Shown piece after piece: positions 1-64,000 of a DNA stretch of 64,000 bases (positions are counted from its first letter, which is position 1; every line of letters begins with the position of its first letter). The notes under the pieces were generated by a model. The model had not been told where the DNA came from. It searched no databases and worked only from the letters and a program-made list of their open reading frames with translations. A program made the translations under genes and the position numbers. The DNA is from Prasinococcaceae sp. CCMP 1430. Lineage: Eukaryota; Plantae; Prasinodermophyta. Where the stretch lies: positions 1 through 64,000 of the forward strand of contig RQSC01001045.1 of assembly GCA_013416795.1 (NCBI GenBank), written 5' to 3'.

Positions 1-89
1 CCCGCCTCAGACGGGCGGGCGGGCGGGCGGACGCCGCGCTCTCCCGTAAAATATAATGAATGATGCGTTAGTTCGCACGCCGCGCTCGC

Positions 90-1462
90 TCAGTACCCGA
101 GCGCCTTGCGGTGCGCGTGCACGCAGTCGGTGGAGCAGTACTTGAAGCGCAAGCGCTCGAACGGCACGCCGACGATCGGCTTGCCGCAGGCGTCGCACGC
201 GGGCGCGATGTTGCCGCCGCCGCCTCCGCCGATGCCCATGGCGCGCAGCCTGCGCTCGGCGGCGGCGGCTCGCAGCTCCCTGTCCGAGGCCGCCGCCGCG
301 GCGCGGCCCGACGCCATCTTGCGCGCGACGAGCGCTGCCGCTCCGATGGCCGCGGCGGCGCCCAGCGTGGCGCCCGCGCCCCCTTGGCCCGATGCCTCCG
401 CCTTCTGGCGCTCCCTGCGCTCCTTCTCCTGCGCCGCGCGGCGTTTCTCCTGCTTGGCGGCGATCCTCGCCTTGACGGCGTCCGCCTTGGCCTTGCGCTT
501 GGCCTCGTGTTTCTCCTCCAGCTCGGCGGTGAGCGCCTCGGGCACCTTGGCCGCGTCCCAGTCCCAGCGCTGCGGCTCGGCGGCGCGCGCCTTGCGAAAG
601 GCCGTGACGACGGCGCGCTTGCCGCGCGAGACGGCGAGCGCGCACGCGAAGCGGCCGAGGTGGTCGGCCTCGCCGGGGTCGGCCCCGCGGGCCAGGAGCT
701 GCGCCACGCGCTCCGCCTTGCCCGCCAGTCCAGCGTTGAGACCCTCGGCGAGGTGCGAGCGGCGCCCTCCCGCTGCTGCCGCGCCTGCTCGGCGCGCCGC
801 GATTGCTCGGCCACGCGCTCCCGCTCGAGCTCGCGCTGGCGCAGGCGCTCCTGCCTTTGCCGGTGCTGCCTGTCGGCCTCCGCGCGCCGCACCTCGGCGT
901 CGGTGGCCGCGTCCGCCGCGTCGACGTACTCGACGCTCGCGAGCTGCGTGGCCACGCGCGTGGCCTCGGCGAACGTCGGCCGGCGCGTGGCGAAGGGCAC
1001 GGCGCGCACGCGCGCGTCGGCGCGGCTCACGGCGGCCGACGCGTACACCGACCTGGCCGCCGCGCCGGGCGCGTGCACGAAGATGAGCTCCGCGCGCGCG
1101 AGCTGCTCCGCCCAGCCGTCGAGCAGCTCCGTCGTCTCGCGGTCGAGCATCGCCTCGTTGTAGCGCCGCAGCGACGAGCCGGCCGACTTGGGCGCCTTGC
1201 CCGTCTTGTCCTCGGACGACTGGCGCCCGCCCGCCTTGGCGCGCACCACGTAGCGGTGGATGGTCTTGTGGTCGACGGCGGCCAGCGCGCCGCCGTCGCG
1301 GCGCTCGTACAGCGCGCACGCCACGTGGCCGCCCGCGGCGAGCACCACCGCCCACAGCTTGGCGCGCCCGGAGGCGTCGCGCGTGGCCGCGGCCGATCGC
1401 AGCGCGGCCTCGAGCTCGGCGTCGGTGGGCGACTCGTTGGGGCCGCAGAGCACCGCGCGCCG
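90..1462 (-). CDS. ANKZF1: Vms1/ANKZF1-like peptidyl-tRNA release factor (VLRF1 domain, ankyrin repeat, C-terminal treble-clef Zn finger); 5'-truncated, with an apparent frameshift near 770
   Basis: ORF 68..1657 frame has WAVVLAAGGH..HKTIHRYVVRAKAGGRQS..AGSSLRRYNE..RVRAVPFATRRPTF. ORF 90..1952 frame has the ankyrin-like LLARGADP and CDACGK..FKYCSTDCVHAHR, stop at 90-92. Confidence 0.88.
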
Positions 1463-1466
1463 GTGT

Positions 1467-2727
1467 GGGGAGGTGTGGGGCCTTGCGGCGCACCCGACAC
1501 TGCCGCACGTCTTTGCGACCGCTTCGGATGACAAGACACTGCGGCTGTGGGACGCGAACGCACGCCGGCCCCTCGCTCTGCTGCGCCTCCCGCACCGCGG
1601 TCGCTGCGTGGCCTTCCGGCCCAGTGGCAACGGCGAGCAGCACCTCGCGGTGGGCACCGCCTGCGGTGCAGTGCTCGTGTACGACCTTGCAACACTCTCT
1701 TGCGTGACACGGCTGGCATACGCGACACGCGCGTGTGCATGCGCTGCCTACTCGCCCGACGGGAGGTACCTCGCCGTCGGCGCCGCCGACAGCACTGTCG
1801 TCATCTATGACGCCAGTCGCTCGCGCGGTGACACTGGCGACGCTGGCAAGAGGTGGTCCCTTGCAGGCGTCGATGAGGGCCCGGGGGGCTCCGATGCGTG
1901 CGCGGGGTATCGCCCCGTGGGGAGAGTGCGGGCTGCGGCTGGCGTGACTCACCTGGACTGGTCGAACGACGGCTGTGTGCTTCGCACTAATGACGCCGAC
2001 GGTGAGCTGTGCTACTGGGCGATGCCTGCTGGAGAGGCCAAGCTATCGCCAGAGGCCGCGTGTGACCTCGAATGGGACTCGCACACGTGCCCGCTCGCAT
2101 GGGGCACGCAGGGTGTGTGGCCGAAGGACTCTTCGAGCGTGTCCGATATCAATGCGTGCGCCGCCACGCACGGTGGCGCGTGGTGGGAGGATGAGGTGGT
2201 GCTGGCCACCGCCGACGACGCGTCGCGCGTGTGCCTCTACCGGTATCCCAGCGACGTTGCGCGCGCGCAGGGGCGTGCGTACTCGGGCCACGCCGCTCAC
2301 GTCACGTGTCTGACTTTCGGGGCGGACGACAGGTGGCTGCTGTCAGTCGGTGGTACTGACCGATGCGTCATGCAGTGGCGGCACCTGCAACCCGACGAGG
2401 ACGCCGCCGAAGAGATCGACGAGGAGGCGGCGATCGATCAGCGCGCACGTGTGGCCGCACACGCGGCCAAGCACGCCTCAACGCACGCGCGCGTGGGTGT
2501 GCGCGATGGCACGCCGCAGTATGCGCACGCGCAGCAGGTGCTCGCAGGCGGTGGCTCGCGGCTCGCGCGCGCATTGGCAGCCGGCGCGCGGTCCCCTGCA
2601 GAGCTCCACCTCCGACGCGGCTATCGCTGCCCGCTCACACAGGCGTCGGAGGCGTTCGCGACGGGCGCGCTGGTACCGCCTCCGGACTTCCGCGCGCTCT
2701 CGGACACCCACGCGCGCGCCAGAGAGA
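1467..2727 (+). CDS. EML (echinoderm microtubule-associated protein-like) WD40 protein; fragment lacking its N-terminus and cut by the N at 2728
   Basis: GEVWGLAAHP..FATASDDKTLRLWD, YSPDGRYLAVG, VTHLDWSNDG, WDSHTCPLAWGTQGVWP..SDINA, LYRYP..YSGHAAHVTCLTF..LLSVGGTDRCVMQW. Confidence 0.85.
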
Positions 2728-2728
2728 N

Positions 2729-3855
2729 CAGGCGGCCGCGCGGCGCGTGCCCGAGGACGCCGCCGCGCGCACCAAGAGGACGCGCGTGGCCGTGGCGGAC
2801 GTCGAGGGCGCGGCGCCGCCCGGCAAGCTGAGGCTCTCGCTGGGCAAGACCGGCGTGGAGGTGCGCGCCGACCACCACGCCAAGCTCGAGGCGCTGCACG
2901 CCATCGCCTCGGCCGCCACCGGCCGCGCGGAGCCCTCCGCGGCGGAGCGGGCGGCGGACTGCTTCTCGCTGCTCGCGCGGTACTCGGCGGCGTGCGGCGC
3001 GCAGCTGCGCGGCGGCGGCTTCCACGCGGCGCTGCACGGCGAGTGCTTCGACGCGCTCGCCGCGGACTTCGGCGTGACGATGGAGTGCTTCGCGTCGCCG
3101 CTCAACTGCCGCTGGCCGCGCTTCTGCTCGCAGTTCCCCGACGTGGACCGGCCGTTCGGCTCGGTGGGCTCCTTCTTCGACGAGGAGGGCGGCTTCGCGT
3201 TCGCCGAGGGCTCCTTCGAGGCCAACCCGCCCTTCGACGAGGGCGTGGTGGCGCGCATGGAGCGGCGCATGCGGCGGCTGCTCAGGGGCGCGCAGGAGGG
3301 CGGGCGCGAGCTCTGCTTCGTCGTCATCATCCCCCACTGGCCCGACAAGTCCGCCGGCTGGGCGGCGCTGAGGAACTCGGAGTTCCTGGCGAGGCACGTG
3401 CGGATTCCGCTCAGGGACCACGGGTGCGTCGCGGTCGCGGTCGCCGTCGCTAGCGTTCGCGTGCGACGAAGCGCGCGCGCGGGTGTGTGTGTCGCGTGCG
3501 AGCGATGCGCGGGCCGGCGCGGCGCCCGCTGACTTCCTTTTCCTGGCGCGACGGCCGTCGCTGCTCGCCGCGCGCGACTCCCCGCAGCTACTTCGAGGGC
3601 GCGCAGCACAACAAGCTCAAGTCGCAGTACCGCGTGGCCTCCTTCGACACGTCGGTCTTCTGGCTGCAGAGCAGCAAGGCGCGAGAGCGCTGGCCCGTGA
3701 CCGACGCCAAGGTGGCGCGGCTCAAGGAGGCGTTCAGGCCCAAGCAGAAGGAGGACCCGAGCGGCTCGGGAGGAGCGCTCGCGGAAGGGGGCGCAGAAGG
3801 GGGGAGGCCCGCCAAGCGCGCACGTGCAGCGGCGGCGGGAGCGGCCCCCAGGTAA
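2729..3855 (+). CDS. PCIF1: PCIF1/CAPAM-like mRNA cap m6Am methyltransferase domain, 5' part missing; intron 3424-3587
   Basis: FGVTMECFASPLNC..FCSQFPDVDRPFGSVGSFF..SFEANPPF..FVVIIPHW. The GTGCGT...CGCAG intron joins LRDHG to YFEGAQH; stop at 3853-3855. Confidence 0.85.
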
Positions 3856-3937
3856 TGACATCGTGCGACGCACGTTCTTGTGGTGGTGTTTGTGGGAGCG
3901 AGCGAGGGAGTCGGGGGTCGAGGGGGATCGACTGCGG

Positions 3938-4007
3938 GAGGAGGGGGGGGGGGCGGTCGGCTTCTCTAGGAGACGATGTCGCTCTGGTCGACGGCGCCCG
4001 TCACGAC

Positions 4008-4060
<53 letters not shown>

Positions 4061-4081
4061 CGGTCGGCTTCTCTAGGAGAC
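3938..4081. repeat. Two copies of (G)n-CGGTCGGCTTCTCTAGGAGAC, the second with a ~51-nt G run
   Basis: Direct repeat at about 3941-3974 and 4010-4081. Confidence 0.8.
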
Positions 4082-4222
4082 AGTGTCGACTCGGAGAGGC
4101 GCGGCAGAGGTGGCGGAGGAGGTCTGTGAATAGGGTGTGTGTGTGGGGGGGGAGACAGCTGGGGAAGCGGGGGAAGAAGCCAAAAAAAAAAGAAAGAAAT
4201 GGGGGGCTGAAAAAGAGGCGAG

Positions 4223-4293
4223 TGCGCCGTCCGGGAATCGAACCCGGGGCCCTTGCGTGGGAGGCAAGGATTTTACCACTAAACCAACGGCGC
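4223..4293 (-). tRNA. trnG-CCC: tRNA-Gly (CCC)
   Basis: GCGCCGT/ACGGCGC acceptor stem, A box TGGTTTAGTGG, anticodon arm CTTGC-CTCCCAC-GCAAG, B box GGTTCGATTCC, and a T5 terminator just downstream (4210-4214). Confidence 0.97.
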
Positions 4294-4481
4294 GGGGAAA
4301 TCGCAAAAGGCTCAAACTATTGAGAATATGAACGTAACCTCACATCGGCAGATCAAAATGCATTGGTCCCTGATCAAATTGCATGCCGGCGTTCCAGCGC
4401 AGCGCGGCGCGAGTGCGCGGTGCGCGCGCGGGCGCGCCACACCGCCCCCCCCCTCCCGCCGCCTCGCCTCCTCCCGAAGAG

Positions 4482-5266
4482 ATGGCGGCGGCGGCCGCCA
4501 CCACACCGGCGCGCCCACTCGCGTCGCCATCGCCCCTGACGGCCGCACGCAGCCCCGCCGCCCCCCCCTCCCCCCCTTCACACCACCACCAGCGCCTCCG
4601 CCGCCACGCCTCCGCCGAGAGCGAGGTGGAGGCCGCCATCGCCGCGCTGGTCGCGAGCGGCGGCGAGCCGCGCCCCGCGCGCAGCGCCAAGATCGAGGGC
4701 GAGTGGGTGCTGGCGTACACGAGCAAGAGCTCGTTCAGCGCGGCCGCGCCGCTCGGCCGGCGCACCGACGGCAGCGCCCCGGGCCTGGAGGCGCTCTTCA
4801 AGGCCGCATCGGACCTGCTGGGGGCGCCCGCGCCGGAGGGGCGGGAGGGCGGGGCCGCCGCCGCGGGCGCCGCCAGCAGCAGCCCGCTGCAGCGCGCGAT
4901 CACCGCCATCCCGTTCGTGGACGTCACGCAGCGCATCGAGCTGGGCATCGCCTCGGGCGCGCCGCGCGACGACTGGCGCTGCGACCAGTTCGTGAGGAGC
5001 CGCGACGGGCGCTTCGAGCTGCAGCTGGTGGCGCTGGCGGAGGGCGGCGCGGACGAGCGGGGGTGCCGCGTCGACTTCACCTTCGACAGCGGCACCATCC
5101 GCCTCCGGGACGCGCCCCTGGTGGGCAGCGTGGAGCTGCCGTACCCCGTGCCCTTCAAGCTGCTCGGAGACGAGGCCAAGGGCTGGCTCGACACGCTCTA
5201 CCTGAGCGACCGCGTGCGCATCTCGAAGGGCAACAAGGGCACCACCTTCATCCTCGTCAAGGCCCC

Positions 5267-5298
<32 letters not shown>

Positions 5299-5309
5299 CC
5301 TCGAGCTAG
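4482..5309 (+). CDS. PAP/fibrillin family plastid protein with C-terminal polyQ
   Basis: Ala/Ser/Pro/Arg-rich transit-like N-terminus, IEGEWVLAYTS, VPFKLLGDEAKGWLDTLYLSDRVRISKGNKGTTFIL. Confidence 0.88.
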
Positions 5310-5457
5310 CGTTTCGACGTAAAAAGTCTCCCGTGGGACAAAATGATCCTTTGATGCTACAGTAGGTCCCTAGTTCAAAACGCATCGAGCCGCGCCGCGC
5401 GACCTCAGCCTCGGGAGTCGTGTGCGCCACACAGAGCGCGCGGCGCCCCTCCCCCCC

Positions 5458-7721
5458 ATGCGCGCGCGGCCTCGCGCCGGCGCTCTCGGCGCTCTCGGCG
5501 CTGGTGGCGCTCGCGCTGGCGCTGGCGCTCGCGGCCTCCGCCGCCTCAGACGCCGCAGCGGACGCCCTTTCCGCCTCGGCCGCCGACGACACCTTCGGAG
5601 GAGGAGCAGGAGGAGGAGGAGAAGGGGCCTCCTCCACAGCAGCAGCAGCAGCAACAGCAACAGCAACCACAACAGCAGCAACCACAACAACAACAACAAC
5701 GACGATCGCCCAAGTCACCGACGACCTCAAGGCCGACGAGGAGAGCGTCGAGCTCGGCCTCGCTCAGGACGCGAGCTCGGACCACAAGACGATCACCTCG
5801 CTCATCGACAGCGCGCTCGAGAAGGAGTTCCGCAAGGACGAGCTGCTCGAGGAGCAGGGCAAGGCGGGCGGCACCGCGGGGCGCTCGTTCAACAAGTCGG
5901 TGACGCAGGCGACGGCGGTCCTCGAGACGGTGGCGCGCGTGACGACGGACCGCAAGGAGCAGCGGGAGGCCCCCGAGCGGGAGGAGGGCGCCTCCGACAA
6001 GGGCGGCGGCGGCGGCGGCGCCGCGTCCGGCGCGTCGTCGTCGGCGGGCGCCAACGCCCCCTCGTCCAAATATAAGGCGGCCCCAGGAGGGGGCGCCCCC
6101 GGAACAGCGCCCGCCTCGTGGTCGCTGTACGGCATGATGCAGGCGATCGAGGCGCTCGCGGCAAGCAACGGCCTCACGTCCGCCCCCGACGTCGGCGAGG
6201 ACGTCGCGCGGCTCATCGACTCGCAGGACAACGAGTACGTGCTGTCGTCGCCCAAGCGCGCCATGGAGCTGCAGCAGGACCTGCGCCTCATCGCCGACTT
6301 CGTGACCATCGTCACCGCCGCCGCGGTGGGCGGGCTGCTGTTCGCCATGGCGGGCCAGCCGATGATCACGGGCTACCTCGTGGCGGGCGCGTGCGTCGGG
6401 CCGGGCGGCATGGGCGTCATCAAGGAGCTCGTGCAGGTGGAGACCCTCAGCCAGGTGGGCGTGGTGCTGCTGCTCTTCTGCCTGGGGCTCGAGTTCTCCA
6501 TGGCCAAGCTGCGCGCGGTGCGCGGCGTGGCCGTCGGCGGCGGGCTCCTGCAGGTGGGCATGCTCATGCTCATGATCGGCGCCACGTCGAAGAGCCTGGG
6601 CGCGCCCGTGGCGGAGGGCGTCTTCATCGGCGCGTTCCTCTCGATGTCGAGCACCGCGGTGGTGCTCAAGCTGTGCGCCGAGCGCGACGCCATGGCCACC
6701 GTGTACGGGCAGATCACCATCGGCACGCTCGTCACCCAGGACGTGCTCGTCGGGGTGCTCTTCGCGCTGCTCCCCGTGCTGGGGGGGTCGGGCGACGTGC
6801 AGGGCGGCTTCGCCGCGATGGCGGGCCTCGCGCTCAGGATGGCGCTCTTCCTGGCGGGCGCGCTGCTGCTGTCGCGCAGGGCCGTGGGGCCCTTCCTGCG
6901 CGCGCTGCAGCTGATCTCCGGCCGCTCGGGCGGCGAGGAGCTCTTCCAGATGGTGGTGGTCGCCTTCTGCCTAGTGGTCGCGTGGGCGAGCGACGCGCTC
7001 GGCCTGTCGATTGAGATGGGCGCCTTCGTCGCGGGGACCATGATATCGAGCACCGAGCACGCGCAGCGCACGCTGCACCACGTTGAGCCCATCCGCAACC
7101 TGTTCGCGGCCATGTTCCTCGCGAGCATCGGCATGGTCATCAACCCCTCCTTCCTGTGGCTGCACCTGGACATCCTGTTGGTGCGTGCGGGGCGGCGCAG
7201 CCCCCGGCGGCGGCGGCCGCCGCCTGCGAAGGGACGCCGCGGACAACGCCGCGATGCCGCCGTGCTGACGCGCGCCCCATCTCCCCTCGCCTCCCGTGTG
7301 CAACCCCCTCGTGTGCCTCCCACGCCACCCCCACCCACCCACCCACCCACCAAAAAAACACCAAAAAAAATAGCTGAGCTTGCTGCTGGTGATCGTCGCC
7401 AAGACGGCCATGTTTGGCGTGGTGGTGCGGTCGTTCGGCTACTCCTCGGTGGTGGCGCTGCAGGTGGGCATGTCGATGTCGCAGATCGGCGAGTTCGCCT
7501 TCGTGCTGCTCTCGCGGGCGAGCGCGCTCGGGCTGGTGCACCACCGCCTGTACCTGCTGCTGCTCGGGACCACCGCGCTCTCGCTGGTGACCACGCCGGT
7601 CGTGTTCTACTTGATGCCGCACATGGTGCGCCTCGGCGTGCGCTCGCGCTTCCTGCTGCCGGACGACCCGCAGGCCGGCCAGGCCGCGCGGAGGCACGGC
7701 GCGCCCAAGACCAGGGTGTGA
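5458..7721 (+). CDS. KEA: K+/H+ efflux antiporter, CPA2 family (KEA4/5/6-type); intron 7181-7373; ATG 5458 is out of frame with the body
   Basis: LIDSQDNEYVLS..LQQDLRLIAD, QVETLSQVGVVLLLFCLGLEFS, FLSMSSTAVVLK, IGTLVTQD, GLSIEMGAFVAG, HVEPIRNLFAAMFLASIG, MSQIGEFAFVL. Splicing joins HLDILL to LSLLLVIVAK. Confidence 0.92.
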
Positions 7722-7997
7722 CCGACCGCCAGCCCGGGGCGGCGGCGCGCGTGCGCGCTGGGCCTGCCTGCATCCCTTGTAAACTACTCCGTTGTACATA
7801 CACACCACGCGCGCCGACCGGCCGACCGGCCTCTGCGGGAGGAGGTAGGCGCCTCGCGCCATCGCTCGTTACACATGGCGCGCCCGCCCGCGTTCGGTGG
7901 TGTTCGCTGCTCTCGTGGGAGCCGCGCGCGCGCGCGCGCGCGCTGCGTGCTGCTCGGCGCTGGGGTAAGAAAAGACACCCCCGCCCGTCGAGGGCGC

Positions 7998-8070
7998 GTC
8001 GGCGCTCCGCGGTGCCCGCCGAGGGTGGCGAGGGAGCCGTGAGCCCGCTTTCACCGGCGGAGCGCGTCAT
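7998..8070 (-). promoter_or_regulatory. Candidate SECIS element in the glutaredoxin 3'UTR
   Basis: Minus strand reads ATGAC-GCGCTCCGC-C-GGTG-AAA-(~34 nt)-CACC-GCGGAGCGC-CGAC: a perfect 9+4 bp helix, a UGA/GA core and unpaired AAA. It lies between the stop (8200) and TGTAA (7873-7869). The apical part is longer than canonical. Confidence 0.6.
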
Positions 8071-8199
8071 CGTGCGCTGAGCAGAGCAGCCCGCCGACCC
8101 GTGCAGCGCGCGCATCTCAGCCAGTCTCTCCATTCTCGGCCCTGATGGCCTCCTGACGACTCGGCCCCCCGTCTCGACGCGCCCCATCGTCTTCTCGAG

Positions 8200-8708
8200 C
8201 TAGGCCTTGCGCACGGCCGGCGAGCACCTCTCCAGGTACGTCTCCAGGCTGCCGTCTGCCACGACCGTCATCAGGCCCGGGCCGTCGTTGCAGCCGCCGA
8301 TGAACTCGCCGCCGATGAAGATGGCCGGCACGCTCGTGCGGTTGACGCGCGCCGCGAGCTCGGCGCGCAGCGGGGCGCCGTCGGGATCGGCGTCCGCGCC
8401 CGTGAGCTCAATCGCGGTGTAGTTCAGGCCAAGGCGGTCGAGTTCCGCCTTGGCCTGCACGCAGAAGGGTCACGTGGGGAAGGAGAGCATCAGGATGTCC
8501 GTGGTGTTGATGAGGTCCTCGAGGCGACCGCGCACGCGCTCGACGTCGTAGTCGCCCGCGGCGCTGCGCGCGGCCGCGCGGGCGCTCGAGGAGGCGGAGG
8601 AGGCGGTGGCAGAGCGCGGCGGGGAGGGAGGAGATGACGGAGGAGGCGGACAGGGAGGAGGGGAAGATGGCGAGCGGCGGGTACGTGCGTGCGAGCGCCG
8701 CGGAGCGC
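8200..8708 (-). CDS. GRX: Selenocysteine-containing glutaredoxin (active site TUPFC); 5' exon not located
   Basis: Continuous frame DYDVERVRGRLEDLINTTDILMLSFPT-[TGA 8472-8470]-PFCVQAKAEL..RTSVPAIFIGGEFIGGCND; upstream CTAAC branch point and CGCAG acceptor at 8709. Confidence 0.85.
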
Positions 8709-8763
8709 CTGCGATCGCCGCGTGGGGGTGTTAGCGCGTGTGTATACGCTTGCGTGTGAGCCT

Positions 8764-8764
<1 letters not shown>

Positions 8765-8815
<51 letters not shown>

Positions 8816-8940
8816 GTGTGCGTGTTTGTGTGTGTGTGTGCGCGCGCGCGCGCATGCGCGTGTGTGTGCGCGCACGTGTGTCTGCGCGCGCGCCATTGTG
8901 CTTGCGTCTGCGTGTGCGCGCGTGCGCGCGCGTGTGCTAC
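8765..8940. repeat. (TG)n/(CG)n microsatellite tract
   Basis: Pure TG run about 8765-8810 followed by degenerate TG/CG alternation. Confidence 0.9.
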
Positions 8941-9012
8941 CGATGCATGACAAACGCGCGCGCGGCGTCGCCGTCGCGCACTGACACACGGACTTCGTCT
9001 GCGGCGTGGCAG

Positions 9013-9682
9013 GGGGCGTGTGTGTGGCAGCCGCTGCTGCGCCGCCTGCGGTCGCTGCGCGAGACGCTGGTGAGCCACCGCGACTTCGGCGCGCGCGCCG
9101 CCGCCGCGTGCGAGCTGAGCGTCGACGTGTGCGCGCGCGCCGGCGGCTGGGGGTGGGGGGAGATGCTCAAGGCGATGGCGCACCTGCTGGGAGAGGTCTA
9201 CCCGCGCGGCGGAGGTGCGGCGCGAGCGAGCGCACGAACACACCCACACACGCACACACACACAAACGCACAATCACACACAATCACACACGGCCTCGCG
9301 CGAGGTACACACGTGCACACGCACCTGCGCGTGCGCACGCCCGCGCTGACGCGCGCGCGCCCGCGCGCTGCCCGCAGGCGCGTTCCCGCGCGAGGCGGAG
9401 ATGCACGCGGCGTCGGCGGCGTACTTCGCGTGCGTGGCGGGCGACGCCGCCGAGTTCGGCCGCGCGCTCGCAAGGGCGCAGGCGCACGCGCACACGCACG
9501 CACACGCGTGCACGCACGGCGGCGACGGCATGCGCGCGTGGGCGGCGCGCGTGGGCGCGGCGAGGCGGGCCGCGCGCGCGGAAAGGGACGGCGGCGCGTC
9601 AGCAGCGCCCAGCGGCCCCCACCGGCTCCCTCGGCGATGCGCGCGCGCGAGACGCGGCCGCGCGCGAGCGATGAAGAAATGA
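9013..9682 (+). CDS. Two-exon fragment (intron 9215-9377), possibly SAC3/GANP/PCI-like; 5' exons missing
   Basis: CTGAC plus GCAG acceptor at 9012. Splicing is in phase: LRRLRSLRETLVS..CELSVDV..EMLKAMAHLLGEVYPRGG then AFPREAEMHAASAAYFAC. The family call is weak. Confidence 0.45.
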
Positions 9683-9722
9683 GCGCGCAAGCGCTCAGGA
9701 GAGCACTCGTACTCCGACGCAC

Positions 9723-11017
9723 CTGCCAGCCCACGCCTGTGAAGAGCTCCGAGTGCGAGGACGGGCTCATGTCCACGTACACCTGCAGCCCACGCAGCTG
9801 GTCGCGCAGCGCTCGCAGCTCGGGATCGCCGCGCTCGTCCTTCTCGAGCACCAGCACGGTGGGGAGGTTGTTGCGCGTCTTGATCGCGGTCGAGCGCACC
9901 AGCCGGAAGGTGCCGCTCGCCGAGGCGAACGCGCGCGCGACGTCCTGCGGCGGACGGCGAGGCGCTCCGTCAGGCTCAGCGCGAAGGCGCGGTCGCCGCG
10001 CTCGCGCGCAGGCTCGCCGCCGCGCGACAGCCGGCCGGGCGCGCCGCGCGTCACCCACCAGGAACAGGAAACCTCGCAACACCAGCACCACGAGCCGCCC
10101 GCCGGGTCTGAGCAGTTGCCAGGCGGTCTTGAGCAGCGCTCGGTACATCGTCTTGAGGTCGGAGCCCTTGCCGGTCTGCACCCCCCACGGGGGATTGCTC
10201 ACCACCGCGTCCACGAGCGTGCCCTTGGGCACGGTGAAGAGCGCAGCGGCGACGTCCGCGCGCGAGCAGTGGACGCGCCCCTCGAAGCCCGCCGCCTCGG
10301 CGTTCGCCAGCGTCCCCTTGCACGCGTTGGCGTTGGCGTCGGCGCCGTAGGCGGTGCTCGCCAATCCGGCGTCGAGAGCCTCGAGCAAGATGGTGCCGCT
10401 CCCACAGAAGGGGTCGAGCACGGCCCCGGAGCCGTCCGCGGGCAGGCCGGCCTCGCGCAGCATGGCGTACGCGACGTTGGCCTTGATGGTGACCTTGTTG
10501 AGGTAGGCGGCCTTGTGGCGCCTGCTGAGCGCCTCCTCGTGCAGCTGGGTGCTGAGGGCGAGCGTCTCGCCCACGCAGTCGGCGCGCACGTGGACGTCGT
10601 AGCCGCGCATGCGCGGGGCGCAGCCGTACCGGTCGTGCAGGCAGCCGCCCACGACGCGCGCGAGCTCCCCGCTGTTGAAGCGGTGCGCCTTGCCCGTGCG
10701 CCAGCCCGTCACGCGGAACGACGCGGCGCCCTCGAGCGTGGGCACGCGCACGCGCCCCGCCGGCAGCGCGGACTCGAGCCACAGCTCGAGGGCGCGGAGC
10801 GCGGGGGAGGTCGCGAGCGACTCGCCCTCGGCCGGTCCGCCCTCGCCCTCGCCCTCGCCCTCGCCCTCGCCCTCGGTCTCGCCCTCGGTCTCGCCCGCCG
10901 CGGGCATCGCGATGACAGCGTGGAGCTCGCACACGTAGTGCACCGAGCGGAGCTCGAGCAGCGCCCGCTTGGCGGCGAGGAGCGCGCCCTCGCCGGCCGC
11001 CGCGGGCACGCGCACGC
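9723..11017 (-). CDS. THUMP-domain SAM-dependent RNA methyltransferase (UPF0020/Trm11-Trm14-like); 5' end in gap; intron 9945-10058; 3' end uncertain
   Basis: FRVTGWRTGKAHRFNS, LSRRHK..KANVAYAML, VLDPFCGSGTILLE, VVSNPPWG, LLRPGGRLVVL. Confidence 0.85.
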
Positions 11018-11825
11018 NNNNNNNNNNNNNNNNNNNNNNNNNNNNNNNNNNNNNNNNNNNNNNNNNNNNNNNNNNNNNNNNNNNNNNNNNNNNNNNNNNN
11101 NNNNNNNNNNNNNNNNNNNNNNNNNNNNNNNNNNNNNNNNNNNNNNNNNNNNNNNNNNNNNNNNNNNNNNNNNNNNNNNNNNNNNNNNNNNNNNNNNNNN
11201 NNNNNNNNNNNNNNNNNNNNNNNNNNNNNNNNNNNNNNNNNNNNNNNNNNNNNNNNNNNNNNNNNNNNNNNNNNNNNNNNNNNNNNNNNNNNNNNNNNNN
11301 NNNNNNNNNNNNNNNNNNNNNNNNNNNNNNNNNNNNNNNNNNNNNNNNNNNNNNNNNNNNNNNNNNNNNNNNNNNNNNNNNNNNNNNNNNNNNNNNNNNN
11401 NNNNNNNNNNNNNNNNNNNNNNNNNNNNNNNNNNNNNNNNNNNNNNNNNNNNNNNNNNNNNNNNNNNNNNNNNNNNNNNNNNNNNNNNNNNNNNNNNNNN
11501 NNNNNNNNNNNNNNNNNNNNNNNNNNNNNNNNNNNNNNNNNNNNNNNNNNNNNNNNNNNNNNNNNNNNNNNNNNNNNNNNNNNNNNNNNNNNNNNNNNNN
11601 NNNNNNNNNNNNNNNNNNNNNNNNNNNNNNNNNNNNNNNNNNNNNNNNNNNNNNNNNNNNNNNNNNNNNNNNNNNNNNNNNNNNNNNNNNNNNNNNNNNN
11701 NNNNNNNNNNNNNNNNNNNNNNNNNNNNNNNNNNNNNNNNNNNNNNNNNNNNNNNNNNNNNNNNNNNNNNNNNNNNNNNNNNNNNNNNNNNNNNNNNNNN
11801 NNNNNNNNNNNNNNNNNNNNNNNNN
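11018..11825. other. Assembly gap
   Basis: Run of N. Confidence 1.
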
Positions 11826-13431
11826 CAAGGCGGCGCTCGCGGCGCTCGACGCGGCGGCGCTCGGGGCGGGCGCGCCGAGCCGCTTCTCGCGGCGGGCCAA
11901 CGTGTACTCGCGCCTCGACCACCACGAGGCGCTCGAGGCGCGCCCCAAGGGGACGTGCGCGTCGGTGCTGGACGCCATCGGCAACACCCCGCTCGTCCGC
12001 CTGCGCAACATCGAGAAGGCCGAGGGGCTGGCCTGCGAGGTGTACGCCAAGTGCGAGTTCCTCAACGCGGGCGGCTCGGTGAAGGACCGCATCGCCAAGC
12101 GCATGGTGGAGGACGCCGAGGCCAAGGGGCTGTTGCAGCCGGGCGACACCATCATCGAGCCCACGAGCGGCAACACGGGCATCGGCCTCGCGCTCGCCGC
12201 GGCCGTCAAGGGCTACCACTGCATCGTGGTGATGCCCGAGAAGATGTCCAAGGAGAAGGCGGATGTGCTCAATGCGCTGGGCGCGAAGATCGTACGCACT
12301 CCCAACGAGGCGGCCTGGGACGCGCCCGACTCTCACATCTCTGTGGCCGCGCGCCTCAACTCGGAGACGCCCCGCTCGCACATTCTCGATCAGTACACCA
12401 ACGTGGGCAACCCGCTCGCGCACTACGACGGCACGGGCGCCGAGATCCTCGAGCAGATGGACAACAGGGTCGACGTGCTCGTGGCCGGCGCGGGCACGGG
12501 CGGCACGCTCACCGGCACGGCCAGGCGCGTGCTCGAGGGCTGCCCCAACGCGCGCGTGGTGGGGGTCGACCCGCTGGGATCCATCCTCGCGCTCCCCGAG
12601 AGCCTGAACACCTCCGAGGAGAACGTGTCGCAGGGTATGTACCAGGTGGAGGGCATCGGCTACGACTTCATCCCGGCGGTGCTCGACCGCGAGGTGGCGC
12701 ACGAGTGGGTCAAGTGCAACGACGAGCAGGCCTTCCGCTGGGCGCGGAGGCTCATGCGCGAGGAGGGGCTGCTGTGCGGCGGCTCGAGCGGCGCGGCGTT
12801 CTCGGTGGCCATCGGCGAGGCGCGCAAGCTCAAGGCCGGCGAGCGACTGGTGGTGGTGCTGCCCGATTCCATCCGCAACTACATGACCAAGCACCTCGAC
12901 GACGACTGGATGGTGGAGAAGGGCTTCATGCAGGCGTCCGCCGTCGGAGACCGCTCGCAGCCGTGGGCGGCCAACACCGTCAGCGAGCTCGCGCTCGAGT
13001 CGCCCGTCACCATCTCTCCCGGCATCGCCCTGAGGCGCGCGGTGGAGATAATGAACGCCAAGGGCTTCGACCAGCTGCCCGTCGTGGACGTTGGCGGACG
13101 CGTGATGGGAGTGGTGACCGAGGGCAACATCTCAGCCAAGGTGACGAGCGGCGCGGCCTCGCTGGACGACCCCGTCGAAACCATCGTGTACAAGGACGTC
13201 GCGCGCGTGCTCAGCTCCACCACGCTCGCAGAGCTCTCGCGGAAGTTCAACCGCTATCACTTTGCGCTGGTGACGCGCAACCAGACCCGCTACTCCAACG
13301 CCGGCGAGGAGATCCACACGATGGTGACGGCCGTGGTGACGCGCATCGACCTGCTCAAGTTCATCTCCGCCAAGGCGCAGCATGGGCGCGCCGCCAACGG
13401 CGTCGCCACGGACGTCGCGCCGTGCGCGTGA
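11826..13431 (+). CDS. CBS: Cystathionine beta-synthase with C-terminal CBS (Bateman) pair; start in gap
   Basis: [23 protein letters not shown] (PLP lysine), [66 protein letters not shown]. Confidence 0.95.
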
Positions 13432-13642
13432 GGCCGCGCGCGCGCGCGCGCGCTCGCGCACGCCCAACTGCCGCCGCGGGTATGCATGCGCACGCTCGCG
13501 GGGGTCGCGCACGACAGTACAATACAACTTTAGCAGTGCACAACAACGCACGCACTATACAGTAAGCAACGATGGCCAGGTAGCACACGCGCTCCCGCGC
13601 GCCCTCCCGCCGCCTCGCCGCGCGCGCGTCGCCGTCGCGCGN

Positions 13643-13810
13643 CTCTCGAACTCGACGAACGCGATGCCCGGCTTCTGTTCCACCATGCGCACCTCCTTGT
13701 AGCCAGGGAACTGTTGGAACAGCATGGAAACCATGAGGTCGGTCGCCTCGGCGGGCAAGTTCTGCACGAAGAGGATCTTGTTGGGCGCTGCAGCGAGGTC
13801 GGGCGCGGCG
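13643..13810 (-). CDS. U1A/U2B'' snRNP protein, C-terminal RRM fragment
   Basis: [38 protein letters not shown]; cut by the N at 13642, no 5' part. Confidence 0.85.
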
Positions 13811-14233
13811 GCGGCGGGCGCAGCGCTCGAGGCCGCCGACGGCGGGCGCGTCGCCGTGGTGCAGGTGCCCGGCTCGAGCTACAACACCAAGTACGTCGAG
13901 GTCGTGGGGCGCGTGACGGACGAGGCGACCATTCAGGAGGAGGAGTACACGTGCTTCGGGGACAACTTCGGTGCGTTGCGCGGTCCGGCCGCTCGCGAGC
14001 GCGCCGAGGGAGAACGAGAGCGCGCCGCCGATCGGGCGCGCGGCGCGGCGAGTGCGAAGCTCGCAGCGCGCAGCGATCTGAGCGCCTCTCCGGCCCGCCG
14101 CTGACCGTCGATCGCCGCTGCGATCTCCGTCTGCTATGTGTCGCGCGCATGCGCGCGCACACGCGCAGACCTCAAGACGTACAACGAGCTCTGCGTGCTC
14201 ATGAACGGCGACCACGCCAGCCTCTTCATCTGA
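13810..14233 (+). CDS. RPA3: Replication protein A 14 kDa subunit, N-terminus missing; intron 13971-14168
   Basis: [13 protein letters not shown] spliced to [21 protein letters not shown], matching the plant RPA3 C-terminus pattern. Confidence 0.85.
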
Positions 14234-14464
14234 AGGCGCTCCGCCACCTCCCTGCCCGGATGCCCCTGTAACATTGACCCCATTGCGCCATCCGCACCGC
14301 CACGGCACACCGACGCACGCCGCGGGGGCGCGCTCGCTCGCCGGCGCGTCCCCTCGACACGACACAGCGCATCGCAAATGCCCTCGCCGCCCCCCCTTTG
14401 GCTCCGGCGACTGCGCGCGCGTCGAGTGTGAACAGTATGTTACAATGGGATGGGCGTCCTGCCG

Positions 14465-16303
14465 TCACTTGCGCCTCGCGCGCTCGCGCTCCATGTGGCT
14501 GGGCACCTGCAAGTAGTGCGGCAGCTTATGGCCGAGCGTGCGCACGTACTCGCGGTAGAGCTGCGCGCTGTACAGGTTGGAAATGTTGGGGATTCGTTGC
14601 TCGAAGGACGCGACCAAACCCGCGCGATCGCCGTCAGCGCCGTCGGCCCCGCCAGCCGCGCCGCGTCCCCTCGGCTGCACCTGCCAGTGCTTCGGCGGCA
14701 GGTACCACGCGCCGTATCGCGGCGGTCGCGCGCGCGCGCGCCCCGTCGACGCCATCGAGGCGTCGCGGTCGCCGTTACTGCCGCCTTCGCCGCCGCCGAA
14801 GCTGCCATCCAGCCCGTGGTCGCCAACGCTGTCGACAACTTCGAGCGGCGCGTGCATTGTGTCCGTGCGCAGGCTCATGAAGGCTGCGCGCTCGGCACGC
14901 GCCTTCGCCTCCCGCTGGCGGCGCATGGCCGATATGGTTGCTGGCCTCGTGGTGACCGCCGGAGGCGTGCCCCCGGGACCCGGCGGAGCGAGCATGAATG
15001 GGTCGGTGTCGGCACCTGAGTCATCGGCAAGCATCGCCAGCAGCTCCTCCGGGACATCCGTCGCAAGCTTGACGCGCGTCGACGGGCGCCACATAATCGT
15101 TGGCCCCTCGGAGCGCTCGGGGAGCTTGCCGGCGTGCCGATCGCCCTCCATGCCGGCGTCGGCGGCGTCCCGAGCAAGATAGGACTTATTTGTAGCCTTG
15201 CCCTCGTCGGCCGGCACGCCCCCCGCTTCGTCCATGGTCTCGACGGCCTCGTCCAGCCCTGCAGGCACAATGGATGACCGCGTGCGGAGCTTGGGAGATT
15301 CGAGCTCCATGCCGGCGCCGTGCTCGCGGCTGGCCTGCTCGATCGTCGCGGCCTCCTCCTCTGCCTTGGCCATCTCAAGCTCCATGAGCGAGCGCGGCAG
15401 CACACTCGCGCGCCGCCGCAGCTCGCTCAGCTTGCGCTCCAGCCCTGCGCCAGCGCGGTCCGACTTTCTCCTCGACTTGCGTCGCAAGGTCACGGGCGGG
15501 GCGTCTGCATCATCGCCGTCCTCGTCGGGCGCAAAGCTGACGCGGGAGGCGTTGGTGCCGCCGTCGACTCCACCGTCCTTCTCGATCGCCGCGGCGGTGT
15601 CAGGCATGCCCGCTGCGCCGTCGAAGCTCGCCCCGCCCTCCATGGCAGCGCGGTGCAGCGACCCTTCGCGCCGCAGTGACGGCCGCTGCTGCCCGCCGGG
15701 TCCGCCGTCTGGCCCGCCGCTGCCGCTGCCGCTCGTCGCAAACAAGCCCGAGAACTCGCTGCTGGGCGAGACCGCTCCGCCGGGCGTCTGAGCGGGCGGC
15801 TCCGGCCCGAGCAACGAGTTCATGCTCGCATTTGAGTCAAAGGTCAACCCGAGCTCGAGCTCGAGCTTTCGCTCGAGCCTGTCGAGGTCGTCCACGGAAG
15901 CCTTGGCGCCTAGACCCGCCGCGGCGAGCGCGCTCGCGCCGCCGAGCGCCGGCGGCGCAGGACGAAGCGAGAGCTCCTCGGCGCGCAGGAACTTCCAGCC
16001 GGTTGCCAGAAGGTCCGTCGTCGTCACGGCCCTGGTGCGACCGCCTCCACCGGTGCGGCCGCGCCTCGTGCGCAGCTTCCCCAACTTCTGCGCGCCATCA
16101 CTGCCCATGGCCGCGACCAGCTCGCTCGGCGGCGGCGCTGCGGCGCTCATGGCGGACGCGCGGCGCGGCGACCCGGCGGGGTACGTGAAGGGCGCCGTCC
16201 GCTCCGCCTGGGCCGCTTTGTCCAGCTCGGCAGTATCGCGGGCAGCCGCGAGCCGCCGCTCCACCCGCGCGCGCCCCGACTCCGCACCCGTCGCGTCTCC
16301 CAT
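14465..16303 (-). CDS. Hypothetical, largely disordered protein with a conserved-looking C-terminal motif
   Basis: About 612-aa intronless ORF; C-terminal RYGAWYLPPKHW..IPNISNLYSAQLYREYV..KLPHYL; TGTAA just after the stop. Confidence 0.7.
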   Translation of the reverse strand: MGDATGAESGRARVERRLAAARDTAELDKAAQAERTAPFTYPAGSPRRASAMSAAAPPPSELVAAMGSDGAQKLGKLRTRRGRTGGGGRTRAVTTTDLLATGWKFLRAEELSLRPAPPALGGASALAAAGLGAKASVDDLDRLERKLELELGLTFDSNASMNSLLGPEPPAQTPGGAVSPSSEFSGLFATSGSGSGGPDGGPGGQQRPSLRREGSLHRAAMEGGASFDGAAGMPDTAAAIEKDGGVDGGTNASRVSFAPDEDGDDADAPPVTLRRKSRRKSDRAGAGLERKLSELRRRASVLPRSLMELEMAKAEEEAATIEQASREHGAGMELESPKLRTRSSIVPAGLDEAVETMDEAGGVPADEGKATNKSYLARDAADAGMEGDRHAGKLPERSEGPTIMWRPSTRVKLATDVPEELLAMLADDSGADTDPFMLAPPGPGGTPPAVTTRPATISAMRRQREAKARAERAAFMSLRTDTMHAPLEVVDSVGDHGLDGSFGGGEGGSNGDRDASMASTGRARARPPRYGAWYLPPKHWQVQPRGRGAAGGADGADGDRAGLVASFEQRIPNISNLYSAQLYREYVRTLGHKLPHYLQVPSHMERERARRK

Positions 16304-17196
16304 CGCGGCGGCCGAGGCCCGCCGTCGCCGCCAACCCCCACACACACCCCTCGTAGGCCAGCGCTCCGAGGGAGTCCCGCTTTGGGAACCCGCCCTCCCG
16401 GCCGAGGGGGAACGCGGGCAGCTTGGCGTACATGTACATGTAGGTACAGAGGTCGTCAAAAAATTTGTCTGCCTCGCCAGGCGGATTTACGCCCGCATAA
16501 AAATCGTTCCAGCGCGCGCCGCTTGGCCAGGGCGCCCAGTTTTACCCGCGCTACTCATAGAGACTTTCCGCACCCCCGCCGCTGCAGCGAGGCGCCGTAC
16601 ACCCACAGTAACAAAAACAAAAAGAAATGAGAGGTCAGAATGCGTGTAGAGGGACCCTTAAAATCTTTTTGTTTCTTTTTATTTCGACGCTGCGCGGCCG
16701 TGCACATTCGGGTTTTAGGGTTCGTTGTTTAATGCATTTATATGAGTCATTTTGGTTCATTTTGATTCATTTTGGATCATTTTGCTGCGAGTTCGGGTTA
16801 CTTTACGGTTGACCAAGCCATTTTTCGCGCCCCTCCGTCCTCATTTCCATGTGTTTTGATGTGTCGTTTTGCTAGAAGGGTTTACACTAAATCTTTCTGT
16901 GTGCTCTCTCAATTTGATATAAAATGATATCAACCCTAACTCATACGGCGCGGATGCGGCTCGAACCGCGACCCGCCCGCCGCGCGCGGCGCCGCGCTCC
17001 CGGCGCAAAAAAAAAAAAAGCGCAAAAAAAAAATTCAAAGCGCGCGCGCGCGCGCGCGCGGGGCGCGGCCCGCGCGGCCCGAAAAACTAACAACTCCGAG
17101 AACCTGAACGCGGTCGGCGCGCCGCCCGCGCAAAAAGGCGCGCTTTTCCTTTTGTTGTGACGTGTGTCATAAACCCTTATTTTTGTGCAGACCGAA

Positions 17197-19958
17197 ATGC
17201 GGCGCGAGCGCGCGCGCGCGAACGTTGCGCCACACTGCGCGCGCGGCGAGCGGCGCGCAGAGCAGCGGCGGGGGCGCCGGCGCCGGCGCCCGCCGCGGCC
17301 GACGAGGAGGACGTCGACGCGGTGGAGGCGCGAATCGCAGAGCTCGTGGCGCGGCGCGACGCGCTCAGGGCGTCCAACGACTCCGCGGTGGCCGCAGCGC
17401 CGTCCGAGGAGCCTGCGAAACAGCACCAGCAGCACCGGCAGGTACAAGCCGAGCGGGTGCAGGTGCTGCAGGTGCAGAACTTTGACTTCAGCGTGGTGGC
17501 CGACGGCGAGTTCGCCCCGGGCATGGTCGCACCCGCCGCTGCTGCCCGCAAGCCCCGAGGCGTGGGCGCGGGTGCGCTCGCTGCTGCGGCGACGCGCCGG
17601 CCGAAGACCGCGAGCGGCAACAGGCGCAGCGCGCGCCCTCCGTCGTCCGCGCGACCTTCGTCGGCCTCGGCGGGGCAAGCGCGGCTCGGAGCGAAGCGCG
17701 CCGAGGCCACCGAGGCGGGCGGCGACGAAAACAAAGGCACACTAGCCGATCACGTCGCATCGGCGCAGCGCCGTGCCGCTGAGGCCACGGCCGCCGCGCT
17801 GCGCGCCGCCGAGGACGCCGCCCGCGAGGACGGCACCGCCCGCCAAGAGCCGGCCGCCGGTGACGACGAGTACGCGGAGCGGTACCCGCTCATGTCGGCT
17901 GCGCTCGCTAGCCGGCGTCAGAAGGAGGGCAAGAAGGAGCGCGGCGCGCGCAAACAGTCTGGAGGCGCGCGGGGTGGCGCAGACGAGGTCGGGGTGGACG
18001 GCCTCACCAACGCGGAGCGCGCCGTGGCGTACAGCGACACGATGGCGGCCTTCGAGGCGCTCGAGGCTTCGCTCCTCGCCGCTTCCGAACGCGTCGCAGC
18101 GAGCGACGGCGACGGCGAAGGAGATGAGGGCGTCGGCGCCGCCGCTGCCGACGGGTCGACGGACGATGTCGTCGAGATGACGCGCCGGTACTACGACCCC
18201 GCGCGCGAAGGCCTGGCTTTCAGCGGCGAGCCCGAGCCAGAGTCCGAGCCCGACGCAGTGGGTGGCGCGGCGTCGGTGTCCGGCGTCGTCGATGGCGCCG
18301 GCGCGCGCCCCCCGCCGCCACCGGTGGGAGAGGACGAGCACATGCCTGGCGCGGATGGCGACGGGGAGGGCAGCTGGGAAAAGGCGTACGAGTTCCGTGA
18401 CGCCGATCTCATCGCGCGGACGCGCGACATGGCCGCGCGCCGCAGGCGGCGGCCGAAATCCGCCGACGCCAGCCGCAGCAAGGTGCGCTACATCGGCCCG
18501 CCACCGCCGGGCACGACCAAGGTGAAGCCATTTTCGTTCGACAACCGCGACAGCCGCCCGCGCAAGACGATATCGCAGATGCGCCTCGAGCAGGACCTCG
18601 CAGCTGCGAAGGCGCGCGAGGAGGCGGAGCTGAAAGTGCGCTTCAAGGCGAAGCCCATCCCCTCTAGCACGCTGCTGCCCCTGTACGCGCAGCTCGTCGA
18701 GGCATCCGAGCAGCGGCGCGACGAGGTGCGGCGCATGTGCAAGGAGTGGCTCAAGTCCGTCGAGGCGCCATTCTCCTTCCAGGACCGGCAGACCAAGTCG
18801 AGCGCGATGGCCAAGGGCCTGGCGGAGGCGCCAGGTGCCGTGCCCGAGGGCCCGGCCTTCAGGGCCAACCCCGTGCCCGCGCATGTCAAGGAGCTGCGCT
18901 ACATGGAGATGGTGGCGGATGACCACAAGCGTGCTTTTGTCAACAAGGCGCTCGCCGAGGCCAAGTTCCGCGAGTCGAGCCTGCCGCCGCGCATGAAGGC
19001 GCATGCGCAGCGCCTCAAGGAGCAAGAGGGTCAAGAGGTGGTGGTGCTCGACCCCGAGTGCACCTTCAAGCCGCACATCAAGCACTCAATCCCGGACTTC
19101 AACGCCCAGCACGCCAAATTTGAGGCGGCGCTTGCGGCGCGCCGCAAACAGCTGCCGAGCACCGAGGTACAGCCGTTCACGCTGGCCTCAAAGGAGCGGC
19201 AGGCACAGGAACGCATCAAGCGAGACGCCATGCTTGCCAAGGCACGCAGGAAAGCCGCGCGCGACGAGGCCGAGGCCATCGAGCATCGCTGGCCATACTA
19301 CTCAGAGCGCGGTGCCGTGCCCAAGAAGGCCATGCCCGACTTCACCAAGCTGCAGCGCAGCTTCGGCGAGAAGCTCAACGCGTCGCGCGCCGACTTCAAG
19401 CCGACTGTCCTGAAGCCGTTCAAGCTTGGACGTGACCAGACCGACCGTGAGATGGCGCGCAGCCGAGAGGCGCTCGCCAAGGCCGACGCGCCCGTTTTCG
19501 CGCACCAGCGCCCCACACGCGCCGAGGAGCTGCGTCTCAAGGCCACCAGGGAGGCCACCGCCGAGGGCCGCTTCGACAGCGCGGCGGAGCGTGACGCCAA
19601 GGAGCAGCAGCGTCGCAAGCTCGATGCGAAGCGTCGTGAGGAGGCGTGGGCGGCCATGCAGAAGAAGAAGAAAGTCGAGGACGACAGCCTCGGTCTTGGC
19701 GACGGCACGGACGCGCCGCCTCCCGCGGAGGGCGTCGGCGCCGCCGTGGATGCACCCGCGATCGTGCCCGCAAAGCCCCCAGCATCGTCAGCAGCGGAGG
19801 CCGCGGCGGTCGTTGATGATGGCCACGATGGCGAGTCGTTGCATCGCCAGGCGCGTCACAAGCAGGTTGAGGAGCGCGCTGCCGCCATAGTTGAGCAGAC
19901 ACTCCTCGAGCACGGCGTGCTCGACTACGTCGAAGGCACGGGTTTGACTCCGCGCTGA
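17197..19958 (+). CDS. FAM161: FAM161/UPF0564 centriolar microtubule-binding protein; start uncertain
   Basis: TKVKPFSFDNRD, ELKVRFKAKPIP, EAPFSF, FRANPVP, CTFKPHI, TEVQPFTL, plus coiled coils. Confidence 0.8.
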
Positions 19959-20170
19959 GTTGGTCGCACTCGGCTGCCGCCGCCTCAGACCGGCGGCGCG
20001 AAAGTAGCACGGGGCTCGACTCTGCAAACGCCAGTCATTCACACACAGCAATCATGTTACAAAGTCATCAGGTTTAGTTGTGATTCCGACGCACCCCCCA
20101 GCTGCACGCACACAGCACCTGCGCGCGAAAGAGAGAGAGGTCGGGCGCTGCCTGCCGTGCCGTCCGCTTC

Positions 20171-21739
20171 TCATGCCTTCAGCGCCTTAGCCTCGTCGGC
20201 CTCCTTCTGCCACGAGGCGCGCACCTCGGCGATCTTGTCGCGGAAGGGCGCAACGGCGGGGTTTTGATTGGCCCATGCGTCATAGAGCGGCAGCAGGACG
20301 ATCTTGATAAAGTTCACCTGCGACTCGGGCACGTTGGCAGTCGCGCGGTCACACAGCGGGGACACGGGCACTCCCATCGAGCGCTCCTCGTCGCCTTGCG
20401 AGTGGAACTCCTCGAGCATCATCTTCGCCCACCTTCGAGCAGTCCGGACTCTCGTCTGATTGGAGATGTCTGCGGCCTTCAAGCACATTTGCATGAGCAT
20501 GAGCCGGTCGTTGGTGTTACCCAGATCAAAGCCCGCGAGGGTCTTCTCCTTGAAGTCGGCGACGAAGGGGAAGTGCTCGGCCATGTCAGTCACACACACG
20601 AGTGAGATCACCAGCCCCCGAATCTTTCTGCGGTCCTCTTCGGCCAGCCCGCGAAGGATGTCGATGGACTCGTCGTCGCGCATCATCTCGAACATGAGCG
20701 CACAGTGCATGTTTTCAAGCACGGCCTTGTCGTTGTAGCGCAGCGCCACCGGCGTGCCGTTTCTCACGTGGAAGCCATTGTTCCTGCCTGGGTGCCCAAT
20801 GTCGTGGCCCACCACCGCCATGAGCATCGCCAGAACCTCGTGCGTGGCCATCCAGTTGAGAAAGCCCGCCTCCCGGAGGTACACGATGGTGGTCTGCAGC
20901 ACGTCCGCGGCGTGGGTGGAGTTGTGATAGGGAACCTCCGGGTTGTAGCGCGCCTCGATAGCCGAAGCCCAGCGCGCCACGAGCTCGCGGCCGAGCGTGA
21001 ACTCGTGCACCTGATCGTGCATGCCCAGCTGGTCGAATGCGGCGCACGCGACCACCGTGAGGCACCGCCCACGCCCAACCACGCCCTCGAGCTTGAAGAT
21101 GTCCCAATCGTGGTGGTTGAAGCCCTCGAGCGCCGCCGAGGTCTCGGGTGCCACGAGCCAGCTCCGCTTTTCGTCGGCCGCGGCGTCGAAAACCGCGAGC
21201 TCGCGGTCTTTGTCCGCGCCGTTGGCCCTGTCCATCGCCGTGAGGAACGACGTGCGGCGCGACTGCGTGCGCATTCGGGTGGTCTCCTTTGCGTGCACCG
21301 CGTATTGCTGTTGGAGCCAGGCGACTGTTTCCTTGCTATGCTCCGAGGCGGCAGCGGCGGCGGCTGCCTTTGCGTCGGCCTTGTTGACGGCCGATCCGAG
21401 CGCCTTCAGCACCCGATCGAGCGCTCGCTTGGACTCAAAGCCGAGTATGGTCGAGTCGCCGAGCTTGCCGTCGCGCAGCGCAACGAGATCGGTCGCAATC
21501 TCTAGCACGAGCATGCTGCCAGCCAGGGCGGCTTCGGCCGGGGCTTCCACGGGTGCCCCGCCATTCGTCTGTCTCGAGGCGGCCACGTCGTCACTCGCGC
21601 TGTGCCCGCCGGCACCATCGTTCGTGCCGCCTCCTGCGTGCGCACCGCCGCAGGTCCCCTCATCGCCACGCCAGTACCGCTCGTAGCAGTATCTCGCCGC
21701 TACGCCGGCCACGAAGGGCAGCGCGAGTGCCGCCACCAT
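20171..21739 (-). CDS. Class I 3',5'-cyclic nucleotide phosphodiesterase with hydrophobic N-terminal segment
   Basis: YHNSTHAADV, HDIGHPGRNN, LRYNDKAVLENMH, TDMAEH, ADISN, EEFHSQGD, SQVNFI. Confidence 0.95.
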   Translation of the reverse strand: MVAALALPFVAGVAARYCYERYWRGDEGTCGGAHAGGGTNDGAGGHSASDDVAASRQTNGGAPVEAPAEAALAGSMLVLEIATDLVALRDGKLGDSTILGFESKRALDRVLKALGSAVNKADAKAAAAAAASEHSKETVAWLQQQYAVHAKETTRMRTQSRRTSFLTAMDRANGADKDRELAVFDAAADEKRSWLVAPETSAALEGFNHHDWDIFKLEGVVGRGRCLTVVACAAFDQLGMHDQVHEFTLGRELVARWASAIEARYNPEVPYHNSTHAADVLQTTIVYLREAGFLNWMATHEVLAMLMAVVGHDIGHPGRNNGFHVRNGTPVALRYNDKAVLENMHCALMFEMMRDDESIDILRGLAEEDRRKIRGLVISLVCVTDMAEHFPFVADFKEKTLAGFDLGNTNDRLMLMQMCLKAADISNQTRVRTARRWAKMMLEEFHSQGDEERSMGVPVSPLCDRATANVPESQVNFIKIVLLPLYDAWANQNPAVAPFRDKIAEVRASWQKEADEAKALKA

Positions 21740-21883
21740 GCCTGCTGACGGCCAAGTCGCGGGGGCACTGCCCCCCCCCCACCCCCACCCCCGTCCGGCG
21801 TCCCACCTGCGCACTGTGGTGCAGCTGCGACGGCGCGCGCGGGCGGGCGGGCGGGCGCGCTGCCGCCTCTCGCCCGCCGCCCT

Positions 21884-22792
21884 ATGCCACGGCCAGCCGA
21901 CGCCGACGCGGCGCCCGAGGCGCCCGGGGGCGCGCCGCCACAGGCGCCGCCCTCCNCGGCGGTGGATGCCATGCGGCTCGTGCTCAACACGGTCATCATG
22001 GACGGCAAGGTCGTCATCGGCGAGGGCGAGAAGGACGAGGCGCCGATGCTGTTCAGCGGCGAGTACCTCGGCGACGGCAGCTGGCCGGCGGTGGACATCG
22101 CAGTCGACCCGCTCGACGGCACCTCGCTCGTCGCGAAGGGCAAGCACGGCGCCATCACCGTGATCGCGCTCGCCGAGCGCGGCGCCATGTTCTCCCCGGG
22201 CAAGGCCTACTACATGAACAAGCTGTGCGTGCCGTACGAGGCCGCCGGCATGGTCGACATCGACGCGCCCGTCGCGCGCAACGTCAAGGCCGTCGCCGAC
22301 GCACTGGGCAAGGACGTGTGCGACATCTCGGTGGCGGTGCTCGACCGCCCCCGCCACTCGGAGCTCATCTACAACATCCGCCGGGCGGGCGCGCGCGTGC
22401 ACCTCATCGACGACGGCGACGTGGCCGCCGCGCTGGCGGCCGCCACGCCGGGCAACGACGTCGACATGCTCATGGGCATCGGGGGCTCGGCCGAGGGCGT
22501 CATCACCGCCGCCGCCATGCGCTGCCTCGGCGGCGAGTTCCAGGGAAAGCTGTGGGCGCGCGACGAGGCCGAGGCCGAGCGCCTCGAGGACGAGGGCTTC
22601 GACCTGGAAACCACGATGACCGCCACCGACCTCTGCCGCGGCGAGCAGATCTTCTTCGCGGCGACCGGCGTGTCCACCGGCGACCTGCTCAAGGGCGTGC
22701 GCTTCACGCCCGGCGGCGCGCTGACCTCGAGCCTGGTCATGCGGGCCAAAAGCGGCACCGTTCGCTCCATCGAGACCACCCATCGCTTCTAG
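21884..22792 (+). CDS. glpX: Class II fructose-1,6-bisphosphatase (GlpX); N-terminal part lost at the N at 21956
   Basis: VVIGEGEKDEAPML, IAVDPLDGT, LDRPRH, IDDGDV, GIGGSAEGV, FFAATGVSTGDLLKGV, SLVMRAKSGTVR. Confidence 0.95.
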   Translation: MPRPADADAAPEAPGGAPPQAPPSXAVDAMRLVLNTVIMDGKVVIGEGEKDEAPMLFSGEYLGDGSWPAVDIAVDPLDGTSLVAKGKHGAITVIALAERGAMFSPGKAYYMNKLCVPYEAAGMVDIDAPVARNVKAVADALGKDVCDISVAVLDRPRHSELIYNIRRAGARVHLIDDGDVAAALAAATPGNDVDMLMGIGGSAEGVITAAAMRCLGGEFQGKLWARDEAEAERLEDEGFDLETTMTATDLCRGEQIFFAATGVSTGDLLKGVRFTPGGALTSSLVMRAKSGTVRSIETTHRF

Positions 22793-22971
22793 CTAGTGGT
22801 GGGGCCGTGTTCCACTAGCGCGTGTTCCATACACATTGTTGTCACTAAGCAAGCTGCATGCACCCAGAGAGGCGTGCTCATTCGTTCCTTCCCCGTGCCC
22901 CCCCCCCCTCACCGCGCTCCCCGCACGCGCGCGCGCACGCTCCCCTTTGCGCCTTGATTGTCCGCGCGAAG

Positions 22972-23893
22972 GTCGACGACGAAGAGGGCGCAGACGCGGC
23001 GGCGGAGGGCCTTGACGAGCTGAGCCTCGACCTCAGCGGCGCCAAGAAGAAGAAGAAGAAGAAGAAGGACGCAGCGCCGGCGGACGACTTGGACGGCGAC
23101 GACCTCTCGCTCGACCTGGGGCTGAGCAAGAAGAAGAAGAAGAAGAAGAAGAAGGACGCCGCGGAGGAGGTGAGGGGGCGCGCGCGCGGCAATGCACGAA
23201 GCTCGCGGACGCTCGCGGGTGCGCGCGCGACACGCGCGCACCCCGTCGCGTTCAAAATCGATATATAGAGGCGTGCGCCACTGCCCGAGCGTCGCCTGAC
23301 CCGCCGCGCGTGCGCACCTTTAGGGCGGCGAGGCTGAGGCGCCCAAGGCGCGCAATCCGTACGACTCGGACTCGGACTCGGAGGACGACGCGCCGAAGAA
23401 GGACTACCCGTGGCAGGGCAGCGACCGCGACTACAAGTACGACGAGATGCTCGACCGCGTGTTCGGCATCATTCGCACTGCCAACCCCGAGCTCGGCGGC
23501 AAGAAGCGCACCGTGCTCAAGCCGCCGCAGGTGCTGCGTGAGGGCACCAAGAAGACCGTGTTCGTCAACTTCGTCGACCTGTGCAAGGCGATGCACAGGC
23601 AGGAGGACCACGTGATGCAGTACCTGCTGGTTGAGCTGGGCACGACGGGCTCTCTGGACGGCCAGAAACGCCTCATTTGCAAGGGCCGCTTCATGCCCAA
23701 GGTGTTTGAGGGCATCTTGCGTCGCTACGTCAATGAGTACTGTCTGTGCTCCATGTGCAAGTCGACAGACACAGTGCTTTCCAAGAAGGACAGGCTCACA
23801 TTCGTTTCTTGCAACTCTTGTGGCGCCACGCGCTCGGTGCAGGCGGTCAAGGCGGGCTTCGTCGCGCAGGTGGGGCGCCGGCCGCGCAAGTAA
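22972..23893 (+). CDS. EIF2S2: Translation initiation factor eIF2 beta; intron 23170-23323; first exon unclear
   Basis: Poly-Lys boxes, DYKYDEMLDRVF, LKPPQVLREGTKKTVF, ELGTTGSLDG, CSMCKS..CNSCG. Confidence 0.95.
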
Positions 23894-24274
23894 ACGAAAG
23901 CTGCACGCCCAAACACGTCCGCGCCCGCTCGCTGGCGCGAGCGGTGTCCGGAGTCGCGCGCACGCGCGCTATGCGCGCGTGTGCGAACCAAGCGCACGTG
24001 CGGTGTGCGGTGTGCGGTGACAGCCGCAGGTGCGCGCGCTGGACCCATTTGAAAAGTATGCCCATCTTACTTGACCTCACTACGTGGGCTTCTCAGGTGA
24101 GCCATGGACTTCCCGACACGCTACGAGGCGGCCAAAAACGCGGAGCGCGCGCTCCGGCACGGATGAGCCCGTCTTGCGTAGCCGGTCGTCTGCGAAGGGC
24201 AGCCGTCTTGGGCGCGCAGGAGACGCTTCGCAGACTCAGTCGATGGAGTGCATCTGCAGCAGTAGCAGGAAGCG

Positions 24275-26092
24275 CTAGTGGCCATAGCCCTGAAATGCGA
24301 CGTCGATGCTGTCGCACGTGCGCGCGACATCGTTCCAAGGGTTGGGCCCGAGCACATCGGGACAGTCGTCCGCCATCAGCGTGAGTGGCTGCGCGCCCGC
24401 CGTCAAATCGCGGAACCAAAGCCGCAGCGGCTCGGCCTCGCCCTCGACGTGCCCGTAGATGCCTCCGGCCAGGTCCTGCAGGACGGCGTCGGCCATGACT
24501 ATCGCCCCCTCGAACCAGTCCAGTCCACCGCCCACCGACAGTATGCCGTCTTCGCGGAGCACCGTCTTCACGCCGCCGGGCAGCGCACTGACGTTGTAGG
24601 TGAGCAGGAACGAGGTCAGGTTGTACCCAACAGGGTCGGGCGAGTAGGACTCGTCGACGATGACGGAGACATTTTGCGCGGACAGGTAGTCCCACATCTC
24701 GCCGCTGGTGTTGAAACCCACGTGCGAGGGCAGGCCTGACCACGAGCTAATCTGGACCGTCATGTTGGACGTGTCGACGTTGCGCGCGCCGGCGTCGGCA
24801 ACCAGCGCCAACTTGTAGTCTGCCACGGATACCACAAACTCGGGGGGCGTCGAAAACGAGCTGTAGCTGATGAAGGCGACACCGGGGCGGTCGCTCGCCG
24901 GCACATCCGCGGCAGCCATGGCCTTGGTGCATTCGTAGTTCGCGGCGATCTTGCTGAACACCTCCTCGGCCTCGAGCTCCATGTTGTAGAAGAAGCTCAC
25001 AAACTTGAGCCACTCAGACCTATGCAACGGCCCCGGGTCGGCCGAGGCGGAGAAGCTGATCGCCTTCGGTTGATCAGGATTGGGAGAGCCATTGAGCAGC
25101 CCGTCGACGGCCGCCATCTGCTCGTCGTAGACTGGGAGCGCGAACAAGCGTCAGCAACAGAGAGAAGGGCACTCTAGCTAGCTAGAGAGTATACAAGGAG
25201 AGGTAGCAACAGGGCGAGCGAGAGAGCGCGACAACGCGTGGGCTCCACCGCGACACGTCGGGCGTGGCATCGGCACACCCGCTCGCCGCCTGCTGTTTCG
25301 CCAGGCACGATGCCTCTACTACTGCGCCGCGCAATCTGCGTGTCTCGCGGCATGCCCCTCACTCACTCAGCTCGTTGCCCGGGTTGTAGTACGAATCAGG
25401 GGACGGCTCGACCTGGGTGACGAGACCCTGGTTGTTGGCGAGGTGAAGGCACGGGTTGGTGGCATACTGGAGATCGACGTACAAGATAGACTCGCGCAGC
25501 CCGAGGAGCTCCATGTACGCGATCACGGTGGTGTCCGTGACAGACACGTCGCTCAGTGGCACGTTGAAATGCTTGGCGTCCCAGGGCACCTTCGGTGGCT
25601 TCGGCGGCACGCCGCAGACGGTCAGCACGTACGTCTCGTTGAAGAGCAGGTTGCGCACGATCTTGTAGTTGTAGTAGTACTCGACCTGGTTGAGCAGATG
25701 GCAAGGGGGGGAGGAGAGGCGTGATCATCGAGTCAGGGTCAGCGTCGTCGACAATCATCAATGGCTGTCAGACTGTCATTACTCGAACGAGCATGTGCGT
25801 GCGAAAGCGCTCCCCCGCCATCGCCGATCCCTGGCAGGCGATCACTTACTTCGAAGTGCTCGGCGACGCGCACGGCGGCATTCGGCTGAGCCCCGCCGTC
25901 CGATGCGTCCACCTCGTAGGCGCTCGTGAGGCCGAGGGGATCGACGCTCTTCGCCGCCGTCAGCTTCGCCGCGAAGTTGTCGGTGGGGGACGCGCACGGG
26001 GGGAGCCCCTCCTGGGCGCTGGCGCCCGCGGCGGCGCACAGCGCCAGCGCCAGCCCCACCGCCGCGCGGCGCGTCGGCATCTCGAGGCCCAT
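24275..26092 (-). CDS. CBA1: CBA1-like cobalamin acquisition protein (periplasmic-binding-protein fold, signal peptide); introns 25686-25849 and 25132-25366
   Basis: Signal peptide; spliced FE|VEYYYNYKIVRN..ETYVLTVCG..FNVPL..AYMELLG..NPC; DPGPLHRSEWLKFVSFFYNME; DWFEGA..VLQDL..WFRDL. Both introns splice in phase. Confidence 0.8.
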
Positions 26093-26181
26093 TCCCTCCA
26101 CGATACGATCGAGCCGCGCGCTGTACGACCGCCCGGGCTGCACGCGAACGCGCGCGCTGTGGCACGCCGCGCCGGCAGCCG

Positions 26182-26223
26182 CCCCTCGCCCCTCGCCCCT
26201 CGCCCCTCGCCCCTCGCCCCTCG
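26182..26223. repeat. (CGCCCCT)n heptamer repeat upstream of CBA1
   Basis: Five to six tandem copies. Confidence 0.8.
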
Positions 26224-27129
26224 CCACCGCCACCGCCAGCGAGCTGCCACGCCAGCAATGTGTCGGTGAGGGTTTCATCTTCGCGATCGCCGGAGCGCGT
26301 CATCCAATACGCCGCCGATATTTTCCGTCGCGCGCTTATCGCGCACGAAAAAACTCCGAAAGAATTCGAACCCTCATCGATTCTATCTTTACACAAATGC
26401 CTCAAAAGAGCGGCGGAACGAATTTGAGCGTGAGTTTCTGTTTTTGTTGAGTTTGTGTGCGGCGCGCCGCCGCGGCGCGCGCGGGTGAGCGTGGCGCCCG
26501 CCGGGGTTCGCACGGCGCCCGCACACCGCACTGCACCTGGTGGCGCACCACGCCAGCCCTCCCGCGTGCGCTGTGTACGTCCCAGGATGGCATGGGAAGC
26601 TGCGTGCGGCGCGAGGGGGCGTACCACACGCGAGGGGAGCCGCTGAGCGAGCGCATCGACTCCACGTGCGTCCGATAGGATGTGATCGTGTGGTCAGGCG
26701 GTCACAGCCGCCCAGCACTATGTCGAGCTCTTGGTACGTCCATCTCATTCGTGGATGCGTGTGCCACCGCGCGGGCGCACGTGCGCGGCGGCAGGGCAAG
26801 GGCAAACCTGTGTGAACGTGCGGCGGAAAAGTACAGTACTTGTGCCGTACAGGTGGCTGTGGCGAAATACAACCAACTCCAAATAATAAGTCCCAGATAC
26901 GAAAACAAAAGCGAGCATGCACGGTCACGCACATGAGGTGACCCCCAGCACTCCACGTCCCACGCACCGCGTCGAGGCCCCCGCACACGCGCATGGCGCG
27001 CACGCATCAGCCAAGTCAGGCAGCCATCGGAAACGTTTGGTGTGATCATTGACGTAGGTTTACACTCCACCCCCCCCTTCCTCTGCGCCTCTCATCTCAC
27101 ATCTTCCTTCTCTCCCCTCTCATCCCGTC

Positions 27130-27345
27130 CTTGGCCCGCTTGCGTCGGTGCTCCCTCCCTCGCGCGCGTCCAAGCAGTTAAGTGATTGTTGTTGTGCGCG
27201 TGCGCTCCCGCTCTCTCTGCCGCTGCGTGTGTTGGCCCGGCGTGGCCCGCTCGCGTCGATGCTCCCTCCCTCGTGCGCGTCCAAGCGGTTAGTGGCTGCG
27301 CTCGTGCGTTCCGCTCTCTCGCCTCCTGCGTGTGTTGCCCGGGAG
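27130..27345. repeat. Degenerate ~110-bp tandem duplication downstream of the MYB gene
   Basis: TGGCCCGCTYGCGTCGRTGCTCCCTCCCTCGYGCGCGTCCAAGCRGTTA...CTGCGTGTGTTG occurs twice. Confidence 0.75.
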
Positions 27346-27473
27346 CGCGACTCGGAGGCGCGCGTAGTATACCGGCGGGGCGCGCGCGCGCGGACGCCCA
27401 GCAACGCAGCCGCGCCGGCGCGCGCCCGGCTGGTCGCCAATGCGCGGCCGAGCGAGGTGCCGGCGGGCGCGCA

Positions 27474-29498
27474 TCAGTCGAGCTCGTCGTACAGGTGCGC
27501 CCAGAGCTTGACCGCGGCGCCGCCCTCTTTGAGCGACACTTTGCGCACGAGGCGGCGCGCCGCGTTCACGCGGTTCTTGAGGGCATTGGCCGAGCGCCCC
27601 TTGACGAGCTTGGCAAGCCCCGACCAGTCGTTGCCGTGCTTGGCGTGCATGCGCGCGAGCAGCTCCACCTCGTCGTCGGTGAAGGGCCCGCCAACGATTC
27701 CGGGGCGCAGGTAGTCGCGCCAGCGCGCGTGAATCTGCTTGGGGCGCTTGCCCATCTCCTTGGAGACGGCCACCCACTTGCCGGTGCCGTACTTGGCGAC
27801 CAGCTTCTTGCACAGCTCGTCGTCCTCGGAGGTCCAGTGGCGCGACTGAAAGATGCGCGTGTCGGGATCCTTGCTGCCGCCCCTGCTGCCGCCCGCGCCA
27901 GCACCCGGCGGCGCGAAGGCCGAGCGCGGGGAACCCAACGCCACGCTCGAGCGCCTCCTCTTCCTCTTGCTGCTGCTGCCCCCCCTGCCTCTCTTGCCGC
28001 CGCCGTCGTCGTCATCGGAGTCGCTCGAGGCGTACTCATAGTCAGAATCATCGTCCAGGTCGGCCTCGGCGAGCGAGCGCTTGCGCATGGGCACGTGCTG
28101 CCGCAGGTGCGCCGGACGCGGACGCTGCGGCTGCGGCTGTTCCAGGCGCTGCGCCAGGGCATCGTGCTGCCCCGCTGCCTTGGCCGCCTTGCTCCTCTTG
28201 CCGTGCGCCTTCTTGCCATCCCTCCCACCTGCCCCCGCCCCTGCCCCCGCCCCGCCCTCTTCGCCCGCCCCGTTGGACACGGCAAGCTCCCACTCTTCGG
28301 CCCCGTCTGTCGGATCCTCCGCGTGCCCGTCCGCGTCGATGGGGTGCTTGGATTTGCGATGCGCTCCTGCGGGGCTGCTGACGGCGTCGTAGTCGGTCGA
28401 GCGCTTGCCCCCGCGCCCTGGCTGCTTCGCCTGTCTGCCGCGGGCGCCATTGGCTGCGCCGCCGCACAGCTTCTTCTGCGCCTTCTTGCCCTTGCCCTTG
28501 GCGATGACGCCAGCGGCCGCGCTGCTTCCGTTGGTGCCACGGCTGTCAGAGGGCGAGCCACCGCGGCGGGCCTTCGTCGGATTGCCGTTCGCGGTGCCGC
28601 CGCCAACAGGCGAGGCGAGCGCGTTGCCCTTGATCAAGTTGGCGTGCGCGCCACTGGGCTGCTTGATGATGCCAGGGAGGCCACCCAGCGCGAGCGAGCG
28701 CGGCGAACCGAAGACCACGCCGGGCACGCCCGCCGCTGCGCGCGGCGAGCCAGCACCGAGGGCGGCGCCTGTCGCCCACGCCGCCTGGAAGGCCGCGGGC
28801 AGCACGCTCATCGTCGCGTCCACGCCCGCGGCTCCGGGCGGCGGCGGGAAGTTGGCGAAGGCGCCCGCCGTCCCGCCGCCGGTGGCGATGCCGCTGTAGC
28901 CGCCGCCCCCAGTGTGCAGGCCCTCACTCGGCGAGGCGAGCCCGTCACCCGGGCGCCCGTGCCACCCGTTGGCGTTCGTGGGGGAGCGCTGCTCCTCGGA
29001 GTCGTCACCGCCCACGCAGTAGAGCGCAGAGGCGTGCGCATACGCCGCGTGGCGTGCTCCCGCCACCAGGTACCGCGAGCGTTTGGCTGCGCCGCCGCCG
29101 CCGCCGCCGGCGACCGCGCGGCGCGCGCCCCCCGCGGCGTCCACCGCCGCGCCGGGCACTGGCACCATCATGAAGGGGTTCGAGGAGTCAAGGCGCATCA
29201 CGTCGGCCACGTCGGACGTCTGCGCGGCGCGGCCCTCCTCCGTGGTGCCGCTGGTGCCCGCGGCACCCGACACCACCGTGCCGCCGCTGTTGTTGCTCAG
29301 GCTCGCGGTGGGCGCCATGCCGCCCCCCGCCGTGGCAGCCGCGGCCGAGGCGCCCGCGCGGTGCGCGCCGCTGGCCGCCGCAGGCGGCTGCACGGGCGCC
29401 GAGAGGCCCACCTGCAGCCCCAGGAGGTCGCCGCAGTGGTGCGCGTCGTCGTCGGAGCCCAGCGGCGACGGCGTGGCCTTTCGTTTGGATGGCGGCAT
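27474..29498 (-). CDS. Two-repeat MYB transcription factor (repeats at the C-terminus)
   Basis: WTSEDDELCKKLVAKYGTGKW..WRDYLRPGI..FTDDEVELLARMHAKHGNDWSGLAKLVKGRSANALKNR. Confidence 0.9.
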   Translation of the reverse strand: MPPSKRKATPSPLGSDDDAHHCGDLLGLQVGLSAPVQPPAAASGAHRAGASAAAATAGGGMAPTASLSNNSGGTVVSGAAGTSGTTEEGRAAQTSDVADVMRLDSSNPFMMVPVPGAAVDAAGGARRAVAGGGGGGAAKRSRYLVAGARHAAYAHASALYCVGGDDSEEQRSPTNANGWHGRPGDGLASPSEGLHTGGGGYSGIATGGGTAGAFANFPPPPGAAGVDATMSVLPAAFQAAWATGAALGAGSPRAAAGVPGVVFGSPRSLALGGLPGIIKQPSGAHANLIKGNALASPVGGGTANGNPTKARRGGSPSDSRGTNGSSAAAGVIAKGKGKKAQKKLCGGAANGARGRQAKQPGRGGKRSTDYDAVSSPAGAHRKSKHPIDADGHAEDPTDGAEEWELAVSNGAGEEGGAGAGAGAGGRDGKKAHGKRSKAAKAAGQHDALAQRLEQPQPQRPRPAHLRQHVPMRKRSLAEADLDDDSDYEYASSDSDDDDGGGKRGRGGSSSKRKRRRSSVALGSPRSAFAPPGAGAGGSRGGSKDPDTRIFQSRHWTSEDDELCKKLVAKYGTGKWVAVSKEMGKRPKQIHARWRDYLRPGIVGGPFTDDEVELLARMHAKHGNDWSGLAKLVKGRSANALKNRVNAARRLVRKVSLKEGGAAVKLWAHLYDELD

Positions 29499-29759
29499 CG
29501 CGGGCGTCGGGAGGGAAGGGCGCAGGTCGGGAGTGAGTGCCGTGTCAGCCGTCGGCGCAAGCGCATCCCTCCCCACTCGAGCGTGACAACTGACCGGGCC
29601 AGTGTGCGCGCATCGGCGCATTGCACCCCTCGCGCCGGCGGTTTCGTCGGCGAGCGCGCGCGACCGCGCGCGCCGCAGGGCCGCCCGGCCGCCCCGGCCT
29701 CTTCCCCCCTCGGGCGGCCTCCTCCCCACGGACCCCACCCTCCCGCGCGCGGCGCCGGC

Positions 29760-29920
29760 GCCCGGCGGGCTCTACAGCGAGGACATTGCCCAGACCTCGA
29801 GCGCGGACATGCGGCTGCTCGAGACGGTCAACCTGGCGAGGAAGCTCGAGCAACAGAGCACTGCTTTCAATCCGCGCTTCCTCGATGGCGTGGTGTATCA
29901 CCCGGGCGTAGGGGTTGACC
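29760..29920 (+). CDS. Coding-like fragment of an unknown gene running into a gap
   Basis: GC3-rich frame GGLYSEDIAQTSSADMRLLETVNLARKLEQQSTAFNPRFLDGVVYHPGVGVD. Confidence 0.35.
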
Positions 29921-30073
29921 NNNNNNNNNNNNNNNNNNNNNNNNNNNNNNNNNNNNNNNNNNNNNNNNNNNNNNNNNNNNNNNNNNNNNNNNNNNNNNNN
30001 NNNNNNNNNNNNNNNNNNNNNNNNNNNNNNNNNNNNNNNNNNNNNNNNNNNNNNNNNNNNNNNNNNNNNNNNN
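29921..30073. other. Assembly gap
   Basis: Run of N. Confidence 1.
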
Positions 30074-30660
30074 CGCGCCCTCGATTCGCGCGCCGCGCGC
30101 GCGCGCGCGCCACACCGTTTTTTCCGCGCGCGGCGCGCACCCGAAACGCACCGCAAACCAAATTTCCTAAATAATTTCGCATCGATTTCGCGCGCGGGAC
30201 CGCGGCGCGCGCGCCGCGCGCGCGCGCGCGGGTCGCTTCGGTGTCAGGTCGCTCGCTCCAAAAAACACACGGAATAAAATACTCACAATTCCGCGTTTTA
30301 TGACGTAAAATTACCAGCATCAAATAATAATGCGGAGTTACATTTGAAAGCATCGTGAGGACCTCCAGATCGGGTCAAATCATCGCATGCGTCGGCCGGC
30401 AGCGCCCCCGCGGCATCGATCGAGTGGATGTGGGCTTCCCGGATCAAATCCCGGATGCGACGCCGCGCCGCCCGCCGGGGAATCGCGCGCGGGGCGCGCG
30501 GAATCCCATCTGCGTGCCGCTCTGATTTTTTGATGCTCTGCGCGGGCACGCGAAAGTGATGGTGCAGACGCTGCCATGCAGGGATGAAATGTTTGCGAAC
30601 GTTCACGTCGCCTGCGGTCCACAGGTGAACGGCAGTCTGATAACGTGTGCGTGTCGTGAT

Positions 30661-30662
<2 letters not shown>

Positions 30663-30751
<89 letters not shown>

Positions 30752-30752
30752 N

Positions 30753-30827
<75 letters not shown>

Positions 30828-31052
30828 GTGTGTGTGCGTGCGTGTGTGAGCGTGTGTGTTCGCGTGCGCGCGCGCGTGTGAGCATACCGTTTGGCGATGG
30901 TGCGCAACACGGGCGACGAACAGTTGGGCGGTGTCGCGGCTCGCGCTGCGCCTGGCAGCGCAGGCGCCTCGTCGACCATTTGACTCGGCGGCGCGCGATT
31001 CGGTGCAGATCTTCGCAGCGCTCGGTGCGCTATGCGTGCGGCTTCACATGTG

Positions 31053-31085
<33 letters not shown>

Positions 31086-31273
31086 ACGTGTGTGGAACTG
31101 CGCGCGCGTACGCGCGTGCGTGTGTGCCGGCGCTTCTTGCAGAACCATCGAAATTGACGAGGAGCCGTCCGTGCCGGGATTCGGCGGCGTGAACGCGATC
31201 CGAATCTGGGGTACGCACGACGCGACACACGCCCACACGCACACGGACACACGCGCGCACGCACCCACACGAG

Positions 31274-31343
<70 letters not shown>

Positions 31344-31386
31344 NNNNNNNNNNNNNNNNNNNNNNNNNNNNNNNNNNNNNNNNNNN

Positions 31387-31443
<57 letters not shown>

Positions 31444-31490
31444 AGACAAGCACACACACGCACACACACACACACGCGCGTGCGCGCGCG
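30663..31490. repeat. Long (TG)n tracts (30663-30850, 31050-31090) and (CA)n tracts (31270-31470, containing an N gap)
   Basis: Read directly from the sequence. Confidence 0.95.
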
Positions 31491-31763
31491 CGCCCCCACG
31501 CGCAAGGCTCACGCGCGCATACGGCACATTGCACACGACAACACCACCATAGACCCTAAACCTAATGTACAGTACAGTATTATTCGTGTACCGTAACCTT
31601 CGTACTGTGCACAGCATGTGTGCAGAGCACTGCTCCCGCCTCGCGCCGAGCCCGCGCGTGCGCGCGCTCGAGCTGCTCCATGGCGTGTAGGCAGAGGTGT
31701 GTGTGTGTGTGGGAGCGGCCTCGCGTCTCCTCACGCGCCGCCGCCGCGGCCGCCGCGGCCGCA

Positions 31764-32858
31764 TCAGACGCGGCTCGTCAGGAGGGGCGACGCCTCGTCC
31801 GCGGCGGCGCGGGGCTTGCGCTCCGCCCGCTCGAGGCGGCCGAGTGAGTCGTCGTCCTCGTCGGCGGGCGCGGCGCGGCGCTCAGCGACGTCGACCGCGC
31901 GGCCGGTGGCGGCGACGGCGACGGCCGGCGCGAGGAAGAGCGCGAAGGGCCACCAGTGCGCCGACGCGCACAGGAGGAGGGCCCAGGCGAGCGTGCGATG
32001 GACGGCGCGGAAGGTGCCGGCGACGCGGTGCCAGTGGCGCTGGCGGGCGTGGGCGGCGAGGACGATGAGCGCGACGAACGTCACCAGGCCGAAGATGAAG
32101 GTGAGGTTGTCGATGTCGCTGGTCGGGCGGAACCCGAGCAGGTCGAGCTCCCCCCGCGACGCGAGGAAGGCGAGCTCGCCAACGGCGTGCACGGAGCCCC
32201 AAAAGAGCGTCGCCCAGGCGGCCTTGACGTGGCACGCCTTCAGGGTGGCGCGCGAGCAGCCCAGCAGCGGCGCGAGGAAGGCCGCCCCCGAGGAGGGGAT
32301 CGCCACGAAGCCGACGTGCCAGCTCAGGGGGTACGCCGCCGCGATCGAGACGGCGAGGAGGACGGAGGATGCGTCCTCTTGGTAGTAGGGCGAGCTCGCG
32401 TATTGGGCGAGCGGCACGAGGAACCAGAGGCTCGACGCGGCGCCCCAGAGCGCCTGGAAGGCGGTGACGGTGCCCCCGTGCGGGGCCGCCTCGCGCAGCA
32501 GGGGCCTTCGCGCCCGGTCGAGCGCTCGGCCGTCAGCCCCGTCGCTCGTGAGGCGAGGGCCGGCTCGATGCGCCGCCAGTGCCGCCAGGCCGAGCGGCAC
32601 CACCAGCAGGAAGAGCGTGACGCCCGCGAAGGGCGTGAAGCCCAGGAAGCCGCTCTGGAAGCAGTACTCCTCCGCGACGTGCGAGTCATTCTTGGCGGAG
32701 GTGCAATTCAGCGAGGGGCTGAACTGGTTGGTCAGGCCGCCCACACCACCGACGCCCCCGACCTGGTCGCCGAGCCTGTACAGCGCGCTGCGCAGCGGCT
32801 CGAACAAGACGCTCATCAACGCCAGCCAGTAGAGGCCCCACGCGAGCGGATTGGCCAT
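31764..32858 (-). CDS. Ferric-reductase-like transmembrane (heme) domain protein, stand-alone
   Basis: Multiple TM helices with paired His motifs HVKAAWATLFWGSVH and HRTLAWALLLCASAH; no FAD/NAD(P)H domains before the stop. Confidence 0.7.
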   Translation of the reverse strand: MANPLAWGLYWLALMSVLFEPLRSALYRLGDQVGGVGGVGGLTNQFSPSLNCTSAKNDSHVAEEYCFQSGFLGFTPFAGVTLFLLVVPLGLAALAAHRAGPRLTSDGADGRALDRARRPLLREAAPHGGTVTAFQALWGAASSLWFLVPLAQYASSPYYQEDASSVLLAVSIAAAYPLSWHVGFVAIPSSGAAFLAPLLGCSRATLKACHVKAAWATLFWGSVHAVGELAFLASRGELDLLGFRPTSDIDNLTFIFGLVTFVALIVLAAHARQRHWHRVAGTFRAVHRTLAWALLLCASAHWWPFALFLAPAVAVAATGRAVDVAERRAAPADEDDDSLGRLERAERKPRAAADEASPLLTSRV

Positions 32859-33036
32859 GCCGGCTCGCGGAGCCGAGCGGCCCCGCGAGCGTCTGCGGGC
32901 CAGCGCCCCCTCCGCGCTCTCCGCGGCGCGCGCGCGCGCGCGTCGCCGCCAACGGCGATGCGCGGCGGCGCCGGAGGCACCGCAAGGGGGGGCGGCGCGC
33001 CCCCCACCCACCTCCACCCCTCCCNCGTGCATGGGC

Positions 33037-35838
33037 TCACCGCAGCCGCGCACGGCGTCGCGCAGCGCCAAAGCGGAGCCGCCTGGCGGGCTGCACGTCG
33101 GGGGACCAGTGCACCCTCTCGCGCCTGCCCCGCCCGCCGTTCGCGCGCCCTCCTCCCCTGGGGTCCTCGCCGCCACCGCCGCCTCCACCGTCGCCTCCTC
33201 GGCCGCCCTCCTCCACGGTGAAGCTCACGTCGGCCACCGAGTCCGCGCTGGGCGGCGCGGGCCCCCTCGACTGCCCCCTGATTGCCATCGCCGTGACAAT
33301 GTCCTTGCGCGTGATCATGCCCACCGCCCTGTTGTTGGCGTCGACCACCACCAGGTGGCGCAGGCCGAGCGTGCGAAAGATGATGTGCGCGCGCGCTGCG
33401 CTCATGTCCGCGCGGATGGTGAGCGGCGCGCGATTCATGTAGGGCGTCAGGTCGAGCAACAGCTCGCGGCCGTCCGGACGCGCGCCGCCGCGGTCGTGGC
33501 CGCCCGCGCCGTGCACCCAGCCGAGCTCCAGCTGGTCCACCGCCTCGGGCGCGCTGACCATGTGGCGTCGGTGCGTGTACCAACGATGGTGGAACGCGCG
33601 CATCGAGTATTCGAGCGCCACGGCGGCATCGTCGGGCTCGTACCGGCGCGAGTGGGCCGCCATCAGGTCGCCGTACGACGCCCCGCCGCGATCGCCGCGA
33701 GCATAGAGCAGCGCGGGCGCGGCGGGCAACGCCTCCTCGGTGCCGCGCGTGCCCCCCCGGAACGCGCGCTGCTGCAGCAGGACCATGAGCTGCTTGCGCA
33801 GGATGACGCCCACCACCTGGCGCGAGTTGCCGTCGGCGCCGAACACCGGGAAGCCGTTGTGCCGCGTCTCGCGCAGGACGTGCAGGATGCGGCTCGCGCG
33901 CTCCATCTCGCAGAAGCCCACGACGGGCGATGCCATCAGGTTGGAGGCGGTGAGCGAGTTGAACTCCTTGGGAGGCTCGGTGGGCAGGAAGACGACCGAC
34001 CGGTCCTGCTCCAGGTCCGCCTCATAGCGCCCGTCGACGTGCACGAGCGACGCGCACCAGTTGCCCACCACGATGCCGATGATGATGGCGAACAGAAAGT
34101 CGATCGCGCCGGTGCCCTCGGCCATGATCACGATCAGGCTGATGCACGAGCGAAAGACGCCGCCGAGCATCGCGGCGGAGCCCACCAGCGCGTACAGGCC
34201 CGGCTGGAGGTTGAGCGCGGGAAACACGTGGCGCGCGATGACGCCGAAGAACGCCCCCGCCGCCGCCCCGGCGATGATCGAAGGCATGAAGAGGCCGCCA
34301 GGCACCGCCACGCCGAAGGCCAGCGCCATGAGCGTCACGTAGGCCGCTGCGAAGATGCCGAGGCTGACGAGCGTGAAGTTGGTCGTCGCGCTGCCGCCCG
34401 ACGCGTGCGAGGTGTCGGCGCTCATCGCCAGCACGTGCTGGATGGTGGCATCGTGCGGCGAGAAGAACATCGTCGCGAGATCGTTGTACACCAGCGGCGC
34501 GTCCGGCCCATCGCGCTGCGCGCACGTGTACGCGTAGCCGTAGTTGTCGTGCTTCCATGCGGTGCTCTGCTCGAGGCACGTGCCGAAAAATTGCGGCAGC
34601 GCAAACATGAGCGCCACCGATAGCAGCGTGAGAATGAGTGCCTCGAGCAGGCGCAGGCGCGTCGATCCCGCGGGCGCGCGTACCACGCGCAGCGCGTGCT
34701 GCGACTTGTTGAAGAGCGCGCCGAGCAGGCCTGTGATGCCCGCCACCACGGCGAACATGGGCATCTCGTAGATCTGATACTCGTGCCTGAGCCCCCTGAA
34801 ACTGAGCAGGCCGGGCGTGGAGAGCTCCGAGATGTTCGCGTGCAACACCGCGAGCGTGAAAGTGGAGAAGGCCGCGCAAATGAGGCAGCGCCAGGTGACC
34901 TTGCGCGACCAAAAAGAGGCGGCCTCCTCGAGGGCGAAGAGCACGCCGCCCACGGGCGCGCCGAAGGCCGCCGCGAGCCCCGCGGCGGCACCCGCCGAGA
35001 CGAACTCGCGCGCGTCCGTGTCGCTGCTCAGGTCGAACGGGATGGCTGACTTGATGCGCCGCAGCGCGCGGCCGAGAGGCCCGCCGTCGCCCTTGAGGCC
35101 ACCGATGCCGCCCACCTCCATGAGCCCCCCCCCGGAACGCCGAGCGGCCGCGCCCTCCGCCTTGCGCGCCGCGGCGCCGCCGAGCGTCGTAAATTGGTGG
35201 GCGACGGCCGCGCCGATGTGCACGAGCGGCGCCTCGGGGCCGACCGCGAGGCCGCTCGTGATCGCAGCGACCGTGCCGACGACCTTGGTGATCAGGGTGC
35301 GCATGCGCAGCAGGTCTGGTACGTGCGAGCCGTTGAGAAAGGCGATCACGTGGGTCACGCCTCCGCCGCTCGCCGCGGGAGCCCACAGCAGCACCATCAG
35401 CGCCGCGGCGAGGATGCCAGCGATGCTCACTCCCGCGTATGCGCCGAACGCGGCCGCGAGCGAGCCTCCTTCCCGGTGGTACATGGACGTCAGAAGACTC
35501 GCCTTGGCGAGCGTGACGCGCGTCGAGGCGGCCTCGATGCTCCACGCGAGCACGCCCACCACGATGCCCGACACGACGGTCGCCACCCACTTGGCGAGCG
35601 TCTCGCCCGTGTAGCCGTACACATGCCTCTTCTGCCCACCCGCGCGCCGTTTGAGCGCGGCGGCGACCGCACTGTGCACTGGCTCATAGTCGAGGCTCTC
35701 GGCGCGCAGCGTGGACTCGTCGAAGGCGGGCGTGAGCGGGTCCGCGGCCTCAAGCACGCGCACAAACGTCGTCGTCTCGTAGTCGTCGGCAGTGCTGGCG
35801 AGCAACGGCGTGCGCGCGCCCCCGCGCATTGCCGCCAT
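33037..35838 (-). CDS. CLC: CLC chloride channel/antiporter (CLC-6/7/plant a-d-like) with CBS domains
   Basis: ESLDYE, AAGAAAGLAAAFGAPVGGVLFALEE, PGGLFMP, YALVGSAAMLGG, HNGFPV, DLTPYMN, FRTLGLRHLVVVD. Confidence 0.95.
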   Translation of the reverse strand: MAAMRGGARTPLLASTADDYETTTFVRVLEAADPLTPAFDESTLRAESLDYEPVHSAVAAALKRRAGGQKRHVYGYTGETLAKWVATVVSGIVVGVLAWSIEAASTRVTLAKASLLTSMYHREGGSLAAAFGAYAGVSIAGILAAALMVLLWAPAASGGGVTHVIAFLNGSHVPDLLRMRTLITKVVGTVAAITSGLAVGPEAPLVHIGAAVAHQFTTLGGAAARKAEGAAARRSGGGLMEVGGIGGLKGDGGPLGRALRRIKSAIPFDLSSDTDAREFVSAGAAAGLAAAFGAPVGGVLFALEEAASFWSRKVTWRCLICAAFSTFTLAVLHANISELSTPGLLSFRGLRHEYQIYEMPMFAVVAGITGLLGALFNKSQHALRVVRAPAGSTRLRLLEALILTLLSVALMFALPQFFGTCLEQSTAWKHDNYGYAYTCAQRDGPDAPLVYNDLATMFFSPHDATIQHVLAMSADTSHASGGSATTNFTLVSLGIFAAAYVTLMALAFGVAVPGGLFMPSIIAGAAAGAFFGVIARHVFPALNLQPGLYALVGSAAMLGGVFRSCISLIVIMAEGTGAIDFLFAIIIGIVVGNWCASLVHVDGRYEADLEQDRSVVFLPTEPPKEFNSLTASNLMASPVVGFCEMERASRILHVLRETRHNGFPVFGADGNSRQVVGVILRKQLMVLLQQRAFRGGTRGTEEALPAAPALLYARGDRGGASYGDLMAAHSRRYEPDDAAVALEYSMRAFHHRWYTHRRHMVSAPEAVDQLELGWVHGAGGHDRGGARPDGRELLLDLTPYMNRAPLTIRADMSAARAHIIFRTLGLRHLVVVDANNRAVGMITRKDIVTAMAIRGQSRGPAPPSADSVADVSFTVEEGGRGGDGGGGGGGEDPRGGGRANGGRGRRERVHWSPDVQPARRLRFGAARRRARLR

Positions 35839-36385
35839 TTCCACGGCGCGCGCCGCTGCGCCGAGCGGCGTCACCGGGCTCGCCGTCGTGCGCACACGGG
35901 CGTCCCGGCGCTACGCGACCCGGGACAGGAGGGGCGGAGTGTGGGACTGTGTGTGACTGTGTGTGACTGCGTGTGCGCGTTCGTGCGTGTGCGTGTGCGC
36001 GCGGAGCGGCAACCTGCGCGCGCTCGTGGCGCGGCGGCGCGGCACGCACGCGGCGCGCGCGCGCGCACGCCGGCGTGCACGTCGAGTCTCTCGCTGCAGC
36101 CGCGCTCAGGGCAGGCGGAGGCCCCTAGCTCCTCCTCCCCCTCTCTCCTACCCCTCACCCTCCCCGCCACGCGAACGCGGTGTGGGACGCAGCGCCGGCG
36201 CTGGCAGCGCCACGCGCGCGCGCGCACACACGTAAACCTCGGAATTTCGGATGGAATTCTGCATGTTTTGCACTCCAAAAGAAACCCAGCATAAGAATCT
36301 GCAGATTATTCAAGATGCGCATATTCATATTAGCTGCGAGCGAGCGCGAGTGTGAGTGCAGGCGCTGGTGATGGTGTGTGCTGCC

Positions 36386-37520
36386 TTACGCCGCCTTGGC
36401 CTTCTTGGTGGCACCCTCGGCGGTAGCATGGTAGACCTGCGCACGGAGACGGGCGCGCGAATGTGTGAGCTCGCGGGTCAACGCGCGCCTGCGCGCACGC
36501 ACGCAGTACGCGCACGCACACATGCACACGCACGCACGCACGCGTACGCGTACGCGCACGCGCACGTGCGCGGCGGTCGGGGCCCCTCACCTCGACGAGC
36601 TTGTCGATTGCGCACTTTTGCCGCAGGACGAGCAGCGCGGGCGTCACGGGGACGAACCAGCATCGCACCCACATGGGCGACTCCGCGGCGAGCGTCAGGC
36701 CAGTGAGGCCGCCGTCGGACCCTGTCGCCATGGCGTATGTGAGCCAGGCTGCCACCACGTGGGAGAAGCTCACCACCGCCAGGCTCGTGAGCGCCAGCGC
36801 GCGCTGCACGGCCGCGGAGCAACCCTTCGCCTCAGCCATGAGGATGACGTTGACGGACATCGAGCCAAACTCGAGCGCCGCGGTACCCAAAGTGAAGCAG
36901 CGCGCAGCGACGGGCATGTACAGCGACATGGTCGCGGTCATGCCGCACACGAAGTGGTGTGTGAGCAGCATCGGGTCCGGCATCTCGAACATGTCCTTGA
37001 AGAGGTAGCCAAAGAGCACCACAGCGAAGGCACAGTCCCACCAGCTGCTCTGCGAGTCATCCCACCCGGCGCCCAGCCACGACAGGACGTCCCCCCCCGA
37101 TGCGGCCCACGAGCGCCAGCTCATCCAGACCAATGGCGGGAAGACGCAGTTCTGGAAGAACACGCCCACCATGGAGCTCCAGCGCGGATTGCCATACGCG
37201 TCCTTGGCGGCCGCCGGCCGCGCGCGCGGGGGGGGGGGAGTGGTGGTGGGAAGTGGAGGGGGGGGTTGAGGGCGGCGGCGGGTCAGATGTGCCGCATTGC
37301 GCGCCCAGACCACGGCTCGCACGCTCGCACGCGCGATCGCAAGGGCGCACGCGCTCGCCCGCCGCACCTTGGGTTCCACTGGCAGCACGACTTTGCACAC
37401 GGCGTTGAGCACGAGCCCCGCAGCCCATGACGCGCCAAAGTACGCGAGCAAGGCGCCGCAGGTCGGCACCAGCGCGCCCGCTGCGCCCGCCGCGCCCGCC
37501 GCCGTCGGCGCGTACTGTAC
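36386..37520 (-). CDS. TLC (TRAM/LAG1/CLN8)-like membrane protein; introns 37203-37367 and 36437-36590; start unclear
   Basis: GYLFKDM..LLTHHFVC, ALEFGSMSVNV; last exon VYHATAEGATKKAKAA* (Lys-rich C-terminus). Confidence 0.6.
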
Positions 37521-38360
37521 ACTGTAGTATCGCCTCAGACGTCCACGCCGCGCTCGCGCACGCGCGAGCACGCGACCGCGAGTGCCCCGCGGGCGAGGGG
37601 TAGGAAAGGCGCGCAAGTGTGTGCGTGTGCGTGCTTGCGTGCGTGTGCGCGTGCGTAGCGGCGCGGCGAGGTGGGATAGGGCCGCCCCGCGCGCGCGCTG
37701 TGGTGCGTCCCCGGCCCGGCGCCGCTTCCGGCGACGCCCCGCTCGCGATCGGCCCGCGTCCGTCGCCCCGCGGATCAAATCCCTGTATCTCTGCCCGGAC
37801 GCCCAGGCGCGTCGCGCGCGCTATCGCTCGCACCGGGATCGAAACATGGGTTAGGGGGCGGTGGCTGGTGTTCTTCAATTTTTTGTGATACTAGAAGATT
37901 GTCGCGCTCGGCTGGTGCCTCGTGGGAGCGCCTTGCTAGGAGCGCTGCCGTGCACAACGCGGCGGTCGTCGCAAATATGCCACGGCGCGCACCACGAGGA
38001 GCCTTCCGCGATCCACGGAATGCCTTCCGTCGTTTTCGAAAGCCGCTCAGATTCGATCGCGCCTTCCTTTTCGCGGAATTGTGCTGCGCGAATCGCGCCC
38101 GAAATCACGCGGTCGCCGCGCGCGCGCGCGCGACCTGGTTCCTCGCCCGACGACCCCGGTGGTCCAATCGAATGACCCCGTACTCATCCGGGTGGTGCCC
38201 CAGCCACCACAGCTAGTACCAGGACAGCGCCAACCTGCGTGCAGATCTCATGGCGTGGGCACGGTAGGCGCACAGGTTCGCGCTGCACTGGTCTCAGATT
38301 CAAACCCTATGACATCATACCCTAATTGGGGCAAAACCTAAACGCCGCCGCGCACGCGGC

Positions 38361-38368
38361 GCGCGAAA
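38361..38368 (-). promoter_or_regulatory. E2F-like site upstream of GINS1
   Basis: GCGCGAAA is TTTCGCGC on the minus strand, 233 nt before a replication gene. A telobox-like AAACCCTA lies at 38302-38309. Confidence 0.5.
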
Positions 38369-38600
38369 AAGAAATTCGAAGGCGCCGCATTCGCGGGCGC
38401 GGGCGCGGGCGGGCGCCACACCACCGCGCGCGGCGCGGCCTCCCCCTTCCCTTCTCTCCCTCGACCCTCCTTCCGCCCCCCCCCCTTTGCCCTTCGCGCT
38501 CGGGTGGTGGCGAGCGGGTCGGGTGGGTGAGCCGCGCGCGCCCTCGCCCCTCGCCCGCGGGAGGGCGCGCGCGCGCTAGGCGCGCCGGCGGGGCGCGGCG

Positions 38601-39335
38601 ATGGCGTCGCCGATGTTCGGCCGCAGCGGCGCCGCGCTGTGCGCCGAGGTGGTGCAGCACGCGGACGACCCGGGGCTGCCGCCGTTCAACGCCGAGCTGG
38701 TGCGGAGAGTGCACGCCGAGTGCCAGGAGCACGCCGCGCACATGCTTGGCACGTACGACTCGGTCATCCAGGAGCACGGGGACTGGGACGCGGCCAAGGC
38801 GGCCGACGCGGAGGGCGCCGCGGCCAAGGAGGCCGCGATCTTCGTGCACCAGAGCAGCATCCTGCGCAACAAGGTGCGCACGCTGAGGCCCGCTGCGCGC
38901 GCGAGCGGACCGAGCGAGGCCTGCGCGAGCGCGCCGGCGCTGACGCGCGCCCCACGCGCACCTGCCACCCCGCAGCGGTGCCTGCTGGCGTACCAGCACG
39001 CGCGCACGAAGCGCCTGCTGGATTTACGGCACCAGCTGGGCCCCGCGCTGCCGCCCGATGTGACGCAGTCGCTGTCGCGCGCGGAGAGGGAGTTCGTGGC
39101 GGCACACAGCAAGCACCTGCGCGAGTATTTCCGCGCGACGGGCATCGACCTCTCCACGCATCACACGCCGCCGAACGAGAGCTTCGTGGACGTGCTCTGC
39201 CTGCAGGAGGGCGGAGAGGTCTACACCGTCGAAGGGGTCAAACAGCTGGAGAAGGGGACCTATCACCGGTTGACCAGGAGCGTGGCGGAGCCGCTCATCG
39301 CACAGGGCGTGCTCCAAGAGAACGACGTGTGCTAA
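38601..39335 (+). CDS. GINS1: GINS subunit Psf1; intron 38874-38975
   Basis: LPPFNAELVR..SILRNK|RCLLAY..LSRAEREF..PPNESFVDV..AEPLIAQGVL. Confidence 0.92.
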   Translation: MASPMFGRSGAALCAEVVQHADDPGLPPFNAELVRRVHAECQEHAAHMLGTYDSVIQEHGDWDAAKAADAEGAAAKEAAIFVHQSSILRNKVRTLRPAARASGPSEACASAPALTRAPRAPATPQRCLLAYQHARTKRLLDLRHQLGPALPPDVTQSLSRAEREFVAAHSKHLREYFRATGIDLSTHHTPPNESFVDVLCLQEGGEVYTVEGVKQLEKGTYHRLTRSVAEPLIAQGVLQENDVC

Positions 39336-39477
39336 TGCCATGCGCGGCGCCGAGGGACCCGCGCTTGCCCTATTAATGCAGCTGATCTTGCTGGCAGGCG
39401 CCTGGCACGCCGCCCGCACGTGGGCGTTATTATGTGTGTGTGTGAGCGCGGCCCAGCGCCTGCGACGACTGCATGGA

Positions 39478-41920
39478 CTACTCCCCTTGGCCTGTCGCGG
39501 CTGCCCCCTCCGCAGCCGAGGCGACGCCCGTCGCAGCGGCGGTCTCGATGGCCACCGCGCGCATCTTGAGCACGGCGGCAGCCGCTCGCGCGTCGGCACC
39601 ATCACCATCGGCAAGCATCGCCTTCACCTGGGCGGCCGGCGCGCTGGCGCCCTTGAGCAGCGTGCGCATCGCCGCGGGAACGTCCACACCAAGCGCGGAG
39701 ACGACGTTGGCAAGGTACTCCATGTCCGCGGCGAGCTGAGCCGCGCCGGAGTCATCGAGCGCCTCGATAGCCAGCGCGGCAGATGTCGCCAACGACGCAG
39801 CACCGCCTGCGACGCGCACCACCCATTCAGACGCGAGGCGCGTGTCGTCGGCGGCGCCACCCGAGTCCACGGCATCGCCGCCGACGTTCGGTGCACCGGG
39901 CGACGACGGCCCGATGCCCAACAGGGGCTCGAATTGCTGCGGCAGCGTGAGCAAATATTCGCCCACCGCAGTTGCGCACGCCTGCGGATACGCGCTGAAC
40001 GTGGGCAGGTCGAAGCTGTTGCCCGCGGCGCCCGCCTCGCCGGACATGTGCGTGGCCTCCCACACGGAGAGCTTCGCGTAGCCGTCAAGATGGCGGTGCA
40101 CGCGCGATGCCAGGACGTCGTACACGAGCGCGTCGGCAGCCTTCTCGAAGGCCGCCGCGCGCGCTGCCACCATCGGGAGCACAGGCGCCTGCGCCGCCTG
40201 GGCAGCGTCGCCGGCGCCGTCGTCGTTCAACACGCCTGCCAGCATTGTCTGGAGCTCCGCGCGGCGGCTCTCGTCGCGCCCTGGCGAGTGTATGCGAAGG
40301 CGCGCGAGCACTGCGGAGACCTCGGCGCCAGCGTATGGATGCTCGCTGCCCTCACTTGCAGCAACGGTCGGCAGCTCCGCATGCGCCGCATCTGCGGCGG
40401 CCAGTGCGCTGCCGCCGCGGCGCAGCTGCGCGGCGGCGGCGGCGTCCATTGCCGCCAGGCGAGAGGCAATGGCCGAGCTGGCGGAGAGCAGCGCCAGCGC
40501 GCCCTGGACCAGGGCCTCGAACGCGGCCTCATCTGCCGCTGCTGGCTGCATCGCCGCCTTGCTCTTCCCTGCTTGCTGCGCCTGCTGCACGCCGTAAGGC
40601 GCGCAGGCCGTGCGCAGCGACGCCAGCTGGTCCATCATGCCAGCCACGAATGCCGCGCCCACACGGTCGGCGACCTTGACGCTCTCGTCCGCCTCGGACA
40701 GCCCCGTTGCAACGACGCAGCGTCGAATGCTCCGCTCAAGGGCGGCGGCCATTTCGCCCACGCTGGCCTCCAGCGCAGCGACGGCCTCTCCGAAGCCGCT
40801 CGATGACACGCCCGACGCGAGTGCGCCAGCAACGGCGCCAGACGCGCCACTGTTGGCGCGGCGCAGCTCCGCCTGCAGCTGCTCGCTCTCGGCAGGCGCG
40901 TAGCCCTCCAGCGAAAGCAAGTACGGGGAGTCTACAGCGCACAGTGCCCTGTCGACCGCCTCGGGGGCGCAACCCTTCAGGCGCGGCAGAAGCGCCTCGG
41001 CAAACTGGTGGGTGCGCGCACGCAGCGACACCAGCTCATCCACGGCGGGCTTGTTCGCTGCCAGTGCGGCTTCGGCGGCCTTGGAAATACGCGTCGCGAA
41101 TTGCGCCGAGACGGCCTCCATGCCCTCGCAGACGATGCGGGGCACGAGCGCCGCGCGCTGGCCAGGCAGCGCCGCCTCCACCCACATGGCGTCCTCGTCG
41201 ATGGCTGCGAGCAGTGCCTCGTAGAACGCGGGAAGCCAGTCGCAGAAGCTCTGCGAGTCTGCGGCGCCGAACGACGCCCACACCTCAAGCGCGGGCGCGA
41301 GCCGCGCCTTCACGTAGAGCCGCTCGGCCACATCGCCGCGGCCGATGCTCTCGAGCACGCCACGCGCGGCCTTGGTCGCCTCAGCGTCGCGCGCGGCGAT
41401 CGCGTCGCTTAGCTGCGGCGACACAATTGCCTCGAGGCGGTCCTCGTGCTGCGCCAGGCGTTGGCGCGCGTCGGCGAACTGCGGCACGTCCACCACCGCA
41501 CCTATGGCGCGGCGCATCTGGGAGAGTGCCGCGGCCGCGGCCGGCGCGTCCCCGCTCGCGAGCACTGGGTCGATGGTCACCAGTAGCTCGGAGAGTCCCG
41601 CAGCCTCTGCGAGCGTGCCACGCGCGTCCTCCATGCGCTCGCGGATAGCGCCGACGGCTGCGAGGCGGGACACGCACGCGGCGGACTTCTCCACACTCTC
41701 GCCCAACCTCTCCGACAGCGCGCTCGCCTTGGCCCGCAGCGACACGCTCTCGTCGCGCAACCTCCCGCTCTCGCGCGCGGCGCGCGGCACGCGCGCGAGC
41801 GCCGCGGCCGAGTCGTCCTCGAGCGCTGCAGACGCATCCTCTGCCATGAGCTGCAGCTTCATCTCGAGCTCGGAGAGGTATTTGTCCACGGCCTCCTCCG
41901 GAGGGCAGCTCGCGCAAGCC
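39478..41920 (-). CDS. COG7: Conserved oligomeric Golgi complex subunit 7; first exon lost near the N at 41999
   Basis: LSELEMKLQLMAED..ALARVPRA, RERMEDARGTLAEAAGLS, FSAYPQ..VGEYLLTLPQQFEP, QLAADMEYLANVVSALG. Confidence 0.88.
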
Positions 41921-42139
41921 TGGAGCGCGCAGCGCAGCTCGGCGCGTCAGCGCCAGCGCCAGCGCCAGCGCGTGCGGCCGCGCGCGCGCGCTGATCGCNA
42001 TGCACGCTGTGCCCGCTGTGGCCACCGTGCCATCCATGCCCGTGCTGTGGCCCAGGTGCACCGCCCATTGATCCTCCGTAGCCCCCACTGTGCGTGGCGT
42101 GGGCGGGCGGAGGTGGCGGCCCTGGCAAGGGCGCCTGCG

Positions 42140-42562
42140 ATGGCAGCGGCGGCGGCGACGCCGCACGAGGGGGTGGCGGCGGCGGTGCCTGTGTTAGCGA
42201 GGGCGCGGTCGATGCTCACATTCGCGGCACGGGCCGCTGCGTCGTCCCCTTGCTCGCCTGGCGTGGCCTCGGCGGCGGGTGCGCTCCCTGCAGCTGCGCC
42301 CGCGCGCTTCATGTCGGCGGGAGGACACTTCAAGCGCAGGACGGCGAGCAGCAAGTACAAGATGCGTCACCCGACGGTCTTCAAGCGGCGCTTCAAGATG
42401 CTCGGCGGCGCTGGCGGCAAAGTGAAGCGCATGCGCGAGGGCAACCGCCACCGCGCCTTCCACAAGGGCAACACCCAGAAGAACCACCTCGCGCGGCCCG
42501 CGATGGCTGCCGCAGGCGTCGCCAGGTTGCTCAAGAAGTTCGGCTTCGCGAGCGGATTCTAG
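42140..42562 (+). CDS. Organellar ribosomal protein bL35 with targeting peptide (probably mitochondrial)
   Basis: KYKMRH..KRRFKML..GKVKRMREGNRH..KNHL after an Ala/Arg/Ser presequence. Confidence 0.75.
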   Translation: MAAAAATPHEGVAAAVPVLARARSMLTFAARAAASSPCSPGVASAAGALPAAAPARFMSAGGHFKRRTASSKYKMRHPTVFKRRFKMLGGAGGKVKRMREGNRHRAFHKGNTQKNHLARPAMAAAGVARLLKKFGFASGF

Positions 42563-42724
42563 CTACAGCCAAGCGCCTGGCTGGCGCATGTGGCCACGTC
42601 CAGTGCCCGTGGCACGCCGCGAGGCGCCGCGAGCCGCTCGCGGGCGACGGTGAAAATACCTCCATTCAATTTTGTCGACACAAACGTATATACAACTCGG
42701 GAAACGCGGCGCGTGCCCGCGGGC

Positions 42725-43941
42725 TCAGCTTGCGAACCCCTTGAGGTAGTTGATGGCGTCGAAGGCCACGGCATCGACCGCAGCCTCGTCGCCGAACGCG
42801 AAGCCGCTGCCAGCGCCGTCCCCGCCGAGGCCCGCCGCATCGGCGGCCTGCGCCGCAGCCGCGCCCAGATCCGCCGGCGTCACGCGCACGCACACCGGCG
42901 AGAGGTGCCCCAGCCCTGGAAGGATGGTGCTGCTCACCGATGCGCCCAACTGCGGATCGCCCGTGCCCTCACTGGCGTCGCCTTCGCTGCTTGTCCCCTT
43001 GAGCGCTGCCAGCAGACCCATGGACATGTCCAGGGTGTCTGCACCGAGGGTGCACACTCGCACGTCTGCGCGCGGGTCCTCGCCCAGGACGCCCGCGCGC
43101 CGGAGTGTGGCCTCTTCGTTCGGCGCGAACTCGACGCCCGCGGCGGCAGCTGCACGCCGCGCGACGCCTGCAAGAACGGGCACGGCCGCGCCGGCGGGAG
43201 TGCCTCGCAGCAGCGCCTCGCAGAGCTGCTCCAGGAGTCCAATTTGCGCCTGCGCGGTCGCGGACGTAAATGCACACAGGTAGACGCGCCCGCCTGGCCC
43301 GCCGCTCTCGTCGCTGCTGCTCCTGTCCGCCGCCGCAAGCAACGCCAGCTTGGCCCCCAGAGAGTGACCCACCACGTGCCTCGGCAGATTGGCGGCATCT
43401 ACGCCGAAGGCGCCGCCACACGCACCGCACGCATCCGCAAACGTGCGCGCGCACTCGCGGGCGGCCGCGCCGTGGTCCAGTGCCGCCTCGTACGGCGTGG
43501 CCACCACCACGAAGCCACCAGCGTCGGCGAGGGCGCGCGCGAGGCGATCGTAGCACACGTGTGGGTAGCCACCGACGAGCGCGCCGCCGAGCAGGTGCAC
43601 GATGCCAGCCGGTGTGCCGGGCGGGAGCAGCACCTGCGCGCGATGCCGGCGCGGCGGCGGCGTGTTAGGCGGGGTCATCCGCGCTCGCGCGCGCAGCTTC
43701 GGCGCCCTCGACGGGGCGCGGCGTACCTTTGCTCCTGCGACATCGCGCCACGGCTCGCGCCCCCCCGCACGCTCGCCGCTGCGCTCCGCCACGAGCTCCG
43801 CCTGCACGAGCCGCGAGCGCAGCTCGATGGCGAGCGGGTTGTCGCCGCCCCGATCCTCGCCGCCGCCCGGGGCGACGCGCGCGCGCCTCGCGCGCCTCGG
43901 GGCCCGCCAACCGCACGCGCCGCCGCCGCCGTCGACGCCAT
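42725..43941 (-). CDS. DUF1350 alpha/beta-hydrolase-like plastid protein; intron 43634-43726; apparent frameshift in a (GC)n run near 43880
   Basis: IVHLLGGALVGGYPHVCYDRL..VVATPY..LDH, VGHSLGAKL, EFAPNEEAT, LPGLGHLSP. Confidence 0.8.
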
Positions 43942-44347
43942 CGCAGCCCCCTTCCTCCCCTCACCCTCGGCTCCCCGGCAGCGCGTGCGCCATGTGGCGC
44001 GCCGAAGCTGGCGGGCGCCACTCTAGATAAGAAGCTTCCGAGCAAAAACGCCATCAAAACGAACGCGCGCGGGAAAACGCATTGAAATCGCCATCACAGC
44101 GGGGCGCGCCACACCGCGCGCGCGCTACGCACGCATCCGCCCTCTCTCTCCCCCTTCCCCCTCCCCCCTCCGCGCGCGCGCGAGCGGGCGGGCGGCGTGT
44201 CGCGGCGGTCGCGCCGTGCGATGAGCAAGCGCGCACCGAGCGGCGGTCGGACGCGGCGGACGCCGTGGTGGTGGGTGCTCGCGGCCGCGGGCGTGCTCGT
44301 GGTGGCCGCGCTCGACTCGCGGCCGCCGACCGACGACTGCGTGCGCC

Positions 44348-45205
44348 GTGCCGCTGGCGGCGCCGCTGGCGGCGGCGACGGCTGTCGGCGGCGCGCTGTA
44401 CCTCTCCGCCCTGCAGCTCCGCTTCCGCGGCGAGCGCGGCGCCGGCGACGCCTCGCCGGACAGCACGCCCACCAAAACACCTGACGCGGGCGCGTTCGGC
44501 GAGGACGATATCATGTGGGGCACGATGGGCGTCGTATCGGCGCTGCCGATCGCCAGCCCGCTCGCGTGGGCGTTCGGGTGGATCGCCACCGGTGAGCGCC
44601 GCTACCTGGCGTTCTGCGCCATGTACGCGGTGCCGTCGCTCGCGGCGTTCTCGAGCACGCTCACCGACGCCGCCGACGGCGGCGCCAGCGGCGGGATGGA
44701 GTTCCTGGCGCTCCTCGCGTGCGTGGCGCACGTGCAGCTGGAGCGGGTTGCCGCTACCGAGAACGTCGACGCCGAGCGGCCGCCGTGGCTGCCGCAGCTG
44801 CCCAACGACCGCGCGGTGACGCTGCCGTTCTTCGGCGGCGCTGAGGGCGAGGACGAGGGCGACCGCACGCAGGCGCCGCCGCCGCTGGAGCGCTCCGCCG
44901 CGGCCGGCCTCGCCAAGGGCACGTGGGGGCAGCAGTCGCTCAAGGCCAAGCTCGAGGCAGAGGACGCCGCCGAGCGCGAGGCGGAGGCCGCGCAGCGCGT
45001 GCTCGAAGAGCGCGCGCTCGGCGACTGGGACGTGCGTTTCTCGCGGCGCTCGGCCACCGTCAAGCAGCTGCGCGAGGAATGCAAGGAGCAGGGCATCGAG
45101 GGGTACAGCCGCTTGCGCAAGGCTGAGCTGGTGGAATTGCTCGAGTCCGTCGATCGCCGGCGGGCCGCGGAGAGGGTGCTTGATGAAGAAACGAGCGAAG
45201 GCTGA
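44348..45205 (+). CDS. Membrane protein with a C-terminal Rho-N-like helix-extension-helix domain; start uncertain
   Basis: Hydrophobic core WGTMGVVSALP..LAWAFGWIATGERRY..CVAHVQLE; C-terminal TVKQLREECKEQGIEGYSRLRKAELVELL. Confidence 0.7.
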   Translation: MPLAAPLAAATAVGGALYLSALQLRFRGERGAGDASPDSTPTKTPDAGAFGEDDIMWGTMGVVSALPIASPLAWAFGWIATGERRYLAFCAMYAVPSLAAFSSTLTDAADGGASGGMEFLALLACVAHVQLERVAATENVDAERPPWLPQLPNDRAVTLPFFGGAEGEDEGDRTQAPPPLERSAAAGLAKGTWGQQSLKAKLEAEDAAEREAEAAQRVLEERALGDWDVRFSRRSATVKQLREECKEQGIEGYSRLRKAELVELLESVDRRRAAERVLDEETSEG

Positions 45206-45280
45206 TGATGAGTACTAAAGTAGTTCGACACGGCGACGGTTCTAGTCTCAACGAGCGCCCAGCGCGCGCGGCGTCGCATG

Positions 45281-45458
45281 AGCGCGCGCAAGCAACGCTG
45301 AGCGCGCGCAAGCAACGCTGAGCGCGCGCAAGCAACGCTGAGCGAGCGCAAGCAACGCTGAGCGAGCGCAAGCAACGCTGAGCGAGCGCAAGCAACGCTG
45401 AGCGAGCGCAAGCAACGCTGAGCGAGCGCATGCAACGCTGAGCGCGCGCAAGCAACGC
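45281..45458. repeat. 20-bp minisatellite, 9 units (AGCGMGCGCAAGCAACGCTG)
   Basis: Units start at 45281, 45301 ... 45441; no spacers. Confidence 0.97.
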
Positions 45459-45762
45459 CTCGCTCACGGCAGAGGTGCTGGCGACGGCGTAGGGGCCTCG
45501 GAGGCGCGTTCCCACATGTCGAAGCCAATGACCGCCTCGCACGTGGGGTCGTCGCCGTTGCGAGGAGTCCTTCCGTGAAATGGTATTCTGACTCAGCGTC
45601 TACCCGGGCCCTGGCCACGTAGTAGCAGGTCCCCGTGGCCCCCCATCATATTGTCATGCTTCGGGCGTATGCTCGCCTACGCGACGCCGCTAACGCTGGG
45701 TGCTCATGGAGAGTAGACGCAATAGACAATGTTACATTCGAGCGACGCCCTGGCTTGCAGAC

Positions 45763-47732
45763 TCACACCGTCCGCCGCCACGTCCGCCAGGCGCGCCACT
45801 GCCGCGGCCTCGCCTCGCACGTTGCCTTGGCAAGCCCAGCGACGATCGCCACCACGCTGCTGAGCGCCAGCAGCCAACCGAGCGCCAACGCCCAAGACGG
45901 CAGCTTGCTTGCCTCGGCACCGGTCTCGTCGTCGGAGCCATAGAATCCGCTCGGGTCCATGGCGCTGAAGACGATCGCCAGGTTGAAGAGGCACAAGAGC
46001 GCGACGGGGATGAAGTACTGCCACAGCAGTCGCCACAGCCTGCCGCCAGTTGCGCGGCCGCCGCGCATCTCTTGAATGGCCGCAAGAAAGTCGTCGCCAT
46101 AGAACCACGTCACGGCAATGCACTCGCAGGCGCAGACAGCAAAGGGGCCGAGAAGTAGACCCCAGCTGTCAAAGAATTGGACCCAGTACTCACCGGCGTC
46201 GGATGCCAGCCACAGGTTGGTGCAAAACAATGTGACGCAGACGTACGCCGCCGCGATTGCGGTGCTCTTTGTGGCGCCGGATTCGACCGCCAGCCCCAGA
46301 AGCACCTCCACCGTGCCCAGCTCGCTGTCAATTCCGAGCAGGAAGAGCGTGATGAAGAAGAGGATGCTCGCTACCTGCGCAAGACCAGTTGGCAGCGTCG
46401 CGAGGCCAGCAGGGTACACGACGAACGCCAGAGATACCGGATTCGACGTGATGACATCCTCAATCGGCACATCTTCTTCGTGCGCGAGAACGCCGAGCAT
46501 GGCGAAGACAGTCACGCCTGCGAGAAGAGACGTCAGCGCATTGCAAAGGGGCACAGCGATGGCATCAATCACCACATCCTCCCTGCCGCCAAGGTGAGAG
46601 GCGAATACGACCAGCGCGCCTAAACCAACCCCCAACGAGAAAAAAATCTGCGTCGCCGCCGCCTGCCACGTGGATCCGTCGGCCAACAACGCCCATTGCG
46701 GCTTGAAGAGAAACGCGACGCCCGCGCCCGCGCCCTTCTTGGTCACCGCAATTATCATCAGCGCGATGAGCATCACAAAGGGTACAGTGGCAGTCACCCA
46801 CACCACTACACCGACGGATTTGGTGCCTCGGCAGACGAAGAGAAAGCAGGCAGCCCATGCGACGGCCATCGCGCCAACGATGGGTCCCACTAGCATCGTC
46901 ATGTCGCCGATGCCCGCAGACAAGTGCAGCACATCGTCCTGGAGGAATTCGGTGGCCGCCTCAACGCGCGTCTGGGTCCCCGAGGGCGCCCACGGTAGCG
47001 GTGAGCGAAAGGAGTGCACCACGTATACGAGCGCCCACGCGATGATCGCCATGTAGTAGTACGAAATGATGCCCGCGAGGAGTACCGCTGCCCACCCTAC
47101 GCCGACCAGGCGCGGGTCCACCGCTTGGAGTGCTTTCACGGGGCCGGCCTTGGCCGCTTGCCCCAGCGCCAACTCCAGCAGGTACAGCGGCACGCCCAGC
47201 AACACGAGGCAGACGAAGTAGGCGAGCAAGAAGGCGCCGCCGCCGTGCGCGTAGGCCACGTACGGAAAGCGCCACACATTGCCGAGTCCGATGGTGTAGC
47301 CGATGCAGGCCAGCAGGAAGCTCGCCCGAGACCGCCAGGTGCTGCGAATACAGAGCGCGAGCACAGGGTGTGGGGAAGGGGTCGCATTAGAATGTAGCAG
47401 CGTTCAGGCGCGAGCGATAACTGACGCTCTCGTGTGCTTGCACGCTGCCGCTGCAGCGACGCCATGCTTCGTCGGCATGGTTTGCACACGCACCCTCTAC
47501 GTCGCTCCGCGGCGCTCGTGAATATTGCTGCCGTCGCCCTCAACTCATCCACCGCCGCGGCATCGTCGACGCAGAGCCGCGCGCTGGGCACGGGCGCTAG
47601 CACGTCGGCTGATTGCCGAGCCTCGCGCTGCTGGCGACCGTCCGCGGTCGAGGGGCTCGAGGTAGAGCCAACGCCCTCAATCTCGAACGTGCCAGCCGTT
47701 GCCGTCAGCGCGCTCTTGCCTCTGTCGGACAT
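45763..47732 (-). CDS. SLC6/NSS sodium:solute symporter; intron 47342-47493
   Basis: Spliced ERRRG|TWRSRASFLLACIGYTIGLGNVWRFPY, LLELALGQ, WQAAATQIFFSLG, LAFVVYP, LFLLGIDS. Confidence 0.93.
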
Positions 47733-47986
47733 CAATGAGAACGGGCGGTAGCACACCGCCCGCGTGCCGGCGCGACCTGGCGCGCAGACGGCCCGCCAGC
47801 GTCCCACAACGCGTAGCTGTGCACCGACCACGCGACGGACGGCGTTCGCGCTGGCGCCACCGCGCCTGCGTCGTGGGGCGCGCCCTGCTGCGGCGCGCAC
47901 GATGTGGCACAAATAAATGTGTGTCCTTTTCTCACACCGCGCCAGACTGCGCGCAACGCGCGCTGCGGTGGCATTTGCGAGATTCA

Positions 47987-49052
47987 ATGCCCATGACCGG
48001 CTCCGCAATCCGAGTCGTCGCCACAGTACTGCTACTCGCGCGCGCGGCAGCCTGCGTACGGTCTCAGCCCGACGCAGCGCAGCATGGAAACCCCATCGGC
48101 GAGGCACTGGCCAACCCGGCGACATGCGCGTTCGTGGGCAGCGGCCCAGGTGCGTGACAGTATTCTCAGCGCGCACGCTCTGACACGCGGTCTGCCGCGG
48201 CCGTGCGCGTGCTGGGGCTGCACCGACCCACTGACATCGGCGCCGGTGGGCACTGCAGGCAACAGCTCCGCCGCGCGCGAGGCCTGCTACGACGTGGACC
48301 CGTCGGACCTGCCGGCGGCGTTTTCCGTGCGCTTCGAGTTGTACTTTGGCGGCGACCAGCGCGCCTTCACCGTCCGCGTGAACACCTCGTGGGCGCCGCC
48401 GTTCGCGGCGCGCTTCTGGCAGCTTGCGCACCTGGGATTCTGGGAGGACGCCGCGCTGTTCCGCCCCGACTACCGCAACAGCTCGACATCCTTCGTCGTG
48501 CAGACAGGGCTGGCGGCTACTCCCATTTGGAACGCCCTTTGGACGCTGCTCAAGACCGACAACGCCACCGCCGTGCCCGTCGTGAGCAACACTCGCGGGT
48601 TCGTCTCGTGGGCGATGGACGCGGTTGGATGCTCATCGGGGTCGTCATCCGGGGACGACAATCCGTGCGCGCCGTACCGCCCCGCATGCACGTCTGACGA
48701 GTACTGCGCCGTCAACTTCACCTCTCAGTTCTTCGTCAATTACGCCGACAACTCGAGGTTGGACGCGAATGGGTTTGCGCCCTTTGGTCAGGTGGACGAG
48801 GAAGGCATGGCGACGCTAGAAGACATCGGCTTTGTCCTTGGCAACCTGTACGGCGAGCTGAGCGACATCTGCTGCTGCGACCCGCCGGATAGCCTGGCTC
48901 CCTACTGCATCTTCGACCCCGAGACTGGCCAGAGCCGCGGCGTCAACTCCACCAGATACGCCGCGCTGGGCTCGCCGTACCTGCGCTTGGGTGGCCAGTT
49001 CCAGGCCATGTACGACCTGCGCATCCGCACGGTGGAGGTCGTCTCCACGTGA
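47987..49052 (+). CDS. Secreted cyclophilin-like protein (bacterial PpiA-like fold); intron 48150-48258
   Basis: Signal peptide; FTVRVNTSWAPPFAARFWQL, LFR..FVVQTG, SNTRGFVSWAM, TSQFFVNYADNSRLDANGFAPFGQV. Confidence 0.8.
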
Positions 49053-49399
49053 GGCTCGCTCGCTTTCTCGCTCGCTTTCTCGCTCGCTCGCTCGCGCATG
49101 CGCGGGCCCTCGCCGTCGACGTAAGTCCTCGCACCGCCCGCACAGATGCGCCACGCGCCCGTGCGATGCAATTCCCCCTTCGTTTTGATTGCGCATCGCT
49201 GCGATGCACAGCTCATTCTTTTTTCAAAATCGTGGGACTCGAAACGCCATCAAAATGAACGCCATGACTTTTTTCGACGCCGCCGGCGTCGGCGCCGTTT
49301 GCGCGCGCAGCGGCGTACCGCGCCACACCGCGCGCGCAGCGGCAGCCGCGCGCGCTCGCTGGGCCCCTCGCGGCCGTCGCGAGGGCGCCAAGGATCACT

Positions 49400-52362
49400 A
49401 TGGGCTCTCCAGCGGCGGGAAGCCGCGCGCGGCGGGCGCGTGTGCTGCTCGCGTTGTCGAGCTTTGCGTTCGTCCAGGGGCTCACGCACTCGGGGCTTAC
49501 TGCGGCGACGCTCTCCAGCATTACTCGGCGGTACGGCTTCAGCAATGTGCAGGCAGGCTTTCTGCTCGCCGGCTATGACTTTGCCGCGGCAGTTGCGGGC
49601 ACCGTCATCGCGCTCGCCATAGCCGCGGCGCAGCGGAGGCGCCGCCCGCACGCAGACGCCCGGGGCATTCGCGACGAGGACGCAGGCACTCGCATGGCAG
49701 CGGAGGAAGAAAGCAGAGCCAACCGCGACCTGGGCGATAGCAATCCTTCGATCTCATTCGAGGACGGCGAGGGACCGCAAATGTCAGCTCCACGCGCGTT
49801 GCGTGCGCCCACTGGGCGCCGGCAGCGCTTCGCCTGGGTGCCAATGGAGGGCGGGCACAGCAATGCCAAGCGTGGGCCGATTGGCCGCACGCTGGCACCT
49901 TTGCGAACTTTGGCGGCTTCAATTGCCAACTCATGCTGCTGTTGGTGCTCTGGCTGCGTGATGTGCGCACGCGCCTTCTTTTCCAGCAAAGAGGCAGTGC
50001 TGACCGTGGGTCTAGCGCTCTTCGCTCTGGGGTCGTTTATGTATGGCGCCCCACAGCTCGCACACGGGACGTATGGGGTGCCAGAGCAGACTGTGCACAC
50101 GTGTTCCCCTTCTGCGCAGCTCGGCCTTGCACCAGCACCGGCGCCGGCACCCGCGCCGACGCCAGTCGCAGTTGGAGTCAACGCGAGCGGCAATGCGACG
50201 AGCAACGGCGGCGACGTCAACGAAGAGCAATGCGACAACGTCATCACAAGCGGCGGTGAGCTGTATGCGCTCTTCATGGTCGCGCAGATCATCCTTGGCA
50301 TTGGTGCGTCGCCCCTCTTCACCGTCGGGCCGTCTTTCATCGATGACGTATACGAGGGCAGTGCCTCCGTGAACACGGCCCTCGGGCTCTTTTTCGGCGC
50401 CTCCGCCCTCGGCCCCGCCGTCGGTTTTGTACTCGGGGGCATCACACTCGCTACCTGGATCGATGGGGACAGCGCCCAGCCTCCTGGCATCCAGCAAGAA
50501 TCACGCTTTTGGGTGGGCCAATGGTTCGTCGGCTTCTGGATTAGCGCGGTGGCCGGCGCGGCACTGCTTCTGCCCTTCGCGCTTGCTCTCTTTATAGGGC
50601 GACGGCGCGGGGCGCCTCAAGACAACACCGTAGCGCCGGAGGAGAACGGCATTGAGTTGCCGCCGTCCTTATATTCGAGTGCTGCCACTGCAGACCCTGA
50701 ATCATTGGAGGCGCTGGCACGCAACGGCGTCTCTGCGTCCGTGCACGTCAATGGTGCCGCCGAGCATGATCGCGAGGACGACGACGACGCCACAAGGGCG
50801 AACCCACTAGGACGTCAAACCAATGGCGATGAGCAAGATGCCGCACACATAGATACAAACGGTGGCGACGAGGGCTCTGCTCGTGCCGGCGGTGGAGCGG
50901 AGCAGATCGATCGACGTGGACAGCAGCAGCCACAGAGCGACGATGGGTCGGGAGATCACGCGGGTGGCAGGCCCGGGCTCGTTTCAGGGACATTCATTGC
51001 GTTGATCGCCGCGCTCAGCTTTGAGGTGCTGGGGAAGAGTGCCATCGTCCCTTTCGTCCCTCTCGTCGTTCAGGAGACATTTGGTGTCTCGTCTTCATCT
51101 GCGAGCTACATGGGTCCGTTTGTGTCGCTCGCCGTGTGCGATGAACGTATCGCCCATGCCGACTCATGCACACCCGCGCACGCCACGCCCGCGCTGCGAG
51201 ACCTGTCGCTGACGAACGGCGCTGCGTCGGCGCACCAACCTGCGCTCCTCTTGGTGACTGGCGCCTCAAATATTGACGCGTTGGGATGACACGCGCAGTG
51301 GGTGTGGTTCTTGTGCCCGCAGCCATCTTGGGGACAATCGCGGGTGGCGTGCTAGTCATGAAGACCAAAATGAGTATCAGATCGCAAATAATGTTGTGCG
51401 CAGTCACGGTCTTCCTGGGAGCGTGCGTCTTCACGGCAGCGTCCTTTACGATGGTAGCATGCGACGAGCTCGACTTCGCTGGCATCAACGCCCCCGCCGC
51501 ATCTGACTCCGCAAACGGGACGCACGTGGGCCTGTGGCCGCACCTCCCCCACTTTGGCTCTCTCTTTGGCAATAGGACGAAGCCTGGTGACGAGCGTTTC
51601 GAGGACACGTGCAACGCTGGCTGCGATTGTGAGATCGAATATCAACCTGTGTGCTCGACCACAGACGGCACGACGTACTTGAACGGCTGCGTTGCCGGCT
51701 GCGAGAACGCCACAGCAAATGACGAGGGGGTGCCGACTGCTTACAGCAACTGCACATGCGCCCCTTCGGACGGCCGCGATGCCGTCGTGCCAGGGGAGTG
51801 TTCGCGCACGTGCGCGGCACTCTATGGATTCCTGTCTCTGCTGTTCGTGGCAATATTTCTGGTTTTCCTCAACGCGTCGCCGGTCATGAAGGTCTTCATG
51901 GAGTGCGCCGGAGCCCCGCACACACGCACGCTGAGCCTCGCCTTGGGCGCTCTGGCCTACCGCTTGTTCGGCGCCATCCCCGGACCGGTACTCGAAGGGC
52001 TCCTGCTCGACGACGCCTGCCGATACGAGTCGCCGTGTTCTAACGCCTGCTTGGTGCATGATCCGCACGGAGTGCGCGTTGCCATCACGTCCTTCCCGCT
52101 GTCCGCAATGGGGATGAGCGCGATTTTGTACGTTGTCGCGTGGCGCTTGCACGGCATGAAGCGGCGCCTTGACGTCGGGTGCCTGATTGTTGGTGCCGGT
52201 TGCGTGATCGGCATACTGGCGTCACTGCGCTCTCTCTTCAGATGGAAGCGGCGACGGGTCATCCCTCACGAGGGGGACGCCGAACAGCTGATACAAGGGG
52301 CAGGCGGCGCCAGCTCCGAGCGCGATCCAGAATTTGCCGGCGCAGATGTTTCGGAGGCATGA
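49400..52362 (+). CDS. OATP/SLCO organic anion transporter with Kazal-type loop; intron 51114-51298
   Basis: SSITRRYG..GYD, AQIILGIGASPLFTVGPSFIDD, LGPAVGFVLGG, WVGQWFVGF, CNAGCDC..YQPVCS..TYLNGCVAGC, RLFGAIPGPVLEGLLLDDAC. Confidence 0.9.
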
Positions 52363-52501
52363 TTGGACTGGGAGGTTTTCTCGCCGTCAGCGGAGCACCA
52401 GCCAGCGCAGAGATAGCCACAGCGCACCGCGGATGCGCACACGCGCTCTCCGCCCTCCCCGCCACACCGAGCGCCGCCATGCACTAAAATTCCTTTGCGA
52501 C

Positions 52502-55500
52502 CTAGCGTTTGATGATTACGTGTAGTCTACATGGCCGAGCCAACGCGCGACGCGTTGATGGGTGTGCCTGCGTAGTGGTTGGGAGGGAACAGCCAGTTCT
52601 CGTCGCCAGCAGGGTGCCGCCGACACCCCCCCGGCCACCAGCCCGCTCCCTGGCATTTTTGAGGGCCTCGGCCATCCAGAAGTCGGCCCTGCGCTGCGCC
52701 TCCTCGAACGCGCGCTTCGACGCATCTTCGCGCCCGACGGCGCGCTGCGCGAACGCGTGGCGTAGCACGGCGATCTCCTTCTCGAGCGCTGAGATGACGT
52801 CGAGTGCCTCCTCGAGCGTGGCCGGTTTCATACCGTGCCGCGGCACGCTCAGCGGGCTAGCCCGCGTTGCCGCTCGCTCAATCCCATTCATGGTCACAGG
52901 CAGTCCCAACGGCGCCATGCGCGCGTTGAAAGTGCTCGGAAGTCCCGCGATGCCCCGCGCCGAGCTCACATCGCGGTTGTTCAGCGCCGCTGCAGGAGAG
53001 TTCGAGTTCGGTGCCCGTGGACCAGACGCGTACAGCGACGTGCAAGTGCCCTCGAGCGCCCTGTCACCCTTAATCTTCTCATGCGGCATCGACTGGATGC
53101 CTGACACCACCGCGTTGGACACCGACGCAGCAGAATGAAGCGTGCCACTGATGACTGCAGCTGCCGCCTTTGGCCGTGGCGGCGTGCCGGATGCCGCCTG
53201 TGAGATCTTCGCCCCGCCGACTTCGCCGAGCGGGCTGAGCAGCGCAGAGCTTTGCTGCGTCGCCGCGGCCAGGCGGCGCACGAGCGCTGCGGGCGGCGGA
53301 GGGGGCACACCCACCACGGCGCCACCGCCTGCAGTTTCAGTTCCTGCGGTAGGTGCAGCAGCCTTTGCTTGGCCCCGAAAGCGCACTTCCGCCTCCTTGC
53401 GCTCGCGCTCGCGCTCGGCGTCACGCATCTTGATGTACTTTGCGCGCTGCATTTGGCCCCGCCAGCGCGTGGCAATACGCGTCACAGCCGCCGACTGCAC
53501 TGCCAGCAGCTCCTTGTACACCTTGCGCTGGCGGTGCATGCGGTACGTGGAAGAGATCTTGGTGCACGCACGCACGCGGGTCATCAGGAAGCTCTGCAGC
53601 GCGTCACTCTTCATGAAGATCTTTGTTCGGCCGAGCAGATACTCGCTCTCCTCAATCTCGAGCATCTTAAGGAGTCCGAGTACGAGCTTCTTCCCTTGAG
53701 CGGGCGTCGTGACCTTGCATCCGGATCCCTGGTAGACCTCAGCGATGGACACGTAAGTCGCGCGCACACGATACACTGAGAGCTGCTGGCGTACCACGAT
53801 GAGGTCCTTGATGCCCGAGTAGCGCATTTGGCGCAGCACGAGCGGGTGGTCGAAGGAATCTGCGGACCGCTTGAGGTTGGGCTTGATGCATCGCACGAAG
53901 TGCAGCGTTGCTGCTGAGAGCGTCGTGCGCAGCGACGCCAGCTGTTTGGTGAATCGGGCCGCTACCGTGACCATGCGTTTGCCTTTTGTTTCCACAGCCT
54001 CGCCCTCGTCACCCTTGAAGACCATAGACACGAAGGCCTTCTCTGAGCCGACGATTGTCTCCACAAGATCACTGCTCAGGACGTCTACGTTCTTCACAAT
54101 GAAATCCGTGGTGTCGTAAGTGACGTCCGCGGCGAAGTGCTGGAGCACGAATGCGCGGTGGCCCATCCGCGGGTGCGCTTTGGCGAAGTGCTTCGTCCCG
54201 GCGACCACCTCGTGTACCTTTTGCGCGTACGAGTCGTCGGTCCCCTTGCCGCCGGGCAGCGAGCACTCCTCATGCAGCAGCACAAGCAGGCCCTTCGGGC
54301 GCTTCTCGATGAGGTCAATGCACGCCTGATTGTCAGTGAAGCTTATGTTCGCGACTGGCAGGTCTTCTTCGTCGAAAGCTTTCAACTCCAACTTGAAGAA
54401 GGATTGCAGGAACTGCTGATGCAACGCCTCGTTTGCGTAGTTGATGCACAACTGCTCGAATGAGTTTTGCGCGCCCGTCGATTCGTCCACGCTCTCGAAG
54501 CCGTAGATGTCGAGCACGGCGATCTGCCTGTTGGCGTCGGCGTTGGCGCGCTTGCGCACGCCAGCTCCGCCACCGCCGTCGAAGCCGTCGTTGATGCGAT
54601 GCACCAGCCAGTCGAAGAGGCGCTTGTACAGCGCACGCGCGAGCGCGTGTATGCCATCCGACGCTTCACGCACGCCGAGCGCCACCGTGGCGAACGACTC
54701 GCGCCGCCCGCCCGAGATCTTCTTCCTGGTGAGCCCCTCGGCCAGCAGGTCTTGTGGGACGCCCAGTAACTCAGCGGCCTTCCTCAGGCTCTTCATGGAA
54801 CCTCTGCAAATCTCCGAGTCGCCCTTGTCGCACGCGCCCGTGACCTTGACGTTACCCAGGTGCATCACGGCACCCAGCAATGACCAACAGTGTTCGACCT
54901 CAGCGGGCTCGAAGCCGAGCGCTTCAAACGCTTTGCACACTCTCTTGAAGTCCGCTGCGTCATCAACGCCTTCGATGACGGTAGAAGCAGGAATCGCCGA
55001 GAGATAGACGAAGCCATCCACGCCGTCGGACGGCAGCTCGAGGCGCTGCCGCAGCGCGTCGTCCGCGCCCCGGCAGAGCTGGTACATGATGTGGTAGTTG
55101 CGGTCGCCAGGCTGCTGAGAGGTCACGCGGCTCGTCTCGAGCAGGTAGCGGTGGATGTTGGCACCAATCACGCGCGCGCCGGAGGCGTCGTACTGCAGCT
55201 CGAAGAGCTTACCGAAGCGGCTGGAGTTGTCATTGACGTGCGTTTTGGCGTTGCCGAAGGCCTCCAACAGGGGGTTGGACTGCAGAATGCGCTCCTCCAC
55301 GTTGGAGCCGCTTTGCGACGACGCGCCGCCGCTGACGAGCACGGATCGAGCCATCAGGTAGCGCAGCAAGTGTTTCGTGCCCTCGGTCTTTCCCGCGCCT
55401 GACTCGCCAGAGATAACGACGGCCTGCGGCTCGCGCCTCTCGGCCATAGCGGTGTAGGCCACGTCAGCGACGCCGAAGAGGTGGGGCGGAAGGACGCCAT

Positions 55501-55954
55501 CGGTGATCGACTCGCGCCGCCCCTCCTTGCCCGCGTCGCCCATCATCGTCGCCTGTGCTCGCCCGCCAGCAGGCGCTGACGAGTACTTCCCGCGCTGGAT
55601 GCTCGTCGAGTACTTCAAGATCGCGTCCTGGCCGTAGATGCCAAGGTTAGTGTATGGATTGACTGAGATGAGCAGCGCCGAACATAGCGTGTAGATCTGG
55701 CCTTTGCTGTAGCGCGCCGCGACGTTCTCGAGCAGGGCGCCCTCGTGCAGCTCGTCCAGCCCGGACATGTCGGCGACGCCCGTCGGCGCGAGCCTCGACG
55801 CGGGTGCAACGTCGACAGCTCGCACGCCGGTGATGCGACCGCCGGAGGCGAGCAAGATGTCGGCTGTGCCACCACTGGTGCGCACCACCGCGCCACGCGC
55901 CCACGTGCCCTCATGCAGCGCGTACACCTGCGCGCCCGCCTCGAGTGCCTCCAT
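52502..55954 (-). CDS. Myosin heavy chain (N-terminal SH3-like, motor, about 2 IQ motifs, short tail)
   Basis: ISVNPY, GESGAGKTE, NPLLEAFGNAKT, NSSRFGK, LDIYGFE, FEQLCINYANE, HFVRCIKPN, YLLGRTKIF. Confidence 0.95.
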   Translation of the reverse strand: MEALEAGAQVYALHEGTWARGAVVRTSGGTADILLASGGRITGVRAVDVAPASRLAPTGVADMSGLDELHEGALLENVAARYSKGQIYTLCSALLISVNPYTNLGIYGQDAILKYSTSIQRGKYSSAPAGGRAQATMMGDAGKEGRRESITDGVLPPHLFGVADVAYTAMAERREPQAVVISGESGAGKTEGTKHLLRYLMARSVLVSGGASSQSGSNVEERILQSNPLLEAFGNAKTHVNDNSSRFGKLFELQYDASGARVIGANIHRYLLETSRVTSQQPGDRNYHIMYQLCRGADDALRQRLELPSDGVDGFVYLSAIPASTVIEGVDDAADFKRVCKAFEALGFEPAEVEHCWSLLGAVMHLGNVKVTGACDKGDSEICRGSMKSLRKAAELLGVPQDLLAEGLTRKKISGGRRESFATVALGVREASDGIHALARALYKRLFDWLVHRINDGFDGGGGAGVRKRANADANRQIAVLDIYGFESVDESTGAQNSFEQLCINYANEALHQQFLQSFFKLELKAFDEEDLPVANISFTDNQACIDLIEKRPKGLLVLLHEECSLPGGKGTDDSYAQKVHEVVAGTKHFAKAHPRMGHRAFVLQHFAADVTYDTTDFIVKNVDVLSSDLVETIVGSEKAFVSMVFKGDEGEAVETKGKRMVTVAARFTKQLASLRTTLSAATLHFVRCIKPNLKRSADSFDHPLVLRQMRYSGIKDLIVVRQQLSVYRVRATYVSIAEVYQGSGCKVTTPAQGKKLVLGLLKMLEIEESEYLLGRTKIFMKSDALQSFLMTRVRACTKISSTYRMHRQRKVYKELLAVQSAAVTRIATRWRGQMQRAKYIKMRDAERERERKEAEVRFRGQAKAAAPTAGTETAGGGAVVGVPPPPPAALVRRLAAATQQSSALLSPLGEVGGAKISQAASGTPPRPKAAAAVISGTLHSAASVSNAVVSGIQSMPHEKIKGDRALEGTCTSLYASGPRAPNSNSPAAALNNRDVSSARGIAGLPSTFNARMAPLGLPVTMNGIERAATRASPLSVPRHGMKPATLEEALDVISALEKEIAVLRHAFAQRAVGREDASKRAFEEAQRRADFWMAEALKNARERAGGRGGVGGTLLATRTGCSLPTTTQAHPSTRRALARPCRLHVIIKR

Positions 55955-57034
55955 CGCGAGCGCTGGAGGCGGATGCCGGCGTCGGCGCGCGCTATCGTGC
56001 CTGCCTTGTGCGTGACCGCAAGCCCCACCCGCCCTCTCCGCCCGCAGTCCGCCCGCAGTTAGCCGCCTCCACCCCCCGCCCCACCCGACCCCACCCCACG
56101 CGTGCGCGCGCGGGATGGCGCTTCCGCCGCGCCCGCCGCGAACCGGGCACACAAGAGCCGAGGACGCACGCGCACACACACACACACACACAGAGGGCAC
56201 GCACGCGCATGAGGCACGACCGCACCTCCCCACCCCCACCCACACGCGCACAGGCGCGCGCACGTGCGCACAGGCGCGCGCTCGCGCTCGTCCCGCGCGC
56301 GCGGGGGAACGCCGCCGCTGTGCCCCTTCGCGCCGCGTTTTTCTTTTTTGTGCGCGCGCATTTCGACGCGGAAAACGCGCCGAAAAGGCGCGGCGGAAAA
56401 AAACCGCGAGGCAGCTGGCGGTGCTGCGGGGGCGGGGCGGGTGTGAGGGGCGCCACACGGCGCGCGGCGGCGGCGCGGGCACGGGCCATGGTGCGTGTGC
56501 AGCGTGGGAGATTGCGCCTTCTTGACCCCTCCCCTCTTCACCACCCACGGGGTTCTCTCCCTCTGTGTGCGCGCGCGGGCGCGCGCGCTCGTGCGCGCGC
56601 TCTCGTGCGCGCGCGCTCTGTGATTTTCGCCGGCGCGCGCGCAGGGGCTCGCGCGAGCGCGAGCTCTTCGACGGCGAAATCCCCGCGCATCGCGCCGTCG
56701 CGCCCCGCGCCACCATCGACGCCACGCGCGCGGCCATCGCGGCCCTGAGGGCCGGGGACGGCCGAAGGATCGGGGGAGGAGAGGGGGGGAGGAGGGGGAG
56801 CGAGGCACGTGCGCGCACTGGCCAGCGCTCCCGCAACGCGAAACCGAAACGCGCAGAGGAGCGAATATCGCTTTTTCAAAACCTCGAACCCTTTTTTGGT
56901 AAGCAACCCTAAAAGTATGAACCCTTATTCCGCGCCGCGCGCGCCGGGTCGCGGCGCCTCGCCAGGGTCCGATCCGGGGAGCGGGCGCGCCCCCATTGAA
57001 AACGTTTCCGTCGTTTCGACTGAGACTATGCCAC

Positions 57035-57922
57035 ATGGCTTATTTTGCGGAATGCCACAATCAAGATCGAAATGCGCGTTTTTGTGGTGGGCGACGGCGG
57101 CGCGCCGCGGCGGCAGCCGCCGCGGCGACTGCCACGGCCATCGCCGCGGCCGATGCCGGCGCTGAGGCGTCTGCCGCAAGCGTGCAGGCCGCAGAGCCCC
57201 AGGCGCCCGGCACGCCATCCGCTGCAGCCCGTGAGGCGGATGGGGCCGCTGGCGCAGGCGATGCGGACATCGGCGGGATGGACGAGCTGGCCAAGGGGCT
57301 GGCGCGGCTATTCGAGGAGACCGCGGGCGGCGGCGGCGGCAGTGGCGGTGAGAGTGGCGATGGAGGCGGCGGGTTTGCGGAGGATGACCTGATGCGCACG
57401 CTGCAGCAACTTGCGGAGGGCGCCGGCGATGGCGCGGCTGGTGGCGGCTCAGCGGACGAGGCGGACGCGCGCGCACTCGAGGAGATGCTCGGTGCGCTCG
57501 GCGCAGGCCTCGAAGGCGGGGACGGCGGCGCCGGTGGGGATGGCGCTGAGATGGCGGGGCTAATGGAGTCGATGATGCATGCGCTGCTGAGCAAGGACGT
57601 GCTGCAACAGCCCATGTCGGAGATTGCCGACAAGTATCCGCGCTGGATCGACGCCAACCGCGACACGCTGTCGGCGTCCGAGGTGGAGATGTACGAGAAG
57701 CAGCTCGCACTCGTACGCGAGCTGCTCGTGGTGTACGACGAGGCTCCCGAGGACATGCCGCGCATCGCCAGGCTCATGGAGGAGATGCAATCCCTGGGCC
57801 AGCCGCCGGAGGAGATCGTGTCGGATCTCGTGCCCGGGGTCGAGTTCCAGGACGGTGCGCCAGTGCTGCCCGACCTAGGTGCGCAGGCGGGCATGCCGCC
57901 AGGCGCGTGCACCATCATGTAG
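57035..57922 (+). CDS. PEX19: Peroxin 19; start uncertain
   Basis: MMHALLSKDVLQQPM..KYPRW..YEKQ..LMEEMQSLGQPPEEI; C-terminal CaaX box CTIM. Confidence 0.92.
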   Translation: MAYFAECHNQDRNARFCGGRRRRAAAAAAAATATAIAAADAGAEASAASVQAAEPQAPGTPSAAAREADGAAGAGDADIGGMDELAKGLARLFEETAGGGGGSGGESGDGGGGFAEDDLMRTLQQLAEGAGDGAAGGGSADEADARALEEMLGALGAGLEGGDGGAGGDGAEMAGLMESMMHALLSKDVLQQPMSEIADKYPRWIDANRDTLSASEVEMYEKQLALVRELLVVYDEAPEDMPRIARLMEEMQSLGQPPEEIVSDLVPGVEFQDGAPVLPDLGAQAGMPPGACTIM

Positions 57923-58094
57923 GCACGAGCGCGGCGCACGCACGGCGGAAGCGTCCTAAGCATTTTTGCACCCCTCGGCGATGCGGCACGAGCGTACTGT
58001 AGCAAGGATGCGAACGCGCAGCTGCTGCCTGGCGCGGCGCGACGGCGCGGATGGCATCGCCGAGTTTTGGTGTCATTGTTTACGCGGGGCTCCC

Positions 58095-59002
58095 CTACAC
58101 CGCCAGCTCGTCCCACATCAGCGGGAGCTCGGGGCCCTGCACAATCTTGCGCGTGGCGCCATTCTTGTCGACAGTGACCAGCCTGGCGATGCCGCCGGAC
58201 GATCCGTCGCGGCTCATCGCGTGGGCCAGCGCGTCCCGCACGAACGTCTCGCACTCCTCCCTGTTCATCCCCTCCTTGAACGCTTTGTCGCAGAACCCCC
58301 AGATGTACGTCGAACCGCTGCCCTCAACGGCGTACGGAACCTTCACCATGCTGCCGCCGATCGGCAGCGCATACACAACCCCACCCTCGTACTTGTCCCA
58401 CCCAGCCACGATCATGCCCGCCATCAGCATGTCCTTGTTGTTGTAGTTGATCGCCGCGCAGAGGTTGGCGCCGGCCGACACCGTCGGCTTGGAATCGTCC
58501 AGCGTCAGCGCGTGCTGCTCCATGTAGTTACGTACGTGATCGCACACGAGCTGCGTGTCTGCTGCTGAGCCCGAGCGACACAGGTACACGCTGCCCTCGA
58601 TCAGCGGCGTGACCTTGTCGGACACGCGGTTCGACACGTACTGTGAACGCCGACGCACGGACGCGCGGCGCGCGAGTGCGACGGTGCATGCGCGTCAGCA
58701 GCTGTCCTCGAGCGCGAGAGCCGCACGCACAGGGGCCGAGGGCATGTCTGAGCGCTAGAGCACCGAGCGAGCGGATAGCCTCTCTCCCTCGCACGCTCTC
58801 GCTCTTGCGCTTGCTCGCTCGCTCGCGCGCGCCGCACCGTCCCGGTCGTCACCCGCGAGTCCGCGCCGAGCACCACGCCGCCATCGAACATGGCCGCGAC
58901 GATGGTAGTCCCCGTGGAGACGGCATCGCCCACCTTGGGCTGCGGCGGGATGTGCGGGTTCTCCCTCTCCGCGCACTCGATGTTGTGCTCGTCGACGTTC
59001 AT
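58095..59002 (-). CDS. PSMB6: 20S proteasome subunit beta-1; intron 58641-58837
   Basis: VSTGTTI..VVLGADSRVTTGT|YVSNRVSDK, CRSGSAADTQ, GSGSTYIWG, AMSRDGSSGG. Confidence 0.96.
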
Positions 59003-59060
59003 CGCCGCCGCCGCTCGCCCGGCGGCGAGGCGCGCGCGCTCGGCTCGCGCGCGCTCGCGG

Positions 59061-59340
59061 NNNNNNNNNNNNNNNNNNNNNNNNNNNNNNNNNNNNNNNN
59101 NNNNNNNNNNNNNNNNNNNNNNNNNNNNNNNNNNNNNNNNNNNNNNNNNNNNNNNNNNNNNNNNNNNNNNNNNNNNNNNNNNNNNNNNNNNNNNNNNNNN
59201 NNNNNNNNNNNNNNNNNNNNNNNNNNNNNNNNNNNNNNNNNNNNNNNNNNNNNNNNNNNNNNNNNNNNNNNNNNNNNNNNNNNNNNNNNNNNNNNNNNNN
59301 NNNNNNNNNNNNNNNNNNNNNNNNNNNNNNNNNNNNNNNN
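59061..59340. other. Assembly gap
   Basis: Run of N. Confidence 1.
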
Positions 59341-60548
59341 GGGCGCAGGCCGACGCGCGGGCGGTCAGCGCCGAGGCCGAGCGCGCGGCCGCCCTCGACA
59401 GACACCGCAGGGAGCAGGCGCGGCGCGACGCCGTTGCCGGGGCTGGCGGACGGCCCGCGAATGGGGCACTTGCGGCTGCTGAGGCGCGCGCAGCAGGAAA
59501 GCAGCCCGCCTCCGCGCGGCACAAGTCGCTCCAAGCGCAGGCGGCGCCGGCGCTGCAGAGAACGCAGGCGCAGGAGCAGCAGGAGCGCCAGCAGGCGCAG
59601 GCGCAGGCGCAGCAGCAGCAGCAGCAGCAGCGGGACGCACTGGGCGAGCCGCCTGCCAGCCTGGTCTCCTTCATCGTCAGCGGTGGAGATGGCGCGTCGG
59701 TACAGACGCTGCACAAGGTCTTCGCGAACATTCTCGCGCACCCCTCTGAGGCCAAGTACCGCCGGCTGCGTCTCACCAACCCCAAGGTGAACGAGCTCGT
59801 TGTAGAAGTCGACGGCGGGCTCGAGACGCTCACTGTGGAGGCAGGTTTCGATGTGACTTTCGAACCCGATCCAGGCGGTGATGGCGAGCAGGGCGTGGCC
59901 ACGCTGGCCGAGGGTGCAGACCTCGCGCCGCTCGAAGTTCTGTGCCGACACATGGAGGCCGCTCAGCCAGCTCTTCCCAAGGCGGCGCCCGCGCCGAGGA
60001 AGAGCGCGCTGGAGGCCCTCTCTGGTGGCGTTGGGCCGCGCCACGCCCGCGTGTACCGCCCGCCCCTCGATGGCTCAATGCGCGTTCCCGAGCTTCCGGA
60101 TGGTTTCTTTGACCTGACTGTGGCCGAGGCGCGCGCGGCTGCTGCAGGCGCCGCCTCGCGCCGCGAGGAGGCGTCGCAGCTCACCACTCGGGCGTACAAA
60201 GAGAGGCTCGCTCGGGAGCGCGCGGGCGGTGGCGCCGTGGGCGGCAGTGGCAGGCCGCCTACCACTCATGCGCTCGTGCGCGTGCGCTTGCCCAGTGGCA
60301 TGCTTTTACAAGCGGTGTTCGGCGCGAAAGAGCCAGCGTCCTCAGTGCGCTCGTTCGTCGCCGATGCACTCCTCGACCCGACCACAGAATTTGAGCTCTT
60401 CATGCAGCCTGGGCGGACCACGCTTCCTGAGAGCAAGACTATCCACGAGGCGGGCCTGTGCCCGGCCGCGTTGCTGAACATGAACGTTGTGCGCGGTGGC
60501 GCGGAGCTCAATGCGGAGCTTGGCGCGGTTGCGGAGCAGATGCCGTGA
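59341..60548 (+). CDS. PUB + UBX domain p97/CDC48 cofactor (UBXN6/PUX2-like); start in gap
   Basis: TLHKVFANILAHPSEAKYRRLRLTNPKV..LEAGF, LPDGFFDLTVAE, LVRVRLPSGMLLQAVF, GLCPAALL. Confidence 0.88.
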
Positions 60549-60673
60549 CCAACGCCCACTGTGCACATCGACGGCGGTCAGCGCACGCGCTCGCTCGCGC
60601 ACACCACACATACTGTAGACTACCTTCCTGTACACTGCGTGCTGATGATCGATTGCGCAGTCGATGGCACAAA

Positions 60674-63493
60674 TTAAAAAGTTACGATGGTGATCCCGGC
60701 GTGATCCTCCTGTAGCCAGTACTGCTTGATCCACGAGGTCTTCTGAAGCTTCGCATGCACGGCCTGGCGCATCTTGCCGCTGCCCTGGCCGTGGTTGATG
60801 AACAGCGTGGAGCCGCCCGACGTCGCCACGTCGTTAAGCCATCGATCGATCTCGTCTGCGGCGTCGCTCGGATAGAGCCCGCTACCAGCAAGCATGAGCG
60901 TGTTTCGCGTGGTCCGCGCATCCAGTTTCAGCTCTGTCTCACCGACCCCCATGTCGAAGCCGTCGCCACTGCCGCTGCGCTGCTCGTTGCCGAACGCGCC
61001 TGGCGTGCTTTGCGTGCGCTCGCCCTTGCCCCTGCGGACGGCAGTGATGGCGCCCGACATCTTGCGCATACTCGCCGCGTTTCCATCGCGGGCCGCATTC
61101 TGCAGCGCGCGCCGCTGCTTCCGCGACAGGCCTGCGCCGCCGCCTCTCGCGAGAACTGCGTCCGGGTCCGCCTTCTCGAGCAAGATTTCGCCCATGATGG
61201 TGCGTTCGATGCCAAACTCCTTAGGAAAGAGCTGCCCGACCTCCGCGGCGAACTCATCCGAGGCAAACAAGGCACCGTCAGGGGCGGAGGAGCGAAACTC
61301 CTCCAGAACGCGGTCCACCTCTGCATTCCCCTCGTCTTGCCAGGCGCTGGCCTTGGCGGCGGTGACGTCCTTCATGGCCTCGATGAGCTCCTCGAGTGAC
61401 GCCATGCCCTCCTCGAGCGCATACTCGGCCGACTCGCGCGTGCTGTCGGCGTTCGACGCTGACTCGTCACGGGCGCGCTCGGCGGCATCGGCGTCTGCCC
61501 GAGCGGCGTCGCGTGCTGCTGCTGCGGCGGCCGCAGCCTCCTCGGCGGCGTCCGCCAGCGCGCGCTCCTCATCGAGCTCGGCGCGCAGCGGCGCGTAGAG
61601 CGCCTCAGCACGTCGCTCAGCGGCCTCGCGCGCGCCGACCCCGCCCGCCTCAGCCTCCGCGCGCATCGCCTCAAGCCCCGCCCGCGCATCATCGAGCACA
61701 TCATCGGGAAGCACCCCAAGCGCGGCCGCCACAGCAATAGCGTTTGAGGCACCGGCGCCACCCCAGAGCAGCTTGTAGGTCGGGCGTAGCTCCGCGTAGT
61801 CGAACTCCACAGCGGCCGACGCAATGCGCCCTTGCAGCTCTGGCTCCGTAGATAGCATGCGCAGGCGGTCGAAGTGCGTCGTGGCGACGGCGAGACTGCC
61901 GCTACGCCCGGGTCCAGGGGTGCGCTCGCCGGCGGCGTCCCCGCCGGACGTCGACACCCCTGAGGCTCGCCTGCGCAGGAGCGCGTAGGCCAGCGCCGCA
62001 CCCTCCACCGGGTCTGTGCCGGAACCGAGCTCATCGCAGAGCAGCAGCGAGGCCGGGACACGCGCAGCGTAGGCCTCCGCCGCCTTGTACCGCGCGAGCT
62101 GCCCGGAGAAGGTACTCAGGTTCTCCCCCAGCGATTGTGCGTCGCCTATCACTGCAAGCACTGCAGGCCATACCGGCACGCGCGCGGCGGCAGCCGGGAC
62201 GAACATGCCGCTGCGGGCCATCAGCGCCGCCACCCCCACCGCCTTCAGGCAGGCAGTCTTGCCGCCGGCGTTGGGACCCGATATCACGACGGCGCTTACG
62301 TCGGAAGAGAGCTCCATGTCGAAGGGCACCGGCGGCTGCGGCAGCGCTGACGAAGACGCCGTGTCTGGCGAGTCAGACGCAGCCTCGTCCGCCCCCGCCG
62401 CTGGCTCGGAAGCGCTCGTGTCGCTGCCGCTGCCGCTCGTCGCGGCACGCGCGCGCGCGGATGGCGTGCCGGGCGGCGGCAGCGCCGCCGCTAGCATGAG
62501 CGGGTGACGCATCCGCTCGAGCCGCAGTGCCTCTTCAGCGTTGGCGGGGTCCACGAGCATGGGCTCGATTGCGCCGACCCACTCTGCGTGCCGCGCGCGC
62601 GCCTGCGCGAGGTCACACAGCTCAATCCACCTTTGCGCGGCGCGCGCCGCGGGTGCGCACGCGTGCACGAGCGTGCCGAGCTCTCGCAGCACTCGCATCT
62701 CCTCGGCGTAGATCTCGGCTCGCACGCGCTCGAGCGCGTTGTTTATGGCGGTGGCCTCGGCGGTTTCCACGAAGGCGGTCGCGCCTGAGGATGACATCGC
62801 CAGCACTGCCGCGTCGGGGAGCACCGCCCCGCGCCGGTCCTCGCGCACGGCGAGGCACGCGCGTCCGCGGCGCAGCACGACCTCCGCAGCGCGCCCGGGC
62901 GTCGCACTGAGAGGCGCGAGCTCTGCGTGGAGCGCGCGCAGCAGTGCGTCGACCTCGGTGTCGAGAGAGCGCTCCTCCGAGCGCAGCGCGGCGAGTGCCT
63001 CCGACGCGTCCAACTTCAGCGCGCCGCGCGAGTCACGCACCGCCGCGTGCACGGCGGACGCAGCTGCCGCGAGCGCGCTTGCCCCGCCTCCCCCCCCGCC
63101 ACCGCTGCCGCCGGCATCGTCGAGGAGCTCCTCGCAGCCCATGCGCTCGAACTGGCGCAGCGCAGACTCGTCGGGAAGCGCCGCTAGGGTCTCGAGCGCG
63201 GCAGAGGCGGTCTCTGCCACGGCCCAAAGCTGCTCTCCCGCCGGCGGAGCGGGCAGGTCGTCGCCCTCCGCTGAGCCCTCCTGTGTTCCCTCCTCCAGCA
63301 TCGCGCTCTCGGCGCACCTCTCGCACGCGCGGAGAGCTCCCCCGATGGGAAACGCGCGACTGAGCGCGTCTAACGCCTTAGGATCCGCGGCGAGGACGTC
63401 CCTGGCCGAGGCCGTCTCGCGCATGAGCGCGCGCGCGCCGGCGAGCTCGGTCGCGGCGGGGACGCGCGCCTCGAGCGCCGCGCGCTCGCCCAT
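60674..63493 (-). CDS. MUTS2: MutS2 with C-terminal Smr domain (plastid-type); N-terminus may be incomplete
   Basis: MSSSGATAFVE, RHPL, ISGPNAGGKT, IGDAQSL..LSTFSG, DELGSGTDPVEG, ATTHF, YKLLWG..SNA, INHGQGSG. Confidence 0.93.
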   Translation of the reverse strand: MGERAALEARVPAATELAGARALMRETASARDVLAADPKALDALSRAFPIGGALRACERCAESAMLEEGTQEGSAEGDDLPAPPAGEQLWAVAETASAALETLAALPDESALRQFERMGCEELLDDAGGSGGGGGGGASALAAAASAVHAAVRDSRGALKLDASEALAALRSEERSLDTEVDALLRALHAELAPLSATPGRAAEVVLRRGRACLAVREDRRGAVLPDAAVLAMSSSGATAFVETAEATAINNALERVRAEIYAEEMRVLRELGTLVHACAPAARAAQRWIELCDLAQARARHAEWVGAIEPMLVDPANAEEALRLERMRHPLMLAAALPPPGTPSARARAATSGSGSDTSASEPAAGADEAASDSPDTASSSALPQPPVPFDMELSSDVSAVVISGPNAGGKTACLKAVGVAALMARSGMFVPAAAARVPVWPAVLAVIGDAQSLGENLSTFSGQLARYKAAEAYAARVPASLLLCDELGSGTDPVEGAALAYALLRRRASGVSTSGGDAAGERTPGPGRSGSLAVATTHFDRLRMLSTEPELQGRIASAAVEFDYAELRPTYKLLWGGAGASNAIAVAAALGVLPDDVLDDARAGLEAMRAEAEAGGVGAREAAERRAEALYAPLRAELDEERALADAAEEAAAAAAAARDAARADADAAERARDESASNADSTRESAEYALEEGMASLEELIEAMKDVTAAKASAWQDEGNAEVDRVLEEFRSSAPDGALFASDEFAAEVGQLFPKEFGIERTIMGEILLEKADPDAVLARGGGAGLSRKQRRALQNAARDGNAASMRKMSGAITAVRRGKGERTQSTPGAFGNEQRSGSGDGFDMGVGETELKLDARTTRNTLMLAGSGLYPSDAADEIDRWLNDVATSGGSTLFINHGQGSGKMRQAVHAKLQKTSWIKQYWLQEDHAGITIVTF

Positions 63494-64000
63494 GGGATTC
63501 CACCCTCAACATTCCCCTCCCGACGCAACCCTCTGCGCACACACCCACCGCCTGCAGGGCGCCGGCTGCGCGCCGTGTGGCGCACCGCGAGTGCGCCGCA
63601 GATAACACCATCAAAATGCACGAAAAAACAACGCGTGCGTTTTGACCTCGGCCCTCAGCCTCAGACGCGGAGGCTCACGCAGTGCATTTTGACGTAGACG
63701 TGTGCTTTTTGATGGAGCGGTGGCTGTGGGTGGCCGGGGCCGAAGGGGTACACACACACACGCGCGGCGAGTCGCGGGCGGGCGCGCGCGGCTGCGCCGG
63801 CGCCGCCCGTGTGTGTGCGTGTGTGTGAGGGGGCGGGGGAAGGGATGGTCGTGGCTCGTTGTAGCGGGCCCGCGCGGGGATCCTGGCGGAAGGGAGAGAT
63901 GATGGCGGAGGGGCGGCTTGTCGGCACGCGCGTTGCGCGTTGCGCGCTCCGGTGGGCGCGGTGGCGGTCCGAGCGAGGAGCGGCGAAGGGGCACGGCGCC

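Follow-up and report, generated by a model that had tools for sequence, protein, structure and literature searches.

Does an in-frame TGA in a glutaredoxin (Grx) gene of the green alga Prasinoderma coloniale (Prasinodermophyta) bring the protein to an end, or does it specify selenocysteine (Sec) at the heart of the active site? The question is raised by a locus on the minus strand of the 64-kb stretch of DNA analysed here (referred to as the window, with a base composition of about 70% G+C, and to which all coordinates refer). Gene callers report at this place an 86-aa ORF (8200..8460, minus strand) that takes a GTG past the active site as its start, and a preliminary description of the sequence had proposed that this ORF is the remnant of a selenoglutaredoxin cut short by annotation. 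As argued below, it is very probable that the locus is a nuclear gene for a class I (dithiol-type) glutaredoxin with a predicted Sec as its attacking residue, encoded by UGA at 8472-8470 with the assistance of a SECIS element.

The reading frame and its glutaredoxin identity

Translation of the minus strand reveals a frame that extends from 8577 to a TAG at 8202-8200 and contains a single in-frame TGA, at 8472-8470. The preliminary description, which had traced the frame upstream through one TGA and had noticed that the listed ORF (beginning with the GTG at 8460) starts after the active site, was therefore accurate to the base. The order of elements along the frame is ...AGDYDVERVRGRLEDLINTTDILMLSFPT-TGA-PFCVQAKAEL...RTSVPAIFIGGEFIGGCNDG...RKA-TAG or, in a fuller form, AGDYDVERVRGRLEDLINTTDILMLSFPT - TGA - PFCVQAKAELDRLGLNYTAIELTG...RTSVPAIFIGGEFIGGCNDGPG...CSPAVRKA - TAG. 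This part of the gene (exon 2; 8200..8577, minus strand) consists of 125 codons, including the Sec codon, followed by the TAG; it accommodates the whole Grx fold, and is colinear, with no frame gaps, with the intronless relative L015.

The active sites of dithiol glutaredoxins read CPYC or CPFC, and the TGA (8470..8472, minus strand, in the context ACG TGA CCC) occupies the column of the first of the two cysteines. The motif that results, U-P-F-C (8461..8472, minus strand; TGA CCC TTC TGC), aligns with the C-P-F/Y-C of Cys-type relatives (P0002-P0004, P0008 and 34 JGI loci), and the segment comprising strand 1 and the active site, ILMLSFPT-U-PFC, corresponds column for column to LMLSFTT-C-PFC in such relatives. 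Both glutathione-binding motifs of glutaredoxins follow on the same strand: T-S-V-P (8326..8337) represents the TVP (cis-Pro) motif and G-G-C-N-D (8284..8298) the GG-x-x-D motif, and the residues concerned (R44 T45 S46 V47 P48, and columns G58-D62) are invariant in our alignment A2.

All similarity searches were made with the pieces on either side of the TGA separately, and never with a read-through protein (read-through translations were used for display only, and the Sec/Cys column was given as X for the tree). The piece after the TGA matches the Pfam family Glutaredoxin (PF00462) with an E value of 4.8e-11 and 43 bits (cut-off 22.9), over profile positions 10-60 of 60. Since the match begins at profile position 10, it must be the upstream side of the TGA that provides strand 1 and the first residue of the active site. 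Among solved structures, the matches of the same piece are to dithiol glutaredoxins (PDB 5zvl best, and also 5gtx, 5kqa and 1fov; down to E 1.8e-9), while the NCBIfam families Grx3 and GRX_euk are matched with E about 1e-10, under their equivalog cut-offs, partly because just a piece was scored. The stretch before the TGA is also conserved: in a tblastn search of the 64-kb window, the N-terminal piece of L015 matches 8556-8473 with an E value of 1.6e-7, and that of L009 gives a match with E 4.7e-4. The suggestion that Grx-like sequence lies on both sides of the TGA has thus held good, with PF00462 on the downstream side and L015 on the upstream side.

Relatives with TGA or a cysteine codon at the active site

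What do related genes have in place of the TGA? A scan of JGI metagenomes with an alignment of C-terminal pieces returned 80 loci, 35 of which have TGA and 34 TGT or TGC at the Sec/Cys column, each with ...LM[LF]SF-x-x in front of it; the conserved flanks can be written as LMLSF-x-x-[U/C]-PFC-x-KAK. Poly(A) tails, which would be proof of transcript origin, were not seen on the JGI contigs. In three more distant lineages (L007-L012), which bring the relatives with TGA to about 40, the codon stands in the context LMLSF-x-K-TGA-PFC-[IV]-KAK, and here the gene calls are split in two, giving an N-terminal and a C-terminal fragment. A search for orthologues with either Cys or TGA at this column was one of the checks named in the preliminary description; homologues of both forms occur among the JGI loci, with further TGA forms in L007-L012.

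The closest relative, L015, is 59% identical to the window protein and has TGA at the same column. The two have in common the active-site region SFP[ST]-U-PFCVQAKAEL, an insertion (ELTG..PDPDG) and the C-terminal CSP-x-VRKA. When the Sec/Cys column was masked, a maximum-likelihood tree placed them as a pair with 99/98 support, on a branch that sits outside an all-Cys clade and outside a large clade of mixed Sec and Cys types; the distribution of Sec and Cys over this tree requires at least four changes.

The subfamily is also characterized by an N-terminal extension of about 45 residues, ..VWYA-x-[LV]AN-x-VQNVL-x-NSPLNE-x-KK......AG-x-YD.. (L008-L012, L015 and exon 1 of L001), for which no Pfam or NCBIfam match was found. 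Window positions 8556-8473 encode the last part of this extension.

The TGA in near-identical wild contigs

A TGC or TGT codon needs just one base change to become TGA, and the codon in the window might conceivably have come about through an error of sequencing, or from a Cys codon by recent nonsense mutation. This is hardly credible, however, in view of the retention of the TGA in 18/18 independent, near-identical ocean metagenome contigs that were read (L001-L006, L013, L014, L095-L104), which come from different samples and, with the window included, fall into three haplotype groups. L015 and 34 other JGI loci likewise have TGA, and a SECIS-like element lies downstream of the gene, both of which also speak against an error or a fresh mutation. 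The wild contigs all have the same neighbour as the window, a gene for a Na+/H+ (CPA-type) exchanger (5420-7721, plus strand; PF00999, E 3e-34) whose orientation is convergent with that of the Grx gene; the locus is therefore orthologous throughout.

Gene callers have uniformly treated the codon as a stop. The truncated 86-aa product P0001, which is 98% identical, was found by word search on ocean metagenome contigs, and 36 blocks of metagenome and Logan assemblies have an index entry for the exact 86-aa ORF of the window (P0014); one or other of these products has been called on more than 30 contigs, and in every contig the gene is cut at the TGA.

The pattern of variation among 13 wild contigs indicates that the sequence around the TGA is under coding constraint. 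Nine of the 104 intron columns are variable, vs one of the 123 columns in the part of exon 2 that contains the TGA (Fisher p 0.006); in the remainder of exon 2, the figure is 4/255. The coding part of exon 2 in the window shows no private substitution relative to the wild contigs.

The public gene model

The 90% cluster to which P0001 belongs includes EukProt entry EP00793_Prasinoderma_coloniale_P000092, which is PRCOL_00005600-RA of the public P. coloniale annotation. This protein (P0013, for which there is no record as a called gene) has 87 aa, made up of MKK joined to AKAELD...RKA, and its last 84 residues are exactly those of the window, which confirms the assignment to P. coloniale. The model takes the Met of ...NEMKK as its start and uses an acceptor at 8454..8455 (minus strand; gtgcag|GCCAAG), so treating as intron the 41 codons from 8577 to 8455, U-P-F-C among them.

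Might the published model nevertheless be right, with 8577-8455 an intron, the TGA untranslated and a product of 87 aa reading MKK-AKAELD from its start? PRCOL_00005600-RA stands in the public annotation, and gtgcag| at 8455 is formally valid as a splice site, but we consider this very improbable. The 41 skipped codons are conserved as protein in L015 and dozens of other relatives; they vary, in the wild contigs, ten times less than the true intron; and the product would be deprived of strand 1 and the entire active site, its Pfam match beginning at profile position 10. Moreover, predictors commonly skip the in-frame TGA of selenoprotein genes, and this is the usual artefact by which such genes come to be wrongly modelled. 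Our preferred reading, that the TGA lies within a translated exon and encodes Sec, amounts to a correction of PRCOL_00005600-RA: as the gene is annotated at present, P. coloniale seems to be without the redox centre of this enzyme. The original proposal of a selenoglutaredoxin shortened by annotation is thus supported from several sides, by the retention of the TGA, the Sec/Cys column, the low variation near the TGA, the SECIS-like hairpin and a public model that has lost its active site.

The missing first exon

Where, then, does the gene begin? In the wild contigs, an upstream exon ending in ...GFVNKLSELVATSPLNEMKK|GT is followed by a 104-nt intron; beyond its acceptor (CCGCAG|) the frame resumes in phase with GCG GCC..., at a point equivalent to window 8577. 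After splicing, the product reads SPLNEMKK-AAARSA-AGDYD, with a spacing identical to that of the intronless L015 (SPINEGKK-WFAKQQ-AGDYD) and of L008-L010. The window ceases to be identical to the wild contigs precisely at 8577/8578 and is without the acceptor CCGCAG, a defect that the preliminary description had not noticed. In place of the 104-nt intron and exon 1 there is non-homologous sequence (8578..8900, minus strand), first CT-rich and of low complexity and then a (CA)n microsatellite.

Exon 1 could not be located elsewhere in the 64-kb window by blastn, for which L001/L003 served as queries, or by tblastn, for which the queries were the exon-1 peptide and N-terminal pieces taken from L008-L010 and L015; a search of the minus strand for ATGAAGAAG or ATGAARAAR likewise gave no match in the 64 kb. 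Between an upstream stop (near 8733) and the TGA, the sole in-frame ATG is that of the Met in ILMLSF, and the gene is without a start codon inside the window. The metagenome contigs all end some 300-340 nt upstream, in (GC)n sequence, and word searches for contigs or peptides reaching further upstream, using the N-terminal piece and the exon-1 frame of L001, gave short contigs or nothing.

The region in which exon 1 and the promoter would be expected is filled by short tandem repeats rich in G+C and by (CA)n/(GT)n microsatellites (8766-8840 and 9233-9291).

The loss of homology to all wild contigs at 8577/8578, together with the loss of the CCGCAG acceptor, the absence of exon 1 and of a minus-strand ATGAARAAR from the 64 kb, and the lack of a usable in-frame ATG, would fit a 5′-truncated dead copy in the sequenced strain, in which exon 1, the intron and the start codon had been lost through a real deletion or rearrangement, while exon 2 with its Sec codon and SECIS still looks intact. 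We think this improbable. The published P. coloniale model starts with M-K-K, which matches the end of exon 1 in the wild contigs (...NEMKK|GT), and from this it follows that the annotated assembly contains exon 1; the coding part of exon 2 has gathered no private substitution; the break falls in extremely GC-rich, microsatellite-rich sequence, where the metagenome assemblies break too; and there are several N runs in the window. One of these, a gap of 808 N (11018-11825), breaks the next gene upstream on the same strand, which encodes an RMKL-like/UPF0020 methyltransferase (9747-12209, minus strand; PF01170, E 1.8e-25), and with further runs of 153, 43 and 280 N and six single Ns it marks the assembly as a gapped draft in this region.

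Most probably, exon 1 is missing through the local collapse of the assembly in a very GC-rich stretch. This appears the likeliest explanation because the annotated assembly must contain M-K-K|GT, and because the metagenome assemblies all break just upstream. The absence of exon 1 is accordingly flagged here as a local defect of this assembly.

A candidate SECIS element

The recoding of UGA as Sec in a eukaryotic gene would call for a SECIS element in the 3′UTR. A distance of 480 nt separates the Grx stop from the convergent stop of the Na+/H+-exchanger gene (7721). Folding and a pattern scan drew attention to a SECIS-like hairpin about 130 nt past the TAG (7986..8084, minus strand), with ATGA at 8070-8067 (the only ATGA in the Grx 3′UTR) and GA at 8000-7999. 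Its helix 2 is formed by 8065-8052 paired with 8015-8002, and comprises 9 bp, a bulged C and a further 4 bp; a C (8066) follows the ATGA, another (8001) precedes the GA, and there is an unpaired AAA at 8051-8049. Two small hairpins form the apex, giving a three-way junction, and helix 1 lies outside the core.

The rule of the scan was ATGA, one free pair, a helix in which at least eight of the following 12 positions are paired and no more than one mismatch is enclosed, and then GA. In the 64-kb window the candidate is the sole minus-strand match. Shuffled sequence gave 2.8 matches per 128 kb, corresponding to 0.01 expected in 480 nt, and at the candidate's own level of pairing the chance expectation in 480 nt falls to 0.002. 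When the scan was applied to the 400 nt after the stop codons of relatives, there were matches in 21 of the 30 distinct Sec-type sequences vs 3 of the 27 of Cys type (p 9e-6), the corresponding numbers for the opposite strand, as a control, being 2/30 and 1/27. The matches also agree in ways that go beyond the scan rule, with G-A before the ATGA, C after it and T before the GA. The core ATGA-C...C-GA-C is common to the window and two GC-rich relatives, L030 and L009, and L015 has a similar hairpin (GTGA-C-GCGCG...CGCGC-T-GA-C), spotted by eye only. Among the wild contigs, no variation occurs in the core or in helix 2, the three variable sites of the element all being apical.

The candidate is nonetheless atypical, in that the AAA comes 15 nt after the ATGA, vs 8-10 nt in AT-rich relatives, its apex is a three-way junction, and its fold is no more stable than that of shuffled sequence (z = -0.4). 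The Rfam SECIS families gave no match in a cmscan of 7300-8900 with E values up to 10; this is uninformative, because 20 related loci, among them several with elements of textbook appearance, were also without a match. A covariance model (R1) built from 17 AT-rich SECIS elements of Sec-type relatives recovered further elements in L049, L044, L047, L035 and L017. It gave no match at 8070-7999, even with the search limited to the 3′UTR, and it also missed the elements of the GC-rich relatives L030, L009 and L015, and is thus biased by composition or lineage. A MAFFT alignment of the four GC-rich elements misaligned their 3′ strands; counts of base pairs within the SECIS set were given no weight, being circular for sequences chosen for their pairing. 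Because both Rfam and R1 pass over relatives with canonical-looking elements, we rate the window hairpin, in spite of these blanks, as a probable rather than a proven SECIS.

Some Cys-type (TGC) relatives, L031, L033 and L034, gave scan matches as well, to a GAATGAC...TGA hairpin about 84 nt past the stop. That of L031 (L031:1530-1606) is matched by R1 with E 0.014, and looks like a fossil SECIS left by a recent change from Sec to Cys.

Elsewhere in the window, a SECIS-like match with 10 pairs (51719-51770, plus strand) was dismissed as a chance occurrence, as it is inside an OATP-family coding ORF; it illustrates the background rate of the scan. The two adjoining ORFs at 49400-52362 (plus strand) match the OATP/SLCO family (PF03137, E 2e-36 and 2e-32), Kazal-like cysteine-rich loop included, and probably represent a single gene that is interrupted near 51286 by an intron or a frameshift. 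OATP/SLCO organic-anion transporters are best known from animals.

Gene structure and a possible mechanism

The complete gene would thus consist of an exon 1 encoding a presequence and a conserved helical extension that ends in ...SPLNEMKK, the 104-nt intron, and an exon 2 that begins at 8577. That the protein may be targeted to an organelle is suggested by the abundance of arginine and alanine at the start of exon 1 in the wild contigs, and by N-termini in L008-L010 that resemble signal peptides. In translation, the UGA would be recoded with the help of the SECIS hairpin some 130 nt beyond the real stop, TAG.

How might the enzyme work? Established glutaredoxin chemistry provides a likely scheme, in which the selenolate would attack glutathionylated or disulfide substrates to give an Se-S intermediate, whose resolution might fall to glutathione or to the second Cys in U-P-F-C. 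The glutathione would presumably be held by the TSVP and GGCND motifs.

Comparison with known selenoproteins and glutaredoxins

Sec-GRX is a described family of algal selenoproteins, but it has been reported solely from selenoprotein-rich SAR species and haptophytes, with none in the Plantae group (Jiang et al. 2020, 'The algal selenoproteomes', PMC7539508). A glutaredoxin ('Glx') is among the selenoproteins of Aureococcus (PMC5917014). Many selenoproteins are reported for P. coloniale in its genome paper, whose main text names no glutaredoxin among them (PMC7455551), and neither GRX nor Prasinoderma figures in Liang et al. 2019.

The window gene resembles the algal Sec-GRX, which are dithiol glutaredoxins with a eukaryotic SECIS in the 3′UTR, in the position of its predicted Sec as the first residue of the active site, in the presence of a candidate SECIS, and in having Cys-type paralogues and orthologues in the same tree, with repeated exchange of Sec and Cys; the apparent fossil SECIS behind the Cys-type L031 has its parallel in the fossils described for other families in PMC7539508. 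It departs from the published examples in coming from a green alga, and from the large mixed Sec/Cys clade in being placed, with L015, on a strongly supported branch of its own. Its membership of the family is suggested by relatives in marine metagenomes that have U-P-F/Y-C glutaredoxins in common, rather than by direct comparison with the published sequences. The gene is thus probably an addition to the known algal Sec-GRX family and, provisionally, may be the first from the green lineage.

A bolder interpretation, to which we would give an even chance, is that this is indeed the first Sec glutaredoxin of the green lineage (Viridiplantae, phylum Prasinodermophyta), that with the uncultured L015 it represents an old branch and no recent transfer from a stramenopile or haptophyte, and that its SECIS is a variant form (with a 13-bp interrupted helix 2 and a three-way apical junction) missed by current models. 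If so, Sec-GRX may predate the split between the green and red lineages, and the selenoproteomes of GC-rich green picoalgae may be under-counted. As read here, the gene extends the range of Sec glutaredoxins from the SAR algae and haptophytes of the published survey to the green lineage, and the fact that a GC-rich candidate SECIS escapes the standard models has a bearing on selenoprotein counts in GC-rich picoalgae. What is known of the way in which selenoproteins or glutaredoxins work is unchanged by it.

Bacterial glutaredoxin-like selenoproteins (for example NCBIfam NF041212, 'Uxx-star', and marine-metagenome Grx-like selenoproteins, PMC2398784) likewise combine a thioredoxin fold with Sec in a redox motif, but they differ from the window gene in having bacterial in-frame SECIS hairpins and different motifs. 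In our searches, NF041212 matched the Cys-type P0003 alone, and weakly (E 2.7e-5), and the window piece was unmatched.

The window protein resembles the class I dithiol glutaredoxins (Grx3/GrxC, with CPYC or CPFC) in that it belongs to the same PF00462 fold family and has the -PFC- half-site, TVP and GG-x-x-D; it differs in the predicted replacement of the nucleophilic Cys by Sec, in the conserved N-terminal extension (about 45 residues) of its subfamily, and in an insertion of 4-5 residues (ELTGADADPDG) that is confined to the window and L015. Synthetic analogues of seleno-glutaredoxin 3, which are artificial proteins and not the products of genes, have Sec at the attacking position of a Grx3-type scaffold, and provide a model from which a lower redox potential and more rapid exchange might be expected of the algal enzyme.
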